A stretch of 54,189 bases of DNA from Dehalococcoidia bacterium (lineage in GTDB: Bacteria; Chloroflexota; Dehalococcoidia; Dehalococcoidales; RBG-16-60-22): positions 1 through 54,189 of the forward strand of contig DUFB01000068.1 of NCBI GenBank assembly GCA_011192005.1, written 5' to 3'. Position 1 is the first letter of the stretch. Each line of letters begins with the position of its first letter. The translations under genes were made by a program, and so were the position numbers. Shown here in pieces: positions 1 to 54,189 of the stretch. A model generated the notes under the pieces. It was not told the DNA's origin and did not search any database. It saw only the letters and a list, made by a program, of their open reading frames with translations.

Positions 1-36
1 GCTCCATTTTATCCCGCGAAGTGACCGCTTTCAGCG

Positions 37-714
37 TTATTTACGGGCCCAAAAGAGTGCTTCACAGCCGATAACATTAACACTACTATCAGGGAAAATG
101 CCTCGAAGACTCTCTACAAGGTCTTCGAGGCTATCGTTTAAATTGGCCATGTATCCCTTTTTATTGGCGTATTTAATCGCAAACGTCGCACGCGCGTTAC
201 GATTAATCCCTTCGTATAATATCGTTGACCCGAAAACGACAGCTCCAGGGTTCATTACTTCTTTAACATGCTTAAAGACGATAGACTTGGTCTTCATGTC
301 CCCGGGAATACAATGCAGGAGATTCATCATGCCAACTGAATCGAACGCCGCCGCATCTAAATTAAAAGGCTCGGTAGCGCTCCTACGATATGTTTCTGGT
401 TTGTAGCGAGACAAACGCCTGCTGGCAGCCCGCAGCGAATTGGGATTCAAGTCCATCAATGCAAGCCTGATATCTGTATCTGGAAATTTACATCTATCCA
501 AGAAGTAACCAGTTCCGACACCTATATCAAGATGGTTGGATGATATGTATTGGTTATATAAATCCAGCAGAAAACGCGCCGGACATTTCCATAAAAACCG
601 AAGGTTGTACCATAAAAAAAAGAAATCATATATCGAAAGGACAAACCGTGAATACATGGCACTGCCGGCTTTGACCTGTTCCGTGTTAAAAGATGTCATA
701 TTCCACTCACTCAA
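37..714 (-). CDS. Class I SAM-dependent methyltransferase
   Basis: Motif I HLDIGVGTGYF, motif II LMDLN, FDSV..MNLLHC. Start may be a few codons downstream (MTSFN). Confidence 0.85.
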   Translation of the reverse strand: MSEWNMTSFNTEQVKAGSAMYSRFVLSIYDFFFLWYNLRFLWKCPARFLLDLYNQYISSNHLDIGVGTGYFLDRCKFPDTDIRLALMDLNPNSLRAASRRLSRYKPETYRRSATEPFNLDAAAFDSVGMMNLLHCIPGDMKTKSIVFKHVKEVMNPGAVVFGSTILYEGINRNARATFAIKYANKKGYMANLNDSLEDLVESLRGIFPDSSVNVIGCEALFWARK

Positions 715-917
715 TACATATCTCTGATTCTATCATACGGTTATTTTTCGTTAAAGACGAATGCCATATAACAAGTCCCGCTTATGGTGAATCCCGGCAA
801 TATTGAACAAATAAGAATTATCAAGCAAAAGCACCGTGTGATTAATCTTTTTACAGTTATAGTATCAAGTTTTCGGTTTCATTTTGTTAACAAACATAGT
901 GATACTTTTACGGTGAT

Positions 918-946
918 TTGACAGCCGTTTTTTTGTGCTATATTAT
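918..946 (+). promoter_or_regulatory. Sigma70-type promoter of the IclR/TRAP operon
   Basis: TTGACA (918-923), N17, TATTAT (941-946). The ORF-track GTG at 935 lies inside this promoter. Confidence 0.6.
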
Positions 947-955
947 TATAGAGAC

Positions 956-1783
956 ATGCAAAATGGTAACAACTATTTTGTAGTACGAAACTCTACCTTG
1001 GATAAGGACCAGAAACCGACTTCAATCCGAGCTGTGTACCGTGCCGTGAGAATCCTGGTATGCCTGAGCAACAACACCAACACTCTGACCGAAATAGCAA
1101 ATTGCTGCGGTCTTACCAAACCCACCACCTTCAGATTGATGAAAACCATGGAAGAGTTGAATCTGGTAACCCAGGACCCCACTACCCGTCACTACTATCT
1201 GGGCCCCCTGATTAATCAGATTGCATCTAATCCTCAGGCGAACCATCATTATCTCATAACCAGTGCTCTCGAAGAACTGAGATACCTGTGGGATTTCTCC
1301 GGGGAGACGGCAGAGCTTAATATCATGGTAGGTCTTCAATATATCAGATTGCACGAAATTCAGAGTAAATTCGACCTTAAAGTTGTTCAGGGTCCGGACC
1401 CGGTCGGGCCGATATACGTCGGAGCAACAGCTAAAGTCCTCCTCTCCCAGCTTAACGACGAGGACTTGCAGATAGCCATGAGAAACATAGAAATCAGGCC
1501 CGTTACCGAGTATTCCGTGACGGATAAGAGGGAGTTGAAAAAACAAATCAAACAAATCGGGAAACAGGGATATTCAATCAGCTACGGAGAGAGGATTTCA
1601 GGCGCCTTATGTATATCGGCTCCGGTGAGAAACTACTTCTGGCCGGTAGCCTTAAGCCTGATCGGACCGGAGGTTCGCCTTAAACCGCGACTTGAGGAAA
1701 CTTTAGAGAAGGTCAAGTCAAGTGCGCACCGCGTTTCCGAAAATATTAAGGAATACTTTAAGCTAAAGGGGGTGATAGGATAG
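956..1783 (+). CDS. IclR family transcriptional regulator
   Basis: N-terminal HTH (TLTEIANCCGLTKPTTFRLMKTM..YYLGP) and IclR effector domain (GATAKVLL, GYSISYGE, ISAPV). Start is ATG 956 or TTG 998. Confidence 0.92.
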   Translation: MQNGNNYFVVRNSTLDKDQKPTSIRAVYRAVRILVCLSNNTNTLTEIANCCGLTKPTTFRLMKTMEELNLVTQDPTTRHYYLGPLINQIASNPQANHHYLITSALEELRYLWDFSGETAELNIMVGLQYIRLHEIQSKFDLKVVQGPDPVGPIYVGATAKVLLSQLNDEDLQIAMRNIEIRPVTEYSVTDKRELKKQIKQIGKQGYSISYGERISGALCISAPVRNYFWPVALSLIGPEVRLKPRLEETLEKVKSSAHRVSENIKEYFKLKGVIG

Positions 1784-1842
1784 AACATATGGAAAGAATT
1801 ACCAACCGGCTAAACATGATTAGAGGAGGAATGAAACCAACA

Positions 1843-2919
1843 ATGAAGAAATTATTTATCCTGATTTGTATCGCGCTCATTGCATCCCTGTTTACTGGCA
1901 CTCTGGTATCCTGCGGTGAACCGGAAAAGACGACAACACCCACGACACAACCAACGACAACACAACCAACCACCACGGCACCCCCCGAGCCGGTGGTCCT
2001 CAGTTTTGCCAGTGCAGCCATGGGGAACTATCAGGATCTCGAGCTGGCTTTCGCCGAAGCATTTAACGCCCGCTGCGGCCCCGCCTACACCATCGAGTAC
2101 TTCCCGGCCGAATCGAAGCTTGCTTTCCCAGAGCTTCTAGACGGCGTGAGGACCGGTGCGGCCGATATGGCGGCGGTTACCCCCAATTTCAATTCCTTCG
2201 ACGAGCCGAAGCTGGGCGCGGTAGAGATACCCTTCCTGTTTAACAACCTGGAAGCCCACCGATACGCTGTCCCGCAACTCTATCCTTTGTATGCCGAAAT
2301 ACTGGAGAACCAGTTCAACCAGAAGCTGCTGTGCCTGCATAACTACACCGGCATGGCTCTTATCTCCAACCGGTCGGTGAAGACCCTGGCGGATTGGGAC
2401 GGACTGCTGGTACAGGCGATATCCCCCGTGATTGCGTCAACGATTGAGGCACTGGGCGGCTCCGCGGTAACCGGAGTGCCCTATACCGATTCCTATTCAA
2501 TGCTGGAGAAAGGAACCGTGGACGCGGTGATAACGGCACCAGCCGCTATGCGCGTCTTCGGACTGCCGGATGTAGCCGACTACATGACGGCAGCCTACAT
2601 GACCCCGGCCGTACATGGCTTCTCCATAAATCTGGACACCTGGAACAGCCTGCCGGCGGACGTCCAGGCTATACTACTTGAAGAAGCGCAGAAATATTCG
2701 GACATGATCGACCAGTGGGTCGCCGACGAATGGATTACCGACCACCAGGCAATCGCCGATGCCGGAGTGGATATATACTATCCGCCTCAGTCGGAGATAA
2801 ACCTCTGGAAAGCAGCCTGCCAGTCGGTTATTGACGACCTGCTAGCCCAGTACGGGGCGTTTGGCGATCAGATAATGGCAATTGCTGATGAAGCAAATGC
2901 TTTATATCCCAATGATTAG
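1843..2919 (+). CDS. dctP: TRAP transporter substrate-binding lipoprotein
   Basis: Signal peptide with lipobox LVSC, Thr/Pro linker, DctP motifs (ELLDGVRTGAADM, EIPFLF, YSMLEKGTVDA). AGGAGGA RBS precedes ATG 1843. Confidence 0.92.
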   Translation: MKKLFILICIALIASLFTGTLVSCGEPEKTTTPTTQPTTTQPTTTAPPEPVVLSFASAAMGNYQDLELAFAEAFNARCGPAYTIEYFPAESKLAFPELLDGVRTGAADMAAVTPNFNSFDEPKLGAVEIPFLFNNLEAHRYAVPQLYPLYAEILENQFNQKLLCLHNYTGMALISNRSVKTLADWDGLLVQAISPVIASTIEALGGSAVTGVPYTDSYSMLEKGTVDAVITAPAAMRVFGLPDVADYMTAAYMTPAVHGFSINLDTWNSLPADVQAILLEEAQKYSDMIDQWVADEWITDHQAIADAGVDIYYPPQSEINLWKAACQSVIDDLLAQYGAFGDQIMAIADEANALYPND

Positions 2920-2921
2920 GT

Positions 2922-2960
2922 AAAAAAAAGACGCGCCCGCGGCTGTTACACCGCGGGCGC
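2922..2960. terminator. GC-rich hairpin between dctP and dctQ
   Basis: GCGCCCGCGG-N8-CCGCGGGCGC (2933-2960) preceded by an A-run. Could be a minus-strand terminator or a transcript-stabilising stem. Confidence 0.6.
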
Positions 2961-3003
2961 AAATACGGATTAGAATAAGAATATCCTCAAGGAGTTATCA
3001 TCA

Positions 3004-3543
3004 TTGTTCATCAGGATACTCCGTAAACTGGACTATTGGATTGGCAGTCTCAGTGAACACCTGTTGCTGATATGTGGAACCATGATATTATTGATGGCGT
3101 TTCTGGCAACCTTTGGTGTCATCATGCGACATATATTTGACCCCGAACCCTATTCGTACGAGTTCAGTTACATGTTCCTTCTTTTTAGTGGAGTCCTGGC
3201 CGTAGCTGGCGTGGAGAAGCTTGACCAGCACGTACGTAACGATCTCCTTGCCTCTCGTTTCCCCAATACCATGAAGATAATTATCATCAACATCATCTCA
3301 CCACTGCTGGCGATGGCTTTCTGCACTGTACTCATCTGGAAAAGCATGGATAATGCCCTTTATGCCCTGGACATCGGCCAGACCAGCCAATCTACCTGGC
3401 GGATACCCATAGCCCCAGTAAAATTCTTCATTCCGGCTGGCTTTATCCTGCTCCAGATTATTCTCTTCAGTAAATTTGTTAAGGGTATAAATCTACTTTT
3501 AAGAGGCGGCAAGGGCCCGGAGGAAGGCACTGACACCGGATAA
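3004..3543 (+). CDS. dctQ: TRAP transporter small permease
   Basis: Four TM segments, VIMRH..SYEFS, HVRNDLL; lies between dctP and dctM. Confidence 0.9.
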   Translation: MFIRILRKLDYWIGSLSEHLLLICGTMILLMAFLATFGVIMRHIFDPEPYSYEFSYMFLLFSGVLAVAGVEKLDQHVRNDLLASRFPNTMKIIIINIISPLLAMAFCTVLIWKSMDNALYALDIGQTSQSTWRIPIAPVKFFIPAGFILLQIILFSKFVKGINLLLRGGKGPEEGTDTG

Positions 3544-3567
3544 ATGACGTAAAGAAATTAGGTAACA

Positions 3568-4869
3568 ATGGATCCAACTCTCGCAGCCATAGTATGTGTT
3601 GTAGGTATGCTCTTCTTAATGATGATGGGCACACCGGTTATATATGCTCTGGGTTTTACCGCTTTCGTCGTGGCTCTGTTAGCCTTCGGTCCCTACAGTC
3701 TGGAAAAAATCGGCTGGACTACCTTCAATACCCTCTATAATATTAACTGGACGCCGCTCCCGATATTTGTACTCATGGCATGCCTGATTGCCGAAACGAG
3801 AATCGGCGAGGATATTTATAACGCTGCCCGTAAATGGCTTTCACGTATCCCCGGCGGCCTTATCGTAACCAGCATCTGGGGTGAAGCCGCCATGGCCGCG
3901 GCCATCGGTACCAGCACCGCCACCATCCTGGCGGTGGGCAAGGTAGCCGAGCCGGAGTTTGAACGCTACGGTTACGATAAGGGTTTAGCCATGGGCGGTT
4001 TGTGCTGCGGCGGTGTCCTGGGGCCCCTGATTCCGCCCAGCGCTGGTATGATTATCTACGGCGTCCTCTCGGAGACATCCATCGGACACCTTTTCATGGC
4101 CGGGATGGTGCCGGGTATACTGCTGGCACTGATGCTGGGGGGAGTTGCTGTTTTCATGTGCTGGCGGAATCCCAAGCTGGGTCCTTCGGTAGGCGGCGTC
4201 AGTTGGGGAGAACGAATCTCCTCCCTGAAAAAGGTCTGGCCGATATTCGTGGTCATGCTGTCGATACTCGGTTCAATCTACTTCGGGATAGCCTCGCCTA
4301 CCGAAGCCGCTGGAGTAGGCTGTGTGGTGGTGCTGATTATCGGCGTCGTCGTTTTCCGCCTGCGATGGACAGGACTGCGTCGGGCTTTGCTGGAAGCTGC
4401 CAAGATTAACGGCATGATTCTCTTCATGATGATAGGTGCCTGGTTATTCTCGTATGTTATCGGCAGCTCCGGAGTGGTCAGGACCGTCACCGGATTCGTC
4501 ACCGAATCAAGCCTGTCGCCCTGGCTGATCATTATCGCCATTAACGTCATGCTGCTGATTCTGGGATGCTTTATAGACGCCATCACCATCATGCTGCTGA
4601 CAGTACCCATATTCGTCCCTGTCATCGATGCATTGGGTTTCAACCCCGTCTGGTTCGGTGTTCTTTACGTGGTGAACATGCAGATAGGACTGATTACTCC
4701 GCCGATGGGACTTGAGCTGTTTATGATGAGGACGGCCTTCAACATCCCGGTGGATAAACTCCTGCGCGGAGTCCTGCCATTCCTGATTGTTCTCTTTATC
4801 TTCCTGGCTATCCTCATAGCTTTTCCGGAGATAAGCCTCTGGCTACCCGAGATGATGAGAACCAGATAA
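3568..4869 (+). CDS. dctM: TRAP transporter large permease
   Basis: Multi-TM with LGPLIPPS, LFMAGMVPG, SPTEAAG and IGLITPPMG. Confidence 0.95.
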   Translation: MDPTLAAIVCVVGMLFLMMMGTPVIYALGFTAFVVALLAFGPYSLEKIGWTTFNTLYNINWTPLPIFVLMACLIAETRIGEDIYNAARKWLSRIPGGLIVTSIWGEAAMAAAIGTSTATILAVGKVAEPEFERYGYDKGLAMGGLCCGGVLGPLIPPSAGMIIYGVLSETSIGHLFMAGMVPGILLALMLGGVAVFMCWRNPKLGPSVGGVSWGERISSLKKVWPIFVVMLSILGSIYFGIASPTEAAGVGCVVVLIIGVVVFRLRWTGLRRALLEAAKINGMILFMMIGAWLFSYVIGSSGVVRTVTGFVTESSLSPWLIIIAINVMLLILGCFIDAITIMLLTVPIFVPVIDALGFNPVWFGVLYVVNMQIGLITPPMGLELFMMRTAFNIPVDKLLRGVLPFLIVLFIFLAILIAFPEISLWLPEMMRTR

Positions 4870-4940
4870 CAATTAAATCCGTCAGATTATCAAGTTAGAT
4901 ATTACTTTATCAGCCTATTCTATGAGTCAAGGAGGTTACA

Positions 4941-5696
4941 ATGGGACCAGTGTCGCGCGATTATTCAGCGTTCGATAGACTGAAACTGGAAAGGGAGCCG
5001 GTGGGAGTAAAATTCCTGCCGACCCGACCGGAAGGAATCAACCGAATAAAGACAAAGCTGGCTTTCTGCGAGATGTTCTACGAGGCACAGCAGAGCGAGC
5101 CTTTTTACGTTCAGAAGGAAGACTTTTTATGTGTGGAGCCGCTGCTTCTGGGCATGGAAGACCCGGAACCTGTCCTCGTCAGCGGTTTTGCGGGGGGTTC
5201 AGCCGGACTGTTCAAAGAGACCAGAGCCAACCGTAAAGTATACCAGTACATCCCCAAAATGCTGAAAGGGTCGGTTAATGTTGTTGCTTTCTCGACCATC
5301 GACCGGATGGACTTTGACCCGGATGTGCTCGTGATTACGGCTAACGTAAATCAGGCACGGACACTCCTCAGGGCAGAAGGTTACACTACCGGCGATAAAT
5401 GGTCGAGCAACGGCACGCCCATCATGGCATGCGCGTGGATGTATATCTACCCGGTCATAAGCGGCCGGACAAACTTCACGATTACGGGGCTCAGTCTGGG
5501 CATGGAGGCGATTAACTCCCCGATACCGGAGGGACTATTCATCATATCAATACCCTGGAATGTTCTCCCGACAGTCATGGAAAACCTGCGGGATGATGAT
5601 ATCTACAAGAGCTGGCGAAGCTCCGGTAGAGAGGCGCACTTCAAGCGCTTTGAAAAACGGCTAAACCAGTTGCGCCAGGAAATGTCAGATTTATAA
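4941..5696 (+). CDS. DUF169 domain protein
   Basis: PVGVKF, FCEM, C...LG, FDPDVLVI, ACAW motifs; AAGGAGG RBS. Confidence 0.82.
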   Translation: MGPVSRDYSAFDRLKLEREPVGVKFLPTRPEGINRIKTKLAFCEMFYEAQQSEPFYVQKEDFLCVEPLLLGMEDPEPVLVSGFAGGSAGLFKETRANRKVYQYIPKMLKGSVNVVAFSTIDRMDFDPDVLVITANVNQARTLLRAEGYTTGDKWSSNGTPIMACAWMYIYPVISGRTNFTITGLSLGMEAINSPIPEGLFIISIPWNVLPTVMENLRDDDIYKSWRSSGREAHFKRFEKRLNQLRQEMSDL

Positions 5697-5737
5697 GAAC
5701 CGTTTTTAATGGAGAAAACACGCTAAAGGAGGAAAAT

Positions 5738-6490
5738 ATGAATCAGACCAGATGGGATTATTCCGTATTCGATAAATTCAACTTTGAAAGAAAGCCGGTA
5801 GGCATCAAGTTCCTGCTAAACAGACCGGAAGGACTGGAACAGACGGATAAAATAATGCCTATCTGCCGGTTGTTTACAGAAGCGCAGACGGGACAGCCCT
5901 TTTATGCCACCAAAGATAACTTTTCCTGCGTTGACAGACTGATACTGGGAATGATCGACCCCGAGGCTTATATGGTTAGCGGGCAAATCGGCGCCAAGGA
6001 AAAGATATATCAGGAAGCACGGGCCAACAGCAGGATATATCACCATATCTATAAAATACCCAGAGATACCGTCAGGTATGTGGCTTTCTCCTCTCAGGAT
6101 AAACTTACTTTTGAACCAGACCTGCTGATTATTACCGCCAAGCCGTCCGATGCCGAAATCATATTCCGGGCTCTAAGCTACTCCATCGGTAAGCCGTTAA
6201 CATCAAAATTTACCCCGGTACTCATGTGTGCCTGGGTTTTTGGTTATCCGTATATCACCGGAGAACTGAACTACACCGTTACCGGAATCGGCTACGGCAT
6301 AAGAATGCAGAGAGTACTGCCCGAGGGCCTTTTCCTGATATCCGTACCGTATGATTTAATCCCGATGCTGATAGATAATTTAAAGGAAATGGAATGGGTT
6401 CTCCCGATGACCACGCTCAGCGAGGAAGACAGAAAAGTATTTTCTGCCAGGATAATGGAGGAAATACAGGAAGAATACAAAAACGGTTAA
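5738..6490 (+). CDS. DUF169 domain protein (tandem paralog)
   Basis: PVGIKF, ICRL, FSCV..LG, FEPDLLII, MCAW; AAGGAGG RBS. Confidence 0.82.
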   Translation: MNQTRWDYSVFDKFNFERKPVGIKFLLNRPEGLEQTDKIMPICRLFTEAQTGQPFYATKDNFSCVDRLILGMIDPEAYMVSGQIGAKEKIYQEARANSRIYHHIYKIPRDTVRYVAFSSQDKLTFEPDLLIITAKPSDAEIIFRALSYSIGKPLTSKFTPVLMCAWVFGYPYITGELNYTVTGIGYGIRMQRVLPEGLFLISVPYDLIPMLIDNLKEMEWVLPMTTLSEEDRKVFSARIMEEIQEEYKNG

Positions 6491-6523
6491 ACCACAGGAT
6501 AACAGGCCGGGTAAGGAGGAAAA

Positions 6524-7348
6524 ATGATCGGGAAAATCGTCATTGACGAGGTGAAGAAGCAAAGAATAATTGATAAAGCCGGTCATCTCGGGGCCGGAGA
6601 GGGAGTAAATTACGGAGCCTGAGCGCCGTCCTCATTCGCTTCAATATGCGAAGCCTTCAGGTCTGAAGGCATAGAGTTATTTACACCGGAAGTACAGGTA
6701 ATAATACTCCAGGGGTTGATGGGACTACATTCCGGTATAGCCTATACGGGAGTAGGCACTTGCGGCGGTGTTACCGGCAGCGCCTTTGCCGTCGCTTATG
6801 TCGTCGGCGTTACCGCCGAAGATATAGCCAAAAATCATCGCACTTTCATCGCTCCGTGCATCCCTGTCGTGGAGGATATCGTGGACAGGTTTGAGGAGAC
6901 GTACGGCGCCATAGATTGTCTTAGATTACGTTATAACCGTATCCAGCGTGCCTATGACTTTCTTGACCCCGACGCCGCGGTATACGAAGCGCTTTTTGCT
7001 ACCTCTCAAAGGCAAAAATGTGGAGTACTGGCGGACTGCTACGAGTGCGGGCGCGACCAGGGGATGCCCTCGGTCGGTGCGCGCTGGGGCGCGGAATCTA
7101 TTTGCGACTTATTAAATATGGAACCTGAAGAGCGGAAGAAGCTCCCACCGCATCTGGAAGGCTATGACATGGAAACACTCATGCCGAAGGTCCAGAAGGT
7201 CGCCGAACTGATGAAAGAACTGGGACTCGGGCGCCCTGACGAGAAGATATCCTGGCGGGAGTACCGGACACTCAAGCTGAAAGGTAAGAAGGGAGTTGAA
7301 GAAAGCAGGCCTTGCGGGGTCGATGCACCAAAGAAGGAGAAATATTAG
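6524..7348 (+). CDS. C_GCAxxG_C_C family redox protein, probable selenoprotein (UGA 6620-6622 read as Sec33)
   Basis: AAGGAGG RBS before ATG 6524. Reads MIGKIVIDE...NYGA-UGA-APSSFASICEAF..., in frame with ORF 6716-7348 (GTCGGVTG, GAIDC). The UGA falls at the family's first Cys. Confidence 0.8.
6653..6670 (+). promoter_or_regulatory. Candidate bacterial SECIS hairpin
   Basis: GCCTTCA-GGTC-TGAAGGC, a 7-bp stem with a G-starting loop 37 nt after the UGA. Contains CAGGTCTG, as in the E. coli fdhF SECIS apex. Confidence 0.55.
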
Positions 7349-7582
7349 ACTCCCGGAGAATACAAAGAACAGCACCAATCCGTCAGACATATCTGGGACT
7401 GGATATCAGCCCCTGATGAGATAAAAAGATTGCTATTGTAACCACCAGCTCCGGAAGGTTATTTTTCACTGAGTAGTTGCCCACCGTCCTCATCCAGCCT
7501 TCATTTTGCAGCAGATGGCGGCAATCCCACCGATATTTAATAGCACTACATGATAATAGTGTCTTCTTTTATAGTTGCATTT

Positions 7583-7611
7583 TTGACAATCATCATTCAA
7601 ACGACTATATT
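7583..7611 (+). promoter_or_regulatory. Sigma70-type promoter of the CocE/NonD gene
   Basis: TTGACA-N17-TATATT. Confidence 0.6.
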
Positions 7612-7670
7612 ATTACTACTTCCAGAGAAATAAGCGCATAATAAATCCGTATTTACGAAAGGAGCTAAAA

Positions 7671-9407
7671 GTGAAAAAGGACTGGCGTGAACTCATAAGT
7701 CAACCCAAGTACGGCATTAAAGTAGAAAAAGATATATTCGTAACCGTGCGTGACGGCGTCCGCCTGGCGGTAAACGTCTACCGTCCGGATGCCAGGGGCA
7801 AGTTCCCGGCTCTATTCGCCATGGGGGGTTACGGTAAAGAATTGCAGGAGGTATTGATTCCGCCGCAGCCTCTTTATAAAAGCGCTGTCTGGGACGGCAA
7901 CATCGAGGCCGGAGATACACCCAACATAGTGCCCCGGGGTTACGTGCATGTCATCGCGGATGCCAGGGGCACCGGCGAATCCGAGGGCGAATATTACGGG
8001 ATGGCGACGCAGCAGGAAGGGAAAGACGGTGCCGACATCGTGGAGTGGATAGCGCAACAGCCCTGGTGCGACGGTAACGTGGGCATGATAGGATACTCGT
8101 ATTACGGAAACATGCAATTAAAAGTAGCTATCCAACAGCCACCCCATCTTAAATCTATATGTGTTTCCCACCTTTTTATTGACTTTTACCGCGATGGCGC
8201 CTATTCCGGAGGTGTCCTGAGATTATTCCTATATGGATTGTGGGACGGCCGCCACGGCACAAGCGGTTGCGCACCTAAAAACGCCGTATCGGTAATGATG
8301 AAAAATCTGCCTGAAGAAGAATTCGAGCGCCGACGTAACGAACTCCTGAACGACCCCGATATCCAGCACTACCCCAATATTTACCACCTGTTGAAATATC
8401 CCCAGAAAAATCCCCCCTTCTTCGATATAGTAATGAATCCGTTCGACGGACCTTTTTACCAAGATAAGTCTGTTTACCCTTACTTCGATAAGATTAAAGT
8501 CCCTACATTCGTAGTCGGAAAAATCGGAGGGGCTAAAGGTTACTGGGAAGCTTACGACAATATAGATACCGTTAAGAAACTCTTCGTCAAGCCCACCGGC
8601 CCCGAAGAGCGACCCTGGAGAGAGGATATAGAGACCATTCTACGGTGGCATGACCACTGGCTGAAGGGTAACGATACCGGTATCATGGATGAACCTCCTA
8701 TCAAGATGTGGGTCTCCGGAGTCAATAAGTACCGATACGAAAATAAATGGCCTTTAGAGGGGATTGAATATACCGATGTTTACCTCCGCCGCTGGGAAAA
8801 TCTTTCTTTCGAGCCCGAGCTTTATCAGCCGGAACCCGACTGCTTCCTGCAGCAACCGCTTCATCTTTCCAATAAGAGAGACTCGGTGAAGTACGTCAGT
8901 CCGACTCTACCGGCGGATCTGGAGGTAATAGGGCAGGGAGCCATAAACCTGTTCGCCTCCATTGACCAGGATGACACCAACTGGATAATCAAGCTGTCCG
9001 ACGTAATGCCGACCGGCGCCGAGCGACCGGTAGCCAGAGGAGGGCTGAAGGCATCGCATAAAGCCCTGGATAAAGCCAGGTCCAAGCCCTATGACCCGTA
9101 CCACCCGCATACCAGCGCCGAACCGATTAAACCGGGCGAGATAACTGAATACAATATCGGTCTGGGGCACATAGTAAACGTATTTAGAGCAGGACATAGA
9201 ATTAAGCTGGAGATAGAAAGTCTGGAATCGCCGCGAGACCCCGAGATGCAGATTCACTATCATCCGTCGCTGAACAGCTCCAAGACCACTCTCCATAAGA
9301 TTTACCGGAACAAGGAATACCGGTCGCATCTGATACTGCCGGTCCTTTCCGGTAAGGAGAATGTACTGGAAGTAATGAGCGACGATAATTTCCAGAGCAG
9401 TCTATAA
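7671..9407 (+). CDS. CocE/NonD family serine hydrolase (peptidase S15-like)
   Basis: VRDGVRLAVNVYRP, DARGTGESEG, QPWCDGNVGMIG-YSYYG nucleophile elbow, C-terminal PepX_C-like domain. Confidence 0.92.
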   Translation: MKKDWRELISQPKYGIKVEKDIFVTVRDGVRLAVNVYRPDARGKFPALFAMGGYGKELQEVLIPPQPLYKSAVWDGNIEAGDTPNIVPRGYVHVIADARGTGESEGEYYGMATQQEGKDGADIVEWIAQQPWCDGNVGMIGYSYYGNMQLKVAIQQPPHLKSICVSHLFIDFYRDGAYSGGVLRLFLYGLWDGRHGTSGCAPKNAVSVMMKNLPEEEFERRRNELLNDPDIQHYPNIYHLLKYPQKNPPFFDIVMNPFDGPFYQDKSVYPYFDKIKVPTFVVGKIGGAKGYWEAYDNIDTVKKLFVKPTGPEERPWREDIETILRWHDHWLKGNDTGIMDEPPIKMWVSGVNKYRYENKWPLEGIEYTDVYLRRWENLSFEPELYQPEPDCFLQQPLHLSNKRDSVKYVSPTLPADLEVIGQGAINLFASIDQDDTNWIIKLSDVMPTGAERPVARGGLKASHKALDKARSKPYDPYHPHTSAEPIKPGEITEYNIGLGHIVNVFRAGHRIKLEIESLESPRDPEMQIHYHPSLNSSKTTLHKIYRNKEYRSHLILPVLSGKENVLEVMSDDNFQSSL

Positions 9408-9452
9408 TAAAAGCACTCGAAGATAACTAATAGACTAACAATAGCATATTAC

Positions 9453-10211
9453 TTAATGTAAATATTCGCCTGCGTTGACAGCCAGCGTCTGGCCGGTAAT
9501 CATCCTGGCTTCGTCCGAGGCGAGAAAGACCACGGCGGCGGCGATGTCCTCCGGCTGGACGGCTTTCTTGATGAGCTGCCGGCCCGTCTGGTCGCCGCCT
9601 CCTCCGGAGTGCAGAGCCTGCATTGCCTCGGTATTGACCACGCCGGGCGCCACGGCATTTACGTTGATATTGAACTCGCCGAGAGCGGTCGCCAGGCCGC
9701 GGGTCATCGTCATCACACCACCCTTGGAAGTACTGTAGTGCAGGAAGTGAGTCGAGCCGTTGAAGCCAGCCGTCGAGGCGATATTCACAATGCTGCCCTG
9801 GCCCTGTTTCTTCATATAGGACATCACAGCCTTGCAGCAGTTAAAGGTGCCCTTGATATTTACCTCAAGATACCTGTCCCAGTCCTTGGCCACCATCTCT
9901 TCCACCGGTTTAATAAAATCGGGGATTTCAATACCACCGATAGCCCCGGCATTATTGACCAGAACATCTATCCTTCCGAATCGCTCGATGGTTTTTTGAG
10001 CCATCACGGCAACATCGTTTTCACTGGTAATATCGGTTTCTAGAGCAAGGACTTCTCCGTCGTTGGCCTCTATCTCTCTGGCAACCGGCTCGCATTCCAG
10101 GATATCGCAGACGGTCAATTTAGCCCCTTCCTGAGCGCAGCGCAAGGCAATAGCCCTGCCCAGACCGCGGGCACTCCCCGTAACGATACAAACCTTGTTT
10201 TCCAGTCTCAT
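9453..10211 (-). CDS. SDR family NAD(P)-dependent oxidoreductase
   Basis: TGSARGLG, NNAG, YSTSK catalytic motif, NAVAPG. Confidence 0.95.
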   Translation of the reverse strand: MRLENKVCIVTGSARGLGRAIALRCAQEGAKLTVCDILECEPVAREIEANDGEVLALETDITSENDVAVMAQKTIERFGRIDVLVNNAGAIGGIEIPDFIKPVEEMVAKDWDRYLEVNIKGTFNCCKAVMSYMKKQGQGSIVNIASTAGFNGSTHFLHYSTSKGGVMTMTRGLATALGEFNINVNAVAPGVVNTEAMQALHSGGGGDQTGRQLIKKAVQPEDIAAAVVFLASDEARMITGQTLAVNAGEYLH

Positions 10212-10237
10212 TTTTCCACCCCCCTCTCCGAGATTTG

Positions 10238-12871
10238 TTACACTACCCAGGCATTAAAGCGTAGCCCGGAAGCAGGGTCGTATTCTCTTTCAAAGGCGGC
10301 AGGATATCGCTCTCGCCATTCTTCCATCTGAGCCATAGATACTTTCTCGACTTCGACCAGATAGCCGCTGGTAGCCATGCCGGCAGAATTTTTGGACGTT
10401 ATACCCTCCGGCGAGATGAGGTTGATGGCACCGCCTCTGTCCAGCTCTCCCGGAATAATAAAGTCGACCCTGGCCCCGTGGTCGATATAAGCTACACCGG
10501 GCATCAGGCGCTCGGTGACGTAAGCACCTGCAAGGACAGTACCTCTCTCGTTGTATATCTTTACTATATCGCCATTCCTGATACCCCGCTCAGCGGCGGT
10601 CTTGGGATTGAGCCATAGGGGCTCGTACATGTAACCGTCCCAACCCCTGACCTTGCCCGTCGGGGTCTCCCGCGTCCATGAGATATCGTCGCACTGGGCA
10701 TGCACCCGCCACCGGCCGTGGTTGGACATCAACAGAAGCGGGTACTTTTTGGCCCTTTCGCTGGAAAGCCTCTCATCATGCGTAGGGCCTTTTTCAACCC
10801 ATTTTGGCACCGGGGGCCTTTCTTCATCATCCGGGAAGTGCTCGGCTAATCTCGCCGAGTATAACTCAAGCTTGCCGGAAGGCGTAGGCAGGGGATACTT
10901 GTCAGGGTCTTTATAAAACTGGCTCATGCCGGGCGGGTCTTTCTCCCAATCAGGAGCCGTGGGATAGACGTAATACTGCTTTTCGTTGAAGTCTTCCCAG
11001 CTGATAACCTCTTCCAATCCAAGACCCTCATAGACATATTTAATTAAGTCCTCCACAGTACGCCCAGCGGTAATTTCCTCGTATTTGCCCAGCTTTTTAG
11101 CTACTTCGAGCATTATCTCGTAATCGCTCTTGGACTCGCCAATGGGTTTAATAGCTTGTTTTTGCAACAATACGTTCTCGAACTGCACGCCCTGCATTGT
11201 GTTGGGCATGATATCGTCGACCTCGAAATGGGTATTGGCCGGCAGGACGATATCGGCGGTAAGGCAATCGTTCTCCATCCAAGGGTGCTGGACGATAATA
11301 CATTCTATCTCGGGGCTCCTGAGCTCTTCAATCACCTTATTACCATAATTCCAGCAGGTAGGCCGGCAGGGCGTATCGGACCATATCATGTGTATTTCAG
11401 AACCGCCTTCTTCCTTGGGAGCGGGGAAATTGTACTGCACGAACTGGTCTTCTACCTGTGCGGCTGCCGAACTCGTACCGTACCAAGAGACGGGGGGATT
11501 TTGCAGGATAGAGTGCATGAGGACCTTGGGGAAATGCTGTTTCTGGTAGGCCAGGGCATGGGCGGCGAAGGAGCGCAGTATCGGGTCGGCGTACACCTCC
11601 TCGGTGCTCTTCCCGCCCAGGGATAAAGTAGCGTTTTTCGGCTTTACTGCCCGAGGCATCGAGGGGTTTACCCAGTACGGATTGCACTGGTGAACGCCCG
11701 GTGCGCCGAGTCCCTGCATCGCCAGTAGAATACATTCCAGGCGGGCAGGTTCGGTAGAGTACGGGCCCCTGATATAAGAGCCTCCGTAACCATGCGCAAT
11801 CGTCGTTACGTTGGCAGCAAACTCACGCGCCAGCGCTTTAATCGTCCATACCGGCACGCCGCACTTGGGCGACGCCCACTCGGGCGTCTTGGGCACGCCG
11901 TCTTCTTTGCCCGTAACATAGGCCTCTACCTCATCGAAGCCAACGGTGTGGGTAGCGATATATTCCTTATCGTAGGTGCCTTCTCTTATCCAGGTGTAAA
12001 TTATCGCCAGCTGCAGGGCGGCATCGGTGTTGGGCAATACCGGGACCCACTTATCGGCATGGACAGCGGCGCCGTAGTTAAGCTCGGGGCAGATATACAC
12101 CTGTTTGATACCAGCATCCCGCCAGAAATAGCTCAGGCGACTGGGAAACTGCCCACAGAATCCCCACGCCGACGTCTCCGGGTCGAAGCCCCAGCACAGT
12201 ATCAGCTCGCTGTTTTCGGAAACATCCTTAATGATGTTGGCTGCCGGGGCCATCATGCCCTGGTAGCCGGTCCCCCAGACATGCATCGAGCCCCAGTACC
12301 AGCCTTCCCAGCTGTCCGCATTCCTTATCTGCTGGGTAAAGCCCCCCATTTTACCCATGAGAGTCGACGGGGAGCCATGAGATGGATGCACTGTCTTGGA
12401 CTCGCCATGGCCTTCGGTCTGCGTACAGATCGCCAGCGGCCCGTATTTCGCCTGAATCCTCTTTATCTCGTGGGCGATGATATCAGTAGCCTCGTCCCAG
12501 GAGATTCTCTTATACTTGCTGATACCCCTGTTTTGAGTATTTCTCTCACCGTTGGGGTCCCAGTCAACCCTTTTCAGGGGATATTTTATCCGGTTGGGCG
12601 AATAAGCCCTCTTTTTATAGGCAATATTGAAAGGGGGAGGCAACGACTTCATATTCGGTTCCAGGTTGGCGCCGTTCCGCTCGATTTTCCAGGGATTCAG
12701 TTCTTCTTTTTGGTATTTCCAGTCATAGTGAAGCGGTCTAACCCGGACAATTCTCCCGTTCTTAACATCGCACACACCCTCGGCACCACCGCCCATGATA
12801 CCCATGAGACTCAGTGTCCTGACGAAAGTCTCCTCTTTACCTTCGGCGATAATCCTGTTTTCATCCGACAT
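10238..12871 (-). CDS. DMSO-reductase-family molybdoenzyme, pyrogallol transhydroxylase large-subunit-like
   Basis: YPLKRVDWDPNGERN, RISWDEA, DSWEGWYWG (putative Ser ligand), C-terminal MGD-binding domain. No N-terminal Fe-S Cys motif and no Tat signal. Confidence 0.87.
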   Translation of the reverse strand: MSDENRIIAEGKEETFVRTLSLMGIMGGGAEGVCDVKNGRIVRVRPLHYDWKYQKEELNPWKIERNGANLEPNMKSLPPPFNIAYKKRAYSPNRIKYPLKRVDWDPNGERNTQNRGISKYKRISWDEATDIIAHEIKRIQAKYGPLAICTQTEGHGESKTVHPSHGSPSTLMGKMGGFTQQIRNADSWEGWYWGSMHVWGTGYQGMMAPAANIIKDVSENSELILCWGFDPETSAWGFCGQFPSRLSYFWRDAGIKQVYICPELNYGAAVHADKWVPVLPNTDAALQLAIIYTWIREGTYDKEYIATHTVGFDEVEAYVTGKEDGVPKTPEWASPKCGVPVWTIKALAREFAANVTTIAHGYGGSYIRGPYSTEPARLECILLAMQGLGAPGVHQCNPYWVNPSMPRAVKPKNATLSLGGKSTEEVYADPILRSFAAHALAYQKQHFPKVLMHSILQNPPVSWYGTSSAAAQVEDQFVQYNFPAPKEEGGSEIHMIWSDTPCRPTCWNYGNKVIEELRSPEIECIIVQHPWMENDCLTADIVLPANTHFEVDDIMPNTMQGVQFENVLLQKQAIKPIGESKSDYEIMLEVAKKLGKYEEITAGRTVEDLIKYVYEGLGLEEVISWEDFNEKQYYVYPTAPDWEKDPPGMSQFYKDPDKYPLPTPSGKLELYSARLAEHFPDDEERPPVPKWVEKGPTHDERLSSERAKKYPLLLMSNHGRWRVHAQCDDISWTRETPTGKVRGWDGYMYEPLWLNPKTAAERGIRNGDIVKIYNERGTVLAGAYVTERLMPGVAYIDHGARVDFIIPGELDRGGAINLISPEGITSKNSAGMATSGYLVEVEKVSMAQMEEWRERYPAAFEREYDPASGLRFNAWVV

Positions 12872-13000
12872 GACAAAATACTCCTGTAAGATTTATCTTA
12901 TACTTAATTCCAGTGATATTATTAATTCATACCGGTTTATCATATGAAATATGCCAATTTGGTGACCATAATCTAACATATTCAACAAGTTTTTAGAAAT

Positions 13001-14236
13001 CTATCCCATCGGGCGGGAAATGGTTTCTTCCGTTCTATAATGTGTTTCTTTTACCATAAGGAGCAGGGGCAATGCCACGACCGACAGGATTGCCCAGAAG
13101 AAAATGGGCAGGTCATCGTTGAAGTGGGTAAGGCTGTTGCCAATCGGGGGCGAGATGGTAGCCCCCAGCATCCCCAGGGTAGCTGTCAGACCGATTGCCG
13201 TCCCGCCGTAAGTTCCGCTAACACCCTTGATTTCGAAAATCATGGTATTAGCCAGAGCCGCAACACCAGACCGTAATACCCCGCCAGCAATAAGGACTAT
13301 CCAGACTCCGGTAGGATTGACGAGAGGGACCAGTCCCAGGCTCAATGCCAGGACGAGGACAGCGAATGTAATTACTATCTTTCGGGAGCCTATTCTGTCC
13401 GAAATCAATACCATGGGAATTACGCCGAGAATCCCGATGCCACTGAAAGCAGTCATGGCGCCATCCGCCAGCTCCGGTTCCCAGCCGATGTTACGGAGAT
13501 ATAGCGGCAGGTACCCTCCGAAGCCCAGATTGGCACCCCAGTAGGTCAGTAGAAGAGCGCCTATAAGCCACACATCTTTGATACGCATGACCCTAGCCAA
13601 CGTACTGCGGAACGCCTCTCTGGTGATTGGTGCAGTCTCGGTGTCCTGCCCTTCGGGTTCGCGTCCCGTGAACCACCAGAGCAACCCCAGCAGCACCGGA
13701 GGCGCACCGAAGAAAAACAGCACGTTCCGCCAGCTACCCAGTAACGGTGAAAGAAGCGTGGCACTGGACAGGGTCGCCAGCACGGCGCCGATAGACCAGG
13801 CCACATTCAACATACCGTTAGCCAGGCCCAGACGCTTATCGGCAAACCACACCGCGGTAACCTTGGGTACGATACTCGGCGTAACCGCCGCCATCAGGCC
13901 GAAAAGGAACATGAAAGCCGCCATGCTGAGGAAATCCACCGAAAATCCCCTTAGCGCTGCGAAGATACCTGCCAGTATACAGACTATCGTTAACATACGC
14001 TTTACCCCGAACCTGTCGGCAAGAAGACCGCCCGGTAGACCCAGGAATACTCCGGCCAGGGGGTCCATGCCCCAGATAGTACCGATAGCCACCATGCTCA
14101 AGCCCAGTTCGGCGGAGATTTCCGGGAAAAGCACGGGCATGCAGAGTCGGGCTGAGCCGGCGATGGAGCCGTATGTACCCATAGCCAGGAGAAGGATATA
14201 CCATCGGTAATAAGAACCGCTTCGCATGGATTTCAT
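13001..14236 (-). CDS. MFS transporter
   Basis: About 12 TM segments; motif A GLLADRFGVKR and ISDRIGSRK. Confidence 0.92.
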   Translation of the reverse strand: MKSMRSGSYYRWYILLLAMGTYGSIAGSARLCMPVLFPEISAELGLSMVAIGTIWGMDPLAGVFLGLPGGLLADRFGVKRMLTIVCILAGIFAALRGFSVDFLSMAAFMFLFGLMAAVTPSIVPKVTAVWFADKRLGLANGMLNVAWSIGAVLATLSSATLLSPLLGSWRNVLFFFGAPPVLLGLLWWFTGREPEGQDTETAPITREAFRSTLARVMRIKDVWLIGALLLTYWGANLGFGGYLPLYLRNIGWEPELADGAMTAFSGIGILGVIPMVLISDRIGSRKIVITFAVLVLALSLGLVPLVNPTGVWIVLIAGGVLRSGVAALANTMIFEIKGVSGTYGGTAIGLTATLGMLGATISPPIGNSLTHFNDDLPIFFWAILSVVALPLLLMVKETHYRTEETISRPMG

Positions 14237-14469
14237 AGTTAATATCCTGACGGAATAGCCCCGGAAGTAAATTCCGGGTACCCAATAATCCTACCACCTT
14301 TATCAATCCCGATGCCAGTTTGTAACGTTGAGATATCTATCTAGGGAATTCGATGGAAAAAAAGAAGTATTGAAAATATGCTATAATGACTCTAAATTTC
14401 ACTACCGGATTTATTATCAGCAGTATTTATATCACATACAATCACGACTTTTTAAATAGGAGGTAATCA

Positions 14470-14931
14470 ATGCCAAATAAATGGGAATTTTCTCACGCAG
14501 CTCTGGTAGTCAGGGACATAGATAAAGCCGCTAAGTACTTAGAGGCCCTTAATGCGGGCCCATTCCCGCCTTTTCTGGGGGGCTCGGGGATGTCATTCAG
14601 CGGAAAAACGGTCCGGGGCGAATCGTCCGACTACGATATGGACCTGAGAATCGGCCGCGGTGATATCGGTGGGTTGAAGATGGAGATAATACAGCCCCTC
14701 AAGGGGAACTCAATATACAGTGAGTTCCTGGAAGAAAAAGGCGAAGGCCTGCACCACCTCGCTTTCATGGTTGATGACGTCGATGCGGAAATAGCGGAGC
14801 TTAAGAAAAAGGGGCTCAGGGTAATCCAGACCGGAGCCATGCCGAACACCAAATGGGCTTACCTGGAAGGCGAGGAATCGGGCGGCATGATAATAGAGTT
14901 ATGCCAGAGGCCGAAAGGACAGGCTCACTAA
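14470..14931 (+). CDS. VOC/glyoxalase family protein (methylmalonyl-CoA epimerase-like)
   Basis: HAALVVRD, MEIIQP, FLEEKGEGLHHLAF, IIEL; AGGAGG RBS. Confidence 0.88.
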   Translation: MPNKWEFSHAALVVRDIDKAAKYLEALNAGPFPPFLGGSGMSFSGKTVRGESSDYDMDLRIGRGDIGGLKMEIIQPLKGNSIYSEFLEEKGEGLHHLAFMVDDVDAEIAELKKKGLRVIQTGAMPNTKWAYLEGEESGGMIIELCQRPKGQAH

Positions 14932-14954
14932 AACAAACAGAAGCGGGTATTAAA

Positions 14955-16793
14955 ATGCTAAAAGGTTATAACGGGAAAATCCTGCGTCTTGATTTATCCA
15001 CCGGGAGTATAGATTACGAATCCATCGATGAAGATATCGCCAGGAAATACATCGGCGGCGTCGGCCTGGCGGCGAAAATCCTCTGGGACGAAACAACCGT
15101 CGATACGGCGCCCCTTTCGCCCGAAAACGAACTGGTATTCATGGCAGGCCCGGTCACGGGCAGCGCGCTACCGAAGAGCAGCCGGTATATCGTGGCGGGA
15201 ATATCCCCGGCAACCGGCATCTGGGGTCAGGCACATTCCGGTGGTTACTTCGCCGATGAGCTGAGGCATGCCAGCCTCGACGGCATAGTGGTCAGGGGAC
15301 AATCGAGCAAGCCGGTGTATCTCTGGATTAAGGACGGCAAAGTGGAATTACGTGACGCCGCGCATGTCTGGGGCAAGGATACCTGGGAAGTATCCGATAT
15401 GCTACAGAAGGAGACCGATGCTAAAGCCAGTGTCGCCTGCATCGGGGTGGCGGGAGAAAAGCTGGTAAAAATCGCCGGGATAATGAACGACGGCAAGCAG
15501 GGAAGAGCCGCGGCCCGGTGCGGTCTGGGGGCTCTGATGGGGTCGAAGAAGCTGAAAGCTATCGCCATAAGGGGAACGCTGCCTCTCAGCTTTTACGATG
15601 AAGAAAAATTTAAAGAAAGTACGGATAAGATTCTTGCTTTTTGCCGCAACCGGAAGCTGGAAGAGAGAATCGCCGGCGACAGCCACGTGTTCAGGAGCTT
15701 CTTCGAGTTCGGCCGCGTGCCGGTAAAAAACTGGTCGGAAGGCTCCTTCGAGGAAGGATACGTTTACACGGATGCCATGCGGGACGCCGTACCCCTGCAT
15801 TGCGCCCGCTGTCCTAACAGCTGTCTGGAGTCGTACAAGCTTAAAAGCGGCGAGCGGCACATGGTATGGGAAGCCTGGGGTCCCCTGGGAACCAACTGCC
15901 TGATAGCCGATGCCGAGGTGATGCAGCAGGCGTACACCCTCTGCAACAAATACGGCCTGGACACGATATCAGCGGGGGCCGTCATCGCTTTCGCCATGGA
16001 ATGCTACGAGAATGGATTGATTACGAAAGAGGATACCGACGGCATCGACCTGGTGTGGGGCAATCAACTAGCAACGATGGAGATGTTAAAGAAAATAGGC
16101 GAGAGGGAAGGACTCGGGGAGTTGCTGGGTGAGGGTGTGAAAACAGCGGCGGAGCGTATCGGAGGGGATGCTTACAAATATGCCATGCACGTCAAGGGGC
16201 TGGAGTTCCCCGCTCATGAGCCCAGAGCGCTGGCAAGCCACGCCCTGGGATACGCCACCGGCAGTATCGGGGCGGCGCACATGGAGACCGCTGGAGCCGA
16301 CCACCTGGAAAACTGCATGGAACTCGATGACCCCCGGACCTCTCCGGAACTGGGTTTCCCGGTGGCTTTACAACGGTTCGAGACCGAAGGCAAAGGCAGG
16401 CTGGTGGCGGTAACGCAGGACTTAAGCTGCATGATGGACTCGCTGACGGTCTGCCTGTTCCTAGGCATGGGCCCGGGGATACAACCGTCGCATTACGTGG
16501 CAGTCCTGAACAGTGCTACCGGGTGGGACATGAACCTGAAAGACTTCTTAAAGACAGGAGAGCGCATCCATAACATGAAACGCATGTTCAGCGTGAAGCG
16601 CGGCATCAGCCGCAGGGACGATACGCTGCCGGCGAGAGTTCTCACCGACAGACTTACCTCCGGAGGTACCAGAGGTAATATTTTCGACATGGACGTAATG
16701 CTGGACGAATACTACTCCTACAGGGGATGGAATGAAGACGGTATCCCGACCCGGGCGAAACTGGTTGAGCTGGGGCTGGAAGAGTGCCTTTAA
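14955..16793 (+). CDS. aor: Aldehyde:ferredoxin oxidoreductase family (tungsten) enzyme
   Basis: GYNGKILRLDLS, YIGGVG, AARCGLGALMGSKKLKAI, CARCPNSC, GLDTIS, DSLTVC, YYSYRGW. Start reassigned to ATG 14955. Confidence 0.93.
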   Translation: MLKGYNGKILRLDLSTGSIDYESIDEDIARKYIGGVGLAAKILWDETTVDTAPLSPENELVFMAGPVTGSALPKSSRYIVAGISPATGIWGQAHSGGYFADELRHASLDGIVVRGQSSKPVYLWIKDGKVELRDAAHVWGKDTWEVSDMLQKETDAKASVACIGVAGEKLVKIAGIMNDGKQGRAAARCGLGALMGSKKLKAIAIRGTLPLSFYDEEKFKESTDKILAFCRNRKLEERIAGDSHVFRSFFEFGRVPVKNWSEGSFEEGYVYTDAMRDAVPLHCARCPNSCLESYKLKSGERHMVWEAWGPLGTNCLIADAEVMQQAYTLCNKYGLDTISAGAVIAFAMECYENGLITKEDTDGIDLVWGNQLATMEMLKKIGEREGLGELLGEGVKTAAERIGGDAYKYAMHVKGLEFPAHEPRALASHALGYATGSIGAAHMETAGADHLENCMELDDPRTSPELGFPVALQRFETEGKGRLVAVTQDLSCMMDSLTVCLFLGMGPGIQPSHYVAVLNSATGWDMNLKDFLKTGERIHNMKRMFSVKRGISRRDDTLPARVLTDRLTSGGTRGNIFDMDVMLDEYYSYRGWNEDGIPTRAKLVELGLEECL

Positions 16794-16819
16794 AAATACA
16801 CGATCGATTGGAGACCGAT

Positions 16820-18961
16820 ATGTCCCCGGAAACAAATGAAAAACATGACGAGAAAGTAGTTAAATCCACCTGCCGGATGTGCCACGGCGTCTGCGGCGTT
16901 TTGGTACATATTAAGGATGGCAGGGTGGTCGAGGTTACCGGCGACCCGGACTGTCCCACCAACCTGGGTTATATCTGCCCGAAGGGCAGGGCATCGGTGG
17001 AATTCCTGTATCATCCCGACCGCCTGAAATACCCGATGAAGAGAACCGGTGAGCGCGGCGAGAACAGGTGGCAGAGAATCAGCTGGGACGAAGCCCTGGA
17101 CACCATCGCTGAAAAGCTCATGAAATTTAAGAGTGAATCGGGGGCAGAGTCGGTAGCGACCATCATCGGCACGGGGCGTCCCCTGCTGCCAATGTACATG
17201 CGTTTTTCCAACTGTTTCGGCACACCGAATCATCTCAGCATTATCAATAACTGCTACTTCCCCAGGATAGCCGCGGCACGCATGACCAGCGGCAAGTTCC
17301 CGGTCTGCGATTACTACGGTTTCGGCGGACAGACCCCGAAGCTGATATTGAACTGGGGTTGCAACATCGTGGGCTCGGGGGCCGCCGACGGCATGTGCGG
17401 TTACCAAGTAACGCGAACGGTAAAAAACGGCACCAAGTTGATAGTCGTCGACCCGAGGAAGACCGGCCTGGCCGCCCAGGCCGACCACTGGCTGCAGATA
17501 CGCCCCGGCACTGACGACGCCCTGGCGCTGGGAATGCTGAACGTCATTATCAATGAAGAACTGTACGATAAAGAATTCGTCGATAAGTGGACAACAGGAT
17601 TTGATGAGTTTGCCGAAAGGGTAAACGAATATCCCCCGGAAAGGGTCGCGGAGATTACCTGGATACCCGCCGAAGAAATCAGGGCGGCAGCGCGACTATA
17701 CGCTACCACCAAGCCTGCCTGCATACAGTGGGGTAACGGCCTCGACCATAATATAAATACCTTTCAGACCGTACGCGCCATCCACTGCCTTTCGGCGATT
17801 ACAGGTAACCTGGATACCCCCGGCGGTGATGTTTTTCTGGTTACACCGGATGGTCTCGTATCATTCGCAGTTCATAGCACTCATAGACATACGATGCATG
17901 AAAGAATTACCCCCGAACTAAAGGCAAGAATGGTCGGCGGCGGTAAATACAGGGTCCTTGATACGGCGGTGATTCACCCGCGCCACCTGCTCGATACCAT
18001 CATGTCCGGCGAGCCATACCCCATCCGCGCTTTATTCGTCATGGGCAGCAACACTTTACTGAACCAGACCGACCCCATCAGGACAGCGCAGGCATTCAGG
18101 AAGGTTGAGTTCACGGTGGTAACAGAGCTGTTCATGACGCCGACCGCACAGCTGGCGGACATACTGCTTCCGGCATCAAGCTGGTTGGAAAACGACGAGA
18201 TTGCCGATACCCACATGGGCTGGGTCGCCCTCGTCAGGCAAAAAGTGGAGCAGATAGGCGAGTGTCGCGACGATAAACAAATCCTCTTCGATTTAGCTCA
18301 CAGAATGGGGATGCACGATGATTTCCCCTGGAAAAACGTCATCGAGTTCTGTGACTGGATATTGAAAGGCGCTGGTATTACATTCGAGGAATTCAAGAAG
18401 CTTGGCATAATAACAGCCAAAATGCGGTATAAAAAATACGAGCAGGACGGATTCAATACGCCCTCGGGGAAGGTGGAACTGAAGTGCTCGACGCTGGAAG
18501 CGATGGGATACGACCCCCTGCCTTATTACGTCGAGCCGCCGGAGAGTCCCTACTCTACGCCCGAACTTGCCAGAGAATACCCCCTGATTATCACCCTCGG
18601 CAGCCGGATTCTGGGATTTTTCTGCTCCGAAGGACGGCAGATAAAGTCGCTGCGCAAGCTCAATCCCGACCCCCTCATGGAAATCCACCCCGATACGGCG
18701 GGCAAACTGGGCATCAAGGAAGGTGACTGGGTCTGGATTGAGAGCCAGCGGGGCAGGATAAAGCAGCGGGCGAAACTAACCGACGGCATTCATCCCAAAG
18801 TAGTTCATGCCCAGCACGGCTGGTGGTTCCCCGAGAAAAAGCCGCCGGAGTACGGCTTCACGGAATCCAACGTGAACCTCTTAGCCGCCGACATGCCCTG
18901 CGATCCTCACACCGGTTCCGAGTCGCTCCGTTCGTTTCTATGTAAAGTGTATAAAGTATAG
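16820..18961 (+). CDS. Bis-MGD Mo/W oxidoreductase, acetylene-hydratase-like clade
   Basis: CRMCHGVC...C [4Fe-4S] motif, RISWDEALD, putative Cys ligand in NNCYFP, IRPGTDDALALGM, C-terminal HGWW domain. No Tat signal. Confidence 0.88.
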   Translation: MSPETNEKHDEKVVKSTCRMCHGVCGVLVHIKDGRVVEVTGDPDCPTNLGYICPKGRASVEFLYHPDRLKYPMKRTGERGENRWQRISWDEALDTIAEKLMKFKSESGAESVATIIGTGRPLLPMYMRFSNCFGTPNHLSIINNCYFPRIAAARMTSGKFPVCDYYGFGGQTPKLILNWGCNIVGSGAADGMCGYQVTRTVKNGTKLIVVDPRKTGLAAQADHWLQIRPGTDDALALGMLNVIINEELYDKEFVDKWTTGFDEFAERVNEYPPERVAEITWIPAEEIRAAARLYATTKPACIQWGNGLDHNINTFQTVRAIHCLSAITGNLDTPGGDVFLVTPDGLVSFAVHSTHRHTMHERITPELKARMVGGGKYRVLDTAVIHPRHLLDTIMSGEPYPIRALFVMGSNTLLNQTDPIRTAQAFRKVEFTVVTELFMTPTAQLADILLPASSWLENDEIADTHMGWVALVRQKVEQIGECRDDKQILFDLAHRMGMHDDFPWKNVIEFCDWILKGAGITFEEFKKLGIITAKMRYKKYEQDGFNTPSGKVELKCSTLEAMGYDPLPYYVEPPESPYSTPELAREYPLIITLGSRILGFFCSEGRQIKSLRKLNPDPLMEIHPDTAGKLGIKEGDWVWIESQRGRIKQRAKLTDGIHPKVVHAQHGWWFPEKKPPEYGFTESNVNLLAADMPCDPHTGSESLRSFLCKVYKV

Positions 18962-19007
18962 TCGAGGGCACTAAATCCTCGGGGTAAACTGAAACAACCC
19001 AAGAGAG

Positions 19008-19769
19008 CTAGGGATTCTGGCTCTCCTCGTGCGTTTCCCTGGTTACCTTGGCATCCCACTCAACAAATTCTTCCCGGGTGGGTATCTCGTATCCCGGGGG
19101 AACCCACTTCATTTCCTTCAGGTTCTGGGCGATGGTAGGTATCCACTGGTAAGGGATGGATATCAGCATCAGGCCGTCCGGAAATACCCTCCGCCCGTTC
19201 ATACCGTAAGACATCCCGGTTACCATGTAATTCACCTTGCCGCTGAGATAGGGGTAGATATACAGCGAGGCACACTCACCCACAATCGTGCCGCGGCTCT
19301 CGTACATCTCACCGGTGGAATAGGTCATCGCCCTCATGATCAGTTCCCCCTGGCGCGGGGTAGCTAGGAGAACGAGAAGGTCCGGCTCGTACTGCAATTT
19401 GTCCAGCGGCGAATAAACAACATAATTGACCGAATTGTTCTCAAAATGAGGTACGAAAGTGCGGAGCCGCATGTTGGCACGCCCGTCCTGGAAAATTTCA
19501 AGCCTGACTCCAAGCGCGCCGCCGTCGGGACGGCGGGGAGTATCGTCCCTCATGCCGAGAAAGAACTTGCCGATACAGTTCTCTTCCTCCCTAGTCATAT
19601 AGAAAGGCGTGCCCCTTTCCTGCGCCTCTTTGACCATCTCGCAGAAGCCCAGCTGCTTATCCAGCTTCTCGATACCTTCCGGCTTGTGCAATGAATAGTT
19701 GATAGCCACGGGCGGTTTCACCAGATCCAATTTAAGGTAGATGGACAGGTCAGTTTGAAGCGGTCTCAT
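19008..19769 (-). CDS. DUF169 domain protein
   Basis: PVAINY, FCEM, NCIGKFFLG, YEPDLLV, ECASLY; paralog of the genes at 4941 and 5738. Confidence 0.82.
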   Translation of the reverse strand: MRPLQTDLSIYLKLDLVKPPVAINYSLHKPEGIEKLDKQLGFCEMVKEAQERGTPFYMTREEENCIGKFFLGMRDDTPRRPDGGALGVRLEIFQDGRANMRLRTFVPHFENNSVNYVVYSPLDKLQYEPDLLVLLATPRQGELIMRAMTYSTGEMYESRGTIVGECASLYIYPYLSGKVNYMVTGMSYGMNGRRVFPDGLMLISIPYQWIPTIAQNLKEMKWVPPGYEIPTREEFVEWDAKVTRETHEESQNP

Positions 19770-19831
19770 AACAGTCTCCTTTTAATGCAGTGATGCGTGT
19801 TTGAATATTATATAACCATAGCAAGCGGGAC

Positions 19832-20932
19832 TCAACTCCTGACCAGCGAGATGTTTCTGAAAACAAACTGTAATCCCGAAAAGGGATGATTAACCAGACA
19901 GTTAATCAGATACCCGCAAGTGCAGTAGGGGCATTCCAGCCGGTACATTTGCTGCAGTCTTTCCTTATATTTAGGCGATTTGAGAAGCGTTTTCAGCTCC
20001 TCCCGCTCCAGATTACCTATCGGCGGCAGCGCCCAGCACCCGGAATAGACGTTTTTATATGAATCTATATATATCCTGACGTAGCCCAGGACGCAATGAA
20101 AGAACGGCTCTTTACCTTTGAGATATTCGTGGGCGAAATTCAAACCAACAGGGTCGATACCGACCATCGACTTGGGGTCTTTTTTCCTTTCCCGGCTCAT
20201 ATGCTCGATGGTTTCGTCGATTACTTTCTCGTCTATCTGTTTGAGAGCAAGGGGGTCGTCGAGGTCCCGAAAGTGATAGGCACTGGTATCGAACAGATTA
20301 AAAGACCAGGATATGTCCAACTCCCTGGCCAGGTCTATCAACTGGGGAACCTGATGAATATTATGTGATACCAGTGTAGAGCCTATATTGATTGTAACCT
20401 TCCTCTTGGGGTCAAGCCTTTTCAACTCCTCAATTCCTTCGATTATTCTCTGGTAATCACCGGGAACGCCCCGTATCATGTCATTGACTTCTCCGATGCC
20501 GTCAAGGGAAATGCAGACAATATCAATCCCGCTGTCCAGTACCTCCTGAGCTTTCTTTTTTAAAAGCAGCCCGTTGGTAATGAGCAGGATTTTAGATTCC
20601 TTCATGATGGACTTGACCTTCCTGGCCAGTTCACCGATGTCATCCCTCAAGAGGGGCTCTCCCCCGTAAAACCCGATTGTCTTAATTTTAATCGCTTTAA
20701 ACTGGTAGAACAGCTTCTCCAGTTCCTCGAAAGTCAGTTCCGGCTTATCGGCCTGCTCCCGCCAGATATTGCAGGTAATGCAGCGGCTGTTGCATCTTTC
20801 GGTTACTTTCAGGCAAACGTCAATCGGCGAGGGCGATATCATCTTGAGGAGATTCCGATAATATCTGGCCAGAAAGACAGGGGGAAATTTAAACCCGAGT
20901 TTGATGACGGAGGTATTGTATAGTATGGACAT
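19832..20932 (-). CDS. Radical SAM protein with SPASM/twitch domain
   Basis: CNSRCITC, GGEPLLR, ITNG, SLDG; C-terminal C...GC...CPYC. Confidence 0.9.
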   Translation of the reverse strand: MSILYNTSVIKLGFKFPPVFLARYYRNLLKMISPSPIDVCLKVTERCNSRCITCNIWREQADKPELTFEELEKLFYQFKAIKIKTIGFYGGEPLLRDDIGELARKVKSIMKESKILLITNGLLLKKKAQEVLDSGIDIVCISLDGIGEVNDMIRGVPGDYQRIIEGIEELKRLDPKRKVTINIGSTLVSHNIHQVPQLIDLARELDISWSFNLFDTSAYHFRDLDDPLALKQIDEKVIDETIEHMSRERKKDPKSMVGIDPVGLNFAHEYLKGKEPFFHCVLGYVRIYIDSYKNVYSGCWALPPIGNLEREELKTLLKSPKYKERLQQMYRLECPYCTCGYLINCLVNHPFSGLQFVFRNISLVRS

Positions 20933-21068
20933 TCTTCTCCACGTTTAACCGGATTATCCAACATCTGGCTGCGGGTATAGATATTGATGCCTAAATCTAC
21001 CACTCACCACGTTGCTTTGTCAAAGAAGTACGATCAGGCGGTGGTTTCTCCTGTTTTCATCAGGTTAA

Positions 21069-21674
21069 TCAAGAAGAAATCACCCGTTCCGGTTTCCTAG
21101 CGCTGACGAAGTAGTGTTCCTGACTCTCGGAAATATAAATATCTGTAAATCCAGCTTCAGAAAGGAGGCGCTGCATTTCCTCATTTTCTGGGAAGGCGTG
21201 GCCGCATACCTCGGGTAGACTGCGGTGAATATCATTAATCACCTGCCGACCCGAGGTATGAGCTATAAAAATACGACCACCCGGCTGGAGAACCCGGCAT
21301 ATTTCGCTTAAAGCTCTGGGTTTATCTTCAAAGTGCGGAAAGACGGAATAACAGACTATGGCATCGAAAATCCCGTCCGGAAGCCCGGAATTTTCTATAT
21401 CCGCGCAGATAAATTCTACATTACCATTGAAATTCTTGCGGCGGGCGATATCGAGCATATCCTCGGCATAATCAAGGCAGACAAGCCTGCCTTTATCACC
21501 AATCTTCTGCAGGAGAAATGGCACGAAAATACCGGTACCCGTACCCACATCCAGAACAGCATCACCCGGTGTAATCTCCATACGGGCCAGCATCGCCTCG
21601 AGTCTGGATACGTCTTTTTCTGCCACCTTTTCATCCCAGGTGGCTGCCCTAGCATTAAAGAAGTCTTTACTCAC
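21069..21674 (-). CDS. Class I SAM-dependent methyltransferase (UbiE-like)
   Basis: VLDVGTGTG, FDAIVC, RVLQPGG; GTGA overlap with the permease stop. Confidence 0.9.
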   Translation of the reverse strand: MSKDFFNARAATWDEKVAEKDVSRLEAMLARMEITPGDAVLDVGTGTGIFVPFLLQKIGDKGRLVCLDYAEDMLDIARRKNFNGNVEFICADIENSGLPDGIFDAIVCYSVFPHFEDKPRALSEICRVLQPGGRIFIAHTSGRQVINDIHRSLPEVCGHAFPENEEMQRLLSEAGFTDIYISESQEHYFVSARKPERVISS

Positions 21675-22513
21675 GTCATGTTCTCCTGTACGGGTTTCTG
21701 CTGCCAGCGTTTTACCTTGCGCTTCGGTGAAAAGATAACCGCCACCAAGAAAATTACCGAGGAAGTAACGACGATGGTGGCGCCGCTGGGTATATCGAAC
21801 AGATAGGAAAAAAGCAGTCCCACCCAGCCGGAAACGACACCGAAGATGGCCGACAACAGGAACATCAGTTTCATGCTATAGGTAAGCTGGTAGGCGGCTG
21901 CGGCCGGATTAAGAATCAGGCTGAAAACGAGTAGGCCGCCGATGGAACGTAACGATGCGGTTACGGTGGTTCCGGTGAGGAAGAGGATACCGTAGAAAAT
22001 AATAGTAGCCGGCAGGCCTACCGCCAGCGCCATATTACGGTTAAAAATTGTGGCCTTAATTTCCTTGTAAAACACAACTACCAGCCCCACCACCACCACC
22101 GCCACAACCGCCAGTATAGCGATGTCCACCCGAGTATTGGTGAGTATGCTGCCCCAAAGCAGCTCCATCGCCGAGGAGCGGGCGTAGGGGATCAGCCCCA
22201 TAAAGAGGAAGGCAATGCCCAGCATCAGGGAAAAGATTACACCCAGCGAAGTCTCCGGGCTGAGCTCGCCGCGGTCAGCTAAAGGGCCGACCACCGCCGC
22301 CGCCAGCAGGCTTACCACCAGGGCGCCAATAAGTGGCTCGAAACCTAGCCAGAGGCCGAGAAGGGCACCGGCGAAAGCGGCGTGAGACATGGCCACGCCG
22401 ATAAAGGGCATATGCATCAGCACCACGAAAACACCGATAATCGAGCAGACGACTCCACCCAGAAAGGCGGAGACGATGGCGTTCTGCATGAACTGATAAC
22501 CGAAGATTTCCAA
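21671..22513 (-). CDS. znuB: Metal ABC transporter permease (ZnuB/MntB family)
   Basis: MSHAAFAG, LLWGSIL, IGGLLVFSLILNPAAAA, DIPSGATIV. Start reassigned to TTG 22513 after a GAGGAG RBS. Confidence 0.9.
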   Translation of the reverse strand: MEIFGYQFMQNAIVSAFLGGVVCSIIGVFVVLMHMPFIGVAMSHAAFAGALLGLWLGFEPLIGALVVSLLAAAVVGPLADRGELSPETSLGVIFSLMLGIAFLFMGLIPYARSSAMELLWGSILTNTRVDIAILAVVAVVVVGLVVVFYKEIKATIFNRNMALAVGLPATIIFYGILFLTGTTVTASLRSIGGLLVFSLILNPAAAAYQLTYSMKLMFLLSAIFGVVSGWVGLLFSYLFDIPSGATIVVTSSVIFLVAVIFSPKRKVKRWQQKPVQENMT

Positions 22514-22514
22514 G

Positions 22515-23303
22515 CTAATGTCGCTCCTCTTCCTTGTGGACATGAGGCTGGCGCTCCCGGAGCACCGGCAGGGGCATATCAAAGAGGCGGCTGAGGCTCT
22601 CGGCGGATACAACCTTGTCCGGGGGGCCGTCGCCGATAATCAATCCGTCCTTCATCAGCACTGCCCGATCGCAGGTGTGGGGCAGAGCATCCAGGTCGTG
22701 GGTAACAAAGAGAGTGGTGAGTTGGCGCGACCTGTGGATTCGTTTGACCAGCTCAAGTATGCCGGTCTGGGCTTTCCAGTCCAGCGAGGCGGTCGGCTCA
22801 TCAAGCAGGAATATCTCAGGTTCCTGGGCCAGGCACCGGGCGATGGCTACCCGCTGCTGTTCACCCCCGGAGAGGTGACCGATGGGTCGACGGGCAAGAT
22901 GGGTCATTCCTACCAGTTCCAGCATCTCGTCGACCAGGGCCCAATCGCGCTTCCCGGGCCGGTGGAAGAGACCGAGCACTCCGTATCGTCCGATCATTAC
23001 CACCTCCCGTACGGTCATCGGCATACGACGGTCGATGTCTTCCGCCTGAGCAACGTAGCCCACCCTCTTTCTCAGGGCATGACCGTTGGACGGATCCAAG
23101 GCGGCACCCAGCACCCGCACCCGGCCACTAAGCAGCCGGCCCAGTCCGTTGACTACTGTAAGCAGCGTCGTCTTGCCGGCCCCGTTGGGACCAATGACGC
23201 CGATAAACTCGCCGGCGGTCACCTTAAGGGAAACACCCCGCAGGGCGACATCCTCCCTGAAGGAAACCACGGCGTCTTTTATATCAATGATGTAATCGGT
23301 CAT
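22515..23303 (-). CDS. znuC: Metal ABC transporter ATP-binding protein
   Basis: Walker A GPNGAGKT, signature LSGGEQQR, Walker B LLDEP, H-loop VTHD. Confidence 0.92.
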   Translation of the reverse strand: MTDYIIDIKDAVVSFREDVALRGVSLKVTAGEFIGVIGPNGAGKTTLLTVVNGLGRLLSGRVRVLGAALDPSNGHALRKRVGYVAQAEDIDRRMPMTVREVVMIGRYGVLGLFHRPGKRDWALVDEMLELVGMTHLARRPIGHLSGGEQQRVAIARCLAQEPEIFLLDEPTASLDWKAQTGILELVKRIHRSRQLTTLFVTHDLDALPHTCDRAVLMKDGLIIGDGPPDKVVSAESLSRLFDMPLPVLRERQPHVHKEEERH

Positions 23304-23335
23304 CGAGTACTCCAGCCTGGGACCTAATAAAAAGA

Positions 23336-24178
23336 TTATTCTTTCAATGCTTCCAGCAGGAGGTTAATGTTATAATTTACAGCCCCTTCCCAAGTCTCGG
23401 TCTCCGCATTCACACCGGGGAAGTTGATCAGGATCACCCGGGGACATCCTAACTCAGTAGCTATCGGCAGGCCAGCATCCTTATTATCGTGTAGGTTATC
23501 GACGATCAGAGTAACCCCCTCCGCTCGACCCAGTTCCACCAGATCCTGGATATCGGCCGGGGTCGGCGCTGTGGGTAGGCCGTAGGTACCGACGATGTTA
23601 AAGCCAGCCCAGCCGAGAAATCCAGCCTGCCAGCCGGCGCAAATAACATTGACGGCGGAGACGTCGATTTCAGCCAGCCTAGCTCGAATCTCGGATTCCT
23701 CTGTCTGGACAGCAGCCTTGTAGTCCTCAGCAGCATCCTGATAGGCGGCACCATTTTGACTATCCACCTGGCTGAGAGCAGCCGCTACCAAGTCAGCCGC
23801 CTGCCGCTGCACCGGTGGAGTCATCCAGGAGCCTTGAATATCGATAGCAATAACAGTCATATCCGGGTTATCGGCTGATTCAAGTAGACCGGGAACGTAT
23901 AGCTCGCCCGGCCAGTTGTGCCAGAGAAAGAGGTTAGCATCAGCCAGCTTCTTAATATCGCCGGGGCTGGCATCAAAGTCGCCCGGGTGCGAGGCCGAGG
24001 GTACGATATTAATGACATCGACCCGGTCACCCCCTATCCTCTTTACCAGTTGCTCCAGGTGAGAAGTGCTGGTAACCACCTTGATACCCTTGGCCCCTTC
24101 ATCGGTGCAACCGGCCAGCAAGGAGCTTGCTAATATGCCGATGATAATGATAGCTAAAACAATAGATACCTTTTTCAT
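23336..24178 (-). CDS. znuA: Metal ABC transporter substrate-binding lipoprotein (ZnuA/TroA-like)
   Basis: Lipobox LAGC, KVVTSTSHL..IGGDRVDV, SPGDIKKLADANL; operon context. Confidence 0.8.
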   Translation of the reverse strand: MKKVSIVLAIIIIGILASSLLAGCTDEGAKGIKVVTSTSHLEQLVKRIGGDRVDVINIVPSASHPGDFDASPGDIKKLADANLFLWHNWPGELYVPGLLESADNPDMTVIAIDIQGSWMTPPVQRQAADLVAAALSQVDSQNGAAYQDAAEDYKAAVQTEESEIRARLAEIDVSAVNVICAGWQAGFLGWAGFNIVGTYGLPTAPTPADIQDLVELGRAEGVTLIVDNLHDNKDAGLPIATELGCPRVILINFPGVNAETETWEGAVNYNINLLLEALKE

Positions 24179-24208
24179 ATCTCCTCATTCTCATATTTAT
24201 TTCTCCAG

Positions 24209-24224
24209 ATGCAACTAGTTGCAT
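24209..24224. promoter_or_regulatory. Palindromic operator, candidate Zur/Fur box
   Basis: Perfect 16-bp palindrome ATGCAACTAGTTGCAT overlapping a minus-strand TATAAT (24223-24228) upstream of znuA. Confidence 0.75.
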
Positions 24225-24249
24225 TATAAATCAAAAAAATTTAAATGTT

Positions 24250-24666
24250 CTATCTGGATTTCTTCCGACAGGCGGAACAGAGTCCTGTTATCATAATGTG
24301 CTTGAAATCCGCCTGAAAACCGTACCTGTTCGCCAAGACATCCTTGACAGAGGAAAAGAGATTTTCATTGCAGTCCTGCGTTTTACCGCAGACCCGACAG
24401 ACGAGATGGTGATGATGCCCCTCCTCGGCGTGGTGGTAGATAAAATGACCGTCGATTTCGCTCTTTACCACGCACCCCGATTCCTCCAGAAGGTCAAGGG
24501 TGCGGTAAACGGTCGATTTATTTATGCCGGGCGCCCGTGTCTCCAGGAAACTGATAAGCTCATCGGCGGTAAGGTGAGACTGGTTATCGTGAATATACTC
24601 GACGATAAGACGACGCTGGGGGGTCATCTTGTAACCTTTTTGTTTGAGGATAGTAGAACAACTCAT
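24250..24666 (-). CDS. Fur family regulator, probably Zur
   Basis: TPQR, HLTA, STVYRTLDLL, HHHHLVCRVCG, C-terminal CSAC; adjacent to the metal ABC operon. Confidence 0.9.
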   Translation of the reverse strand: MSCSTILKQKGYKMTPQRRLIVEYIHDNQSHLTADELISFLETRAPGINKSTVYRTLDLLEESGCVVKSEIDGHFIYHHAEEGHHHHLVCRVCGKTQDCNENLFSSVKDVLANRYGFQADFKHIMITGLCSACRKKSR

Positions 24667-24671
24667 CGTAA

Positions 24672-24715
24672 TTGCAACCAGTTGCTATTATATACGTTTT
24701 ATATCATAATGTCAA
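24672..24715 (-). promoter_or_regulatory. Consensus sigma70 promoter with autoregulatory operator
   Basis: Minus strand TTGACA (24715-24710), N17, TATAAT (24692-24687). GCAACCAGTTGC at 24674-24685 covers the expected start site. Confidence 0.75.
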
Positions 24716-24742
24716 CAGCGTTTACGGGAATATGCAGACTTT

Positions 24743-25210
24743 TTATGGCAGAAGCAAGTCTTCGCTTTCCATGCCAAGTTCTTCCAAGGATGCGGTGAAC
24801 AATGCCATCAAACACAAGCGTAATTGCTCCTGCTGCTCACCGGTCAGCGAATCCATGATACCGTGAATCAGGTCCTCGCCCATTACTTTACGGCATAACT
24901 CGCGTCCCCTGGTGGTGATAGAAAGCCTGACCACGTTTCCCCGGTTCTTATCCCTGGCCTTGGTAACAAGCCCCTTCTTCTCCATCCTGACGATAAGCTC
25001 GGATACAGAGTGAGGTTCCAGGAAAAGCTGCCGCGATAACTCCACGGGCGTAATCCTGCCATCGAAAGCCCAGATGGTAACCAGCGCCGCCGCCTGGTTG
25101 GGCGGGAGGTATTGCCCCACCTTTTTGTGCCTGAGTTTAAATATTGCCGAACGCGTCTTGTTAAGCAGCAACCAGAGTCGGTAATCTTCGTTTATCTTCA
25201 GCTTTTTCAT
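24743..25210 (-). CDS. MarR family transcriptional regulator
   Basis: wHTH: ITPVELSRQL..SVSELIVRMEKKGLV..DKNR..LSITTRG. Confidence 0.88.
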   Translation of the reverse strand: MKKLKINEDYRLWLLLNKTRSAIFKLRHKKVGQYLPPNQAAALVTIWAFDGRITPVELSRQLFLEPHSVSELIVRMEKKGLVTKARDKNRGNVVRLSITTRGRELCRKVMGEDLIHGIMDSLTGEQQEQLRLCLMALFTASLEELGMESEDLLLP

Positions 25211-25225
25211 ACAGTATACTATCAG

Positions 25226-25313
25226 ATAATAACGATAATATCCCCGGGCGTCAATATATTCCAGTTATAACCATGCATCACGCTTGACAGTATAATCCGG
25301 CGAATGGCATAAT
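25226..25313. promoter_or_regulatory. Divergent promoters for marR and the FAD oxidoreductase operon
   Basis: Minus: TTGACG (25254-25249), N17, TATTAT. Plus: TTGACA (25284-25289), N18, CATAAT. Confidence 0.5.
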
Positions 25314-25378
25314 TGGGAATAGTCGTAGTACGATATATTTATAAATATAGATTGTACACGATTCAAAAGGAGAGGACG

Positions 25379-26848
25379 ATGGTCGACACAGCGCTGGAGA
25401 AAATCGTCGGTAGCGAAAACATCCTCACGGCGGCAGACGTACTGGCCGAATACGCTGACATATCACCAGCAGTTACTCCAAAAACACCCGGATACGCGGT
25501 TAGGCCGGAGAACGCCAGGGAAGTTGAAGCAATCGTGAAGTGGGCTAACGAAAACCGGACTCCTCTGGTACCGGTAAGCTCGGGACCGCCTCACGGTCGC
25601 GGCGACACGGCACCGTATACAGACGGCACGGTTATCGTCGACCTGAGCCGGATGAAGAGAATCATCCGGATAGACAGTCGCAACAAAGTCGCCATGATAG
25701 AACCCGGCGTTACTTTCGGAGAATTACAGGCAGCGCTGGCGAAAGAAGGATTGTGCGCTTATATGCCCCTGCTACCCCGCCGCAACAAATCGGTAGTCTG
25801 CAGCGTGCTGGAAAGGGAGCCAATTACACGACCGGGCCATCACTGGGATAGCACCGACCCCCTGCTCTGCGCCGAGGTGGTCTTCGGGAACAGCGACAGG
25901 TTCCGGACAGGTGAGGCATCGGGGCCGGATACTGTCGAGGAGCAGTGGGAGATGGACCGGGTGCAGATGAATCCTTTCGGGCACAGCCACGTGGATTTCC
26001 AGAGGTTGCTCTCCGGCGCCCAGGGCACGATAGGCATCGTTACCTGGATAACGGTAAAGTGCAGTTACCTCTCAAAGGTAAGCAGGTCTTACCTGGTACC
26101 GTCTGATGATATCGAACCTTTGCTGGATTTATGCTATCAGCTGGTTAAATTCAGGTTCGGCGGGAATATCTTTATCGTAAACAGTCTCAATCTGGCCTGT
26201 TTGTTAAGCAGCAACCATCAAGAGATTCAGGATATTAAGAAAGAACTGCCTTCGTGGATTATGTTAACCTCCTTCGAGGGTTACGGAATCTTACCCGGGG
26301 ATAAGGTAGCCAGCGAAGAGGCCGATTTTAAGGCCCTGGCGGAGGAATACAGGCTGAAGCCGGTGACGACTACCGGCAACGCCAGCGCCGCAAAGGCATC
26401 GCAGTTACTCTTACAGCCATCTCCGGACCCCTACTGGAAGACGAGGTACCGCGGGGCAGGTCAGGACGTCTTCTTCCTGACAACGCTCGATAAGACCCCG
26501 GATTTTTCTGCTGAGATGAACAAGCTGGTCGAGTCCTGTAAATACCCTCCCCAGGACATTGGCGTATATATCCAGCCGATTGTCCAGGGCACGAGCTGTC
26601 ATTGCGAGTTTAACTTTTATCACGACCCCGCCGAAGCCGACGCGGTAAACGAGTTAACCAACCAGGCCTGCGAAAAGATAGCCGCGATGGGAGGTTTCTT
26701 CTCTCGTCCCTACCCTGCCTGGAAAGATATAGCCTACCAGCAGGCGGCGGGCACGGCAGAAATGCAGCGTAAGATAAAACATTTATTCGACCCCAATGAC
26801 ATTCTTAATCCGGGCAAGTTATGTTTTAGTATCCCGGAGGTAAGGTAA
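25379..26848 (+). CDS. FAD-binding oxidoreductase (FAD_binding_4, GlcD/VAO-like)
   Basis: VRPENAREV, VDLSRMKRI, IEPGV, GAQGTIGIVT, FDPNDILNPGK. Start ATG 25379 after an AGGAG RBS. Confidence 0.9.
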   Translation: MVDTALEKIVGSENILTAADVLAEYADISPAVTPKTPGYAVRPENAREVEAIVKWANENRTPLVPVSSGPPHGRGDTAPYTDGTVIVDLSRMKRIIRIDSRNKVAMIEPGVTFGELQAALAKEGLCAYMPLLPRRNKSVVCSVLEREPITRPGHHWDSTDPLLCAEVVFGNSDRFRTGEASGPDTVEEQWEMDRVQMNPFGHSHVDFQRLLSGAQGTIGIVTWITVKCSYLSKVSRSYLVPSDDIEPLLDLCYQLVKFRFGGNIFIVNSLNLACLLSSNHQEIQDIKKELPSWIMLTSFEGYGILPGDKVASEEADFKALAEEYRLKPVTTTGNASAAKASQLLLQPSPDPYWKTRYRGAGQDVFFLTTLDKTPDFSAEMNKLVESCKYPPQDIGVYIQPIVQGTSCHCEFNFYHDPAEADAVNELTNQACEKIAAMGGFFSRPYPAWKDIAYQQAAGTAEMQRKIKHLFDPNDILNPGKLCFSIPEVR

Positions 26849-28122
26849 TGGCCTACCAGGACTATACGCACGATATGCAGCGGTGCACCAGGTGTTCCTA
26901 CTGCAAGTGGATACCCTACCGCTACATTAAAAATACCGACTTCATGGAGGGGTGTCCGTCGGTGGCGCGCTACCTCTGGCACGCCTATTCGGCCAGCGGT
27001 AAATTCAACATGGCTTATTCCCTCCTTAAAGACAGGATAGAAATCGATGAGACTTTCCTGGACGTGCTTTATCACTGCCATATGGACGGCAGCTGCGATG
27101 TTTCCTGCAAGGTACAGCAGGACCTGGAGCCCCTGCAGCTGATGCAGGAACTGAGGATCAAGTGCGTCGAAGAGGGGCAGTTGCTGCCCGTTCACATGCT
27201 GGTCATCGAGGGACTGCGTAAAGAAGACAACATGATGCAATCTCCGAAAGCCGACCGCGGTAAATGGGCGGAGGGGCTCGATGTTAAAGACCTGGCCAGG
27301 GAAAGTGCCGAAGTCGTCTATCATGCCGGCTGCCGCTATTCCTACGATGAAGAGCTGCAACCGATAGCCAGGGCGGGGATGCAAATCCTCAGGAATACCG
27401 GGGTGGACATCGGCATTATGGGCGTTGACGAAGCCTGTTGCGGAGGCAGGGCTTACGAACTGGGGTATGCCGGTGAACTCACCAAGTACGCCGAGCACCA
27501 GCTGGAAACCTTACGAACGGCGGGAGTTAAAGTTTTGGTTACCCCGTGCGCCGACTGCTACGCCGCTTTCAAAGTCCTCTACGATAAAATCGGCAAGAAA
27601 CCGGAGATAGAGATATTTCATATCACCCAGTACATCCACCGCCTGATAGAAGAGGGTAAAATCAGTTTTACAAAAGAAATACCGCTGACGGTGACCTACC
27701 ATGACCCATGCCACCTAGGAAGGCTGGGAGAGCCCTGGATACACTGGCAGGGCAAGGAGACAAGGGCGATGGGCCCGATGATTATCCATGACCCGCCCAA
27801 GAAATTCCGTCGCGGCACCAACGGCGTGTACGAGACTCCCCGGGAAATCCTCAAAGCGATTCCCGGTCTGCGCCTGGTTGAGATGTACCGCATCAGGGAA
27901 TACGCCTGGTGCTGCGGGGCGGGGGGTGGCGTTATCGACGCGCACCCCGACTTCGCTGTCTGGACCGGCAACGAGAGACTCAAGGAAGCCCGTGCCGTCG
28001 GGGCGGAAGCCATCGTCAGCGCCTGCGGGTGGTGTAAACGCAACTTCCTGGACGCCGCCGCAGCCAGCGGGGATAACATGGAGGTCTATGACATCATCGA
28101 ACTGGTACAGAAGGCACTCTGA
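26848..28122 (+). CDS. Fe-S oxidoreductase with two CCG domains (GlcF/HdrD-like)
   Basis: CTRCSYC..CP, CHMDGSCDVSC, HAGC, CCGG, PCADC, YHDPCHLGR, CCGAGGG, ACGWC; TAATG translational coupling. Confidence 0.92.
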   Translation: MAYQDYTHDMQRCTRCSYCKWIPYRYIKNTDFMEGCPSVARYLWHAYSASGKFNMAYSLLKDRIEIDETFLDVLYHCHMDGSCDVSCKVQQDLEPLQLMQELRIKCVEEGQLLPVHMLVIEGLRKEDNMMQSPKADRGKWAEGLDVKDLARESAEVVYHAGCRYSYDEELQPIARAGMQILRNTGVDIGIMGVDEACCGGRAYELGYAGELTKYAEHQLETLRTAGVKVLVTPCADCYAAFKVLYDKIGKKPEIEIFHITQYIHRLIEEGKISFTKEIPLTVTYHDPCHLGRLGEPWIHWQGKETRAMGPMIIHDPPKKFRRGTNGVYETPREILKAIPGLRLVEMYRIREYAWCCGAGGGVIDAHPDFAVWTGNERLKEARAVGAEAIVSACGWCKRNFLDAAAASGDNMEVYDIIELVQKAL

Positions 28123-28126
28123 GAAT

Positions 28127-28200
28127 TGTCATTCCCGCGAAAGCGGGAATCCAGCGGTGAAAAGTGGATGTGGATTCCCGGGTCAAGCCCGAGAATGACG
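28127..28200. repeat. Palindromic REP-like miniature element (dRS3/NIME-like)
   Basis: GTCATTCCCGCGAAAGCGGGAATCCA...TGGATTCCCGGGTCAAGCCCGAGAATGAC; contains ATTCCC-N8-GGGAAT and nested hairpins. Confidence 0.75.
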
Positions 28201-28250
28201 ATAAAATGAAATTATCTATCCTCGGCTAAACAGTAACCGGAGGCAATGCT

Positions 28251-29933
28251 ATGAAACTAGCCGAAGAAGAATATAAAGCCCTGGAGGCAATAGTAGGTGC
28301 CGAGTATATCACCCGGGAACCGGTAATACTGGATACCTATAACCAGGTATGGGGAAATGTGTTCTTCTTCGATGAAAAACACTCGGTACGCCCCGCGGCA
28401 GTCCTGCTGCCCGCCAATACCGCGGAAATCTCGGAAGTAATCAAGGTATGCAACAAATACGGCATACTATTTAAACCGTTTTCGTCGGGTTTTGAATACC
28501 TGTCCCTTTCGCTGGCCAACACCAGGGGTATTCTACTCGACCTGAAAAGAATGAACCGGATACTGGAGATAGACGCTAAAAACATGAGGGCGGTCGTCGA
28601 GCCGTACGTCTCGGTGTACCGACTTCAACTTGAAGCCGCTAGACACGGGCTCTACACGGGCCGGATAGGCGTCGGCTACAGCGCCGGGGTGATTGCCGCC
28701 GAGTGCTGTCATCACGGTTGCCAGCACACCATGGTATTCACCAGCGGCTACGGGCGTAACACGCTGGGTGTAGAGTGGGTGCTGCCGACCGGCGAAATAT
28801 TGAATATGGGCTCGGGGGAGAGCGGGGGCGATTTATTCTCCGCCGACGGGCCGGGCTTTAGCCTGCGCGGTATCTTAAGAGGCAGGACCGGCGCCAACGG
28901 CGGGCACGGCGTGGTTACCAAAGCCAGCGTCAAGCTCTATCCCTGGTACGGGCCGCCGCAGTGGGAACAGACCAGGAAACCGGGCGAGCCGCCGTCTTTC
29001 GGGCAGCTGGAAAGAGTACCGGACGGCTATAGAGTCTTCGTGCCGAGCTTTAAAGACCTGGATGCCACCCTGGAGGTTTCGGAAGAACTCTGCCGCGCCG
29101 AAATCCTCTACGCCTTCGGCATCGGCATCATCGGCACCGCTCAGATGCAGGAAGGCAATGACGAGGAATGGGCAATGATACAGCAGATGATGCAGAAAGG
29201 TAACCAGAGCTTCGACCCTGCCAGCGGGATATCCGTAGCCAACTCGGTGGTATGCGTTATCGGCGGGCGGTCCGCCGGAGAACTGGAATACAAGGAGAAA
29301 TGCCTGCGGGTAATCACTGGGAAATATGGTGGCAGTTTTTCCGAGCAGTTCAACGAGCCGGGAGCGCTGGCACGGGCCTTCGCCGACATTATATGGTCGA
29401 ACGGTGTGAACCTGCGGGCCACCGGCGATTTCTTACCATCTTCTTCCAGTCCGGACGGCTCACCGGCCATGCTGAAAAAACTGGCTCTCGAGGAAGCCGA
29501 GGTGAAGAGGCGTTACGAAGAAAGCGGGGCGTTCCTCTCGATGGGTGGGGGCAGGATGGTATCCTGGCGACCGGAAGAGCACCTGTCCATCGGGGCGCAG
29601 GGCATATCGACCGCTCAGTACGACCCCTATGACCCGGCTTCGCTGGCAGCCGCGCGGGAATTCATCGATAAACTATTCGACCCCCGAAGTCCCTTCAACC
29701 GCTACGGCGTTCCCTCGCGGGGAGGCTGCCTCCAGATAGAGCCGGTTACCCATATCCACCAGAACTGGGGACGGTTGTATGATAACTACGACGTTTACCT
29801 GAGGAAGATAAAGAAGATGCTGGACCCCAATACCGTAGCCGACTGGACAGCCTTCATTCCCCCGGAATATCCGGATTACGCCAAAGACGGAGACTACGTG
29901 CTTCCTTCATACGGCAAAGAAGAAGAGATATAG
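28251..29933 (+). CDS. FAD-binding oxidoreductase (FAD_binding_4 family)
   Basis: PAAVLLP, LDLKRMNRILEID, VEP, GVEWVLPTGE, GVVTK, KKMLDPN. Confidence 0.87.
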   Translation: MKLAEEEYKALEAIVGAEYITREPVILDTYNQVWGNVFFFDEKHSVRPAAVLLPANTAEISEVIKVCNKYGILFKPFSSGFEYLSLSLANTRGILLDLKRMNRILEIDAKNMRAVVEPYVSVYRLQLEAARHGLYTGRIGVGYSAGVIAAECCHHGCQHTMVFTSGYGRNTLGVEWVLPTGEILNMGSGESGGDLFSADGPGFSLRGILRGRTGANGGHGVVTKASVKLYPWYGPPQWEQTRKPGEPPSFGQLERVPDGYRVFVPSFKDLDATLEVSEELCRAEILYAFGIGIIGTAQMQEGNDEEWAMIQQMMQKGNQSFDPASGISVANSVVCVIGGRSAGELEYKEKCLRVITGKYGGSFSEQFNEPGALARAFADIIWSNGVNLRATGDFLPSSSSPDGSPAMLKKLALEEAEVKRRYEESGAFLSMGGGRMVSWRPEEHLSIGAQGISTAQYDPYDPASLAAAREFIDKLFDPRSPFNRYGVPSRGGCLQIEPVTHIHQNWGRLYDNYDVYLRKIKKMLDPNTVADWTAFIPPEYPDYAKDGDYVLPSYGKEEEI

Positions 29934-29946
29934 GTATCAGGTAGTT

Positions 29947-31284
29947 TCACCAGTCTAATTCTTTACGTTCTTCAGCAGGAAGCTTCGGGATACGCACCAG
30001 ACAGCTTACCACCACGGCCATTACCGCCAGCACCAGGCCTGTGATAAAGGCATTGTTATAACTATGAGTGGTATCGAACACCCACCCGTAAAAAACCGGG
30101 GCGAGCATACCCAGCGGTGAAAGGACAGCCACCGTCGTACCGAGTATGGAACCGAAAGCCTTCCTCCCGAAATAACGTCCCAGGACGATAATTACAAGCG
30201 GTGTTACCGCGCCGGAACTCAGGCCGTGGCATGCCAGCAGGACATAGGCCGCCGGTATATTCTGAAATGCCAAATACGTACTCAGACCGATAACCTGGAA
30301 AAGGAAAGCCACTGTTAAGAGATATTGAATACGGTTCTTGGGGACACGGTCGGCTACCAGCCCGCCAAAAAACCTAGAAGGCACAGTGAAGAATATCATA
30401 AATCCCATCATGGCGCTGGCAGTTTCTTCGGTCAGGCCAGCGTCGGTTAAAAAGGGATGAATATGCAGATTGAAACCCCCGGAAACGATATTATGCACGC
30501 TGAAGGTAGCCAGCAACAGCCAGAATGTCGCGGTCTTGATTGCCTGCCTGAAAGTATACTCTATCTCCTCATAGCTGGAGGCATACCCGGCACCACGGGA
30601 TTCCATATCTACTTCTTCGCCTTCTTTTCGTTCGCCGATATCAGCGCCGTCCGGCAGCATCCCGTAGTGTTCGGGACGATGGGGTCGTACAAAAACATAA
30701 GCCAGGGGAATACTGGCTAGTATTATGATGCCGAAAAGAAAACAGGTGAACCGCCAGCCGGGTATTTCACCCTGCTGGAATATTTTCATCAGCGGTGTTA
30801 TAACCTGGACAACGATGATCCCCAGGATACTGATAGCGGCAAACTTGATACCCTGAGCCAGTCCCCGCCGGCGCATAAACCAGTCGTTGATGGTTTTATC
30901 AACAGCGACCGTCAGGCCTATATTGAGTCCTAGTCCTATCAAGGCACCCCAAGCAATGTAGTACTGCCAGGCTTCGGTGATAAAATTCATGATTATCATA
31001 CCGGCACCGGCTACTAAGATGCCGAATACAACAATCCATCTCGGGCCGAATTTATCCGAGAGCCAACCGACCAGCGGTGATGTAAAACCCCCTTCCAGCC
31101 GTCCGATACCGGGAGCCCACGAGGTAGCCGCCCGGTTAAGCCCCAGTTCAGCGGAAATCGGCAGAAAGAGCACGGAGATACCGTAGGTATTAAAGCCGTG
31201 ACCCACTCCGGATATCAGGCCGATAAAAGATACGGACCACCATCCGAAGAATATGCGGGAACGTGATTTTTTCTTTACCGACAA
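29947..31284 (-). CDS. MFS transporter
   Basis: About 12 TM segments; GWLSDKFGPR, GLVADRVP, YFGRKAFG. Confidence 0.92.
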   Translation of the reverse strand: MSVKKKSRSRIFFGWWSVSFIGLISGVGHGFNTYGISVLFLPISAELGLNRAATSWAPGIGRLEGGFTSPLVGWLSDKFGPRWIVVFGILVAGAGMIIMNFITEAWQYYIAWGALIGLGLNIGLTVAVDKTINDWFMRRRGLAQGIKFAAISILGIIVVQVITPLMKIFQQGEIPGWRFTCFLFGIIILASIPLAYVFVRPHRPEHYGMLPDGADIGERKEGEEVDMESRGAGYASSYEEIEYTFRQAIKTATFWLLLATFSVHNIVSGGFNLHIHPFLTDAGLTEETASAMMGFMIFFTVPSRFFGGLVADRVPKNRIQYLLTVAFLFQVIGLSTYLAFQNIPAAYVLLACHGLSSGAVTPLVIIVLGRYFGRKAFGSILGTTVAVLSPLGMLAPVFYGWVFDTTHSYNNAFITGLVLAVMAVVVSCLVRIPKLPAEERKELDW

Positions 31285-31342
31285 TACATCACCTCTAGTT
31301 CAGGACTGTTGTACATCGATTATGGGAGAGTATTCCAGGTCG

Positions 31343-31810
31343 TTAACCCCTGCAGAGGGCTCCAATATCCAGATTATTTTCCCAGGGACTGCGTGAAATA
31401 TGCATGACAACGAAGGTTCTCGTCCTGATAATCTCGGGAATACCGGCAATCTCATTTTTTACAAAATCGTCAAATTCCGAGGGACCATGAAAAAGAAAAA
31501 TACCGATAATATCCATGTCACCGGTACAGCCACAGAGATAGTAGACATTGGGGCATTTTACCAGGCGCTCTTCAACACTTTCGACGGTGCCCACCTTCGC
31601 CTCAATACCCATGATACACATGAAATCAAGTCCCAACTGCACGGGATTGGGAATGGCGCTTATTTTGATGGTATTGGTATTCAGCATTACCCTTACTCTG
31701 TTACGCACGGTTCCTTCCGAAACCCTGAGTTTTCTTCCTATCTCTCGATAACTCTGTCTGGCATCTGCCTGTAATTCCTGTACTATCTTCTGTCCGAGTT
31801 CATCAAGCAT
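31343..31810 (-). CDS. Lrp/AsnC family transcriptional regulator
   Basis: LDE..IVQELQADARQSYREIGRKLRVSEGTVRNRV, TGDMD, RTRT. Confidence 0.93.
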   Translation of the reverse strand: MLDELGQKIVQELQADARQSYREIGRKLRVSEGTVRNRVRVMLNTNTIKISAIPNPVQLGLDFMCIMGIEAKVGTVESVEERLVKCPNVYYLCGCTGDMDIIGIFLFHGPSEFDDFVKNEIAGIPEIIRTRTFVVMHISRSPWENNLDIGALCRG

Positions 31811-32174
31811 AAAGCACCTCCCATGGAAAAGAACGACGAGATATCTACCTTATAATATATGCAAATCCGTATCATAATGCAAATATAATACGATAATGCG
31901 TAATATATCGTTGATGTTTCACGTTTGAAATACTTTTTTCATTACATAAAGAGGATTTATCGTCACCCGCAAAATGCCAGGAAAGCTGCTGTCATTTACA
32001 CTATTTACACGTTGTTTATGTATTTTTAAAGGATATTTATGACTTATTAGCGATAAAAAAGGTAATCTGTAAATAGAATAAAGGTTATCAGCGGTAAATG
32101 ACTCCGTCCGGGATTGATGAACTCCGTTAAATACAAGCACCGGTCCAGGACGAATACCAGAAAGCAACATACCC

Positions 32175-33734
32175 ATGGAGATATTAATGAGACTCGGCAG
32201 GAAATTAAAAGAAAAGAAGATAGAAGATAAAGAAAGTAACCAGCCTCTTCAAGATGCGAAGAGTGAAAATTCATACGATACAGACGAAGAGGTGATAACC
32301 ATCGAACCAAACACGCTTCACCTTTGGAAGAACCCGAAGGCTGTGAAATTGGTCAGCTGGCTGTTAAGCCACAAAGACGCCCGGATAGACCCCGAAATCA
32401 ATTTGCAGAGCCGGGAAGGATACAACTACCGTACTGCCGACGATATCATGGAAACATCCGGCAAGACCACCTGGTCGATTCTGGAATCGCTGGCGGAAAA
32501 GAATGTCTTATTAAAAGACGACTTCGAGAGGATATTACTCACTCTCGACGGCTCTATTCAGCTAATCCCGGTGGAAAGGTGCCCCAATTGCGATTCTGCA
32601 CACCTGTCCCGCGGTAAAATGATCGAACACTTTGCCTGCGGACATGTCGGCTTTGAAGAAGACTTTGTATCGGGATTGAAGACGGTCTGTCCTAAATGCA
32701 AAAAGGAACTGAAGCTAATCGGCACAGACTACCGTAACCCGGGACTACGGTATACCTGCAAGAACTGCCAGGGAATCTTCCCGCTGCCGACGATTAAATA
32801 CCGCTGCCTGAAGACAGGAGAAATATACTCGCTGGAAGAACTGAACCATGTCTGGTTATATTCCTATCGCCTCAATGAAAACTGCCGCACACGACTAGAA
32901 TTCGAGCTGGAACCGAAAAAGAGGTTCGTGGACTATTTGTATAAACTGGGCTATAGCGTACAGGAGTCAATGAAACTCCAGGGAAAGTCCGGCGCCACCC
33001 ATACCATCGACCTGCTGGCGACGATGGACGACCCCATAGCCAGGCATACCGTGGCAATAGGCATACTTGCCGCCCCACAGGGTGAAGAGGCCGTAAATAT
33101 CGATTCCCTCTTCAGCCTGGATAGTAAGATTTACGATATAGGCATCAAACACAAGATTGTCCTGGCGGTGCCTAGGCTCGCGCCCGATGCGAAAAAATTC
33201 GCCGAAAGACAGGGCATCAGGGTTTACGGGCTGGAAGAACTGGGGGCTCTGTTATCAGGACAGACCGATGTTCCAACCCCGGCAAACCGGGAAACACAGG
33301 AAATTGCCGGAGAAAGCGAAATGGAGCCGGAATTATCCAAGCTCGGTCCCAAGGGTTTCCTGAAATATTTACTGGAGAAAAAGGGCTACATGGTCACCGA
33401 AAACGCCAGAGTTACCGGCAGGTCCGGAGTCGAACATACGCTGGAACTCTACGCCCAGAAAGATGACGGTATTACCTCACACCAGGTAGCAGCCTGCGTT
33501 ATACTCAGCGGGCACAACGACGGTAACGGGGTGAATGAAGTTGTCCAGTTTGATACCGCTGCCTATGATGCCGGGATAACTGATAAGGTAATCATTACCA
33601 TCCCCAGACTCAGTAAAGCCGCCAAGCAGTTTGCCGAATATCAACACATCAAAGTACTTGAGGCAAAAGACCTGATTGAGTTTTCCAATCAGTTCCTGGA
33701 TTCGAAGACGAATACAAACAACAAAGTAAAATAG
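32175..33734 (+). CDS. TackOD1-like multi-zinc-ribbon protein with two restriction-endonuclease-fold (Mrr-like) domains
   Basis: CPNC, HFACGH, CPKC, GTDY, CKNC; repeated G(K/R)SG..HT(I/L)(D/E)L ... P.L...A..FAE modules. Confidence 0.6.
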   Translation: MEILMRLGRKLKEKKIEDKESNQPLQDAKSENSYDTDEEVITIEPNTLHLWKNPKAVKLVSWLLSHKDARIDPEINLQSREGYNYRTADDIMETSGKTTWSILESLAEKNVLLKDDFERILLTLDGSIQLIPVERCPNCDSAHLSRGKMIEHFACGHVGFEEDFVSGLKTVCPKCKKELKLIGTDYRNPGLRYTCKNCQGIFPLPTIKYRCLKTGEIYSLEELNHVWLYSYRLNENCRTRLEFELEPKKRFVDYLYKLGYSVQESMKLQGKSGATHTIDLLATMDDPIARHTVAIGILAAPQGEEAVNIDSLFSLDSKIYDIGIKHKIVLAVPRLAPDAKKFAERQGIRVYGLEELGALLSGQTDVPTPANRETQEIAGESEMEPELSKLGPKGFLKYLLEKKGYMVTENARVTGRSGVEHTLELYAQKDDGITSHQVAACVILSGHNDGNGVNEVVQFDTAAYDAGITDKVIITIPRLSKAAKQFAEYQHIKVLEAKDLIEFSNQFLDSKTNTNNKVK

Positions 33735-33756
33735 CCAGAAAGCTTTATAAAGTATC

Positions 33757-35226
33757 ATGGTAAAAAGCAGTGTCATCGGCGCCCTCATGTTCATCCTGCT
33801 GACTCTTCTCGTATTAATAGTACCTTCCCGGCCGTCTTTACTCGCCTATGCTGCCGGCTCCTGTGCTGCACTGGTTATTATCATTCATTACATTTTCTCA
33901 GCACGTAACAGCAACAAAAAGACGGGAAAAGCGGCGTTGCTGATACCGATGATAAGTCTATCTTCTCTTTTCCTGCTTCTACCTTTTTTCTTTACAGCAA
34001 TTTTGTTTGTATGGGGGGCCCTTTCCTTTTTTACCTGGATGCTCGTGATCAGTCTTTGTATCGTCTTCTACATCAATTTTCTCTGTGTACCGCTGGCAAT
34101 ATACCAGAAACGACGTGAGATAAGACAAGCCGCTTCTCTTAATTACTTTCCATCCATTAGCATCCTGATTCCAGCCTACAACGAAGAAAAGGTATTGCGC
34201 CGGGCTATAGAGACTACCATCGAAACTGCCTACCCCGCTAAAAAAGAAATTATCGTTATTAATGACGGTTCTACTGATATGACCTACTCGATAGCACAGG
34301 AGTATATCAATAAAGGCGTAAAGGTAATACATCGACCCAACGGAGGCAAAGCCGTCGCGATAAACCACGGCCTTCGCTTCGCCCAGGGTGAAATTATCAT
34401 CATCGTTGATGCCGACAGCCTGGTGGGGAAGAATACACTGATAGATCTGGTGCAACCCCTGCGAGACCCGAATATCGCCGCTGTTGCGGGGAATATTAAA
34501 GTGCTGAATCGCACGAACTGGCTGACCAGATGCCAGGCTCTGGAATACATAGCGAGTATAAATGTCTACCGTCGCGCGCTGGACGTATTCGGCAGTGTTA
34601 CGGTAGTTCCCGGTGCTCTGGGCGCCTACCGACGTGAAGTGCTCGAAGGCAGCGGCCTCTATGATCCGGATACACTGGTAGAGGACTTTGACGTTACCAT
34701 GAAGACCCTCAAGACCGGAAAGGTGGTCCAGGCCAGTACAACGGCCATCGCCTATACCGAAGCTCCCCAGACTTTAAGAGACCTGATCAGGCAGAGGCTA
34801 AGGTGGTATCGGGGCAACTTCCAGGCATTATGGAAACACCGCGATGCTGCGTTCAATGCCAGATACGGCTTCCTGCAAAAGCTGGCGTTTCCTTTTATGA
34901 TAATATCAATGGTATTCACCCCTTTCGCCGGTATGATAACCATTCTCTCAGCCATCATGGTTATCGCCAGTGGCGGCGGAATGTTGCTGATACCCACTTT
35001 CTTATTCTTCTGCCTGCTACAATTCCTTTTTTCTTTGCTAGCGATAGAATTGGATCACGAAGACCTCAAACTTACTCTATATACACCACTTTTTATCTTC
35101 GGTTACAAACAACTGTGTGATTTCACAGTGCTAAAGGGAATGATCGACGTTATTTCACACCGCGGACTTAAGTGGACTAACGTCAGGAGAATCGGAACTA
35201 AAGTTTCTAAAAGCGCCCTGTCCTGA
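33757..35226 (+). CDS. Processive GT2 glycosyltransferase (IcaA/PgaC/cellulose-synthase-like)
   Basis: IPAYNEE, NDGSTD, GGKA, DAD, VED, QRLRW; TM segments at both ends. Confidence 0.9.
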   Translation: MVKSSVIGALMFILLTLLVLIVPSRPSLLAYAAGSCAALVIIIHYIFSARNSNKKTGKAALLIPMISLSSLFLLLPFFFTAILFVWGALSFFTWMLVISLCIVFYINFLCVPLAIYQKRREIRQAASLNYFPSISILIPAYNEEKVLRRAIETTIETAYPAKKEIIVINDGSTDMTYSIAQEYINKGVKVIHRPNGGKAVAINHGLRFAQGEIIIIVDADSLVGKNTLIDLVQPLRDPNIAAVAGNIKVLNRTNWLTRCQALEYIASINVYRRALDVFGSVTVVPGALGAYRREVLEGSGLYDPDTLVEDFDVTMKTLKTGKVVQASTTAIAYTEAPQTLRDLIRQRLRWYRGNFQALWKHRDAAFNARYGFLQKLAFPFMIISMVFTPFAGMITILSAIMVIASGGGMLLIPTFLFFCLLQFLFSLLAIELDHEDLKLTLYTPLFIFGYKQLCDFTVLKGMIDVISHRGLKWTNVRRIGTKVSKSALS

Positions 35227-35320
35227 AGATATCACCTCTTAAAGCCTTCCGAGTAGTGTGCGATAAAGACCAGAATAACAGTATATATCAGTTTTTTTAT
35301 GCCAAATCAGTCTGAATCTA

Positions 35321-36181
35321 TCAGTAAACGAAGCGCACCACCAGATACCCGATGAGCGATGTAAAAGCAATAGGCGGCAGTGCCGGCATTGGTTTACCCT
35401 TGAGCCAGATTAGCTGAATCAGGTATGCACTCATCAAGCCAGCCAGGGCAAATGCCCCTATTATAATCGCGCTGGGTAATCCCGTCTGGTAAAAGACAGA
35501 TACGGCCAGCATCAGAGGAAACCCGATATCACCCCCGCCTAGTATGGATTGCTCGCGTTCCTCTGATTTCTTCTCAGATAACTCACCAACTTTCACATCG
35601 TGTAGCTTAGCCGTCCAGTCCCGCAGTTTCTTGGGGAAAATAAAGGCGGGCAGACTCTCGGATTCGGAAAGACGGTCGGCCATCCAGACCATGAAGCCGA
35701 ACCTTACCGCGACGACGTCATAAACGGCGATAATCAGCATAAAAATCATGAACGTCAGGGGAGAAAACAGATAACCGAAAACCGAGCCGGCCCCGGCGAT
35801 GGTAACCAGCAGTAAAATATTGTGAAGCCATATTCTTGCCCAGAGCAGCCAGGCGATACCCCCGATAACCGCCAGGGTATAGGATGCCCACATAGGTAAA
35901 GAAAAGCCCGATATGATGAGCACGCCCCAGGCGAACATGAGAGCGAATAACACCCGGAAAACCAGGCGCAGTTTGCCGAGAGGTATAAAAAAGAGAATCA
36001 GCGCTATAACGATTACAACGCCGAAAAAATAGCCGATGATAGGCCCGATGGAGATGTCCGGTGAAACGAAACCCTGCTCCTCGAAATATGTCTCACCCTG
36101 CCGGGCATTAGCCAGCGCCAGGACCAGCGCCAGCACCATGACCAGGGCGCTCCAGAAAAGGGGACTCAGCTTAGATTTCAT
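35321..36181 (-). CDS. Presenilin/signal-peptide-peptidase-like intramembrane aspartyl protease
   Basis: Polytopic membrane protein with YD (IAVYD), GxGD (LGGGD) and PALP motifs in the canonical order. Confidence 0.88.
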   Translation of the reverse strand: MKSKLSPLFWSALVMVLALVLALANARQGETYFEEQGFVSPDISIGPIIGYFFGVVIVIALILFFIPLGKLRLVFRVLFALMFAWGVLIISGFSLPMWASYTLAVIGGIAWLLWARIWLHNILLLVTIAGAGSVFGYLFSPLTFMIFMLIIAVYDVVAVRFGFMVWMADRLSESESLPAFIFPKKLRDWTAKLHDVKVGELSEKKSEEREQSILGGGDIGFPLMLAVSVFYQTGLPSAIIIGAFALAGLMSAYLIQLIWLKGKPMPALPPIAFTSLIGYLVVRFVY

Positions 36182-36250
36182 GAATAAATAACGTCCGCGG
36201 GTTTCTCCCCATTATAGGTAAGGAGACCACACGAAAGCAACGCGGTATCC

Positions 36251-36279
36251 TTGACACGTAATAGGCACTATGCTAATTT
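36251..36279 (+). promoter_or_regulatory. Sigma70-type promoter of the GrdB-like gene
   Basis: TTGACA-N17-TAATTT with a TGn extension. Confidence 0.5.
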
Positions 36280-36340
36280 ACCTTTATAAATCCCCCTGAA
36301 ATAAATCACAAGCAACATTTAACACGAAGGGAGACGACAG

Positions 36341-37567
36341 ATGGTCCGCATGGAAGCTTTAAGTCCGGAAGAGCGAGAGTTGATGATAAGGCTCCCCACC
36401 CCCTCTTTTGACACCAACCCCTGGGTCACCGCTCCGCCTCTGGAAAAAGTCCGCCTGGCTATCATCACCACGGCCGGACTGCACACCCGGAACGACCGCC
36501 CTTTCCAGATTGACCCCAACGATTTCTACCGCGTTATACCGGGTGACGTTCAGGCTAACGACCTGGTGATGTCCCACCTGGCTGCCAGCTTCGACCGCAG
36601 CGGCTACCAGCGCGACTGGAACGTGGTCTTCCCCCTCGACCGGCTGCGGGAGATGGTATCTGAAGGTATTATCAGCAGCTTGGCATCTTTTCATTACTCG
36701 GTCAGCGCCGTGCACACCAAGGAAGAGTTCGATGCTCCGACGCGGGAAATCGCCCGTCTCCTGAAAAAGGATAACGTCAACGCCGCCCTGCTCTTACCCG
36801 TCTGACCGGGCTGTACGTCCGCCGTTGGCGTACTGGCTCATTATATCGAGGATGAGGGTGTAGCCACCACCGGTATCAGTCTTATCCGGCCCCACACGGA
36901 GGTTATCAAGCCGCCGCGGGCTCTCTGGGTGTCTTTCCAGCTCGGTCATCCCCTGGGCGCCCCGAACGACCCTGATTTTCAGAGAAAGGTATTGATAGCC
37001 ACTTTCGAGTTGTTCAAGGCACCCTCCGGACCGGTGCTGGAGGATTTCCCCGAAGATGAACCAGAGAACGATGAAATAACCATGCTGGCATGCCCGGTGA
37101 ACTTCGCCCGTAATATAGATAGCAGTAGAGAGACCGACGCGAAGAAGGTAGCCTTCCGGAGAGAAATGACCGCGATGCGTCCGTGGTACGATATGGCCGT
37201 CACCAAAAGAAAACGCACCACCGTGGGCGCCAGCTGTATCGACATCGAAAAGCTGGGCGACTTTATCTACGCCTTCCTGGAGGGTAACGAACCGGAGAAC
37301 CCCCGCAATGACGTACCCCTTTCGAATACGCTGAAACTGGCCGTCGAAGACCTGAAGTCATACTACATCGAAGGGATTACGGCACAGCCGGGCCAGGAAG
37401 ATGCCTCAAGCAAGTTGCTCCAGAACTGGTTCTGGGACGAGACGGTTGGCGGCAAAATCCTTCTGGATTTAAAGAAAGTATGCGAGGCAAGTCCGGATAA
37501 AATGATGAGCTTGATCGGCAGTCATTTTATCGTCCCCGGGGATGTCGCTCGACGGCAGACCGCCTGA
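36341..37567 (+). CDS. GrdB/PrdB-like reductase selenoprotein B family protein with C-terminal extension (UGA 36803-36805 read as Sec155)
   Basis: RLAIITTAGLH, DWNVVFPLDRLRE, LLLPV-UGA-PGC (UxxC). Continues in frame through IEDEGVATT..KPPRALWVSFQLGHPLG into ORF 36929-37567; 408 aa in total. Confidence 0.85.
36808..36839 (+). promoter_or_regulatory. Candidate SECIS hairpin
   Basis: GTACGTC-CGCCGTT-GGCGTAC stem with a GGGC/GCTC lower stem, just 3' of the UGA. Confidence 0.45.
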
Positions 37568-37587
37568 GGAAAAAGTTTATTCGGGTA

Positions 37588-38799
37588 TTATCTTACCTTA
37601 ACCCTGCCCCCGCATTTGGTACAGAGAACTTCGGGGTCAGGGAAGTTGGGGGGTATTTTCCACCTGGTCCCGCAGGAGCATTGCACAATACGGTAATCGT
37701 TCAGCTTCAGCATCACGTCCTCCACCTCTCTCTTACGGCTAATCTCCTCACGGGTCGACTTTTTCTCCTCGGGAGAAGCCTCCCGCAAGCCCACTGCACC
37801 GGCGGTATATTGCGTTGCCTGCGAGATAACACTTCTGCCCCCGGGGTGGACCTGACGGTAAGCCCGGTCATATTCAGCGAAAGAGGCACCGCCAGCCATG
37901 GAACGTAAGATGCGTATTCTCTCGGCTACGGGTGGATGGGTGCTGGTGGCGTTCGAAAGGCTCATGCCCTTCGTGCGAAAAGGATTGATAATATACATCG
38001 GTGCCGTGGCTTTGTTGGCGGTTTTAAGCTCTACCGTCGAGCCGGATATTTTTTCCAGAGCCGATGCCAGCCCCTCAGGATACCTGGTATACAACGCCGA
38101 AGAGGCGTCAGCCAGGTATTCCCTCTTCCTCGAAATGGCATAATATATCAACTGCGCCAGGATGGGGGCCAGAATCATGAAGACGATACCAACGATCAAG
38201 ATAATCAATTGTGCCTGACCGCCTCCGCCTCTGGCAGAACTGCGGGAGCGTCCCATGCTGCCGAAGATGAGCAATCTGGACACATACCATGCCAGTATCA
38301 CGATTGTCCCCAGCATGACGGCGGTGATAGCCATGAGCAGAACATCACGGTTTTTTATGTGCGCCAGCTCGTGGCCAATGACCCCCTGGAGCTCGTCACG
38401 GTTGAGCTTTTCCAGCAGTCCGGTGGTGATAGCCACCGAAGCTTTACTGGGGTCACGCCCGGTGGCGAATGCATTCATGGCTTTATCGTCGATGATATAG
38501 ACATCCGGCATCTTTTCCAGTCCCGAGGCTATTTTCATCTCCTCGACGACGTTATAGAGACGGGGATAATCATTGGGACCGATTTTCTTGGCTCTGGCCA
38601 AAGAAAGCAAGATATTATCGCCGCTGTAGAAAGCAATCAGGGTCATGATAAACCAGATAACCAGGGCAATAAATAATCCGGCAAGGCCGTTTTCAAATAT
38701 ATAAAATCCTAGAAAATAACCGATTGCCAGCAGCATTACCGCCATTACGGTTACCAGTATAATAGACCTGGTTCTATTAGCCCGAATTTGCTCCCACAT
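37588..38799 (-). CDS. htpX: M48 family zinc metalloprotease (HtpX-like) with C-terminal zinc ribbon
   Basis: NAFATG, HELAH, SRKREYLAD, STHPP; tail CSC...CTKC; follows lemA. Confidence 0.9.
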   Translation of the reverse strand: MWEQIRANRTRSIILVTVMAVMLLAIGYFLGFYIFENGLAGLFIALVIWFIMTLIAFYSGDNILLSLARAKKIGPNDYPRLYNVVEEMKIASGLEKMPDVYIIDDKAMNAFATGRDPSKASVAITTGLLEKLNRDELQGVIGHELAHIKNRDVLLMAITAVMLGTIVILAWYVSRLLIFGSMGRSRSSARGGGGQAQLIILIVGIVFMILAPILAQLIYYAISRKREYLADASSALYTRYPEGLASALEKISGSTVELKTANKATAPMYIINPFRTKGMSLSNATSTHPPVAERIRILRSMAGGASFAEYDRAYRQVHPGGRSVISQATQYTAGAVGLREASPEEKKSTREEISRKREVEDVMLKLNDYRIVQCSCGTRWKIPPNFPDPEVLCTKCGGRVKVR

Positions 38800-38817
38800 G
38801 ATTGCGCTGTCTCTCTT

Positions 38818-39384
38818 CTAGTTAAAACTTACTTTAGGCGCTTCTCTCTCCGCCGGCACCTCGACTTCAAAGAATTCACCGAGCTGGAAATTGAATAAGC
38901 TGGCCACGATGTTTGAAGGAACCACCTGAATCTTGTTGTTGAAACGCAATACGGAGTCGTTATAATACTGCCGTGAGAAGCTTATTTTATTCTCGGTTGA
39001 AGTAAGCTCCTCCTGTAACGCCAGGAAGTTCTGGTTAGCTTTGAGGTCGGGATAGTTTTCAGCAACAGCCAGCAGCCGACCCAGAGCCGCACCCAGTAAG
39101 CCCTCGGCCTTTCCCCGTTCTCCGGCTCCGGCCCCGGAGACCTGCTGCGCCATATTACGGGCATTGGTAACTGCTTCAAGAGTCTCCCGCTCATGCTTCA
39201 TATATCCCTTGACCGTCTCCATAAGGTTGGGGATAAGGTCGAAGCGTCTTTTAAGCTGAACGTCTATCTGCGCCCAGGCATTTTTCACCTCGTTGCGGAG
39301 CCTGACCAGACCGTTATAAAGGCCGACAACAATGAACAATAAAATTACTACGATGCCTATGATAATCCATACCCAGTAATCCAT
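38818..39384 (-). CDS. lemA: LemA family protein
   Basis: N-terminal [35 protein letters not shown]. Confidence 0.95.
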
Positions 39385-39448
39385 AAGATACCTCCCTATT
39401 TCTATATTATCACAGAATTATTCAGCTATTGTTAACCGGGTTATGCAG

Positions 39449-39859
39449 TCAATACTTGAAAACATCACCGAGAAAACCCATCACCTCTTCCCGGGAGCCA
39501 GCTTTCTCCGACCTGCCAGAGACAAGCTTTATCAGGTGCGCCACCTCGCCACCATCGAACCATATACCGTGCTCTTTCTTACAGATGTCCACGAGCAGTT
39601 TATTATCCTCATCTATATAGGATTTTTTCATCTTCTTATTACAGATAGGGCATCTCCGCTTCTTTTCCGGCGAACTCGCTTCCTCTGAATCGATTATCCG
39701 CTCCAAAAAGACTCCGTAGTTTTCCATCCCGGCAGCTTCCAGCAGCATCTCCAGTTCGCCCGAATCAAACCAGACACCCCTGCAACTGGTACAGTAGTCA
39801 AGCTCTATATTCTCATGTTCGACAATTACCATGGCGTGTTTACAGGCGGGACATATCAT
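39449..39859 (-). CDS. Double zf-TFIIB-type zinc-ribbon protein
   Basis: CPAC..DYCTSCRGVWFDSGEL and CPIC..DICKKEHGIWFDGGE. Start reassigned to MICPAC. Confidence 0.85.
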   Translation of the reverse strand: MICPACKHAMVIVEHENIELDYCTSCRGVWFDSGELEMLLEAAGMENYGVFLERIIDSEEASSPEKKRRCPICNKKMKKSYIDEDNKLLVDICKKEHGIWFDGGEVAHLIKLVSGRSEKAGSREEVMGFLGDVFKY

Positions 39860-40032
39860 ACAGTCGTTACCCCATCTGAACAAGAATAATAATTAATTCT
39901 AGCTAGGTATAAATGGGTTGTCAAGGATTTCATTCAGGTGTGCTGTTGGGGCAAGACTAAGTAGAGAGGAGGGTTTTATCAATGAATGAAGCAACTAAAT
40001 CACACTTTGCTTCATGCCTTAAGATGATACAA

Positions 40033-41082
40033 TCACTTTATTGATACCCTCGACTTTACAGCTACCCTTTTACGATTGGGTACAGCCACCGGGGAGCCGC
40101 TGGCTATGCTGAAGAAGGCATTCACCACCACAGGGTCAAACATGTGACGTGACTGCTTTTTTAGCTCGTCAATGGCTACGTTGGGTTTCATGGCTTTACG
40201 ATAGGGACGGTCGGAGGTCATGGCATCATAAATATCCGCTACGGCTAAAATCCTAGCGCCCAGAGGTATACGCTGCCTGGCTAGTCCATCGGGGTAGCCG
40301 GTGCCGTTATACCTTTCATGATGATGCCTGACTATTTTCAATATTTCTTCATCGTTTATTGCCGGTCTCAGTATATGTTCGCCGATGACGCTGTGGGCCA
40401 TGATATGTGAATATTCCTCATCCGTAAGCGGTTCTTTTTTCATGAGGATAGATTCCTTTATTCCTATCTTCCCGATATCATGTACCAGACCGGCCAGCGT
40501 GACTTTTTCAGTATAGCTCTGCTTCAGTCCGAGTCTCCGGCATATCAACAGGGCTATCTTGGATACTCTCTGGGAATGACCGCTGGTGTATTTATCTCTT
40601 GCCTCCAGGGCAAAAGCCAGCGACGTAATGGAGTTGAGGAAGGCTTCGTGGATTTTCTCGGTCTGCTCTTTGACCTTGTCTTCAAGGTGAAGCCGGTACT
40701 CTTTATTTTCCAGCACCAGCTTCCGGCGGTCCAGTGCCTTGCGTACCCTGATGGGTAGTTCGCTCAAGTTCACGGGCTTGATGATGTAATCACAGGCCCC
40801 CATTTTCATCGTCTCAATTACTGTTCCGGCATCGTCCCGCGAGGTGACCATTATCACCGAGGTATCCGGATATATGGCGAGGATTTCACGTAATACCTCT
40901 ATCCCGGACTTTCCGGGCATAGAGACATCAAGCAGCACAAGGTCATACTCAAATTCGGATATGGCTTCCAGCGCACTATCACCATCAGGAACCTCCCGGC
41001 ATTTGTACCCCTCGCTGACAAGCTTGCGGTAAACGATCTTCCTGATGGAAGCCAGGTCATCCACTATTAAGATATGTTCCAT
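40033..41082 (-). CDS. Response regulator with HD-GYP phosphodiesterase domain
   Basis: REC (ILIVDD, LLDVSMP, KP) plus HSQRV, HDIGK, HHERYNGTGYP, ADIYDAM..RPY. Confidence 0.95.
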   Translation of the reverse strand: MEHILIVDDLASIRKIVYRKLVSEGYKCREVPDGDSALEAISEFEYDLVLLDVSMPGKSGIEVLREILAIYPDTSVIMVTSRDDAGTVIETMKMGACDYIIKPVNLSELPIRVRKALDRRKLVLENKEYRLHLEDKVKEQTEKIHEAFLNSITSLAFALEARDKYTSGHSQRVSKIALLICRRLGLKQSYTEKVTLAGLVHDIGKIGIKESILMKKEPLTDEEYSHIMAHSVIGEHILRPAINDEEILKIVRHHHERYNGTGYPDGLARQRIPLGARILAVADIYDAMTSDRPYRKAMKPNVAIDELKKQSRHMFDPVVVNAFFSIASGSPVAVPNRKRVAVKSRVSIK

Positions 41083-41125
41083 ATGGGTCTCTTTACCTTT
41101 TTAATACACCAACGGTAGATGGACA

Positions 41126-41554
41126 TCATGCCAGAGTGGATATCTCAGAAAACCAGATGACATTCTTCACCGACCTGACCAAGTCATCGGCGGAAATGGG
41201 TTTTTGCAGAAAGTCGTCAGCGCCACATTCGAATGCCATGTTTATTTCCTGCAGTCCGACCGTAGAAGCACCTTCCTTCGATTCTATATTTTCCTCAGAA
41301 CAGAGGAATATTATGGGTATGTTATTCGTATCAGGGTGCTGCCTTAATACCCGACCGATCTCATAGCCATCAATATCGGGCACAAGAATGTCGAGAATAA
41401 TAGCGTCCGGTTTTTCTTCTTTGGCTTTATCAAATCCATCAATCACGTTTATAGCGGTGATAACCTCATAATCCTGGTCCTGTAAAATCCGTTCAGTAGC
41501 CGAAGCCAGAACCCGGCTGTCATCAATAACGAGAATGCGTTTCCTACTTGCCAT
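41126..41554 (-). CDS. Single-domain response regulator
   Basis: ILVIDD, PDAIILD, FLQKP. Confidence 0.9.
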   Translation of the reverse strand: MASRKRILVIDDSRVLASATERILQDQDYEVITAINVIDGFDKAKEEKPDAIILDILVPDIDGYEIGRVLRQHPDTNNIPIIFLCSEENIESKEGASTVGLQEINMAFECGADDFLQKPISADDLVRSVKNVIWFSEISTLA

Positions 41555-41575
41555 GTAAAATACCTTTCTAAAATA

Positions 41576-44500
41576 TTAAATTTCCACCGTTTGAGAATAA
41601 TAATCCGCAAAACGTTTCAGCTCATGTTCCAGTTCGTCAGCCAGTTTTAGGGCACCTCCGAGTTTTCCGCTACGTCCCGTCTCTTCGAGGCGCAGGGCAA
41701 TATCGCCGAGGACAGTGCCGCCCAGACTTCGTGCCGCACCCTTAATCGAGTGTGCCGCTGCCCTAACAGCGTCGGCATCGCCCTTCTCAATCCCTTCCCG
41801 TAACAACTTCAATTGTTGTGGATAGTCCTCATTCAGGAATAGATAAACGGCTTCCCTTAAAAGCTCTTCATCGTCACCGAATATCTGTCTGGCAGCTTCA
41901 ATATCTACGGCTTTAGCGTCCTCAACCTGAGGTTCCGGTAATGACTTTGAAGTACCAGCCGGTTTTACTTTAACCGGTTTTTTCTTGCCAGCGAATAAAC
42001 TGGCTACTATGTCGTTTATTTCTTCAGATTTGGCGGGTTTGGAAAGGTAGCCGTCCATTCCCGCCGCAAGGCATCTATCTTTATCCTCTTTCATGGCATA
42101 AGCAGTCATGGCAATAATCGGGATGTGCCTGCCGGAGGCTCTTTCATTCTTTCGTATCAGGCGTGTAGCTTCAAGTCCGCTCAAAATGGGCATTTCAGCG
42201 TCCATCAACACAAGGTCGTAATCACCCTTTTCCGTCATTTTCACTGCTTCCGAGCCGTTTTGCGCTATTTCCACGTGATGCCCCATTTTCTCAAGGGTCT
42301 TCCTAGCAATTAGCTGAGAAGTGGGATTATCTTCAGCCACCAATATATTTAAAGCTGGAATACGGGCCTGTTTATCAGCAGTCTTCTTCACGCTTTCTTT
42401 TGACCCGGGTTCCTTACCCATTGCGGTGAGTAGGGCTCTTTGCAACTCAGATTCTCTGATTGGTTTGATAACGTAGTTGGAGATTCCCAATTTCTGGCAA
42501 CGGGAGAAATCATCGCTGACACTGTGGGGCGGCAACATCATAATTATCTCCGATGGCATAGTAGAGCCATTCAGCATCTGCTCGGCTAGGGCAAAACCAT
42601 CCATGCCATCCATGGTCTTGTCCAGCATAATTATGCGGTACGATGCGGACTTTAACCCGGCATTTTCCATTTCTTTTACTGCTGCCGAACCATCGCTCAC
42701 ATCCGTTACGTCGAATCCCCATCTCGTAAGAATATCTTTCACCATCAGACGGTTGGTATCGTTATCATCAACCAGGAGCAGCGGCAGACCCTTAACCTCA
42801 ATCAAATTTTTCAATCCATTACCGGAATGCTTGCCATTTGTCTGTTTGGTAAACTTGCCCGTGAAATGGAAGATGCTACCCTTTTTGGGGCCTTTTTCAA
42901 CCCAGATACGCCCTCCCATCTGATCAATAAGATGACGGGAAATAGTCAAGCCCAGACCGGTACCACCGTACTTGCGGTTGATTGAACCGTCAGCCTGCTG
43001 GAATGGTTCGAAAATCATATCGAATTTGCTTTTAGGTATCCCGATACCGGTATCGCGGACGGTGAAATGCAGTTCCGTTTCTTTTTTACCGTCAGCTATC
43101 GGCTCTACGTATAACGCCACCTCACCCTTTTCGGTGAATTTAATGGAGTTCCCAATGAGATTAATCAATACCTGGCGGAGATGCCTGGGGTCGCCGACCA
43201 AATCCGTAGTCACTCCGCCCAGAAGATGGCAGGTGAGTTCCAGACCCTTATTGTGGGCAGTTACCGCCATTGAGTCCAGAGTGTCCTCGATGGTTGTCCG
43301 GAGGTTGAATCCTTCACGTTCCGGTTCCAGTTGACCTGCCTCTATCTTTGACAGGTCAAGAATATCGTTAATGATATTCAGTAATGCTTCCGCCGATGAT
43401 ATCGCCATCTTCAGGTACTGGCGCTGGTCATGTTCCAGCTTACTATCCAGCACCAGATTAATCGTACCCAAAACTCCATGAATGGGCGTGCGGATTTCAT
43501 GGCTGGTACGCGCCAGGAATTCACTTTTTGCCCGGTTGGCTGTCTCGGCTTCATCCTTGGCTGCCAGTAAGGCCACCTCGGCTTTCTGGCGTTCCTTCAA
43601 CTCGTGCTGGAGTCTCTTATTTAATTCGGTCAACTCCGCGGTTCTTTCTCGCACCAGTTCTTCAAGATGGTCACGGTGCACTCTTAATTCATTTTCCATC
43701 TGTTTGCGCTCGGTGATATCAAGCCAGTTTGACAGGCTATATACAAATTTACCTTTACGTTTCACCGGAGCGGAGGTAACCTCAACCCAGAACTTCTCAC
43801 CGTTCTTCTTTTGAAAGAGCCTCTCCTTACCGCGTACTCCTTTTAGAATGGAATCTTGATACTTACCGGTATTTTCTAGATCCGGCTCGTCAGTCCACCA
43901 GGGCATGGGAGGTTTTTTACCCACGACTTCAGCCGAGGAAAATCCCGTCAATTTTTCAAACGCAGGATTTACATATCTCAACGAAGTATCCCCATTAATC
44001 ACCAGTATCGGAATAGCCGAGTTTCTCATCATGCTCGAACTGAATTCTTCACTTTCTCTTAATGCCGCTTCAGCCCGTTTTTGCTCCGTGATGTCCATGT
44101 TAATCGATATGTTACACGGTTCGTCGCCAATATCTATGAGTTCGGCAAAGAACAACCAGGTACGTATTTCACCTGACTTTACCCTGAAGTTATATTCATG
44201 ATTGCGTATTCTACCGTCTCTCTTAAGCGTACGGAGCATTTTTCTCCGGTCTTTAATGTTCGCCCAGATATTGAGATTCTCAGCGGTATTACCAATTACC
44301 TCTTCCCTCGTATAGCCGGTAAGTTTGATGAAACCATCATTAACATCAACAAATCTACCTTCCTTGATAGTAGTAATCACAATTGCACTGGGACTGGAAC
44401 GGAAGGCTTTAGAAAATTTCTCCTCGGATTCCTTCAAGGCTTCATCCATTTTCTTGCGTTCGGTAATATCCGTGGAGCTTATCAAACAATATTGAAGTTC

Positions 44501-46372
44501 ATCATCATGTTTCACACCAACCCAGTTGAGGTCCAACCAGTAGAATTCTCCATTCTTTTTTCGGGCAATGGTTTCAACGTTCCCGGTGTCCATCTGAATG
44601 GCCTCTTTATACTGTTCTATTGCCTCCTCGGTATTTAGTTCATCCGTCCACCAGGGATAAGGAGCTTTTATGCCGATAATCTCGTCAAGAGTCCAACCGT
44701 TTACTTCCTCAAACTTGGGATTTGCATACCGTACAGAGGTGTCCGGGTTAACGACGAGGATTTGATGCGGGGCTTGCTCCAGCAGGCTGTTATTGAATTC
44801 CTGACTCGCTTTGAGGTCTTCCTCGGCCTTCTTTCGCTCGGTGATATCCGTGGTCACCGCTATCATGCACTCCTCACCGAATATTGTGATCGACTCGGCA
44901 GAGAACAGCAAAGTGCGTATCTCGCCCGATTTAGTGCGGAGGCGGTACTCCTGATTATCCACCCTCCCCGTTTCTCTCATGCTGTTCACTATCTTATCGC
45001 GGTCATCATAGCTAACCCAGATATTAAGGTCCTCGGCACTATGTCCCATTACTTCATCACGGGTATATCCGGTAATGATCATGAAGCTGTCATTCACCTC
45101 AATGAACCTGTGGTCTTTTCGTGAACTGATTGCCATCGGGTGCGGACTGGAGCGGAAAGCAACCGAAAACTTCTTTTCAGATTCCCGGATTGCCGCTTCA
45201 GCCTGTTTACGACTGGTAATATCGCGGAAAATACCCTGCATGGTCGGTCTGCCATCCAATTCAACCAGGCTGGCCGAGATATCAACCGGGACCTGGGTAC
45301 CATCGGTGCGCTGCACCACCATATCCTCGCTTAATGTATTACCCTTCTCTATATGTTCGCGGAACAGTTCTTTATATTTATCCGCCATTTCCTCAGGGTG
45401 TATCTGCGATTGGTGCATGCCAATTATTTTTTCTTTTGGTTGTCCCAACAACTCGCACCCGGCCTGATTGACATCGATTAATAAACCATTTTCAACATCG
45501 GCTAGGAGGATGGCATCTTTGGCGTTCTCGAAGAGAACTCTGAACTTCTCCTCGGACTTTTGCAGGGCGGCCTCGGCCCTTTTACGCTCGTTAATTTCGG
45601 CATTGAGATTATCAACTGAGGTCATGGTCTTTGTTAAACCTTCGGTCATCTGGTCGAAAGCCCGTGAGAGCTGGCCAATCTCGTCGTTGGCTTTGGTCCC
45701 TACTTTAAAATCAAGATTGCCCCTGGCTATCATCTCCGTGCCCTTACGCAGCTTATGTAACGGTTTAATAATCGACCGCGTTGTCAGGATAGCGGCAACC
45801 AGACCTATCAACGTAATTAAGGCAACACTGATAAGAATAGAATGTAGACCAGTGGTATAGGTGTTACTGAAATCAGCTTTAGCTATAGCCAATTCCTGAC
45901 TGATATATGATTTCTGAATACTCGCGGCCCGCTGGAGCGAAAGTAGCGCCGGAAGTCCCACTATCTGATCCATGACCATAAGGTCTTCAAGAGTAGCGCC
46001 GTTATCTTTGGTAGAAATTATACTGGTGGTAGCGATTTCATACTGGTCAATCGCGGCATATAATCCCTGAATAATGTCATCATCATACGACGGATTAGCT
46101 TCTTCCATGCTGGCCAGACGGTCCAAAAGAGACAGGGTATTTAGTTTGGTTTCCTCCGAGCCATGAAGTATATAATCGAGGGTGCCCCGGTATGTCTCAT
46201 TGGCTAATCTTTCAATGTTGGTGATAAACAGGGTGTCCGAGATAATCTTCTCTTCAACATTGAGAAATTGTTCGTTAAGATTTCGGTAACTCACACTGGT
46301 AAAAAAGGCTATCAACCAGAGGAGAACAACGATAATAGAGAAACCGATTATCAGCTTGGTTCTGACGTTCAT
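41576..46372 (-). CDS. Hybrid sensor histidine kinase (TM-HAMP-5xPAS-HisKA-HATPase-REC-REC-HPt)
   Basis: HAMP DEIGQL, five PAS/PAC repeats ending DIT, SHEIRTP, NSIKFT, DTGIG, GGTGLG, two REC domains, AHSIKG HPt. Confidence 0.95.
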   Translation of the reverse strand: MNVRTKLIIGFSIIVVLLWLIAFFTSVSYRNLNEQFLNVEEKIISDTLFITNIERLANETYRGTLDYILHGSEETKLNTLSLLDRLASMEEANPSYDDDIIQGLYAAIDQYEIATTSIISTKDNGATLEDLMVMDQIVGLPALLSLQRAASIQKSYISQELAIAKADFSNTYTTGLHSILISVALITLIGLVAAILTTRSIIKPLHKLRKGTEMIARGNLDFKVGTKANDEIGQLSRAFDQMTEGLTKTMTSVDNLNAEINERKRAEAALQKSEEKFRVLFENAKDAILLADVENGLLIDVNQAGCELLGQPKEKIIGMHQSQIHPEEMADKYKELFREHIEKGNTLSEDMVVQRTDGTQVPVDISASLVELDGRPTMQGIFRDITSRKQAEAAIRESEKKFSVAFRSSPHPMAISSRKDHRFIEVNDSFMIITGYTRDEVMGHSAEDLNIWVSYDDRDKIVNSMRETGRVDNQEYRLRTKSGEIRTLLFSAESITIFGEECMIAVTTDITERKKAEEDLKASQEFNNSLLEQAPHQILVVNPDTSVRYANPKFEEVNGWTLDEIIGIKAPYPWWTDELNTEEAIEQYKEAIQMDTGNVETIARKKNGEFYWLDLNWVGVKHDDELQYCLISSTDITERKKMDEALKESEEKFSKAFRSSPSAIVITTIKEGRFVDVNDGFIKLTGYTREEVIGNTAENLNIWANIKDRRKMLRTLKRDGRIRNHEYNFRVKSGEIRTWLFFAELIDIGDEPCNISINMDITEQKRAEAALRESEEFSSSMMRNSAIPILVINGDTSLRYVNPAFEKLTGFSSAEVVGKKPPMPWWTDEPDLENTGKYQDSILKGVRGKERLFQKKNGEKFWVEVTSAPVKRKGKFVYSLSNWLDITERKQMENELRVHRDHLEELVRERTAELTELNKRLQHELKERQKAEVALLAAKDEAETANRAKSEFLARTSHEIRTPIHGVLGTINLVLDSKLEHDQRQYLKMAISSAEALLNIINDILDLSKIEAGQLEPEREGFNLRTTIEDTLDSMAVTAHNKGLELTCHLLGGVTTDLVGDPRHLRQVLINLIGNSIKFTEKGEVALYVEPIADGKKETELHFTVRDTGIGIPKSKFDMIFEPFQQADGSINRKYGGTGLGLTISRHLIDQMGGRIWVEKGPKKGSIFHFTGKFTKQTNGKHSGNGLKNLIEVKGLPLLLVDDNDTNRLMVKDILTRWGFDVTDVSDGSAAVKEMENAGLKSASYRIIMLDKTMDGMDGFALAEQMLNGSTMPSEIIMMLPPHSVSDDFSRCQKLGISNYVIKPIRESELQRALLTAMGKEPGSKESVKKTADKQARIPALNILVAEDNPTSQLIARKTLEKMGHHVEIAQNGSEAVKMTEKGDYDLVLMDAEMPILSGLEATRLIRKNERASGRHIPIIAMTAYAMKEDKDRCLAAGMDGYLSKPAKSEEINDIVASLFAGKKKPVKVKPAGTSKSLPEPQVEDAKAVDIEAARQIFGDDEELLREAVYLFLNEDYPQQLKLLREGIEKGDADAVRAAAHSIKGAARSLGGTVLGDIALRLEETGRSGKLGGALKLADELEHELKRFADYYSQTVEI

Positions 46373-46844
46373 TTTCCTACTACATCCCTAAATTTACAGC
46401 CCACTCCTTTTACTCAATGCCCCCGCTTTTCCCGCTAATTGTATACAGGCAGAAGTACATTGCATCAGCCTTCAGAAAGCATAAAAAAATACAGGTTACT
46501 TTCCGTACCCTGACACCGTCGGTCTGTTATTGAGTTGAAGCGCCTGTAATATTCCGCCGGTAATTATATTGGCAAGCGTCGCCTTTAGATACCGCTATGA
46601 TACTACTGACAACCGGAGAACATCTCAATAAAGTCGACGCCCAAATTACGTGGGGGGCAGCACGTAGTTTTTGGTGTAAACGCGTGCTACGTTCGGGAAA
46701 AATCCCCTATTTTTTAGTAAATACGGAAACAATAAGGCAAAAATTAGCTAAAGGATTTTGATAAGAACATCCATCAGAACCGGCAAAACACCAGACTGGC
46801 CGCGAGGGTAATTATTTGTAACTATATAAACCCGACGGGCAGGA

Positions 46845-48092
46845 CTACCCGTAAACACCGTATTCTTTGGTGAATTCGATCATTGCCTTCAGGTTTTCCG
46901 GCTTTACCTCATCGGTGGAGCTCCGCGGTGACAGGATGTACCCGCCGCCTTTACCCACCACGTCGATGAGTTTCTTACAGTGGTCTTTGACGTCCTGAAC
47001 ACTTCCCATCTGCAATAGCGATGACGGTACGTTACCCTCGATGCAGATGTGGTCTCTCAGGACCTCTTTGGCTCTAAATATGTCCGTCGTATCAAAGCGA
47101 GCCAGTATCGAGCCCTTGGGAAACTCAAGTAAATATTCGAGTCGGGAAGTAAATTTTCCCTCGAAGAAGATACATGGCGTCATCCCCCGCTCTACCAACG
47201 CCAGAACAAGCTTCTTAAAGGTAGGCCAGTAGAAAGTATCGAACTGCTTCTTCGACAGGAAGTCATCGGAGCCCCTCGTGTTGGTCATGAATATCCGAGT
47301 ATTGCCGTATTCGTTGGGCGGTGGCGTCGGCCTTTCAAGCGTTTGCTTAAGGATGAATTCACACAGTTCAATGAGTTTATCGGGCTGGCGGAACATATCG
47401 AACATGGTACCGCTCATCCCGCGCAGGGAGTGTGAAATGACGTCATAAGGCGGCATGGCGGCACCCTGCAAAAACTGGGGGAAACCCATATCGAGTACCA
47501 TTTGATTGAATTTATCAATCTTGGTACGCCACTTCCTCATCTCACGACCGGCTTTCTGGAGAGTGCTGATCGCCTTTACCAGCTTCGGCTCGGCAAAAGC
47601 CATCGCAAGCATCTGTATGCCAAAAGGACCACCCCCAAGGTCGGATAGTTTCGGTAACAGTGCCAGGCCTGCCATCTTATCACTGGTGCGGGACATAAAC
47701 ACCCGCAGCATGAAGTCAGACGGGTCATCCATATACCGGTCAAACTCATCTGCCTTCAGATTATCGATTTCTATAGCCTGGTGTCCCTGGTTTGGTTCTA
47801 CGCCGTAACCCGGCCATCTCATCGTTTTCGGCTCAAGTATTTCCAGCGCCTTACCCGGCGTAAAACCCTGCTGGTACACCATATCCGGTTGAAAGTCCCG
47901 AAGCGTCTTTTCATAAGCCGCATACCAGGCATCGTAGTCGTAATAGGCAGCGGAGCAGGGAATGCCAGCGTATTTGGCGGCAAAGTAGCCGATAGCACTG
48001 ATAACGGGTACCCTGTCCGGTATCCTCATCCTGATGGCATCCATCACCCTTTTTTCTCTTTCCTGACGCAGTTGCGCTGCGGTCTTATCCAT
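46845..48092 (-). CDS. Uroporphyrinogen decarboxylase / MtaA-CmuA methyltransferase superfamily protein
   Basis: PDRVPV, LRGM..MFDMFRQP, FYWPTFKK, CIEGNVP, GGGYIL. Start reassigned to MDKTAAQ. Confidence 0.85.
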   Translation of the reverse strand: MDKTAAQLRQEREKRVMDAIRMRIPDRVPVISAIGYFAAKYAGIPCSAAYYDYDAWYAAYEKTLRDFQPDMVYQQGFTPGKALEILEPKTMRWPGYGVEPNQGHQAIEIDNLKADEFDRYMDDPSDFMLRVFMSRTSDKMAGLALLPKLSDLGGGPFGIQMLAMAFAEPKLVKAISTLQKAGREMRKWRTKIDKFNQMVLDMGFPQFLQGAAMPPYDVISHSLRGMSGTMFDMFRQPDKLIELCEFILKQTLERPTPPPNEYGNTRIFMTNTRGSDDFLSKKQFDTFYWPTFKKLVLALVERGMTPCIFFEGKFTSRLEYLLEFPKGSILARFDTTDIFRAKEVLRDHICIEGNVPSSLLQMGSVQDVKDHCKKLIDVVGKGGGYILSPRSSTDEVKPENLKAMIEFTKEYGVYG

Positions 48093-48367
48093 TATCAGCT
48101 CCTTAAATAATTGACAATTTTTGAAAACTCTAAAATGGTAATCGGTTGAGCATACAGCTTGAAATAAGCCAATCCTACTGTTCGAATAGTGAATAATAAC
48201 CGGATTAGGTTGAAATACCCAACTCCTTGGAATTATAGCAGTTAGCAGACGCAATTACCAAGTAAACCAGACTAGTAGAAACGGCGAAAACGATATATCA
48301 ATACATCTCTATTCTGTGGTATACTGGAGACCGAAAAATCCCATCTCAATTTAAGGAGACTAACGTC

Positions 48368-49705
48368 ATGGAAAAAGAGTGGTCAGCATTATCCCAGGAA
48401 GAGAAGCGTGATAGAAGACTGCAGGATTATATCTCTGGAAAAGGGATAAATTTCCGTGATGCCAAGGCAGAAAAATTTTATAAAGAGCGGGTAACCCGCA
48501 TTCTGAAAGCAAATATGTGTGAAGAACCTGACCGCGTTCCGGTTTCACTGCCCACCGGTAACTATCCGGCTTACTATGCCGGTACCAACCTAAAGACGGT
48601 CATGTACGATTATAAAATCCTGGTGAGTTCCTGGAAGAAGTTCATGGAGGATTTCTACGAAGACATGGACAGCTTCATGGGTCCCGGACTGATATGGCCG
48701 GGTAAGATGCTGGAAACCCTCCGGTACAAGCCCTATAAGTGGCCCGGACACGGGGTGGGGGATGATGTAAGCACCTACCAGTTCGTCGAGGAGTCCTATA
48801 TGAGGCCCGATGAATACGACGCCCTGATGAAAGACCCCTCGGATTTCTCTTTCCGCGTGCTGGTACCACGGACGATACTGGCTGCCGAAGAGTTGAAAAA
48901 CTTTCCGCCGCTCCACAATTTCATGGGTATGCCCATGATTATGGCCTACCCCTTCGCCCGACCGGAAATGAGGGAGGTCTTTAAAAAGTTCATCGAGGCC
49001 GGTGAAGAAATGGAACGATGGCAGAAAGAAATTATGGCTTTTAACATCGAGCTCCTGGAAGCCGGTTTCCCCATGAGCAGAGGCGGGTTGGCGGTAGCGC
49101 CGTTCGATGTCATCGGCGACTTCCTCCGGGGAACCCAGGGAGCGGCCATCGATATGTTCCGCCAGCCGGAAAAGCTCCTGGAATGCATCGATATGATTAC
49201 AGAACTGACCATACCCAGGTTGATAGATTCCGTCAACATGGCCAAAGGTCATTCGGTAGGCTTCCCCCTCCACAAGGGCGACGACACTTTTATGTCACGA
49301 AAGCAATTTGAGAAATTTTACTGGCCCAGCTTGAAAAAGGTCATGGATGCCTTGATAGAAGAGGGAATAATGGTATTCCTGTTTGCCGAGGGAGCCTATA
49401 ATCAGAGGCTGGAGTATATAGGTGACTTCCCCAAAGGCTGGGTAACCTGGATGTTCGACCATACGGACATGGCTAATGCCAAGAAGATGGTCGGTAAGAC
49501 CTGCTGCATCAGCGGCAATGTTCCCGCCTCATTGATGATTACCGGCACTCCCCAGGAAATCAAGGAGTACTGCCGTAAACTCATCGAAACCTGCGCCCCC
49601 GGGGGCGGGTACGTTCTTACCGGTGGCTGCACAGCTACCGAAACCAAGAACCCGGACAATTTCCGTGCTTTTATGGAAGCCGCCATCGAATACGGAACTT
49701 ATTAA
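48368..49705 (+). CDS. Uroporphyrinogen decarboxylase / MtaA-CmuA methyltransferase superfamily protein
   Basis: EPDRVPV, LRG..DMFRQPE, FYWPSLKK, CISGNVP, GGGYVL; AAGGAG RBS. Confidence 0.87.
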   Translation: MEKEWSALSQEEKRDRRLQDYISGKGINFRDAKAEKFYKERVTRILKANMCEEPDRVPVSLPTGNYPAYYAGTNLKTVMYDYKILVSSWKKFMEDFYEDMDSFMGPGLIWPGKMLETLRYKPYKWPGHGVGDDVSTYQFVEESYMRPDEYDALMKDPSDFSFRVLVPRTILAAEELKNFPPLHNFMGMPMIMAYPFARPEMREVFKKFIEAGEEMERWQKEIMAFNIELLEAGFPMSRGGLAVAPFDVIGDFLRGTQGAAIDMFRQPEKLLECIDMITELTIPRLIDSVNMAKGHSVGFPLHKGDDTFMSRKQFEKFYWPSLKKVMDALIEEGIMVFLFAEGAYNQRLEYIGDFPKGWVTWMFDHTDMANAKKMVGKTCCISGNVPASLMITGTPQEIKEYCRKLIETCAPGGGYVLTGGCTATETKNPDNFRAFMEAAIEYGTY

Positions 49706-49724
49706 AACCGGATAATTATAAATG

Positions 49725-49760
49725 AAAGAAAGCCTCCTGAAATTCGGGAGGCTTTCTTTT
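49725..49760. terminator. Bidirectional intrinsic terminator
   Basis: AAAGAAAGCCTCCTGA-AAT-TCGGGAGGCTTTCTTT between convergent genes. Confidence 0.85.
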
Positions 49761-49782
49761 ACTATGTATATTATACCCCTGA

Positions 49783-50532
49783 TCAGTCTGCGCCCAGCGG
49801 TTTCAAACAGGCGTTCCGCACCGCTTCGCTGGTCTCTTTTCCGGTTACCGGGTGTTTAAAATGGAAGGGAAAGATATACCCGGATACATAACGCAGGTCA
49901 TCAGGGTCTATTGGTATATCGGGTACGGGCATGGGAACCCGGGGTCTCTGACCTTCATTCTGTGACGCCGACGGGGCTTCACCCTTAACAAAGCGCCCGC
50001 CGATATCCTCCGGCATAGCCCATCCTTCCGGTATTCTCACACCGTATGGTATGACCCATTTGACAGAGAGCATTTTCCAGATGCCGTCTTCCTTGATATA
50101 CCTCATCTCGTATATGCCGCTGGTTAACGACCCGCCGTTGACTTTACCTCTGTCCGACCAGAAAATACCACCGAAAACGTACCATCTCCCCTTGGCCGTC
50201 CTGCCGTCCGGGGCGACGGTGATAAGACCGGCGGTAGGCATCAGCTGGTGGGAAAACCCCGGAGGGGCATCACCACTGGCGACACGCGCAAAATACTTCT
50301 TTACTCCTTCTTTACCCAGCCATTTGCCTTCGAGCCAGTCCAAAACCACATCGGGACTATCCGAAAAACAGTCGATGATGGCGTCGCCCAGCATGTGCTC
50401 AACGTAGTAATTATAGGCTTTTTGCAGTCTTTTTATCGCCTCGATGTCTTCCAGCAGGGTAATCTTCTTCTCCTGAGCCTTAACCTGCTCTTCCAGGGCT
50501 TTAAGTCTGGATTCCATTGCCGCCATGTCCAT
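49783..50532 (-). CDS. SnoaL-like / NTF2 family protein
   Basis: LEDIEAIKRLQ..Y.YY, ITVAPDGRTAKGRW, Y.MRYIKEDGIWK. Confidence 0.85.
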   Translation of the reverse strand: MDMAAMESRLKALEEQVKAQEKKITLLEDIEAIKRLQKAYNYYVEHMLGDAIIDCFSDSPDVVLDWLEGKWLGKEGVKKYFARVASGDAPPGFSHQLMPTAGLITVAPDGRTAKGRWYVFGGIFWSDRGKVNGGSLTSGIYEMRYIKEDGIWKMLSVKWVIPYGVRIPEGWAMPEDIGGRFVKGEAPSASQNEGQRPRVPMPVPDIPIDPDDLRYVSGYIFPFHFKHPVTGKETSEAVRNACLKPLGAD

Positions 50533-50745
50533 TCTCAGTCTCCTTCTCCCGTATTGTCGAGCTATAAATCCTAAATTACACCAGATTAGCGTAATTTTTT
50601 CAGGCTAAACCCGTAGACGGTGTCCCATTCTCCGCGATAAAAAGCGGTACCGGCCTGCTGATCTTACTTAAATCTAGAGGCAGGCGGTATAATCGTCATG
50701 GAACGAAAACCAGAGCAGTTTTCTTGATTATATATAAATTACGTA

Positions 50746-51528
50746 TTATGGGAACTGCGATGCCAGAAAGGTAATATAGTATATATTGTCGGATTTTATG
50801 ACTCTCACCGCTCCATAGGCGGCATCTTCAGCAAGGATATTATCTTCATACGATAACACATGAGCCTGCCAGATTGTCATGGCCGCATTAACAAGCCTGT
50901 CCAGCGAGCTATATCCCGTGGCCATAAAAGCCCTCTGAAACGGAACCGCATGAGTCGTGTATTGCTCCAGTTGTTTGGATACCACCATATTCTGGCAATT
51001 CACCAGAGCCCAGTTTACCAGATTTGGACCAATCTGTAATTCATTCAGACCGCTGGCCACCCTTACCTGATTTATCAGGTCGAATAACGCCTGCTCTATA
51101 TTTTCTTCATTAACCTCCGCAGCCGCTCCTACCATAGCATCATACTGTGCCTTCAGTACATCATAATCATAGGCACAATCGGCTAACTCGTTGATTTTTA
51201 TATCAATCTCTTCCGCCAGCTGGGCAAGTTCACTTTCCAGTTCGTCAATCCGAGCTTCCATCGTCGCTATTTCACCAAGATTGGTTGTATTCTGTTCGGA
51301 TAATTCATCGTACTGAACCACCAGCGCATCATATTGCGAATCACACTGCGCTTGCAGAAGCTGAGCTGCCGCCAGATCGTCCTGTAATTGAACAAGCTGA
51401 GCGTGAGCTTCTTCATATTGTGCCACCAGGATATCATATTCGGCCTGCAGGTCATCTTGGCCACAGGAACTCAAACCCGCGAGAACAAGTATACTTAATA
51501 ATACAATCCCGATTATTATATTTTTCAT
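50746..51528 (-). CDS. Lipoprotein with coiled coil and degenerate CAP/SCP-like domain
   Basis: Lipobox LSSC, acidic heptad region, EQALFDLINQVRVASGL, YYIT..F. Confidence 0.55.
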   Translation of the reverse strand: MKNIIIGIVLLSILVLAGLSSCGQDDLQAEYDILVAQYEEAHAQLVQLQDDLAAAQLLQAQCDSQYDALVVQYDELSEQNTTNLGEIATMEARIDELESELAQLAEEIDIKINELADCAYDYDVLKAQYDAMVGAAAEVNEENIEQALFDLINQVRVASGLNELQIGPNLVNWALVNCQNMVVSKQLEQYTTHAVPFQRAFMATGYSSLDRLVNAAMTIWQAHVLSYEDNILAEDAAYGAVRVIKSDNIYYITFLASQFP

Positions 51529-51666
51529 TTCCCACCATCCTCAATATTATTTACTATAATATTATCATAATATTGTAATATTCGCTTCCCTACTTTGTAC
51601 CTATATTAAGCATTACTATAGGGCATTTCTCAGAAACAGGCAATATCCAGAAAACACAGGAATGCA

Positions 51667-52818
51667 TCAGTCTAAAACTAATTCCGATTCCTCGTCAACC
51701 TCATAATCCTGGGAGGCCCGATAGACAGTATTATCTCTGGCAGTTACCTTAGAACCCCCTGCATTTTCTTTAAGTAATGGTGAAAAAGGCCGGCTCAATG
51801 AAGATAGCTGGTAATCGTATATAGCCATGGCTACCTGGGTGCAGTCTATTCCGTTATTTTTCAATTCCACTTTTCTTCCATTCCTGATTTCTATACCGTT
51901 TTGTCCGGCCAATGTAATGCGATTTCGTTCGATGGAAACCAGGCTCGAGTCTTCAACCAATATACCGTGCCCCCACCCCTGCTGGTATTTTTCAGGTTGC
52001 AGGGCATGCACAGGCACCGTCCAATCAACTCCCGTTCCTTCTATCCAGTTGTCACTGATGGTAATATCGGCCTCCCAGCTGTTGTATTCCACGATAATAG
52101 CCGACCATCCCGTATTCCGGATAACGTTGGAAGTGACCAGACTGTGCGAAGCGTTCCTGTAATCCTCGAAATCTATGGCGTCCTGTCCGGTATACTCGAT
52201 TATATTGCGAGTTATCTCGACGAAGGCATCTGGAGAGGCTTCCCGGTTCATGATAAGGATGGCGTGGGGAAAGCTGCCGTAGAAATAGTTCCCCGCCACA
52301 AACACCGAAGAACCCTCACCGATGACCAGTGCATTATGTCCGTTGTTATTTTCGAACCTGCTTCCCGTTACCTCGGCTTTACTGTCGTGTATGCCCAGCC
52401 CGATATAGTTGTCAGTGAACTGGCAGTTCACCACAGATATGTTCTCAGACTGGTATACCATCAGTGCCGTCTGTTCGTATGCGTTTAGCCCGGTATAAAT
52501 GGAGTTGCGAAATGACACGTTATTTCTATTATTCACGAACACCTGGCTGTTGACGAACATGGTATTCCTGATTTCAATATCGTCACCGTTAACCACCACC
52601 TCGGTGTTTTCAAACAGATAGCCTTCTAAACTGCTTTCAAGACTATACCTCTGGTCTTTTATCTGGACATCCGGTACGGAAAGAGTGAATTTTTCAGGCA
52701 TATCAATATCAGGGGGAACGGTTGGGAATAACAAAGGGGTCCTATCAGATGCGATACTACAGCCCGAGGCCAGAACGAGAAAAACAGAGAAGAAAGATAG
52801 CAACAGCGCCTTCTTCAT
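51667..52818 (-). CDS. Right-handed parallel beta-helix lipoprotein
   Basis: Lipobox ASGC; Asn-rich repeats (NCQF, SRFENN, GNYF, RNII, SNVI, DNWI, RNRI). Confidence 0.75.
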   Translation of the reverse strand: MKKALLLSFFSVFLVLASGCSIASDRTPLLFPTVPPDIDMPEKFTLSVPDVQIKDQRYSLESSLEGYLFENTEVVVNGDDIEIRNTMFVNSQVFVNNRNNVSFRNSIYTGLNAYEQTALMVYQSENISVVNCQFTDNYIGLGIHDSKAEVTGSRFENNNGHNALVIGEGSSVFVAGNYFYGSFPHAILIMNREASPDAFVEITRNIIEYTGQDAIDFEDYRNASHSLVTSNVIRNTGWSAIIVEYNSWEADITISDNWIEGTGVDWTVPVHALQPEKYQQGWGHGILVEDSSLVSIERNRITLAGQNGIEIRNGRKVELKNNGIDCTQVAMAIYDYQLSSLSRPFSPLLKENAGGSKVTARDNTVYRASQDYEVDEESELVLD

Positions 52819-52829
52819 ACCATTTATCA

Positions 52830-52892
52830 AGACTACCCTACCTACCGGGGCGTGTCAATAAATTGACAATAAGTACCTTTTTACGTTATATT
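52830..52892. promoter_or_regulatory. Back-to-back divergent promoters
   Basis: TGTCAA-TAAA-TTGACA (52853-52868). Minus -10 TAGTCT at N17; plus -10 TATATT at N18. Confidence 0.5.
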
Positions 52893-53027
52893 TCAACACC
52901 GAAAGCAAAATATACCTCTTTTTCGCAAAGCAGGCATTATGACAACCGCACGTACCGATATTTTACGCAATCCGAATAATAAAATATAATCTATAGCTTT
53001 CATTTAAATATTTTTAAGGAGGATAAG

Positions 53028-53657
53028 ATGGCAACAATTGAAGAACTGCAGAAGAGAATCCAGAGGCTCGAGGACATCAAGCAGATAGAGAAGCTGCAGA
53101 GAATTTACGGCTATTACCGCGACTACGAGGATTGGGAGAAGGTGGTCGACCTTTTCAGCGATAATGCCGATTCCGTCGAGGAGTGCGATTACGGTGTCTA
53201 CAAGGGCAAAGAGGGCGTCCGCCGGTATTACATCGACCTTCTCAAGGGGGGCAAGAATGTCAAGCCCCGGCCCGGTTACATGTCCATCGGCATGCAGATT
53301 CAGGGCGTGGTCACCGTCGACCCCGATGGCAAGAACGCCAGGGGACGCTGGTACGGTTTCTTTGTGGAAGCACGCCCTACCCTCACCCTCCACGACGGCG
53401 AGTTACGCCAGCTGTGGGCCCATGGCATCTATGAGAACGAGTATATCAAGGAGAACGGCAAGTGGCTGTTCAAGAAACTTCATTTCTTCCTTAATTTCCG
53501 CACCCCCTACGAAGACGGCTGGCTGAAGACACCGGTGGTCGGGCATAACGGGCCCAGTCCGGATGTTCCACCCGATGCCCCACCCACCACTTGGCGTCCC
53601 TACCCCTTCGGCTACCACTTCCCCGTCCACTTCAAGCACCCGATTACCGGCAAATAA
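53028..53657 (+). CDS. SnoaL-like / NTF2 family protein
   Basis: LEDIKQIEKLQRIYGYY.D, VDLFS, ARGRW, YENEYIKENGKW; AAGGAGG RBS. Confidence 0.88.
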   Translation: MATIEELQKRIQRLEDIKQIEKLQRIYGYYRDYEDWEKVVDLFSDNADSVEECDYGVYKGKEGVRRYYIDLLKGGKNVKPRPGYMSIGMQIQGVVTVDPDGKNARGRWYGFFVEARPTLTLHDGELRQLWAHGIYENEYIKENGKWLFKKLHFFLNFRTPYEDGWLKTPVVGHNGPSPDVPPDAPPTTWRPYPFGYHFPVHFKHPITGK

Positions 53658-53671
53658 TAAGGCGGTCTAGC

Positions 53672-54189
53672 ATGAACCTTGAAGAACTGGAAAAACAGGT
53701 AACACGCCTGGAGGATATTCAGGAGATAGAAAACCTCCAGAAGCTATACGGTTATTATTTCGATAACGCGATGTACCAGGAAGTAATCGACCTTTTCTCC
53801 GAAAATACCGAGTCGGTTGAAGTTACCGACCACGGTGTATTTCGCGGCAAAGAAGGCGTAAACAGGATGTACGCCGGCATGGTAGGCATGCCGCGACCGG
53901 GATGGATGTTCTTTGAGGTTATGCAGTCGCAGGGCGTTATCGAAATCACCCCGGACGGTAAGACGGCTACAGGACGCTGGTACACTCCGTCGTTCGAATG
54001 CCGGCCCTTCGGCGGTACGAAGAAGCAGACCTGGCAGTTCGGTGTGTATGACAACGAGTACATCAAGGAAAACGGCAGGTGGTATTTCAAGAAGTTGCAT
54101 TGGAACCTGACCTACTGGACGTCTTTCGAGAGGGGGTTTCTCAAGGTACCCAGGCTCTCGGATACACCGTTTCCGCACGCGGACGCACC
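53672..54189 (+). CDS. SnoaL-like / NTF2 family protein, truncated by the window end (absent from the ORF track)
   Basis: Manual translation: MNLEELEKQVTRLEDIQEIENLQKLYGYYFD...ATGRW...YDNEYIKENGRWYFKKLH; open to the end of the window. Confidence 0.85.
   Translation, partial: MNLEELEKQVTRLEDIQEIENLQKLYGYYFDNAMYQEVIDLFSENTESVEVTDHGVFRGKEGVNRMYAGMVGMPRPGWMFFEVMQSQGVIEITPDGKTATGRWYTPSFECRPFGGTKKQTWQFGVYDNEYIKENGRWYFKKLHWNLTYWTSFERGFLKVPRLSDTPFPHADA

Follow-up and report, generated by a model that had tools for sequence, protein, structure and literature searches.

Within the window (the whole stretch of DNA that was analysed, 54,189 nucleotides long), which comes from a Dehalococcoidales bacterium, positions 6524-7348 of the forward strand hold a reading frame that would be open over its full length were it not for one internal UGA, and the locus raises the question of whether this codon ends a short peptide, marks a decayed or misread gene, or is decoded as selenocysteine (Sec). 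We consider it very probable (roughly 0.9) that 6524-7348 is one gene, that it encodes a predicted 274-residue cytoplasmic selenoprotein belonging to a long subfamily of the C-GCAxxG-C-C proteins, and that its UGA is decoded as Sec by means of a downstream signal. On this reading, translation would begin at the ATG at 6524, and the UGA at codon 33 would be converted into selenocysteine by SelB and Sec-tRNA(Sec). SelB would be recruited by an RNA signal situated within the coding sequence, directly downstream of the UGA; this signal is proposed to be a 36-nt pair of abutting hairpins (6635-6670), the second of which would present a GGUC loop of the fdhF type. Of the four cysteines conserved in the family, it is the first that would be replaced by the inserted Sec.

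A single reading frame across an in-frame UGA

When translated with TGA as U, the candidate selenoprotein coding sequence (6524..7348, forward strand) comprises 274 codons, Sec33 among them, followed by a TAG stop. Its sole internal stop is the TGA at 6620..6622 (codon 33, forward strand, context NYGA-U-APSS), which we read as predicted Sec. The initial annotation had described a strong ribosome-binding site ahead of the ATG at 6524 and a single UGA in an otherwise open frame of 274 codons, and both descriptions agree with what is read directly from the window: a Shine-Dalgarno-like AAGGAGG lies at 6513..6519 on the forward strand, 4 nt ahead of the ATG, and the TGA=U translation runs through to the TAG. 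In the DNA alignment the AAGGAGG is retained in 3 of the 4 relatives that reach this position (the second copy in genome G002 reads AAGGAGAG), while an in-frame TAA at 6512-6514 makes any start earlier than 6524 impossible. ORF calling with translation table 11 lists only a 210-aa frame that runs from a TTG at 6716 to 7348. The expectation that gene callers would truncate a gene of this kind was borne out in the protein database, where all 15 matches with less than 90% query coverage are devoid of the N-terminus. These N-terminally short entries include every match with more than 78% identity to the query (two NCBI-sourced clusters among them), and the truncated entries of the closest relatives miss the conserved first Cys/Sec together with about 60 residues.

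The full-length Cys homologues (271-283 aa) span 99-100% of the 274-aa read-through product. Cys or Sec had been expected in homologues at position 33, and Cys occupies the UGA column in 26/26 full-length proteins of the alignment as well as in 40/40 Cys-type loci; Trp, Gly or any other non-Cys residue is absent from this column among the same 26 proteins and 40 loci. The TGA itself is retained in 34 related loci, which correspond to 28 distinct sequences and all belong to one Dehalococcoidia clade, and it is kept in the orthologues from 3 related genomes. Counted over the loci that cover codon 33, TGA is found in 10 of 50 from genomes and in 22 of 22 from metagenomes, the latter having been recovered with query-specific scan patterns that returned only Sec forms and one distant match. 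The Sec forms constitute a single clade (SH-aLRT 99) in a quick tree from which the partial loci L092 and L093 were left out and in which L088 is only 28% filled. Since all Sec forms belong to one clade, the conservation of the TGA and of the hairpins does not amount to many independent events, and the contrasts between Sec and Cys forms presented below are partly phylogenetic. Sec and Cys paralogues co-occur, as exemplified by L042 and L054 in one metagenome-assembled genome (MAG).

Selection on the two sides of the TGA was compared over 22 sequences, and pN/pS was 0.169 for codons 1-32 against 0.148 for codons 34-233: purifying selection acts on the codons upstream of the TGA just as it does on the remainder of the gene. 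As for a sequencing error, which the initial annotation had named as a possible objection, the contigs of four public runs (DNA contigs in each case) carry TGA at 6620-6622, and no alternative letter is reported there.

RNA-level constraint on two hairpins, specific to the Sec forms

The hairpin that had been pointed out downstream of the UGA, GCCUUCA-GGUC-UGAAGGC, is present at 6653..6670 (forward strand), with a 7-bp stem and the loop GGUC at 6660-6663, and we propose it as the SelB-binding apex of the SECIS element. The gap between the UGA and this hairpin is occupied by another one (UUCGC...GCGAA, 6635..6652, forward strand; hereafter hairpin 1, the former being hairpin 2), which had escaped the first reading. 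Hairpin 1 starts 12 nt after the UGA, abuts hairpin 2 and belongs to the RNAalifold consensus; in the window it consists of 5 consecutive pairs plus, beyond a U-U mismatch, a single isolated pair, whereas most relatives have 7 pairs. We propose that it serves as a spacer or as an auxiliary part of the SECIS.

Sec and Cys forms differ in both structures, in comparisons from which the nearest Cys forms (proteins P0002-P0007, 73-78% identical to the query) are left out at the DNA level. Hairpin 1 retains 6-7 of 7 pairs in 28/28 distinct Sec sequences versus 3-7 (mostly 4-5) in 40 Cys loci, the GGUC loop of hairpin 2 is present in 28/28 versus 12/40, and the minimum free energy (MFE) of the two-hairpin element ranges from -16.3 to -11.7 in the former and from -11.0 to -1.7 in the latter. 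Among the Sec forms, the eight 6-codon windows with the lowest synonymous variation in the gene all fall within codons 36-49 (minimum 0.073 versus a gene mean of 0.46); the codons of hairpin 1 (38-43) lie inside these windows, and those of hairpin 2 (41-47) vary less at synonymous sites than any others in the gene. In 35 Cys forms this stretch is unremarkable (0.45-0.57, rank 38-235 of 265). Constraint at the RNA level thus acts on both hairpins and is specific to the Sec forms.

Folding of the single sequence downstream of the UGA was not better than that of its shuffles (z -0.64 and -1.28), and likewise failed to single out the selD, MsrA, UGSC and PrdB-like signals of the same genome. It is the comparative evidence, that is, the retention of the TGA and of both hairpins in 28 distinct sequences and the lowest synonymous change at this place, that lifts the hairpin above chance. 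Compensatory double changes were found by RNAalifold in 0 of 19 pairs, the changes in the stems being mostly wobble-compatible (including a 6667 A>G variant seen in all 4 runs), and scanning 6560-6760 against Rfam (E up to 10) turned up nothing but a noise match, without any SECIS family. Because the amino-acid sequence AFRSEG is conserved in the Cys forms too and the full 7-bp hairpin 2 also forms in 2 of the 40 Cys loci, part of the pairing potential stems from the protein sequence.

The apex of the E. coli fdhF SECIS given in the initial annotation agrees with the K-12 record, which reads UGA, 18 nt and GGUC, with the apex CAGGUCUG. The window carries the same 8 nt at 6658-6665, so that the likeness extends to an in-frame hairpin with the same 4-nt loop GGUC closed by C-A/U-G. 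The spacing had rightly been described as greater than in fdhF: counted from the A of the UGA to the first G of the loop, it is 37 nt here (the stem starting 30 nt after the UGA) versus 18 nt in fdhF, and it also exceeds the 14-21 nt that separate loop and UGA in four further selenoprotein genes of this genome. Unlike in the E. coli element, a second hairpin fills the spacer, and the stem is a perfect 7-bp helix; a bulged U is part of the E. coli fdhF stem. As quoted in a passage of PMC13188914, the bSECISearch criteria comprise a loop of 3-9 nt with G in the first two loop positions, an upper stem of 4-16 bp, an MFE of at most -7.5 kcal/mol and an upper bound of 37 nt on the spacing. Hairpin 2 falls within this published model (loop 4 nt, GG, stem 7 bp, MFE -9.1), with a spacing exactly at the upper bound, and a two-hairpin signal whose G-loop sits at the 37-nt limit offers a natural test case for the maximal SECIS-UGA distance in bacteria.

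In our interpretation hairpin 2 would be the SelB site, and hairpin 1 would fold away 18 nt and thereby bring hairpin 2 to within some 12 nt of the UGA. The roles might also be exchanged within the same selenoprotein, hairpin 1 being the SelB-binding element and hairpin 2 an accessory, stabilising or ribosome-pausing structure. The loop of hairpin 1 begins about 19 nt after the UGA, within the 14-21 nt of the genome's four other selenoprotein genes, and its start at 12 nt resembles that of comparable hairpins in selD and in two short-form Sec genes (~11 nt); moreover, its codons are synonymously constrained, and its stability is far greater in the Sec forms than in the Cys forms. Against such an exchange, the loop of hairpin 1 (CNAU; in the window UUCAAUAU) is variable at third codon positions and is without the G that the published bSECIS model demands in the first two positions, the upper pairing is disrupted in 3 of 12 sequences (the window included), and it is hairpin 2, with its fdhF-type GGUC loop, that is invariant among the Sec sequences. 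We therefore regard the exchange of roles as unlikely, and retain hairpin 2 as the putative SelB site.

Sec machinery and competing readings of the UGA

The source of the window is a MAG that is 79.6% complete. The presence of the Sec machinery in this genome had been proposed as a check, and all of its parts were found with scores above the curated cut-offs: selA (564 bits), selB (353 bits), selD (401 bits) and tRNA-Sec (73 bits). The selD gene has an in-frame TGA of its own, and selD, MsrA, UGSC and PrdB-like signals are among the other selenoprotein signals of the genome. A genome-wide scan for further selenoprotein genes does not represent a complete selenoproteome: its filters on hairpins and coding were strict, and the target gene itself escaped the second pass. 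Among its 31 read-through candidates compared with Pfam, 26 have no family; two others, of the DUF4956 and MMPL families, were set aside as probably normal genes that start further downstream, their Pfam match lying only downstream of the TGA.

The sequence alone cannot identify the inserted residue, and the UGA could in principle be read as Cys, Trp or Gly, either by near-cognate decoding or through a reassigned code. We consider this very improbable: TGA is a common stop, terminating 346 of the 1364 long frames of the genome, so that the genetic code is standard; column 33 holds neither Trp nor Gly in any homologue; and the full Sec machinery stands in the same genome as a hairpin of the SECIS type.

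Slightly further still from likelihood is that the TGA is a true stop, which would leave a 32-residue leader peptide and a separately translated 210-aa ORF starting at the TTG at 6716. The table 11 frame (6716-7348) and the truncated database entries of the closest relatives are what such an arrangement would look like, but the 31 codons from the TGA to 6716 are in frame, conserved and aligned with contiguous full-length Cys homologues, pN/pS upstream of the TGA equals that downstream, the TGA aligns exactly with Cys, and the truncated product would be deprived of the family's first conserved Cys and of its first helices. That a Cys codon (TGC or TGT) mutated or was misread to TGA, in a pseudogene or through an assembly error, is the least credible reading of all, for although TGC to TGA is a single change and the source MAG is incomplete, the TGA recurs in 28 distinct sequences from many assemblies and in the contigs of all four runs, purifying selection acts on either side of it, and a dedicated RNA structure accompanies it. 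The decoding of the UGA as Sec is accordingly the reading with which we proceed.

Family, fold and genomic setting

Pfam PF09719 matches residues 65-145 of the read-through product with 30.4 bits (gathering cut-off 27). NCBIfam TIGR01909, which is named 'C-GCAxxG-C-C family (seleno)protein', scores 24.4 bits, below its curated cut-off of 47.4, and brings residue 33 onto profile position 3, whilst an hhalign comparison of the long with the short family (94.6% probability, E 6.9e-8) sets U33 on the first Cys. TIGR01909 and the profile-profile comparison hence agree with the original suggestion that position 33 is the family's first Cys, upstream of a CGAxxG-type motif, and the protein represents a divergent subfamily of long C-GCAxxG-C-C proteins (~272 aa). 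Downstream of Sec33, and likewise on the forward strand, Cys80 of the GTCGGVTG motif (CGAxxG-type; 6761..6763) is invariant in 36/36 aligned sequences, and Cys132, third among the family's conserved cysteines (6917..6919), is invariant in the alignment and aligns with a conserved Cys of the short forms. The hhalign alignment stops short of the family's fourth Cys; within the long subfamily alignment Cys166 (KCG, 7019..7021) is invariant. The conserved C-terminal half of the 274-aa protein has no match in Pfam.

Three genes of other Dehalococcoidia encode short-form C-GCAxxG-C-C Sec proteins (the short forms measuring roughly 130-150 aa, about half the 274 aa found here), and in these the Sec likewise stands at the first Cys, within N-U-A(Q/E); the motif is GA-U-AP in the window versus N-U-AQ in the short forms. 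In two of the three, a single 8-bp hairpin capped by a GGCU loop begins 11 nt downstream of the UGA, whereas the G-loop hairpin of the window begins 30 nt after it, behind hairpin 1; the sequence downstream of the UGA in the third gene (genome G085, locus L140) differs from that of the other two. The initial annotation had presented the locus as a hidden selenoprotein. The selenoprotein reading is supported; the gene is less hidden and less novel than this wording implies, Sec use being already contained in the NCBIfam name and in two reviews, where passages catalogue Sec-containing C-GCAxxG-C-C proteins as 'form 1' and 'form 2' (PMC13188914, of 2026) or list them as one family (PMC9312934). 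Less ordinary are the long subfamily, the truncated database entries, the two-hairpin SECIS geometry and a likeness of fold to split-Soret cytochrome c.

Among the structures that resemble the AlphaFold model, this cytochrome (1h21) ranks first (Z 11.3, rmsd 4.1, 150 residues aligned; next Z 5.3); since the model is helical throughout, such a Z lies in the range for which the tool warns of a common arrangement. The short-form profile yields a weak match to 1h21 over the GG..CGAxxGA motif (E 0.78; E 6 with a single short-form protein), while a PDB search with the profile of the long forms gave no match up to E 1 and Foldseek found no PDB match at E up to 0.001. The haem-binding CXXCH of split-Soret cytochrome c is absent from the 274-residue product. 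We take the centre of 1h21 to be a Cys-bound iron-sulfur cluster; the literature passages on split-Soret that were consulted contain no description of the iron centre of this cytochrome. The resemblance of fold suggests that the Sec/Cys set may form a redox-active or iron-binding centre. A bolder combination, possible in our opinion but doubtful, would join a compound SECIS (hairpin 1 as spacer, hairpin 2 of the fdhF type) with Sec coordinating an iron centre of the split-Soret type. Hairpin 1, a conserved 18-nt spacer that starts at the canonical 12 nt, would then stack on the GGUC hairpin and let a SelB site that is 30 nt away in sequence be shown at the usual distance from the ribosome. If true, the SECIS would be of a kind outside the bSECIS model as it is quoted in PMC13188914, and the Sec would be an iron ligand rather than a simple analogue of a redox thiol, giving a selenoprotein with Se-ligated iron.

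The genes around the locus lie on the same (forward) strand. An IclR regulator (935-1783) and a TRAP transporter DctP/Q/M (1789-4869), both recognised by Pfam, are probably the operon context of the selenoprotein gene, which is directly preceded by two tandem DUF169 genes (4941-5696 and 5738-6490; Pfam PF02596, 106.5 and 97.2 bits) and followed by a CocE/NonD family (S15) hydrolase (7671..9407; Pfam PF02129/PF08530, NCBIfam TIGR00976 280.6 bits). A DUF169 gene adjoins 4 of 10 Sec loci and 6 Cys loci, and the order DctQ-DctM-DUF169-DUF169-Sec gene recurs in L043 and L048. This arrangement is consistent with a selenoprotein that may act with the DUF169 proteins, the TRAP transporter and the CocE/NonD hydrolase in the uptake and breakdown of an organic acid.

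The Dehalococcoidia are noted as a selenoprotein-rich lineage in a passage of PMC13326102, and the correct gene model adds one more predicted selenoprotein to their inventory. For the C-GCAxxG-C-C family, the presence of Sec flags the first conserved Cys as the chemically critical residue, and the Sec and Cys paralogues found side by side, together with the recurrent DUF169 neighbours, offer a tractable handle on its function.

An in-frame UGA in a long-form C-GCAxxG-C-C gene

The gene at window 6524-7348 (forward strand) starts at the ATG at 6524, which is preceded by a Shine-Dalgarno-like AAGGAGG (6513-6519, same strand, by sequence reading), an earlier start being excluded by the upstream in-frame TAA at 6512-6514. 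Translated with TGA as U, it gives 274 residues followed by a TAG, and its single internal stop is the TGA at 6620-6622 (codon 33, context NYGA-U-APSS); the ribosome-binding site, ATG, lone UGA and open frame beyond it claimed by the initial annotation are all present in the sequence. The truncation by gene callers that it had foreseen was likewise observed: ordinary ORF calling (table 11) yields only a 210-aa TTG ORF (6716-7348), and among the best 120 of 137 protein matches, all 15 with less than 90% query coverage miss the N-terminus. Every listed match above 78% identity belongs to these 15, the full-length ones listed (271-291 aa) showing 52-77% identity (BLASTP) at 99-100% query coverage. 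As for a possible sequencing error, 6620-6622 is covered by contigs of four public DNA runs, in which no alternative letter was reported; since TGA ends 346 of the 1364 long open frames in the genome, the genetic code is standard.

The read-through product scored 30.4 bits against Pfam PF09719 (C_GCAxxG_C_C; cut-off 27) and 24.4 bits, below the 47.4 cut-off, against NCBIfam TIGR01909 (named by NCBI ‘C-GCAxxG-C-C family (seleno)protein’), where residue 33 falls on profile position 3. When the long subfamily was compared, profile against profile, with eleven short members (94.6% probability, E 6.9e-8), U33 fell on the first conserved Cys of the family. In an alignment of the query with 35 of the 120 listed matches, the U33 column holds Cys in all 26 full-length proteins included (as the proposed Sec assignment had anticipated), and C80, C132 and C166 are invariant. 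We also observed that codon 113 (6860-6862, motif APCIP) encodes Cys in every Sec form and in the nearest of the Cys forms, and Ser (APSIP or AASIP) in the majority of those farther off; Cys113 may be a partner residue of Sec33.

The Sec machinery, which the initial annotation had proposed to look for, was found in the genome (108 contigs, 79.6% complete), i.e. selA (564 bits), selB (353 bits), tRNA-Sec (73 bits) and selD (401 bits; G000:C69:20521-21564, reverse strand), the last with its own in-frame TGA (SG-U-ACK). An in-frame TGA occurs once in each orthologue from the related genomes G010, G002 (there at two places) and G003, and the copy in G008 (62% identical) carries none. A scan of species-representative genomes returned 56 loci, 50 of them spanning codon 33 (TGA in 10, TGC/TGT in 40), and a metagenome scan returned 26, with TGA in 22/22 of those spanning it; the total, including the window and one partial locus, is 34 TGA loci with 28 distinct sequences over a 90-nt stretch, in which several loci from the metagenomes match genome loci exactly and may be the same DNA. 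Two contigs of one MAG (loci L042 and L054) carry between them a Sec form and a Cys form, at 92% and 61% identity to the query, which indicates that the two types are paralogues able to coexist; when the window's own genome, itself incomplete, was searched with this query, the Sec form alone was recovered. This genome also contains a Cys-type family member (L142, G000:C84:6315-6599, forward strand; TIGR01909 35.2 bits, below cut-off), whose N-terminus is extended and whose first Cys lies in the motif KN-C-AQ. Furthermore, pN/pS is 0.169 for codons 1-32 and 0.148 for codons 34-233 (22 sequences left after removal of duplicates, of partial loci and of a single indel-bearing locus), and this similarity on either side of the UGA argues that the upstream segment is translated in the same frame. 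Taken together, we consider it highly probable (roughly 0.9) that window 6524-7348 is a real selenoprotein gene.

The RNA signal behind the UGA

For 12 Sec-form sequences, RNAalifold predicted two abutting hairpins. Hairpin 1 (UUCGCAU-CNAU-AUGCGAA, 6635-6652, forward strand) starts 12 nt past the UGA and is cut to 5 consecutive pairs in the window by a U-U mismatch; hairpin 2 (GCCUUCA-GGUC-UGAAGGC, 6653-6670, forward strand) is the one initially described, with its loop starting 37 nt past the UGA. Compensatory double changes were seen in 0/19 pairs, the stem changes being mostly wobble-compatible (U-A to U-G, G-C to G-U). The main weight of evidence for an RNA signal is synonymous variation: across 11 Sec-form genes the pairwise codon difference at conserved residues averages 0.46 and just 7.7% of codons are invariant, but the gene's eight lowest 6-codon windows all lie within codons 36-49 (minimum 0.073 at codons 41-47), and the same codons are unremarkable in 35 Cys forms (0.45-0.57, rank 38-235 of 265). 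A caveat is that Cys forms, too, conserve AFRSEG at the peptide level. Moreover, the 36-nt element has an MFE of -16.3 to -11.7 kcal/mol in the 28 distinct Sec sequences as compared to -11.0 to -1.7 in 40 Cys loci, the GGUC loop occurs in 28/28 versus 12/40, and the full hairpin 2 is formed by 2 of the 40 Cys loci. The Sec forms constitute one clade (SH-aLRT 99, quick tree), so that the conservation of TGA and hairpins does not represent independent events. In all four runs, contig depth reaches 171-210 at bin 6642-6673 (against ~12 in most other bins), and within the two hairpins the sole variant listed is 6667 A>G, after which the bases still pair as G-U. One contig each in two of the runs (X2 and X3) skips 25 intergenic bases immediately upstream of the ribosome-binding site (within window 6494-6520); the spacer that separates the DUF169 gene from the Sec gene probably varies here between strains.

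The apex of hairpin 2 (window 6658-6665) is, as had been claimed, identical to that of fdhF in the E. coli K-12 record (CAGGUCUG), although in fdhF 18 nt separate the UGA from GGUC, as against 37 nt here. Published criteria for a bacterial SECIS, as cited in PMC13188914, include a stem of 4-16 bp, a spacing of 16-37 nt and an MFE <= -7.5; hairpin 2 lies within them, its spacing only at the 37-nt limit. By comparison, the four other selenoprotein genes found by scanning the genome (selD, MsrA, UGSC-family and PrdB/GrdB-like) have loops 14-21 nt past the UGA (the selD hairpin, AGGUC-CGGGU-GACCU, starting after 11 nt), and in two of three short-form Sec genes of this family from other Dehalococcoidia, one 8-bp hairpin whose loop reads GGCU starts 11 nt past it. 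Hairpin 1 does occupy this usual place, yet its loop has no invariant G and 3/12 sequences disrupt its upper pairs; the rival reading, with hairpin 1 itself as the SECIS, is considered unlikely. We prefer the reading in which SelB would bind hairpin 2, with hairpin 1 acting as a folded-out spacer that removes 18 nt and would thereby present hairpin 2 about 12 nt from the UGA.

Other selenoprotein genes and the gene neighbourhood

A PrdB/GrdB-like gene at window 36341-37564 (forward strand; TGA 36803-36805) is probably the second selenoprotein gene of the window: its 408-residue read-through product (U155 in LPV-U-PGC) is matched across the UGA by PrdB/GrdB-type models named ‘selenoprotein B’, TIGR04483 (99.6 bits for residues 32-223, below cut-off) and PF07355 (37.6 bits), and a hairpin follows close behind the UGA. 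Elsewhere in the genome, an MsrA gene (L101, G000:C50:41-787, forward strand; TIGR00401 133 bits) has TGA at the catalytic G-U-FWG and a hairpin (ACUCCC-GGUUC-GGGAGU) with its loop 19 nt past it, and a 591-residue UGSC-family gene (L125, G000:C88:7531-9303, reverse strand; PF24696 91 bits), whose family domain is N-terminal, has TGA in GD-U-GSC and a 7-bp GC-rich hairpin with its loop 21 nt past it.

On one and the same strand, the Sec gene is preceded by an IclR regulator gene, the TRAP transporter genes DctP/Q/M and a pair of DUF169 genes, and is followed by a CocE/NonD hydrolase gene. The order DctQ-DctM-DUF169-DUF169-Sec gene recurs at two further loci (L043 and L048), and of the 10 Sec loci, 4 adjoin a DUF169 gene, as do 6 Cys loci, neighbours at other loci being unrelated. 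An opposite-strand cluster (9453-14236, reverse strand) encodes a short-chain dehydrogenase, an 877-aa molybdopterin oxidoreductase (first domain pyrogallol-hydroxytransferase-like) and an MFS transporter; together with the TRAP, IclR and CocE genes, it suggests an island for aromatic or organic acid breakdown.

Fold and place within the family

The AlphaFold model is all-helical (pLDDT 79, pTM 0.76); Foldseek found nothing for it in the PDB, and the top match of a wide structural search was 1h21, a split-Soret cytochrome c (Z 11.3, rmsd 4.1, 150 residues; next Z 5.3), whose entry title speaks of a novel iron centre. Over the GG..CGAxxGA motif, a short-form profile reaches the 1h21 chain (E 0.78), and the 274-residue product has neither a CXXCH motif nor an apparent signal peptide. 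The iron centre of 1h21 is presumably a Cys-bound iron-sulfur cluster, and the modelled fold resemblance makes it plausible, if unproven, that this protein has an iron centre with Cys/Sec ligands or a set of redox-active Cys/Sec residues.

Sec use in the C-GCAxxG-C-C family is already known, and the window gene adds one more case: in the available parts of the sources, Sec-containing members are tabulated as a selenoprotein family (PMC9312934) and as ‘form 1’ and ‘form 2’ (PMC13188914), and Dehalococcoidia MAGs are credited with 46-49 selenoprotein genes (PMC13326102). We found no description of the long subfamily or of the two-hairpin signal in the available passages on the family and on Dehalococcoidia selenoproteins. 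The window gene corrects an annotation and supplies a clean example; what could prove new is a SECIS whose geometry lies at the model's limit, together with the fold link to an iron-centre protein.

Follow-up and report, generated by a model that had tools for sequence, protein, structure and literature searches.

A predicted two-domain selenoprotein homologous to PrdB, and probably independent of PrdA and GrdE, in a Dehalococcoidia genome

In a stretch of 54,189 nucleotides from a Dehalococcoidia bacterium (GenBank assembly GCA_011192005.1, contig DUFB01000068.1; hereafter the window), standard ORF calling gives two ORFs on the plus strand, 36341..36805 (154 aa) and 36929..37567 (212 aa), whose starts are spaced by 588 nt, so that both lie in one frame. 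Are they one selenoprotein gene, and, if so, what could its product do? Characterised PrdB/GrdB relatives need a pyruvoyl proprotein (PrdA/GrdE) or GrdA. A sequence-only reading of the window had proposed a hidden UxxC selenoprotein of the GrdB/PrdB type, fused to an unknown C-terminal domain and standing without partner genes. Here, we report that, judging from sequence comparison, 36341-37567 is almost certainly one 408-residue selenoprotein gene of a PrdB-like two-domain family and not two genes. Our best explanation of the whole, which we consider reasonably probable, is a PrdA/GrdE-independent two-domain selenoprotein, homologous to PrdB, with a proposed reductive mechanism.

The gene, its UGA codon and the hairpin

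The features of the locus are collected in Table 1. With TGA read as selenocysteine, the frame stays open for 408 codons, and the UGA between the two ORFs is its sole break, as had been claimed (U155, context LLLPV-U-PGCTSAV). The surroundings also agree with the sequence-only reading, i.e., a divergent signal-peptide-peptidase/presenilin-type gene at 35321-36181 (-) on one side and a convergent gene for an M48 (HtpX-like) peptidase at 37588-38799 (-) on the other. A promoter/terminator scan of 36100-37700 found no promoter-like site and one terminator-like site, located on the minus strand inside the gene and within shuffle expectation. Over the whole window, the Rfam gathering scan gave 0 matches and ARAGORN no tRNA.

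Table 1. Features of the selenoprotein locus in window coordinates
Feature	Position	Strand	Basis
Shine-Dalgarno-like AAGGGAG	36327..36333	+	7 nt ahead of ATG, from sequence
Whole selenoprotein gene, 408 codons and stop TGA 37565-37567 (predicted)	36341..37567	+	single frame with TGA = U; end-to-end alignment with full-length Cys homologs of 379-419 aa; homologs share end point
PrdB/GrdB-like alpha/beta domain, residues 32-223 (TIGR04483 positions 25-216 of 238)	36434..37009	+	NCBIfam, Pfam, GrdB alignment, AF2
UGA, predicted selenocysteine 155, which opens the redox motif U-P-G-C158	36803..36805	+	TGA/Cys conservation in relatives
SECIS-like hairpin, 7 pairs (36817-36823 with 36827-36833), apical loop GUU 36824-36826	36817..36833	+	covariation
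Interdomain linker, residues 241-270, low model confidence, holds Cys251 (37091-37093)	37061..37150	+	pLDDT 64, 52, 66 in three 10-residue blocks
All-helical C-terminal domain specific to the family, seven helices over residues 261-408	37121..37564	+	predicted structure, family alignment

Sec/Cys pairing among homologs, a check that the earlier reading had proposed, was found throughout. The codon aligned with the internal TGA is itself TGA in 46/46 related genome-contig loci covering the site (48 loci in all, two of which, L050 and L065, stop short of it), and these loci span Dehalococcoidia, Desulfobacterota, Alphaproteobacteria, Acidobacteriota and Chloroflexota; it is TGA again in 34/34 fetched places of an even class sample, drawn from the 70 weak GRDB places that do not belong to the source genome. 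Position 155 is Cys in all 17 full-length homologs aligned, where C158 is invariant; please note that this alignment (A1) omits P0003 (348 aa, without the Sec region), P0013 (371 aa, with an odd N-terminus, yet reading VCPGCT), P0130 and P0259. Both positions are conserved in 74/74 members of the merged family alignment. A natural Cys homolog, P0004, is 59% identical to the window protein. The TGA is retained in contigs from four independent public runs; a variant contig among these has 26 differences over 373 nt, none of which falls between 36797 and 36846. The listing of public runs with the gene includes no RNA run. From the TGA to the GTG at 36929, 41 codons stay open, and they are conserved. 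In most relatives, gene callers have broken the gene at Sec: 116 of the 120 best clusters are pieces of 228-255 aa (56-61% of the query), and three 50%-identity representatives terminate exactly at residue 154.

A hairpin 3' of the UGA had also been claimed; it is present 15-31 nt after the UGA, with the GUU loop beginning 21 nt past the U of UGA, and it covaries across 57 sequences. In the ungapped alignment of these sequences, 89.8% of cells are paired vs 80.4% in shuffles, and 32 cells are double changes vs 8.6 in shuffles (0/500 shuffles as high in either case), figures to be read with the facts that the helix is short and overlaps conserved codons (A-V-G) and that sequence relatedness inflates shuffle tests. 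Controls slid from the hairpin register were 32-52% paired. Pair 16-30 is seen as CG 31, AU 13, UA 6, GC 2 and GU 1 times; in the loop, G22 is invariant and U23 is conserved to at least 90%. RNAalifold alone predicted 3 of the 7 pairs, and the single-sequence fold of 36795-36880 was no better than shuffles (z 0.24).

The source genome holds the complete set of Sec machinery that was searched for, all above curated cut-offs: SelA (564 bits), SelB (353.5 bits), SelD (400.7 bits; selD itself has one in-frame TGA) and tRNA-Sec (73.4 bits).

The PrdB/GrdB-like N-terminal domain

The GRDB family HMM search bears out the proposed relationship: Pfam PF07355 scores 37.6 bits against a cut-off of 22 (E 2e-9), with residues 15-151 on model positions 203-344 of 347. 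The top NCBIfam match is PrdB, TIGR04483 (E 1.9e-28, 99.6 bits), which misses the equivalog cut-off of 300. The GrdB-type models are matched over positions ~199-410 only and stay below their cut-offs, i.e., TIGR01918 (46.9 vs 65.45), TIGR01917 (36.6 vs 602), NF040794 (55.9 vs 800) and NF040795 (56.1 vs 775). True Dehalococcoidia GrdB shares 25-27% identity with residues 12-216, its Sec falling on the Sec here. By these sequence matches the N-terminal domain is a homolog of complete PrdB and of GrdB in its C-terminal half, and its redox pair Sec155-x-x-Cys158 is placed where both have their Sec. PrdB, too, has a Sec-x-x-Cys motif.

The AF2 model of the whole protein (pLDDT 89.7, pTM 0.90) is a compact two-domain fold, in which the N-terminal domain mostly reaches pLDDT 86-98. 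The helix following UxxC packs within the N-terminal domain, and the model unites both ORF halves in one fold. Searches with the whole model gave a best E of 0.025 at TM 0.17 for Foldseek vs PDB, and Z of at most 8.2 for a wide VIA-align search, with generic Rossmann-like/LacI/SDR folds over residues 32-243 at noise level.

The linker and the helical C-terminal domain

About 170 extra C-terminal residues had been claimed; we find ~163 beyond the PrdB-equivalent part, and the motifs quoted for them, RPWYD, RTTVG, EDLKSYYIE, AQPG and WFWDET, are all there. Folded alone, the C-terminal domain is predicted with pLDDT 92.0 and pTM 0.85. Its conserved residues, each counted among 74 family members, are E275 (73), G296 (72), D337 (73), Y342 (71), E344 (71), W363 (73) and T368 (72). 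In the linker, residue 251 is Cys in 65/74, Ser in 7/74 and another residue in 2/74, the 7 members with Ser being those of the basal clade and no others; the preceding residue, 250, is A/S/T/V in 72/74.

No match to the C-terminal domain was found in Pfam at E <= 1; in Foldseek vs PDB the best E is 2.0, and in VIA-align the best Z is 4.6, with no chain at Z >= 5. The domain was also tried as a GrdE/PrdA (PF09338) counterpart and rejected, there being no Pfam match at that threshold and an hhalign probability of 6.4% for the family profile against four Dehalococcoidia GrdE. When the class genomes were searched with the domain as a single sequence, it turned up in 14/151, just downstream of a weak GRDB match except for one contig-end fragment (G077); because the domain diverges fast, 14/151 is an undercount.

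The claim of a fusion to an unknown domain calls for a correction: the domain has no Pfam or solved-structure match, but the joining is no local fusion, being the standard architecture of a large family. This family comprises 1527 clusters when grouped at 90% identity and, at 50% identity (E <= 0.001), 2244 representatives; Dehalococcoidia of marine sediments have it too, and their genomes often hold several copies. In a quick tree, the branch uniting the two-domain family has an SH-aLRT of 86 and is not starred. Several homologs bear the JGI name "D-proline reductase (dithiol) PrdB", and databases split the family's genes in two or label them D-proline/glycine reductase subunit B.

Partner genes and genomic context

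The search for prdA/grdE (PF09338) and grdA (PF04723) gave no match at E <= 1 in the source genome, and, since this genome is 79.6% complete, their absence is to be read as not found rather than proven. PF09338 was likewise found in none of the 5 other carrier genomes. As a positive control, PF09338 was detected in 18/151 class genomes, precisely the ones with true GrdB, all 18 having strong full-length GRDB matches, while 38 class genomes, including the source genome, have only weak half-length GRDB matches and no PF09338. True GrdB adjoins GrdE in this class, e.g., 2122-3159 beside 3199-4458 in G029:C3.

At 18 diverse loci picked from 115 listed, the Pfam scan of 45 flanking proteins found no PrdA/GrdE, GrdA or thioredoxin reductase, and these proteins belong to heterogeneous families. 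When the neighbours of 47 loci were clustered, wide sharing was confined to the two halves of the gene and to spurious overlapping ORFs; the best real neighbour cluster is present at 11/47 loci, all but one from Dehalococcoidia-type genomes. We consider it likely that the protein acts without PrdA/GrdE.

Function and alternative explanations

Most likely, as we infer from its homologs, the protein would be a stand-alone Sec/Cys (UxxC) reductase, with no conserved neighbourhood that points to a specific substrate. As to its chemistry, a reductive cleavage of a C-X bond, as in PrdB, is put forward tentatively by homology, in preference to a plain exchange of disulfides. The UGA would be read as selenocysteine 155 by SelB and tRNA-Sec, and the short downstream hairpin would aid its decoding. 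The Sec155 selenolate would then attack a small substrate that bears a carboxylate and sits between the two domains, the C-X bond of the substrate would be cleaved reductively, Cys158 would resolve the Se adduct to a selenenyl-sulfide, and a thiol system such as thioredoxin would re-reduce the latter. With an identity of 25-27% to GrdB and equivalog cut-offs this far off, the chemistry may differ.

The best surviving alternative, rather unlikely in our view, is a general thiol/selenol-disulfide oxidoreductase, i.e., a thioredoxin-/glutaredoxin-like redox carrier built on a Rossmann-like scaffold, for the reduction of disulfides (in proteins or in low-molecular-weight compounds) or of peroxides. 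The position of UxxC in the AF2 model, where a strand (148-152) passes into a helix (158-171), would suit such a carrier, and the beta-strand-CPxC-helix weakly resembles glutaredoxins, the family profile's only PDB sequence matches being glutaredoxin/thioltransferase CPxC sites near UxxC at E 0.37-0.6; these matches, however, are not significant. The search gave nothing below E 0.36. It would also agree with the loci scanned, where neither partner genes nor neighbours from a substrate pathway turned up, and with the selenoproteome papers, whose relevant passages file "proline reductase" with thiol-based oxidoreductase homologs (PMC1794560; PMC1088965). Against it, the PrdB/GrdB homology extends beyond the motif to the whole N-terminal domain, and the polar residues D85, N94 and R193, located away from UxxC, are conserved family-wide in the merged alignment; in one or two alignments with true GrdB, D85 and N94 match the same residues, and R193 stands opposite an Arg in two. 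Furthermore, the extra domain is large, conserved and equipped with invariant residues of acidic and aromatic type, which suggests a specific ligand.

A pyruvoyl precursor tolerates a Cys-to-Ser exchange, which a redox relay does not. Because of the Cys/Ser pattern at residue 251, it is conceivable, if improbable, that the two-domain protein is a self-contained one-gene Stickland-type reductase: the helical domain may take the PrdA/GrdE role, perhaps by self-cleaving between A250 and C251, with a pyruvoyl group on an ~18 kDa C-terminal subunit facing Sec155 of an ~27 kDa subunit. If this were true, the substrate would be an amine-bearing carboxylate abundant in sea water and sediments.

It is very improbable that we are dealing with the genuine PrdB of a D-proline reductase (or a GrdB-type subunit) whose PrdA/GrdE lies in the unassembled fifth of the genome. 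The best family match is indeed PrdB, several JGI names say the same and the genome is incomplete, but the match reaches 99.6 bits where 300 are required, and 408 aa with the 163-residue extra domain stand against a 238-position model. PF09338, which the control did find in 18 genomes, is absent from the source genome, from 5/5 other carriers and from every one of the 38 class genomes with weak GRDB matches only, and the 18 flank-scanned loci (45 proteins) have no PrdA-like neighbour. Scarcely credible is, finally, a pair of separate genes or a pseudogene, with the TGA a true stop and 36929-37567 translated alone or never: standard ORF calling and public gene calls do list the halves separately, but different phyla retain the TGA at the same codon, uninterrupted homologs have Cys there (17/17), the 41 codons up to the GTG stay open and conserved, the hairpin covaries, and AF2 places the post-UxxC helix inside the N-terminal domain of one joint fold.

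For the window alone, the PrdB-homologous two-domain selenoprotein is an ordinary result, one more correctly joined member of its family. For the family, its recognition as a separate PrdA-independent enzyme would correct metabolic reconstructions, the protein giving no evidence for Stickland proline reduction here. An abundant selenoenzyme is flagged as well, the family being among the commonest ocean-metagenome selenoproteins according to the parts of the marine surveys that rank them (PMC1088965; PMC2398784).

Comparison with known systems

The window protein is homologous to PrdB (TIGR04483) over nearly its whole length (model positions 25-216 of 238), and the motif of the clostridial D-proline reductase PrdB is listed as UXXC in the part of the 2005 survey concerned, like the Sec-x-x-Cys here (PMC1088965). 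Unlike PrdB, a single domain of ~240 residues, it scores one third of the cut-off and has 408 aa with an extra helical domain of 163 residues; nor does it have PF09338 in its genome or a prd operon context. Of GrdB/GrdF/GrdH (PF07355, TIGR01917/01918, NF040794/5) it matches the C-terminal part, without the N-terminal ~200 residues, and its motif is U-P-G-C-T-S vs U-G-T-x-T-R-[CS] in three genes for true GrdB that were read; unlike GrdB, it has no adjacent GrdE and no GrdA in the source genome. The short orphan PrdB-like Dehalococcoidia selenoproteins (UPDCC, UP[VIL]CHQ[ST], UxxCNRS), in turn, share the N-terminal domain, the Sec site, an in-register SECIS-like hairpin and genomes without PF09338. 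These short forms end 86-131 codons after Sec vs 234-291 in the two-domain form and are separate starred clades in the quick tree.

In the literature searched, which left out most subscription journals, we found no description of the C-terminal domain or of the lack of PrdA, and the passages of the marine surveys that deal with the family mention neither (PMC1088965; PMC2398784). There the family is treated as D-proline reductase subunit B and mixed with short PrdB-size forms such as u-GLCNQT (PMC1088965; PMC2398784). The relevant parts of these surveys give, under "Proline reductase PrdB" with UxxC and pfam07355, 42 Sargasso sequences and 235 Sec plus 110 Cys sequences in GOS, with the family ranking third among selenoproteins in the Sargasso Sea (PMC1088965) and seventh in GOS (Zhang and Gladyshev 2008, PMC2398784). 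The present copy, unlike the Sargasso/GOS ones, comes from a genome of Dehalococcoidales type that occurs in metagenomes of marine sediment.

In the portion of the 2005 Sargasso Sea supplement that covers them, the Sec ORFs filed as "Proline reductase PrdB" carry PV-u-PxCTRAVG, PPRA, RPWY, RTTVG, AQPG and WFWxET (Zhang, Fomenko and Gladyshev 2005, PMC1088965), "RTTVG" alone appearing 13 times in the supplement file (PMC1088965). Compared by inspection and not by alignment, these sequences have the same motifs in the same order as the window protein, ~240 residues after Sec, UxxC and pfam07355 (PMC1088965). The word "hidden" in the sequence-only reading thus fits the gene callers but not the literature, in which Sec members with the same motifs have stood since 2005 under the PrdB name (PMC1088965). 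Given these sequences of the same architecture in the 2005 supplement, the gene is a new member of a known, probably misnamed, family.

Reading through the internal UGA

The sequence-only reading had joined two ORFs that share one frame and are parted by a UGA in PV-U-PGC, and this arrangement is correct: translating TGA as U turns the 1227 nt into 408 residues, TGA occurs just once inside the frame and again as its terminal codon, and AAGGGAG lies 7 nt upstream of the ATG. The two flanking genes are also as it described them. Coordinates are collected in the table, together with those of a further gene of the window and of related loci.

Table. Coordinates of the candidate selenoprotein gene, its surroundings and related loci (G000, source genome)
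Feature	Position	Strand	Remarks
First ORF	36341..36805	+	154 aa
Second ORF	36929..37567	+	212 aa
Internal TGA	36803-36805	+	U155; LLLPV-U-PGCTSAV
SECIS-like hairpin	36817-36823 paired with 36827-36833	+	columns 15-21 / 25-31; loop G22-U23-N24; from covariation
Signal-peptide-peptidase/presenilin-type gene	35321-36181	-	divergent neighbour
M48 peptidase gene	37588-38799	-	convergent neighbour, then LemA
TackOD1 protein gene	32175-33734	+	519 aa; TackOD1 domain (E 3.8e-37), zinc ribbon, Mrr-type restriction endonuclease domain
Paralog	G000 C44, about 5888-7100	-	FPS-U-PGCTRAVG
TGA and hairpin of the C44 paralog	L002:1444-1491	-	
selD	G000:C69:20620-21546	-	one in-frame TGA
Adjacent GRDB-type genes, alphaproteobacterial genome G003	C55:118023-119607	-	example of an adjacent pair
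Three tandem PrdB-like genes, Dehalococcoidia genome G065	C1:92927-97622	-	

A genome without Sec machinery had been named as a possible objection; the source genome carries the full set, with SelA at 564 bits, SelB at 353.5 bits, SelD at 400.7 bits and tRNA-Sec at 73.4 bits. Because selD holds an in-frame TGA of its own, the selenophosphate synthetase is probably a selenoprotein as well.

A protein search over 5.8 billion clustered proteins gave 1527 matches; 116 of the 120 best are 228-255 aa pieces confined to the C-terminal 56-61% of the query, and the four others are longer, three of these (P0004, P0006 and P0013) having ...SPV-C-PGCT... opposite PV-U-PGCT of the window protein. An exhaustive representative search gave 2244 clusters at E <= 0.001, and among the 150 matches listed the majority begin at query residues 158-205, three stop exactly at residue 154 and 17 measure 367-419 aa. 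We aligned the query protein (P0002) with 17 full-length homologs, 2 from the clustered-protein search and 15 from the representative search (P0003, P0013, P0130 and P0259 were excluded); Cys155, Pro156 and Cys158 are invariant in the 17. At the genomic level, relatives are encoded at 48 loci from Dehalococcoidia/Dehalococcoidales, other Chloroflexota, Desulfobacterota, Alphaproteobacteria and one Acidobacteriota, and TGA stands at the site in 46 of the 46 loci covering it. The Sec/Cys pairing that the sequence-only reading had named as a check is confirmed. The TGA is retained in contigs of four public sequencing runs matched to the gene; a variant contig of one run (X4, record 26) carries 26 differences in 373 nt and none within 36797-36846, the 50 nt with the TGA and the hairpin.

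A covarying hairpin downstream of the UGA

The hairpin noticed 3' of the UGA is borne out by covariation over 48 nt from the TGA. This stretch aligns gapless in 57 sequences, which come from 46 loci, nine class-sample loci, the window and its paralog. Standard pairs fill 89.8% of the helix cells against 80.4% in shuffles, and double-change cells number 32 against 8.6, with 0 of 500 shuffles as high in either measure; shifting the 3' strand by 1-3 columns lowers pairing to 32-52%. Pair 16-30 occurs as CG 31, AU 13, UA 6, GC 2 and GU 1, and pair 19-27 as GC 47 and AU 8. The helix is short and lies inside coding sequence; since the covarying positions sit in the codons of residues 160 and 164, these two residues of the protein vary together through their RNA. 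RNAalifold alone returned three pairs, the single-sequence fold of the region was no better than shuffles, and Rfam gave no family at threshold.

A PrdB-like domain with a C-terminal extension

GRDB (PF07355), the family proposed for the protein, was the sole Pfam match (E 2e-9, 37.6 bits; residues 15-151 align to positions 203-344 of the 347 in the model). The top NCBIfam match was PrdB (TIGR04483; 99.6 bits at E 1.9e-28; residues 32-223 align to positions 25-216 of 238), followed by GrdF, GrdH, TIGR01918 and TIGR01917, all missing by far their cut-offs of 300, 800, 775, 65.45 and 602, respectively. Against three true Dehalococcoidia GrdB proteins, taken from loci adjoining GrdE, residues 12-216 align at 25-27% identity, Sec on Sec. 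By these profile matches and alignments, residues ~8-245 constitute a whole PrdB-like domain with ~163 residues extra, close to the 170 or so originally estimated.

AlphaFold2 with the 18-row alignment gave one compact model (pLDDT 89.7, pTM 0.90): an N-terminal alpha/beta domain, with U155 between strand 148-152 and helix 158-171, a low-confidence linker at 241-270, and seven helices. The C-terminal 164 residues folded separately (60 rows) reached pLDDT 92.0 and had no match among solved structures (lowest E 2.0 in Foldseek, highest Z 4.6 in VIA-align); for the whole model the matches were to generic Rossmann-like folds only, reaching Z 8.2. The Sec/Cys-x-x-Cys pair, at the strand-helix junction, is invariant in 74 of 74 family members, and D85, N94 and R193 are kept in 73-74. 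The C-terminal domain has its own conserved set, E275, G296, D337, Y342, E344, W363, W365 (aromatic) and T368, each in 71-73. Linker residue 251 is Cys in 65 members, Ser in seven, exactly the basal clade, and another residue in two; A/S/T/V precedes it in 72 of 74.

Distribution of the family and its missing partners

In a class sample of 151 genomes searched for GRDB and for the GrdE/PrdA proprotein (PF09338), GRDB occurred in 56 and PF09338 in 18. All 18 PF09338 genomes have strong full-length-type GRDB matches (in G017 cut at a contig end), often adjoining PF09338; the other 38, the source genome included, have weak matches to the last 130-165 model positions only and no PF09338. Outside the source genome there were 70 weak places; we sampled 34 of them, from 32 genomes, and TGA was at the aligned site in all 34. 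At nine places both domains align to the query, with 234-291 codons past Sec; at 25 (among loci L070-L103) a stop follows 86-131 codons past Sec, giving PrdB-size proteins with the motifs UPDCC, UP[VIL]CHQ[ST] and UxxCNRS. These short forms belong to at least two clades, one with UPDCC and one with UP[VIL]CHQ[ST]/UxxCNRS; all lie in genomes without PF09338 and have a hairpin in the same register, e.g. CCAGUCC-GUG-GGACUGG.

The PrdB-like genes are multi-copy: G003, the genome of locus L051, has seven GRDB-type matches, two of them adjacent. In five Dehalococcoidia genomes (G081, G025, G107, G125 and G142), glycine/betaine-reductase-type clusters are greatly expanded, with 7-10 PF09338 genes and several copies of true GrdB each. 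Among four GrdE sequences read, Asn-Cys stands at what we take to be the cleavage site in one only (locus L066).

A quick maximum-likelihood tree of the N-terminal domain (102 rows, true GrdB as outgroup) sets the 74 two-domain sequences apart by a branch that is not starred (SH-aLRT 86) and places the short forms in two starred clades. Sec and Cys forms are interleaved, with 6-7 changes, at least 3 of them forced by starred branches, and phyla are mixed, Desulfobacterota and one Acidobacteriota sequence nesting among Dehalococcoidia. The window gene clusters with loci L018, L019 and L033 (99*). The paralog, a second copy of the two-domain selenoprotein in the source genome, is 66% identical in the C-terminal domain and closest to L035. 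Immediately upstream of L035, on the same strand, are genes for a 4Fe-4S dicluster protein and a molybdopterin oxidoreductase; contig C44 is too short to extend this comparison to the paralog.

No partner genes were found in the source genome (79.6% complete), where neither PF09338 nor GrdA (PF04723) had a match at E <= 1. Five other carrier genomes (3.6-6.0 Mb), with 1-7 GRDB-type matches each, had no PF09338, and the 18 positive class genomes provide the positive control that this search was without. When all ORFs surrounding 47 loci were clustered, neighbour families were shared among close relatives only, in 11 of the 47 at most. The 45 proteins scanned with Pfam in the flanks of 18 diverse loci were heterogeneous, and the family profile did not resemble GrdE (probability 6.4% in hhalign).

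Discussion

We regard the gene, on sequence grounds, as a new member, now correctly joined, of a selenoprotein family that is known and abundant but uncharacterised. The observation behind the sequence-only reading is confirmed, and the stand-alone seleno-reductase it proposed has such support as sequence analysis can give. A mechanism is established for PrdB and GrdB and outlined in PMC13188914; by analogy, the selenolate would attack the substrate, the neighbouring Cys would resolve the adduct to a Se-S bond, and a dithiol donor would re-reduce that bond. Since no carbonyl-bearing partner is found, the substrate may need no Schiff-base activation, the protein may carry out disulfide exchange only, or it may itself supply the missing function. 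The lead for this last option is the residue 251 pattern in the flexible linker, which would suit a self-cleaving pyruvoyl precursor, an improbable reading in our judgment.

JGI names the Cys homologs "D-proline reductase (dithiol) PrdB"; for the family, the name proline reductase subunit B is probably wrong. Our literature search, mostly of non-subscription journals, found no text separating it from true PrdB, noting the extra domain or missing PrdA, or assigning a function. In selenoproteome surveys, "Proline reductase PrdB" is a UxxC family (pfam07355) of 42 sequences, third most abundant among Sargasso Sea selenoprotein families (PMC1088965), is represented in GOS by 235 sequences with Sec and 110 with Cys (PMC2398784), occurs in five copies in the Olavius delta-1 symbiont, without GrdA or GrdB (PMC1976440), and is reported from Anaeromyxobacter and Geobacter uraniireducens (PMC1794560).

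Compared with true GrdB in the alignments shown, D85 and N94 face identical residues, and R193 is opposite Arg in two. Sec-containing ORFs in the Sargasso supplement agree with the window protein in length and in the order of their motifs, and short forms are printed there too; by that comparison, the family, two-domain form included, has been in print under the PrdB name since 2005.
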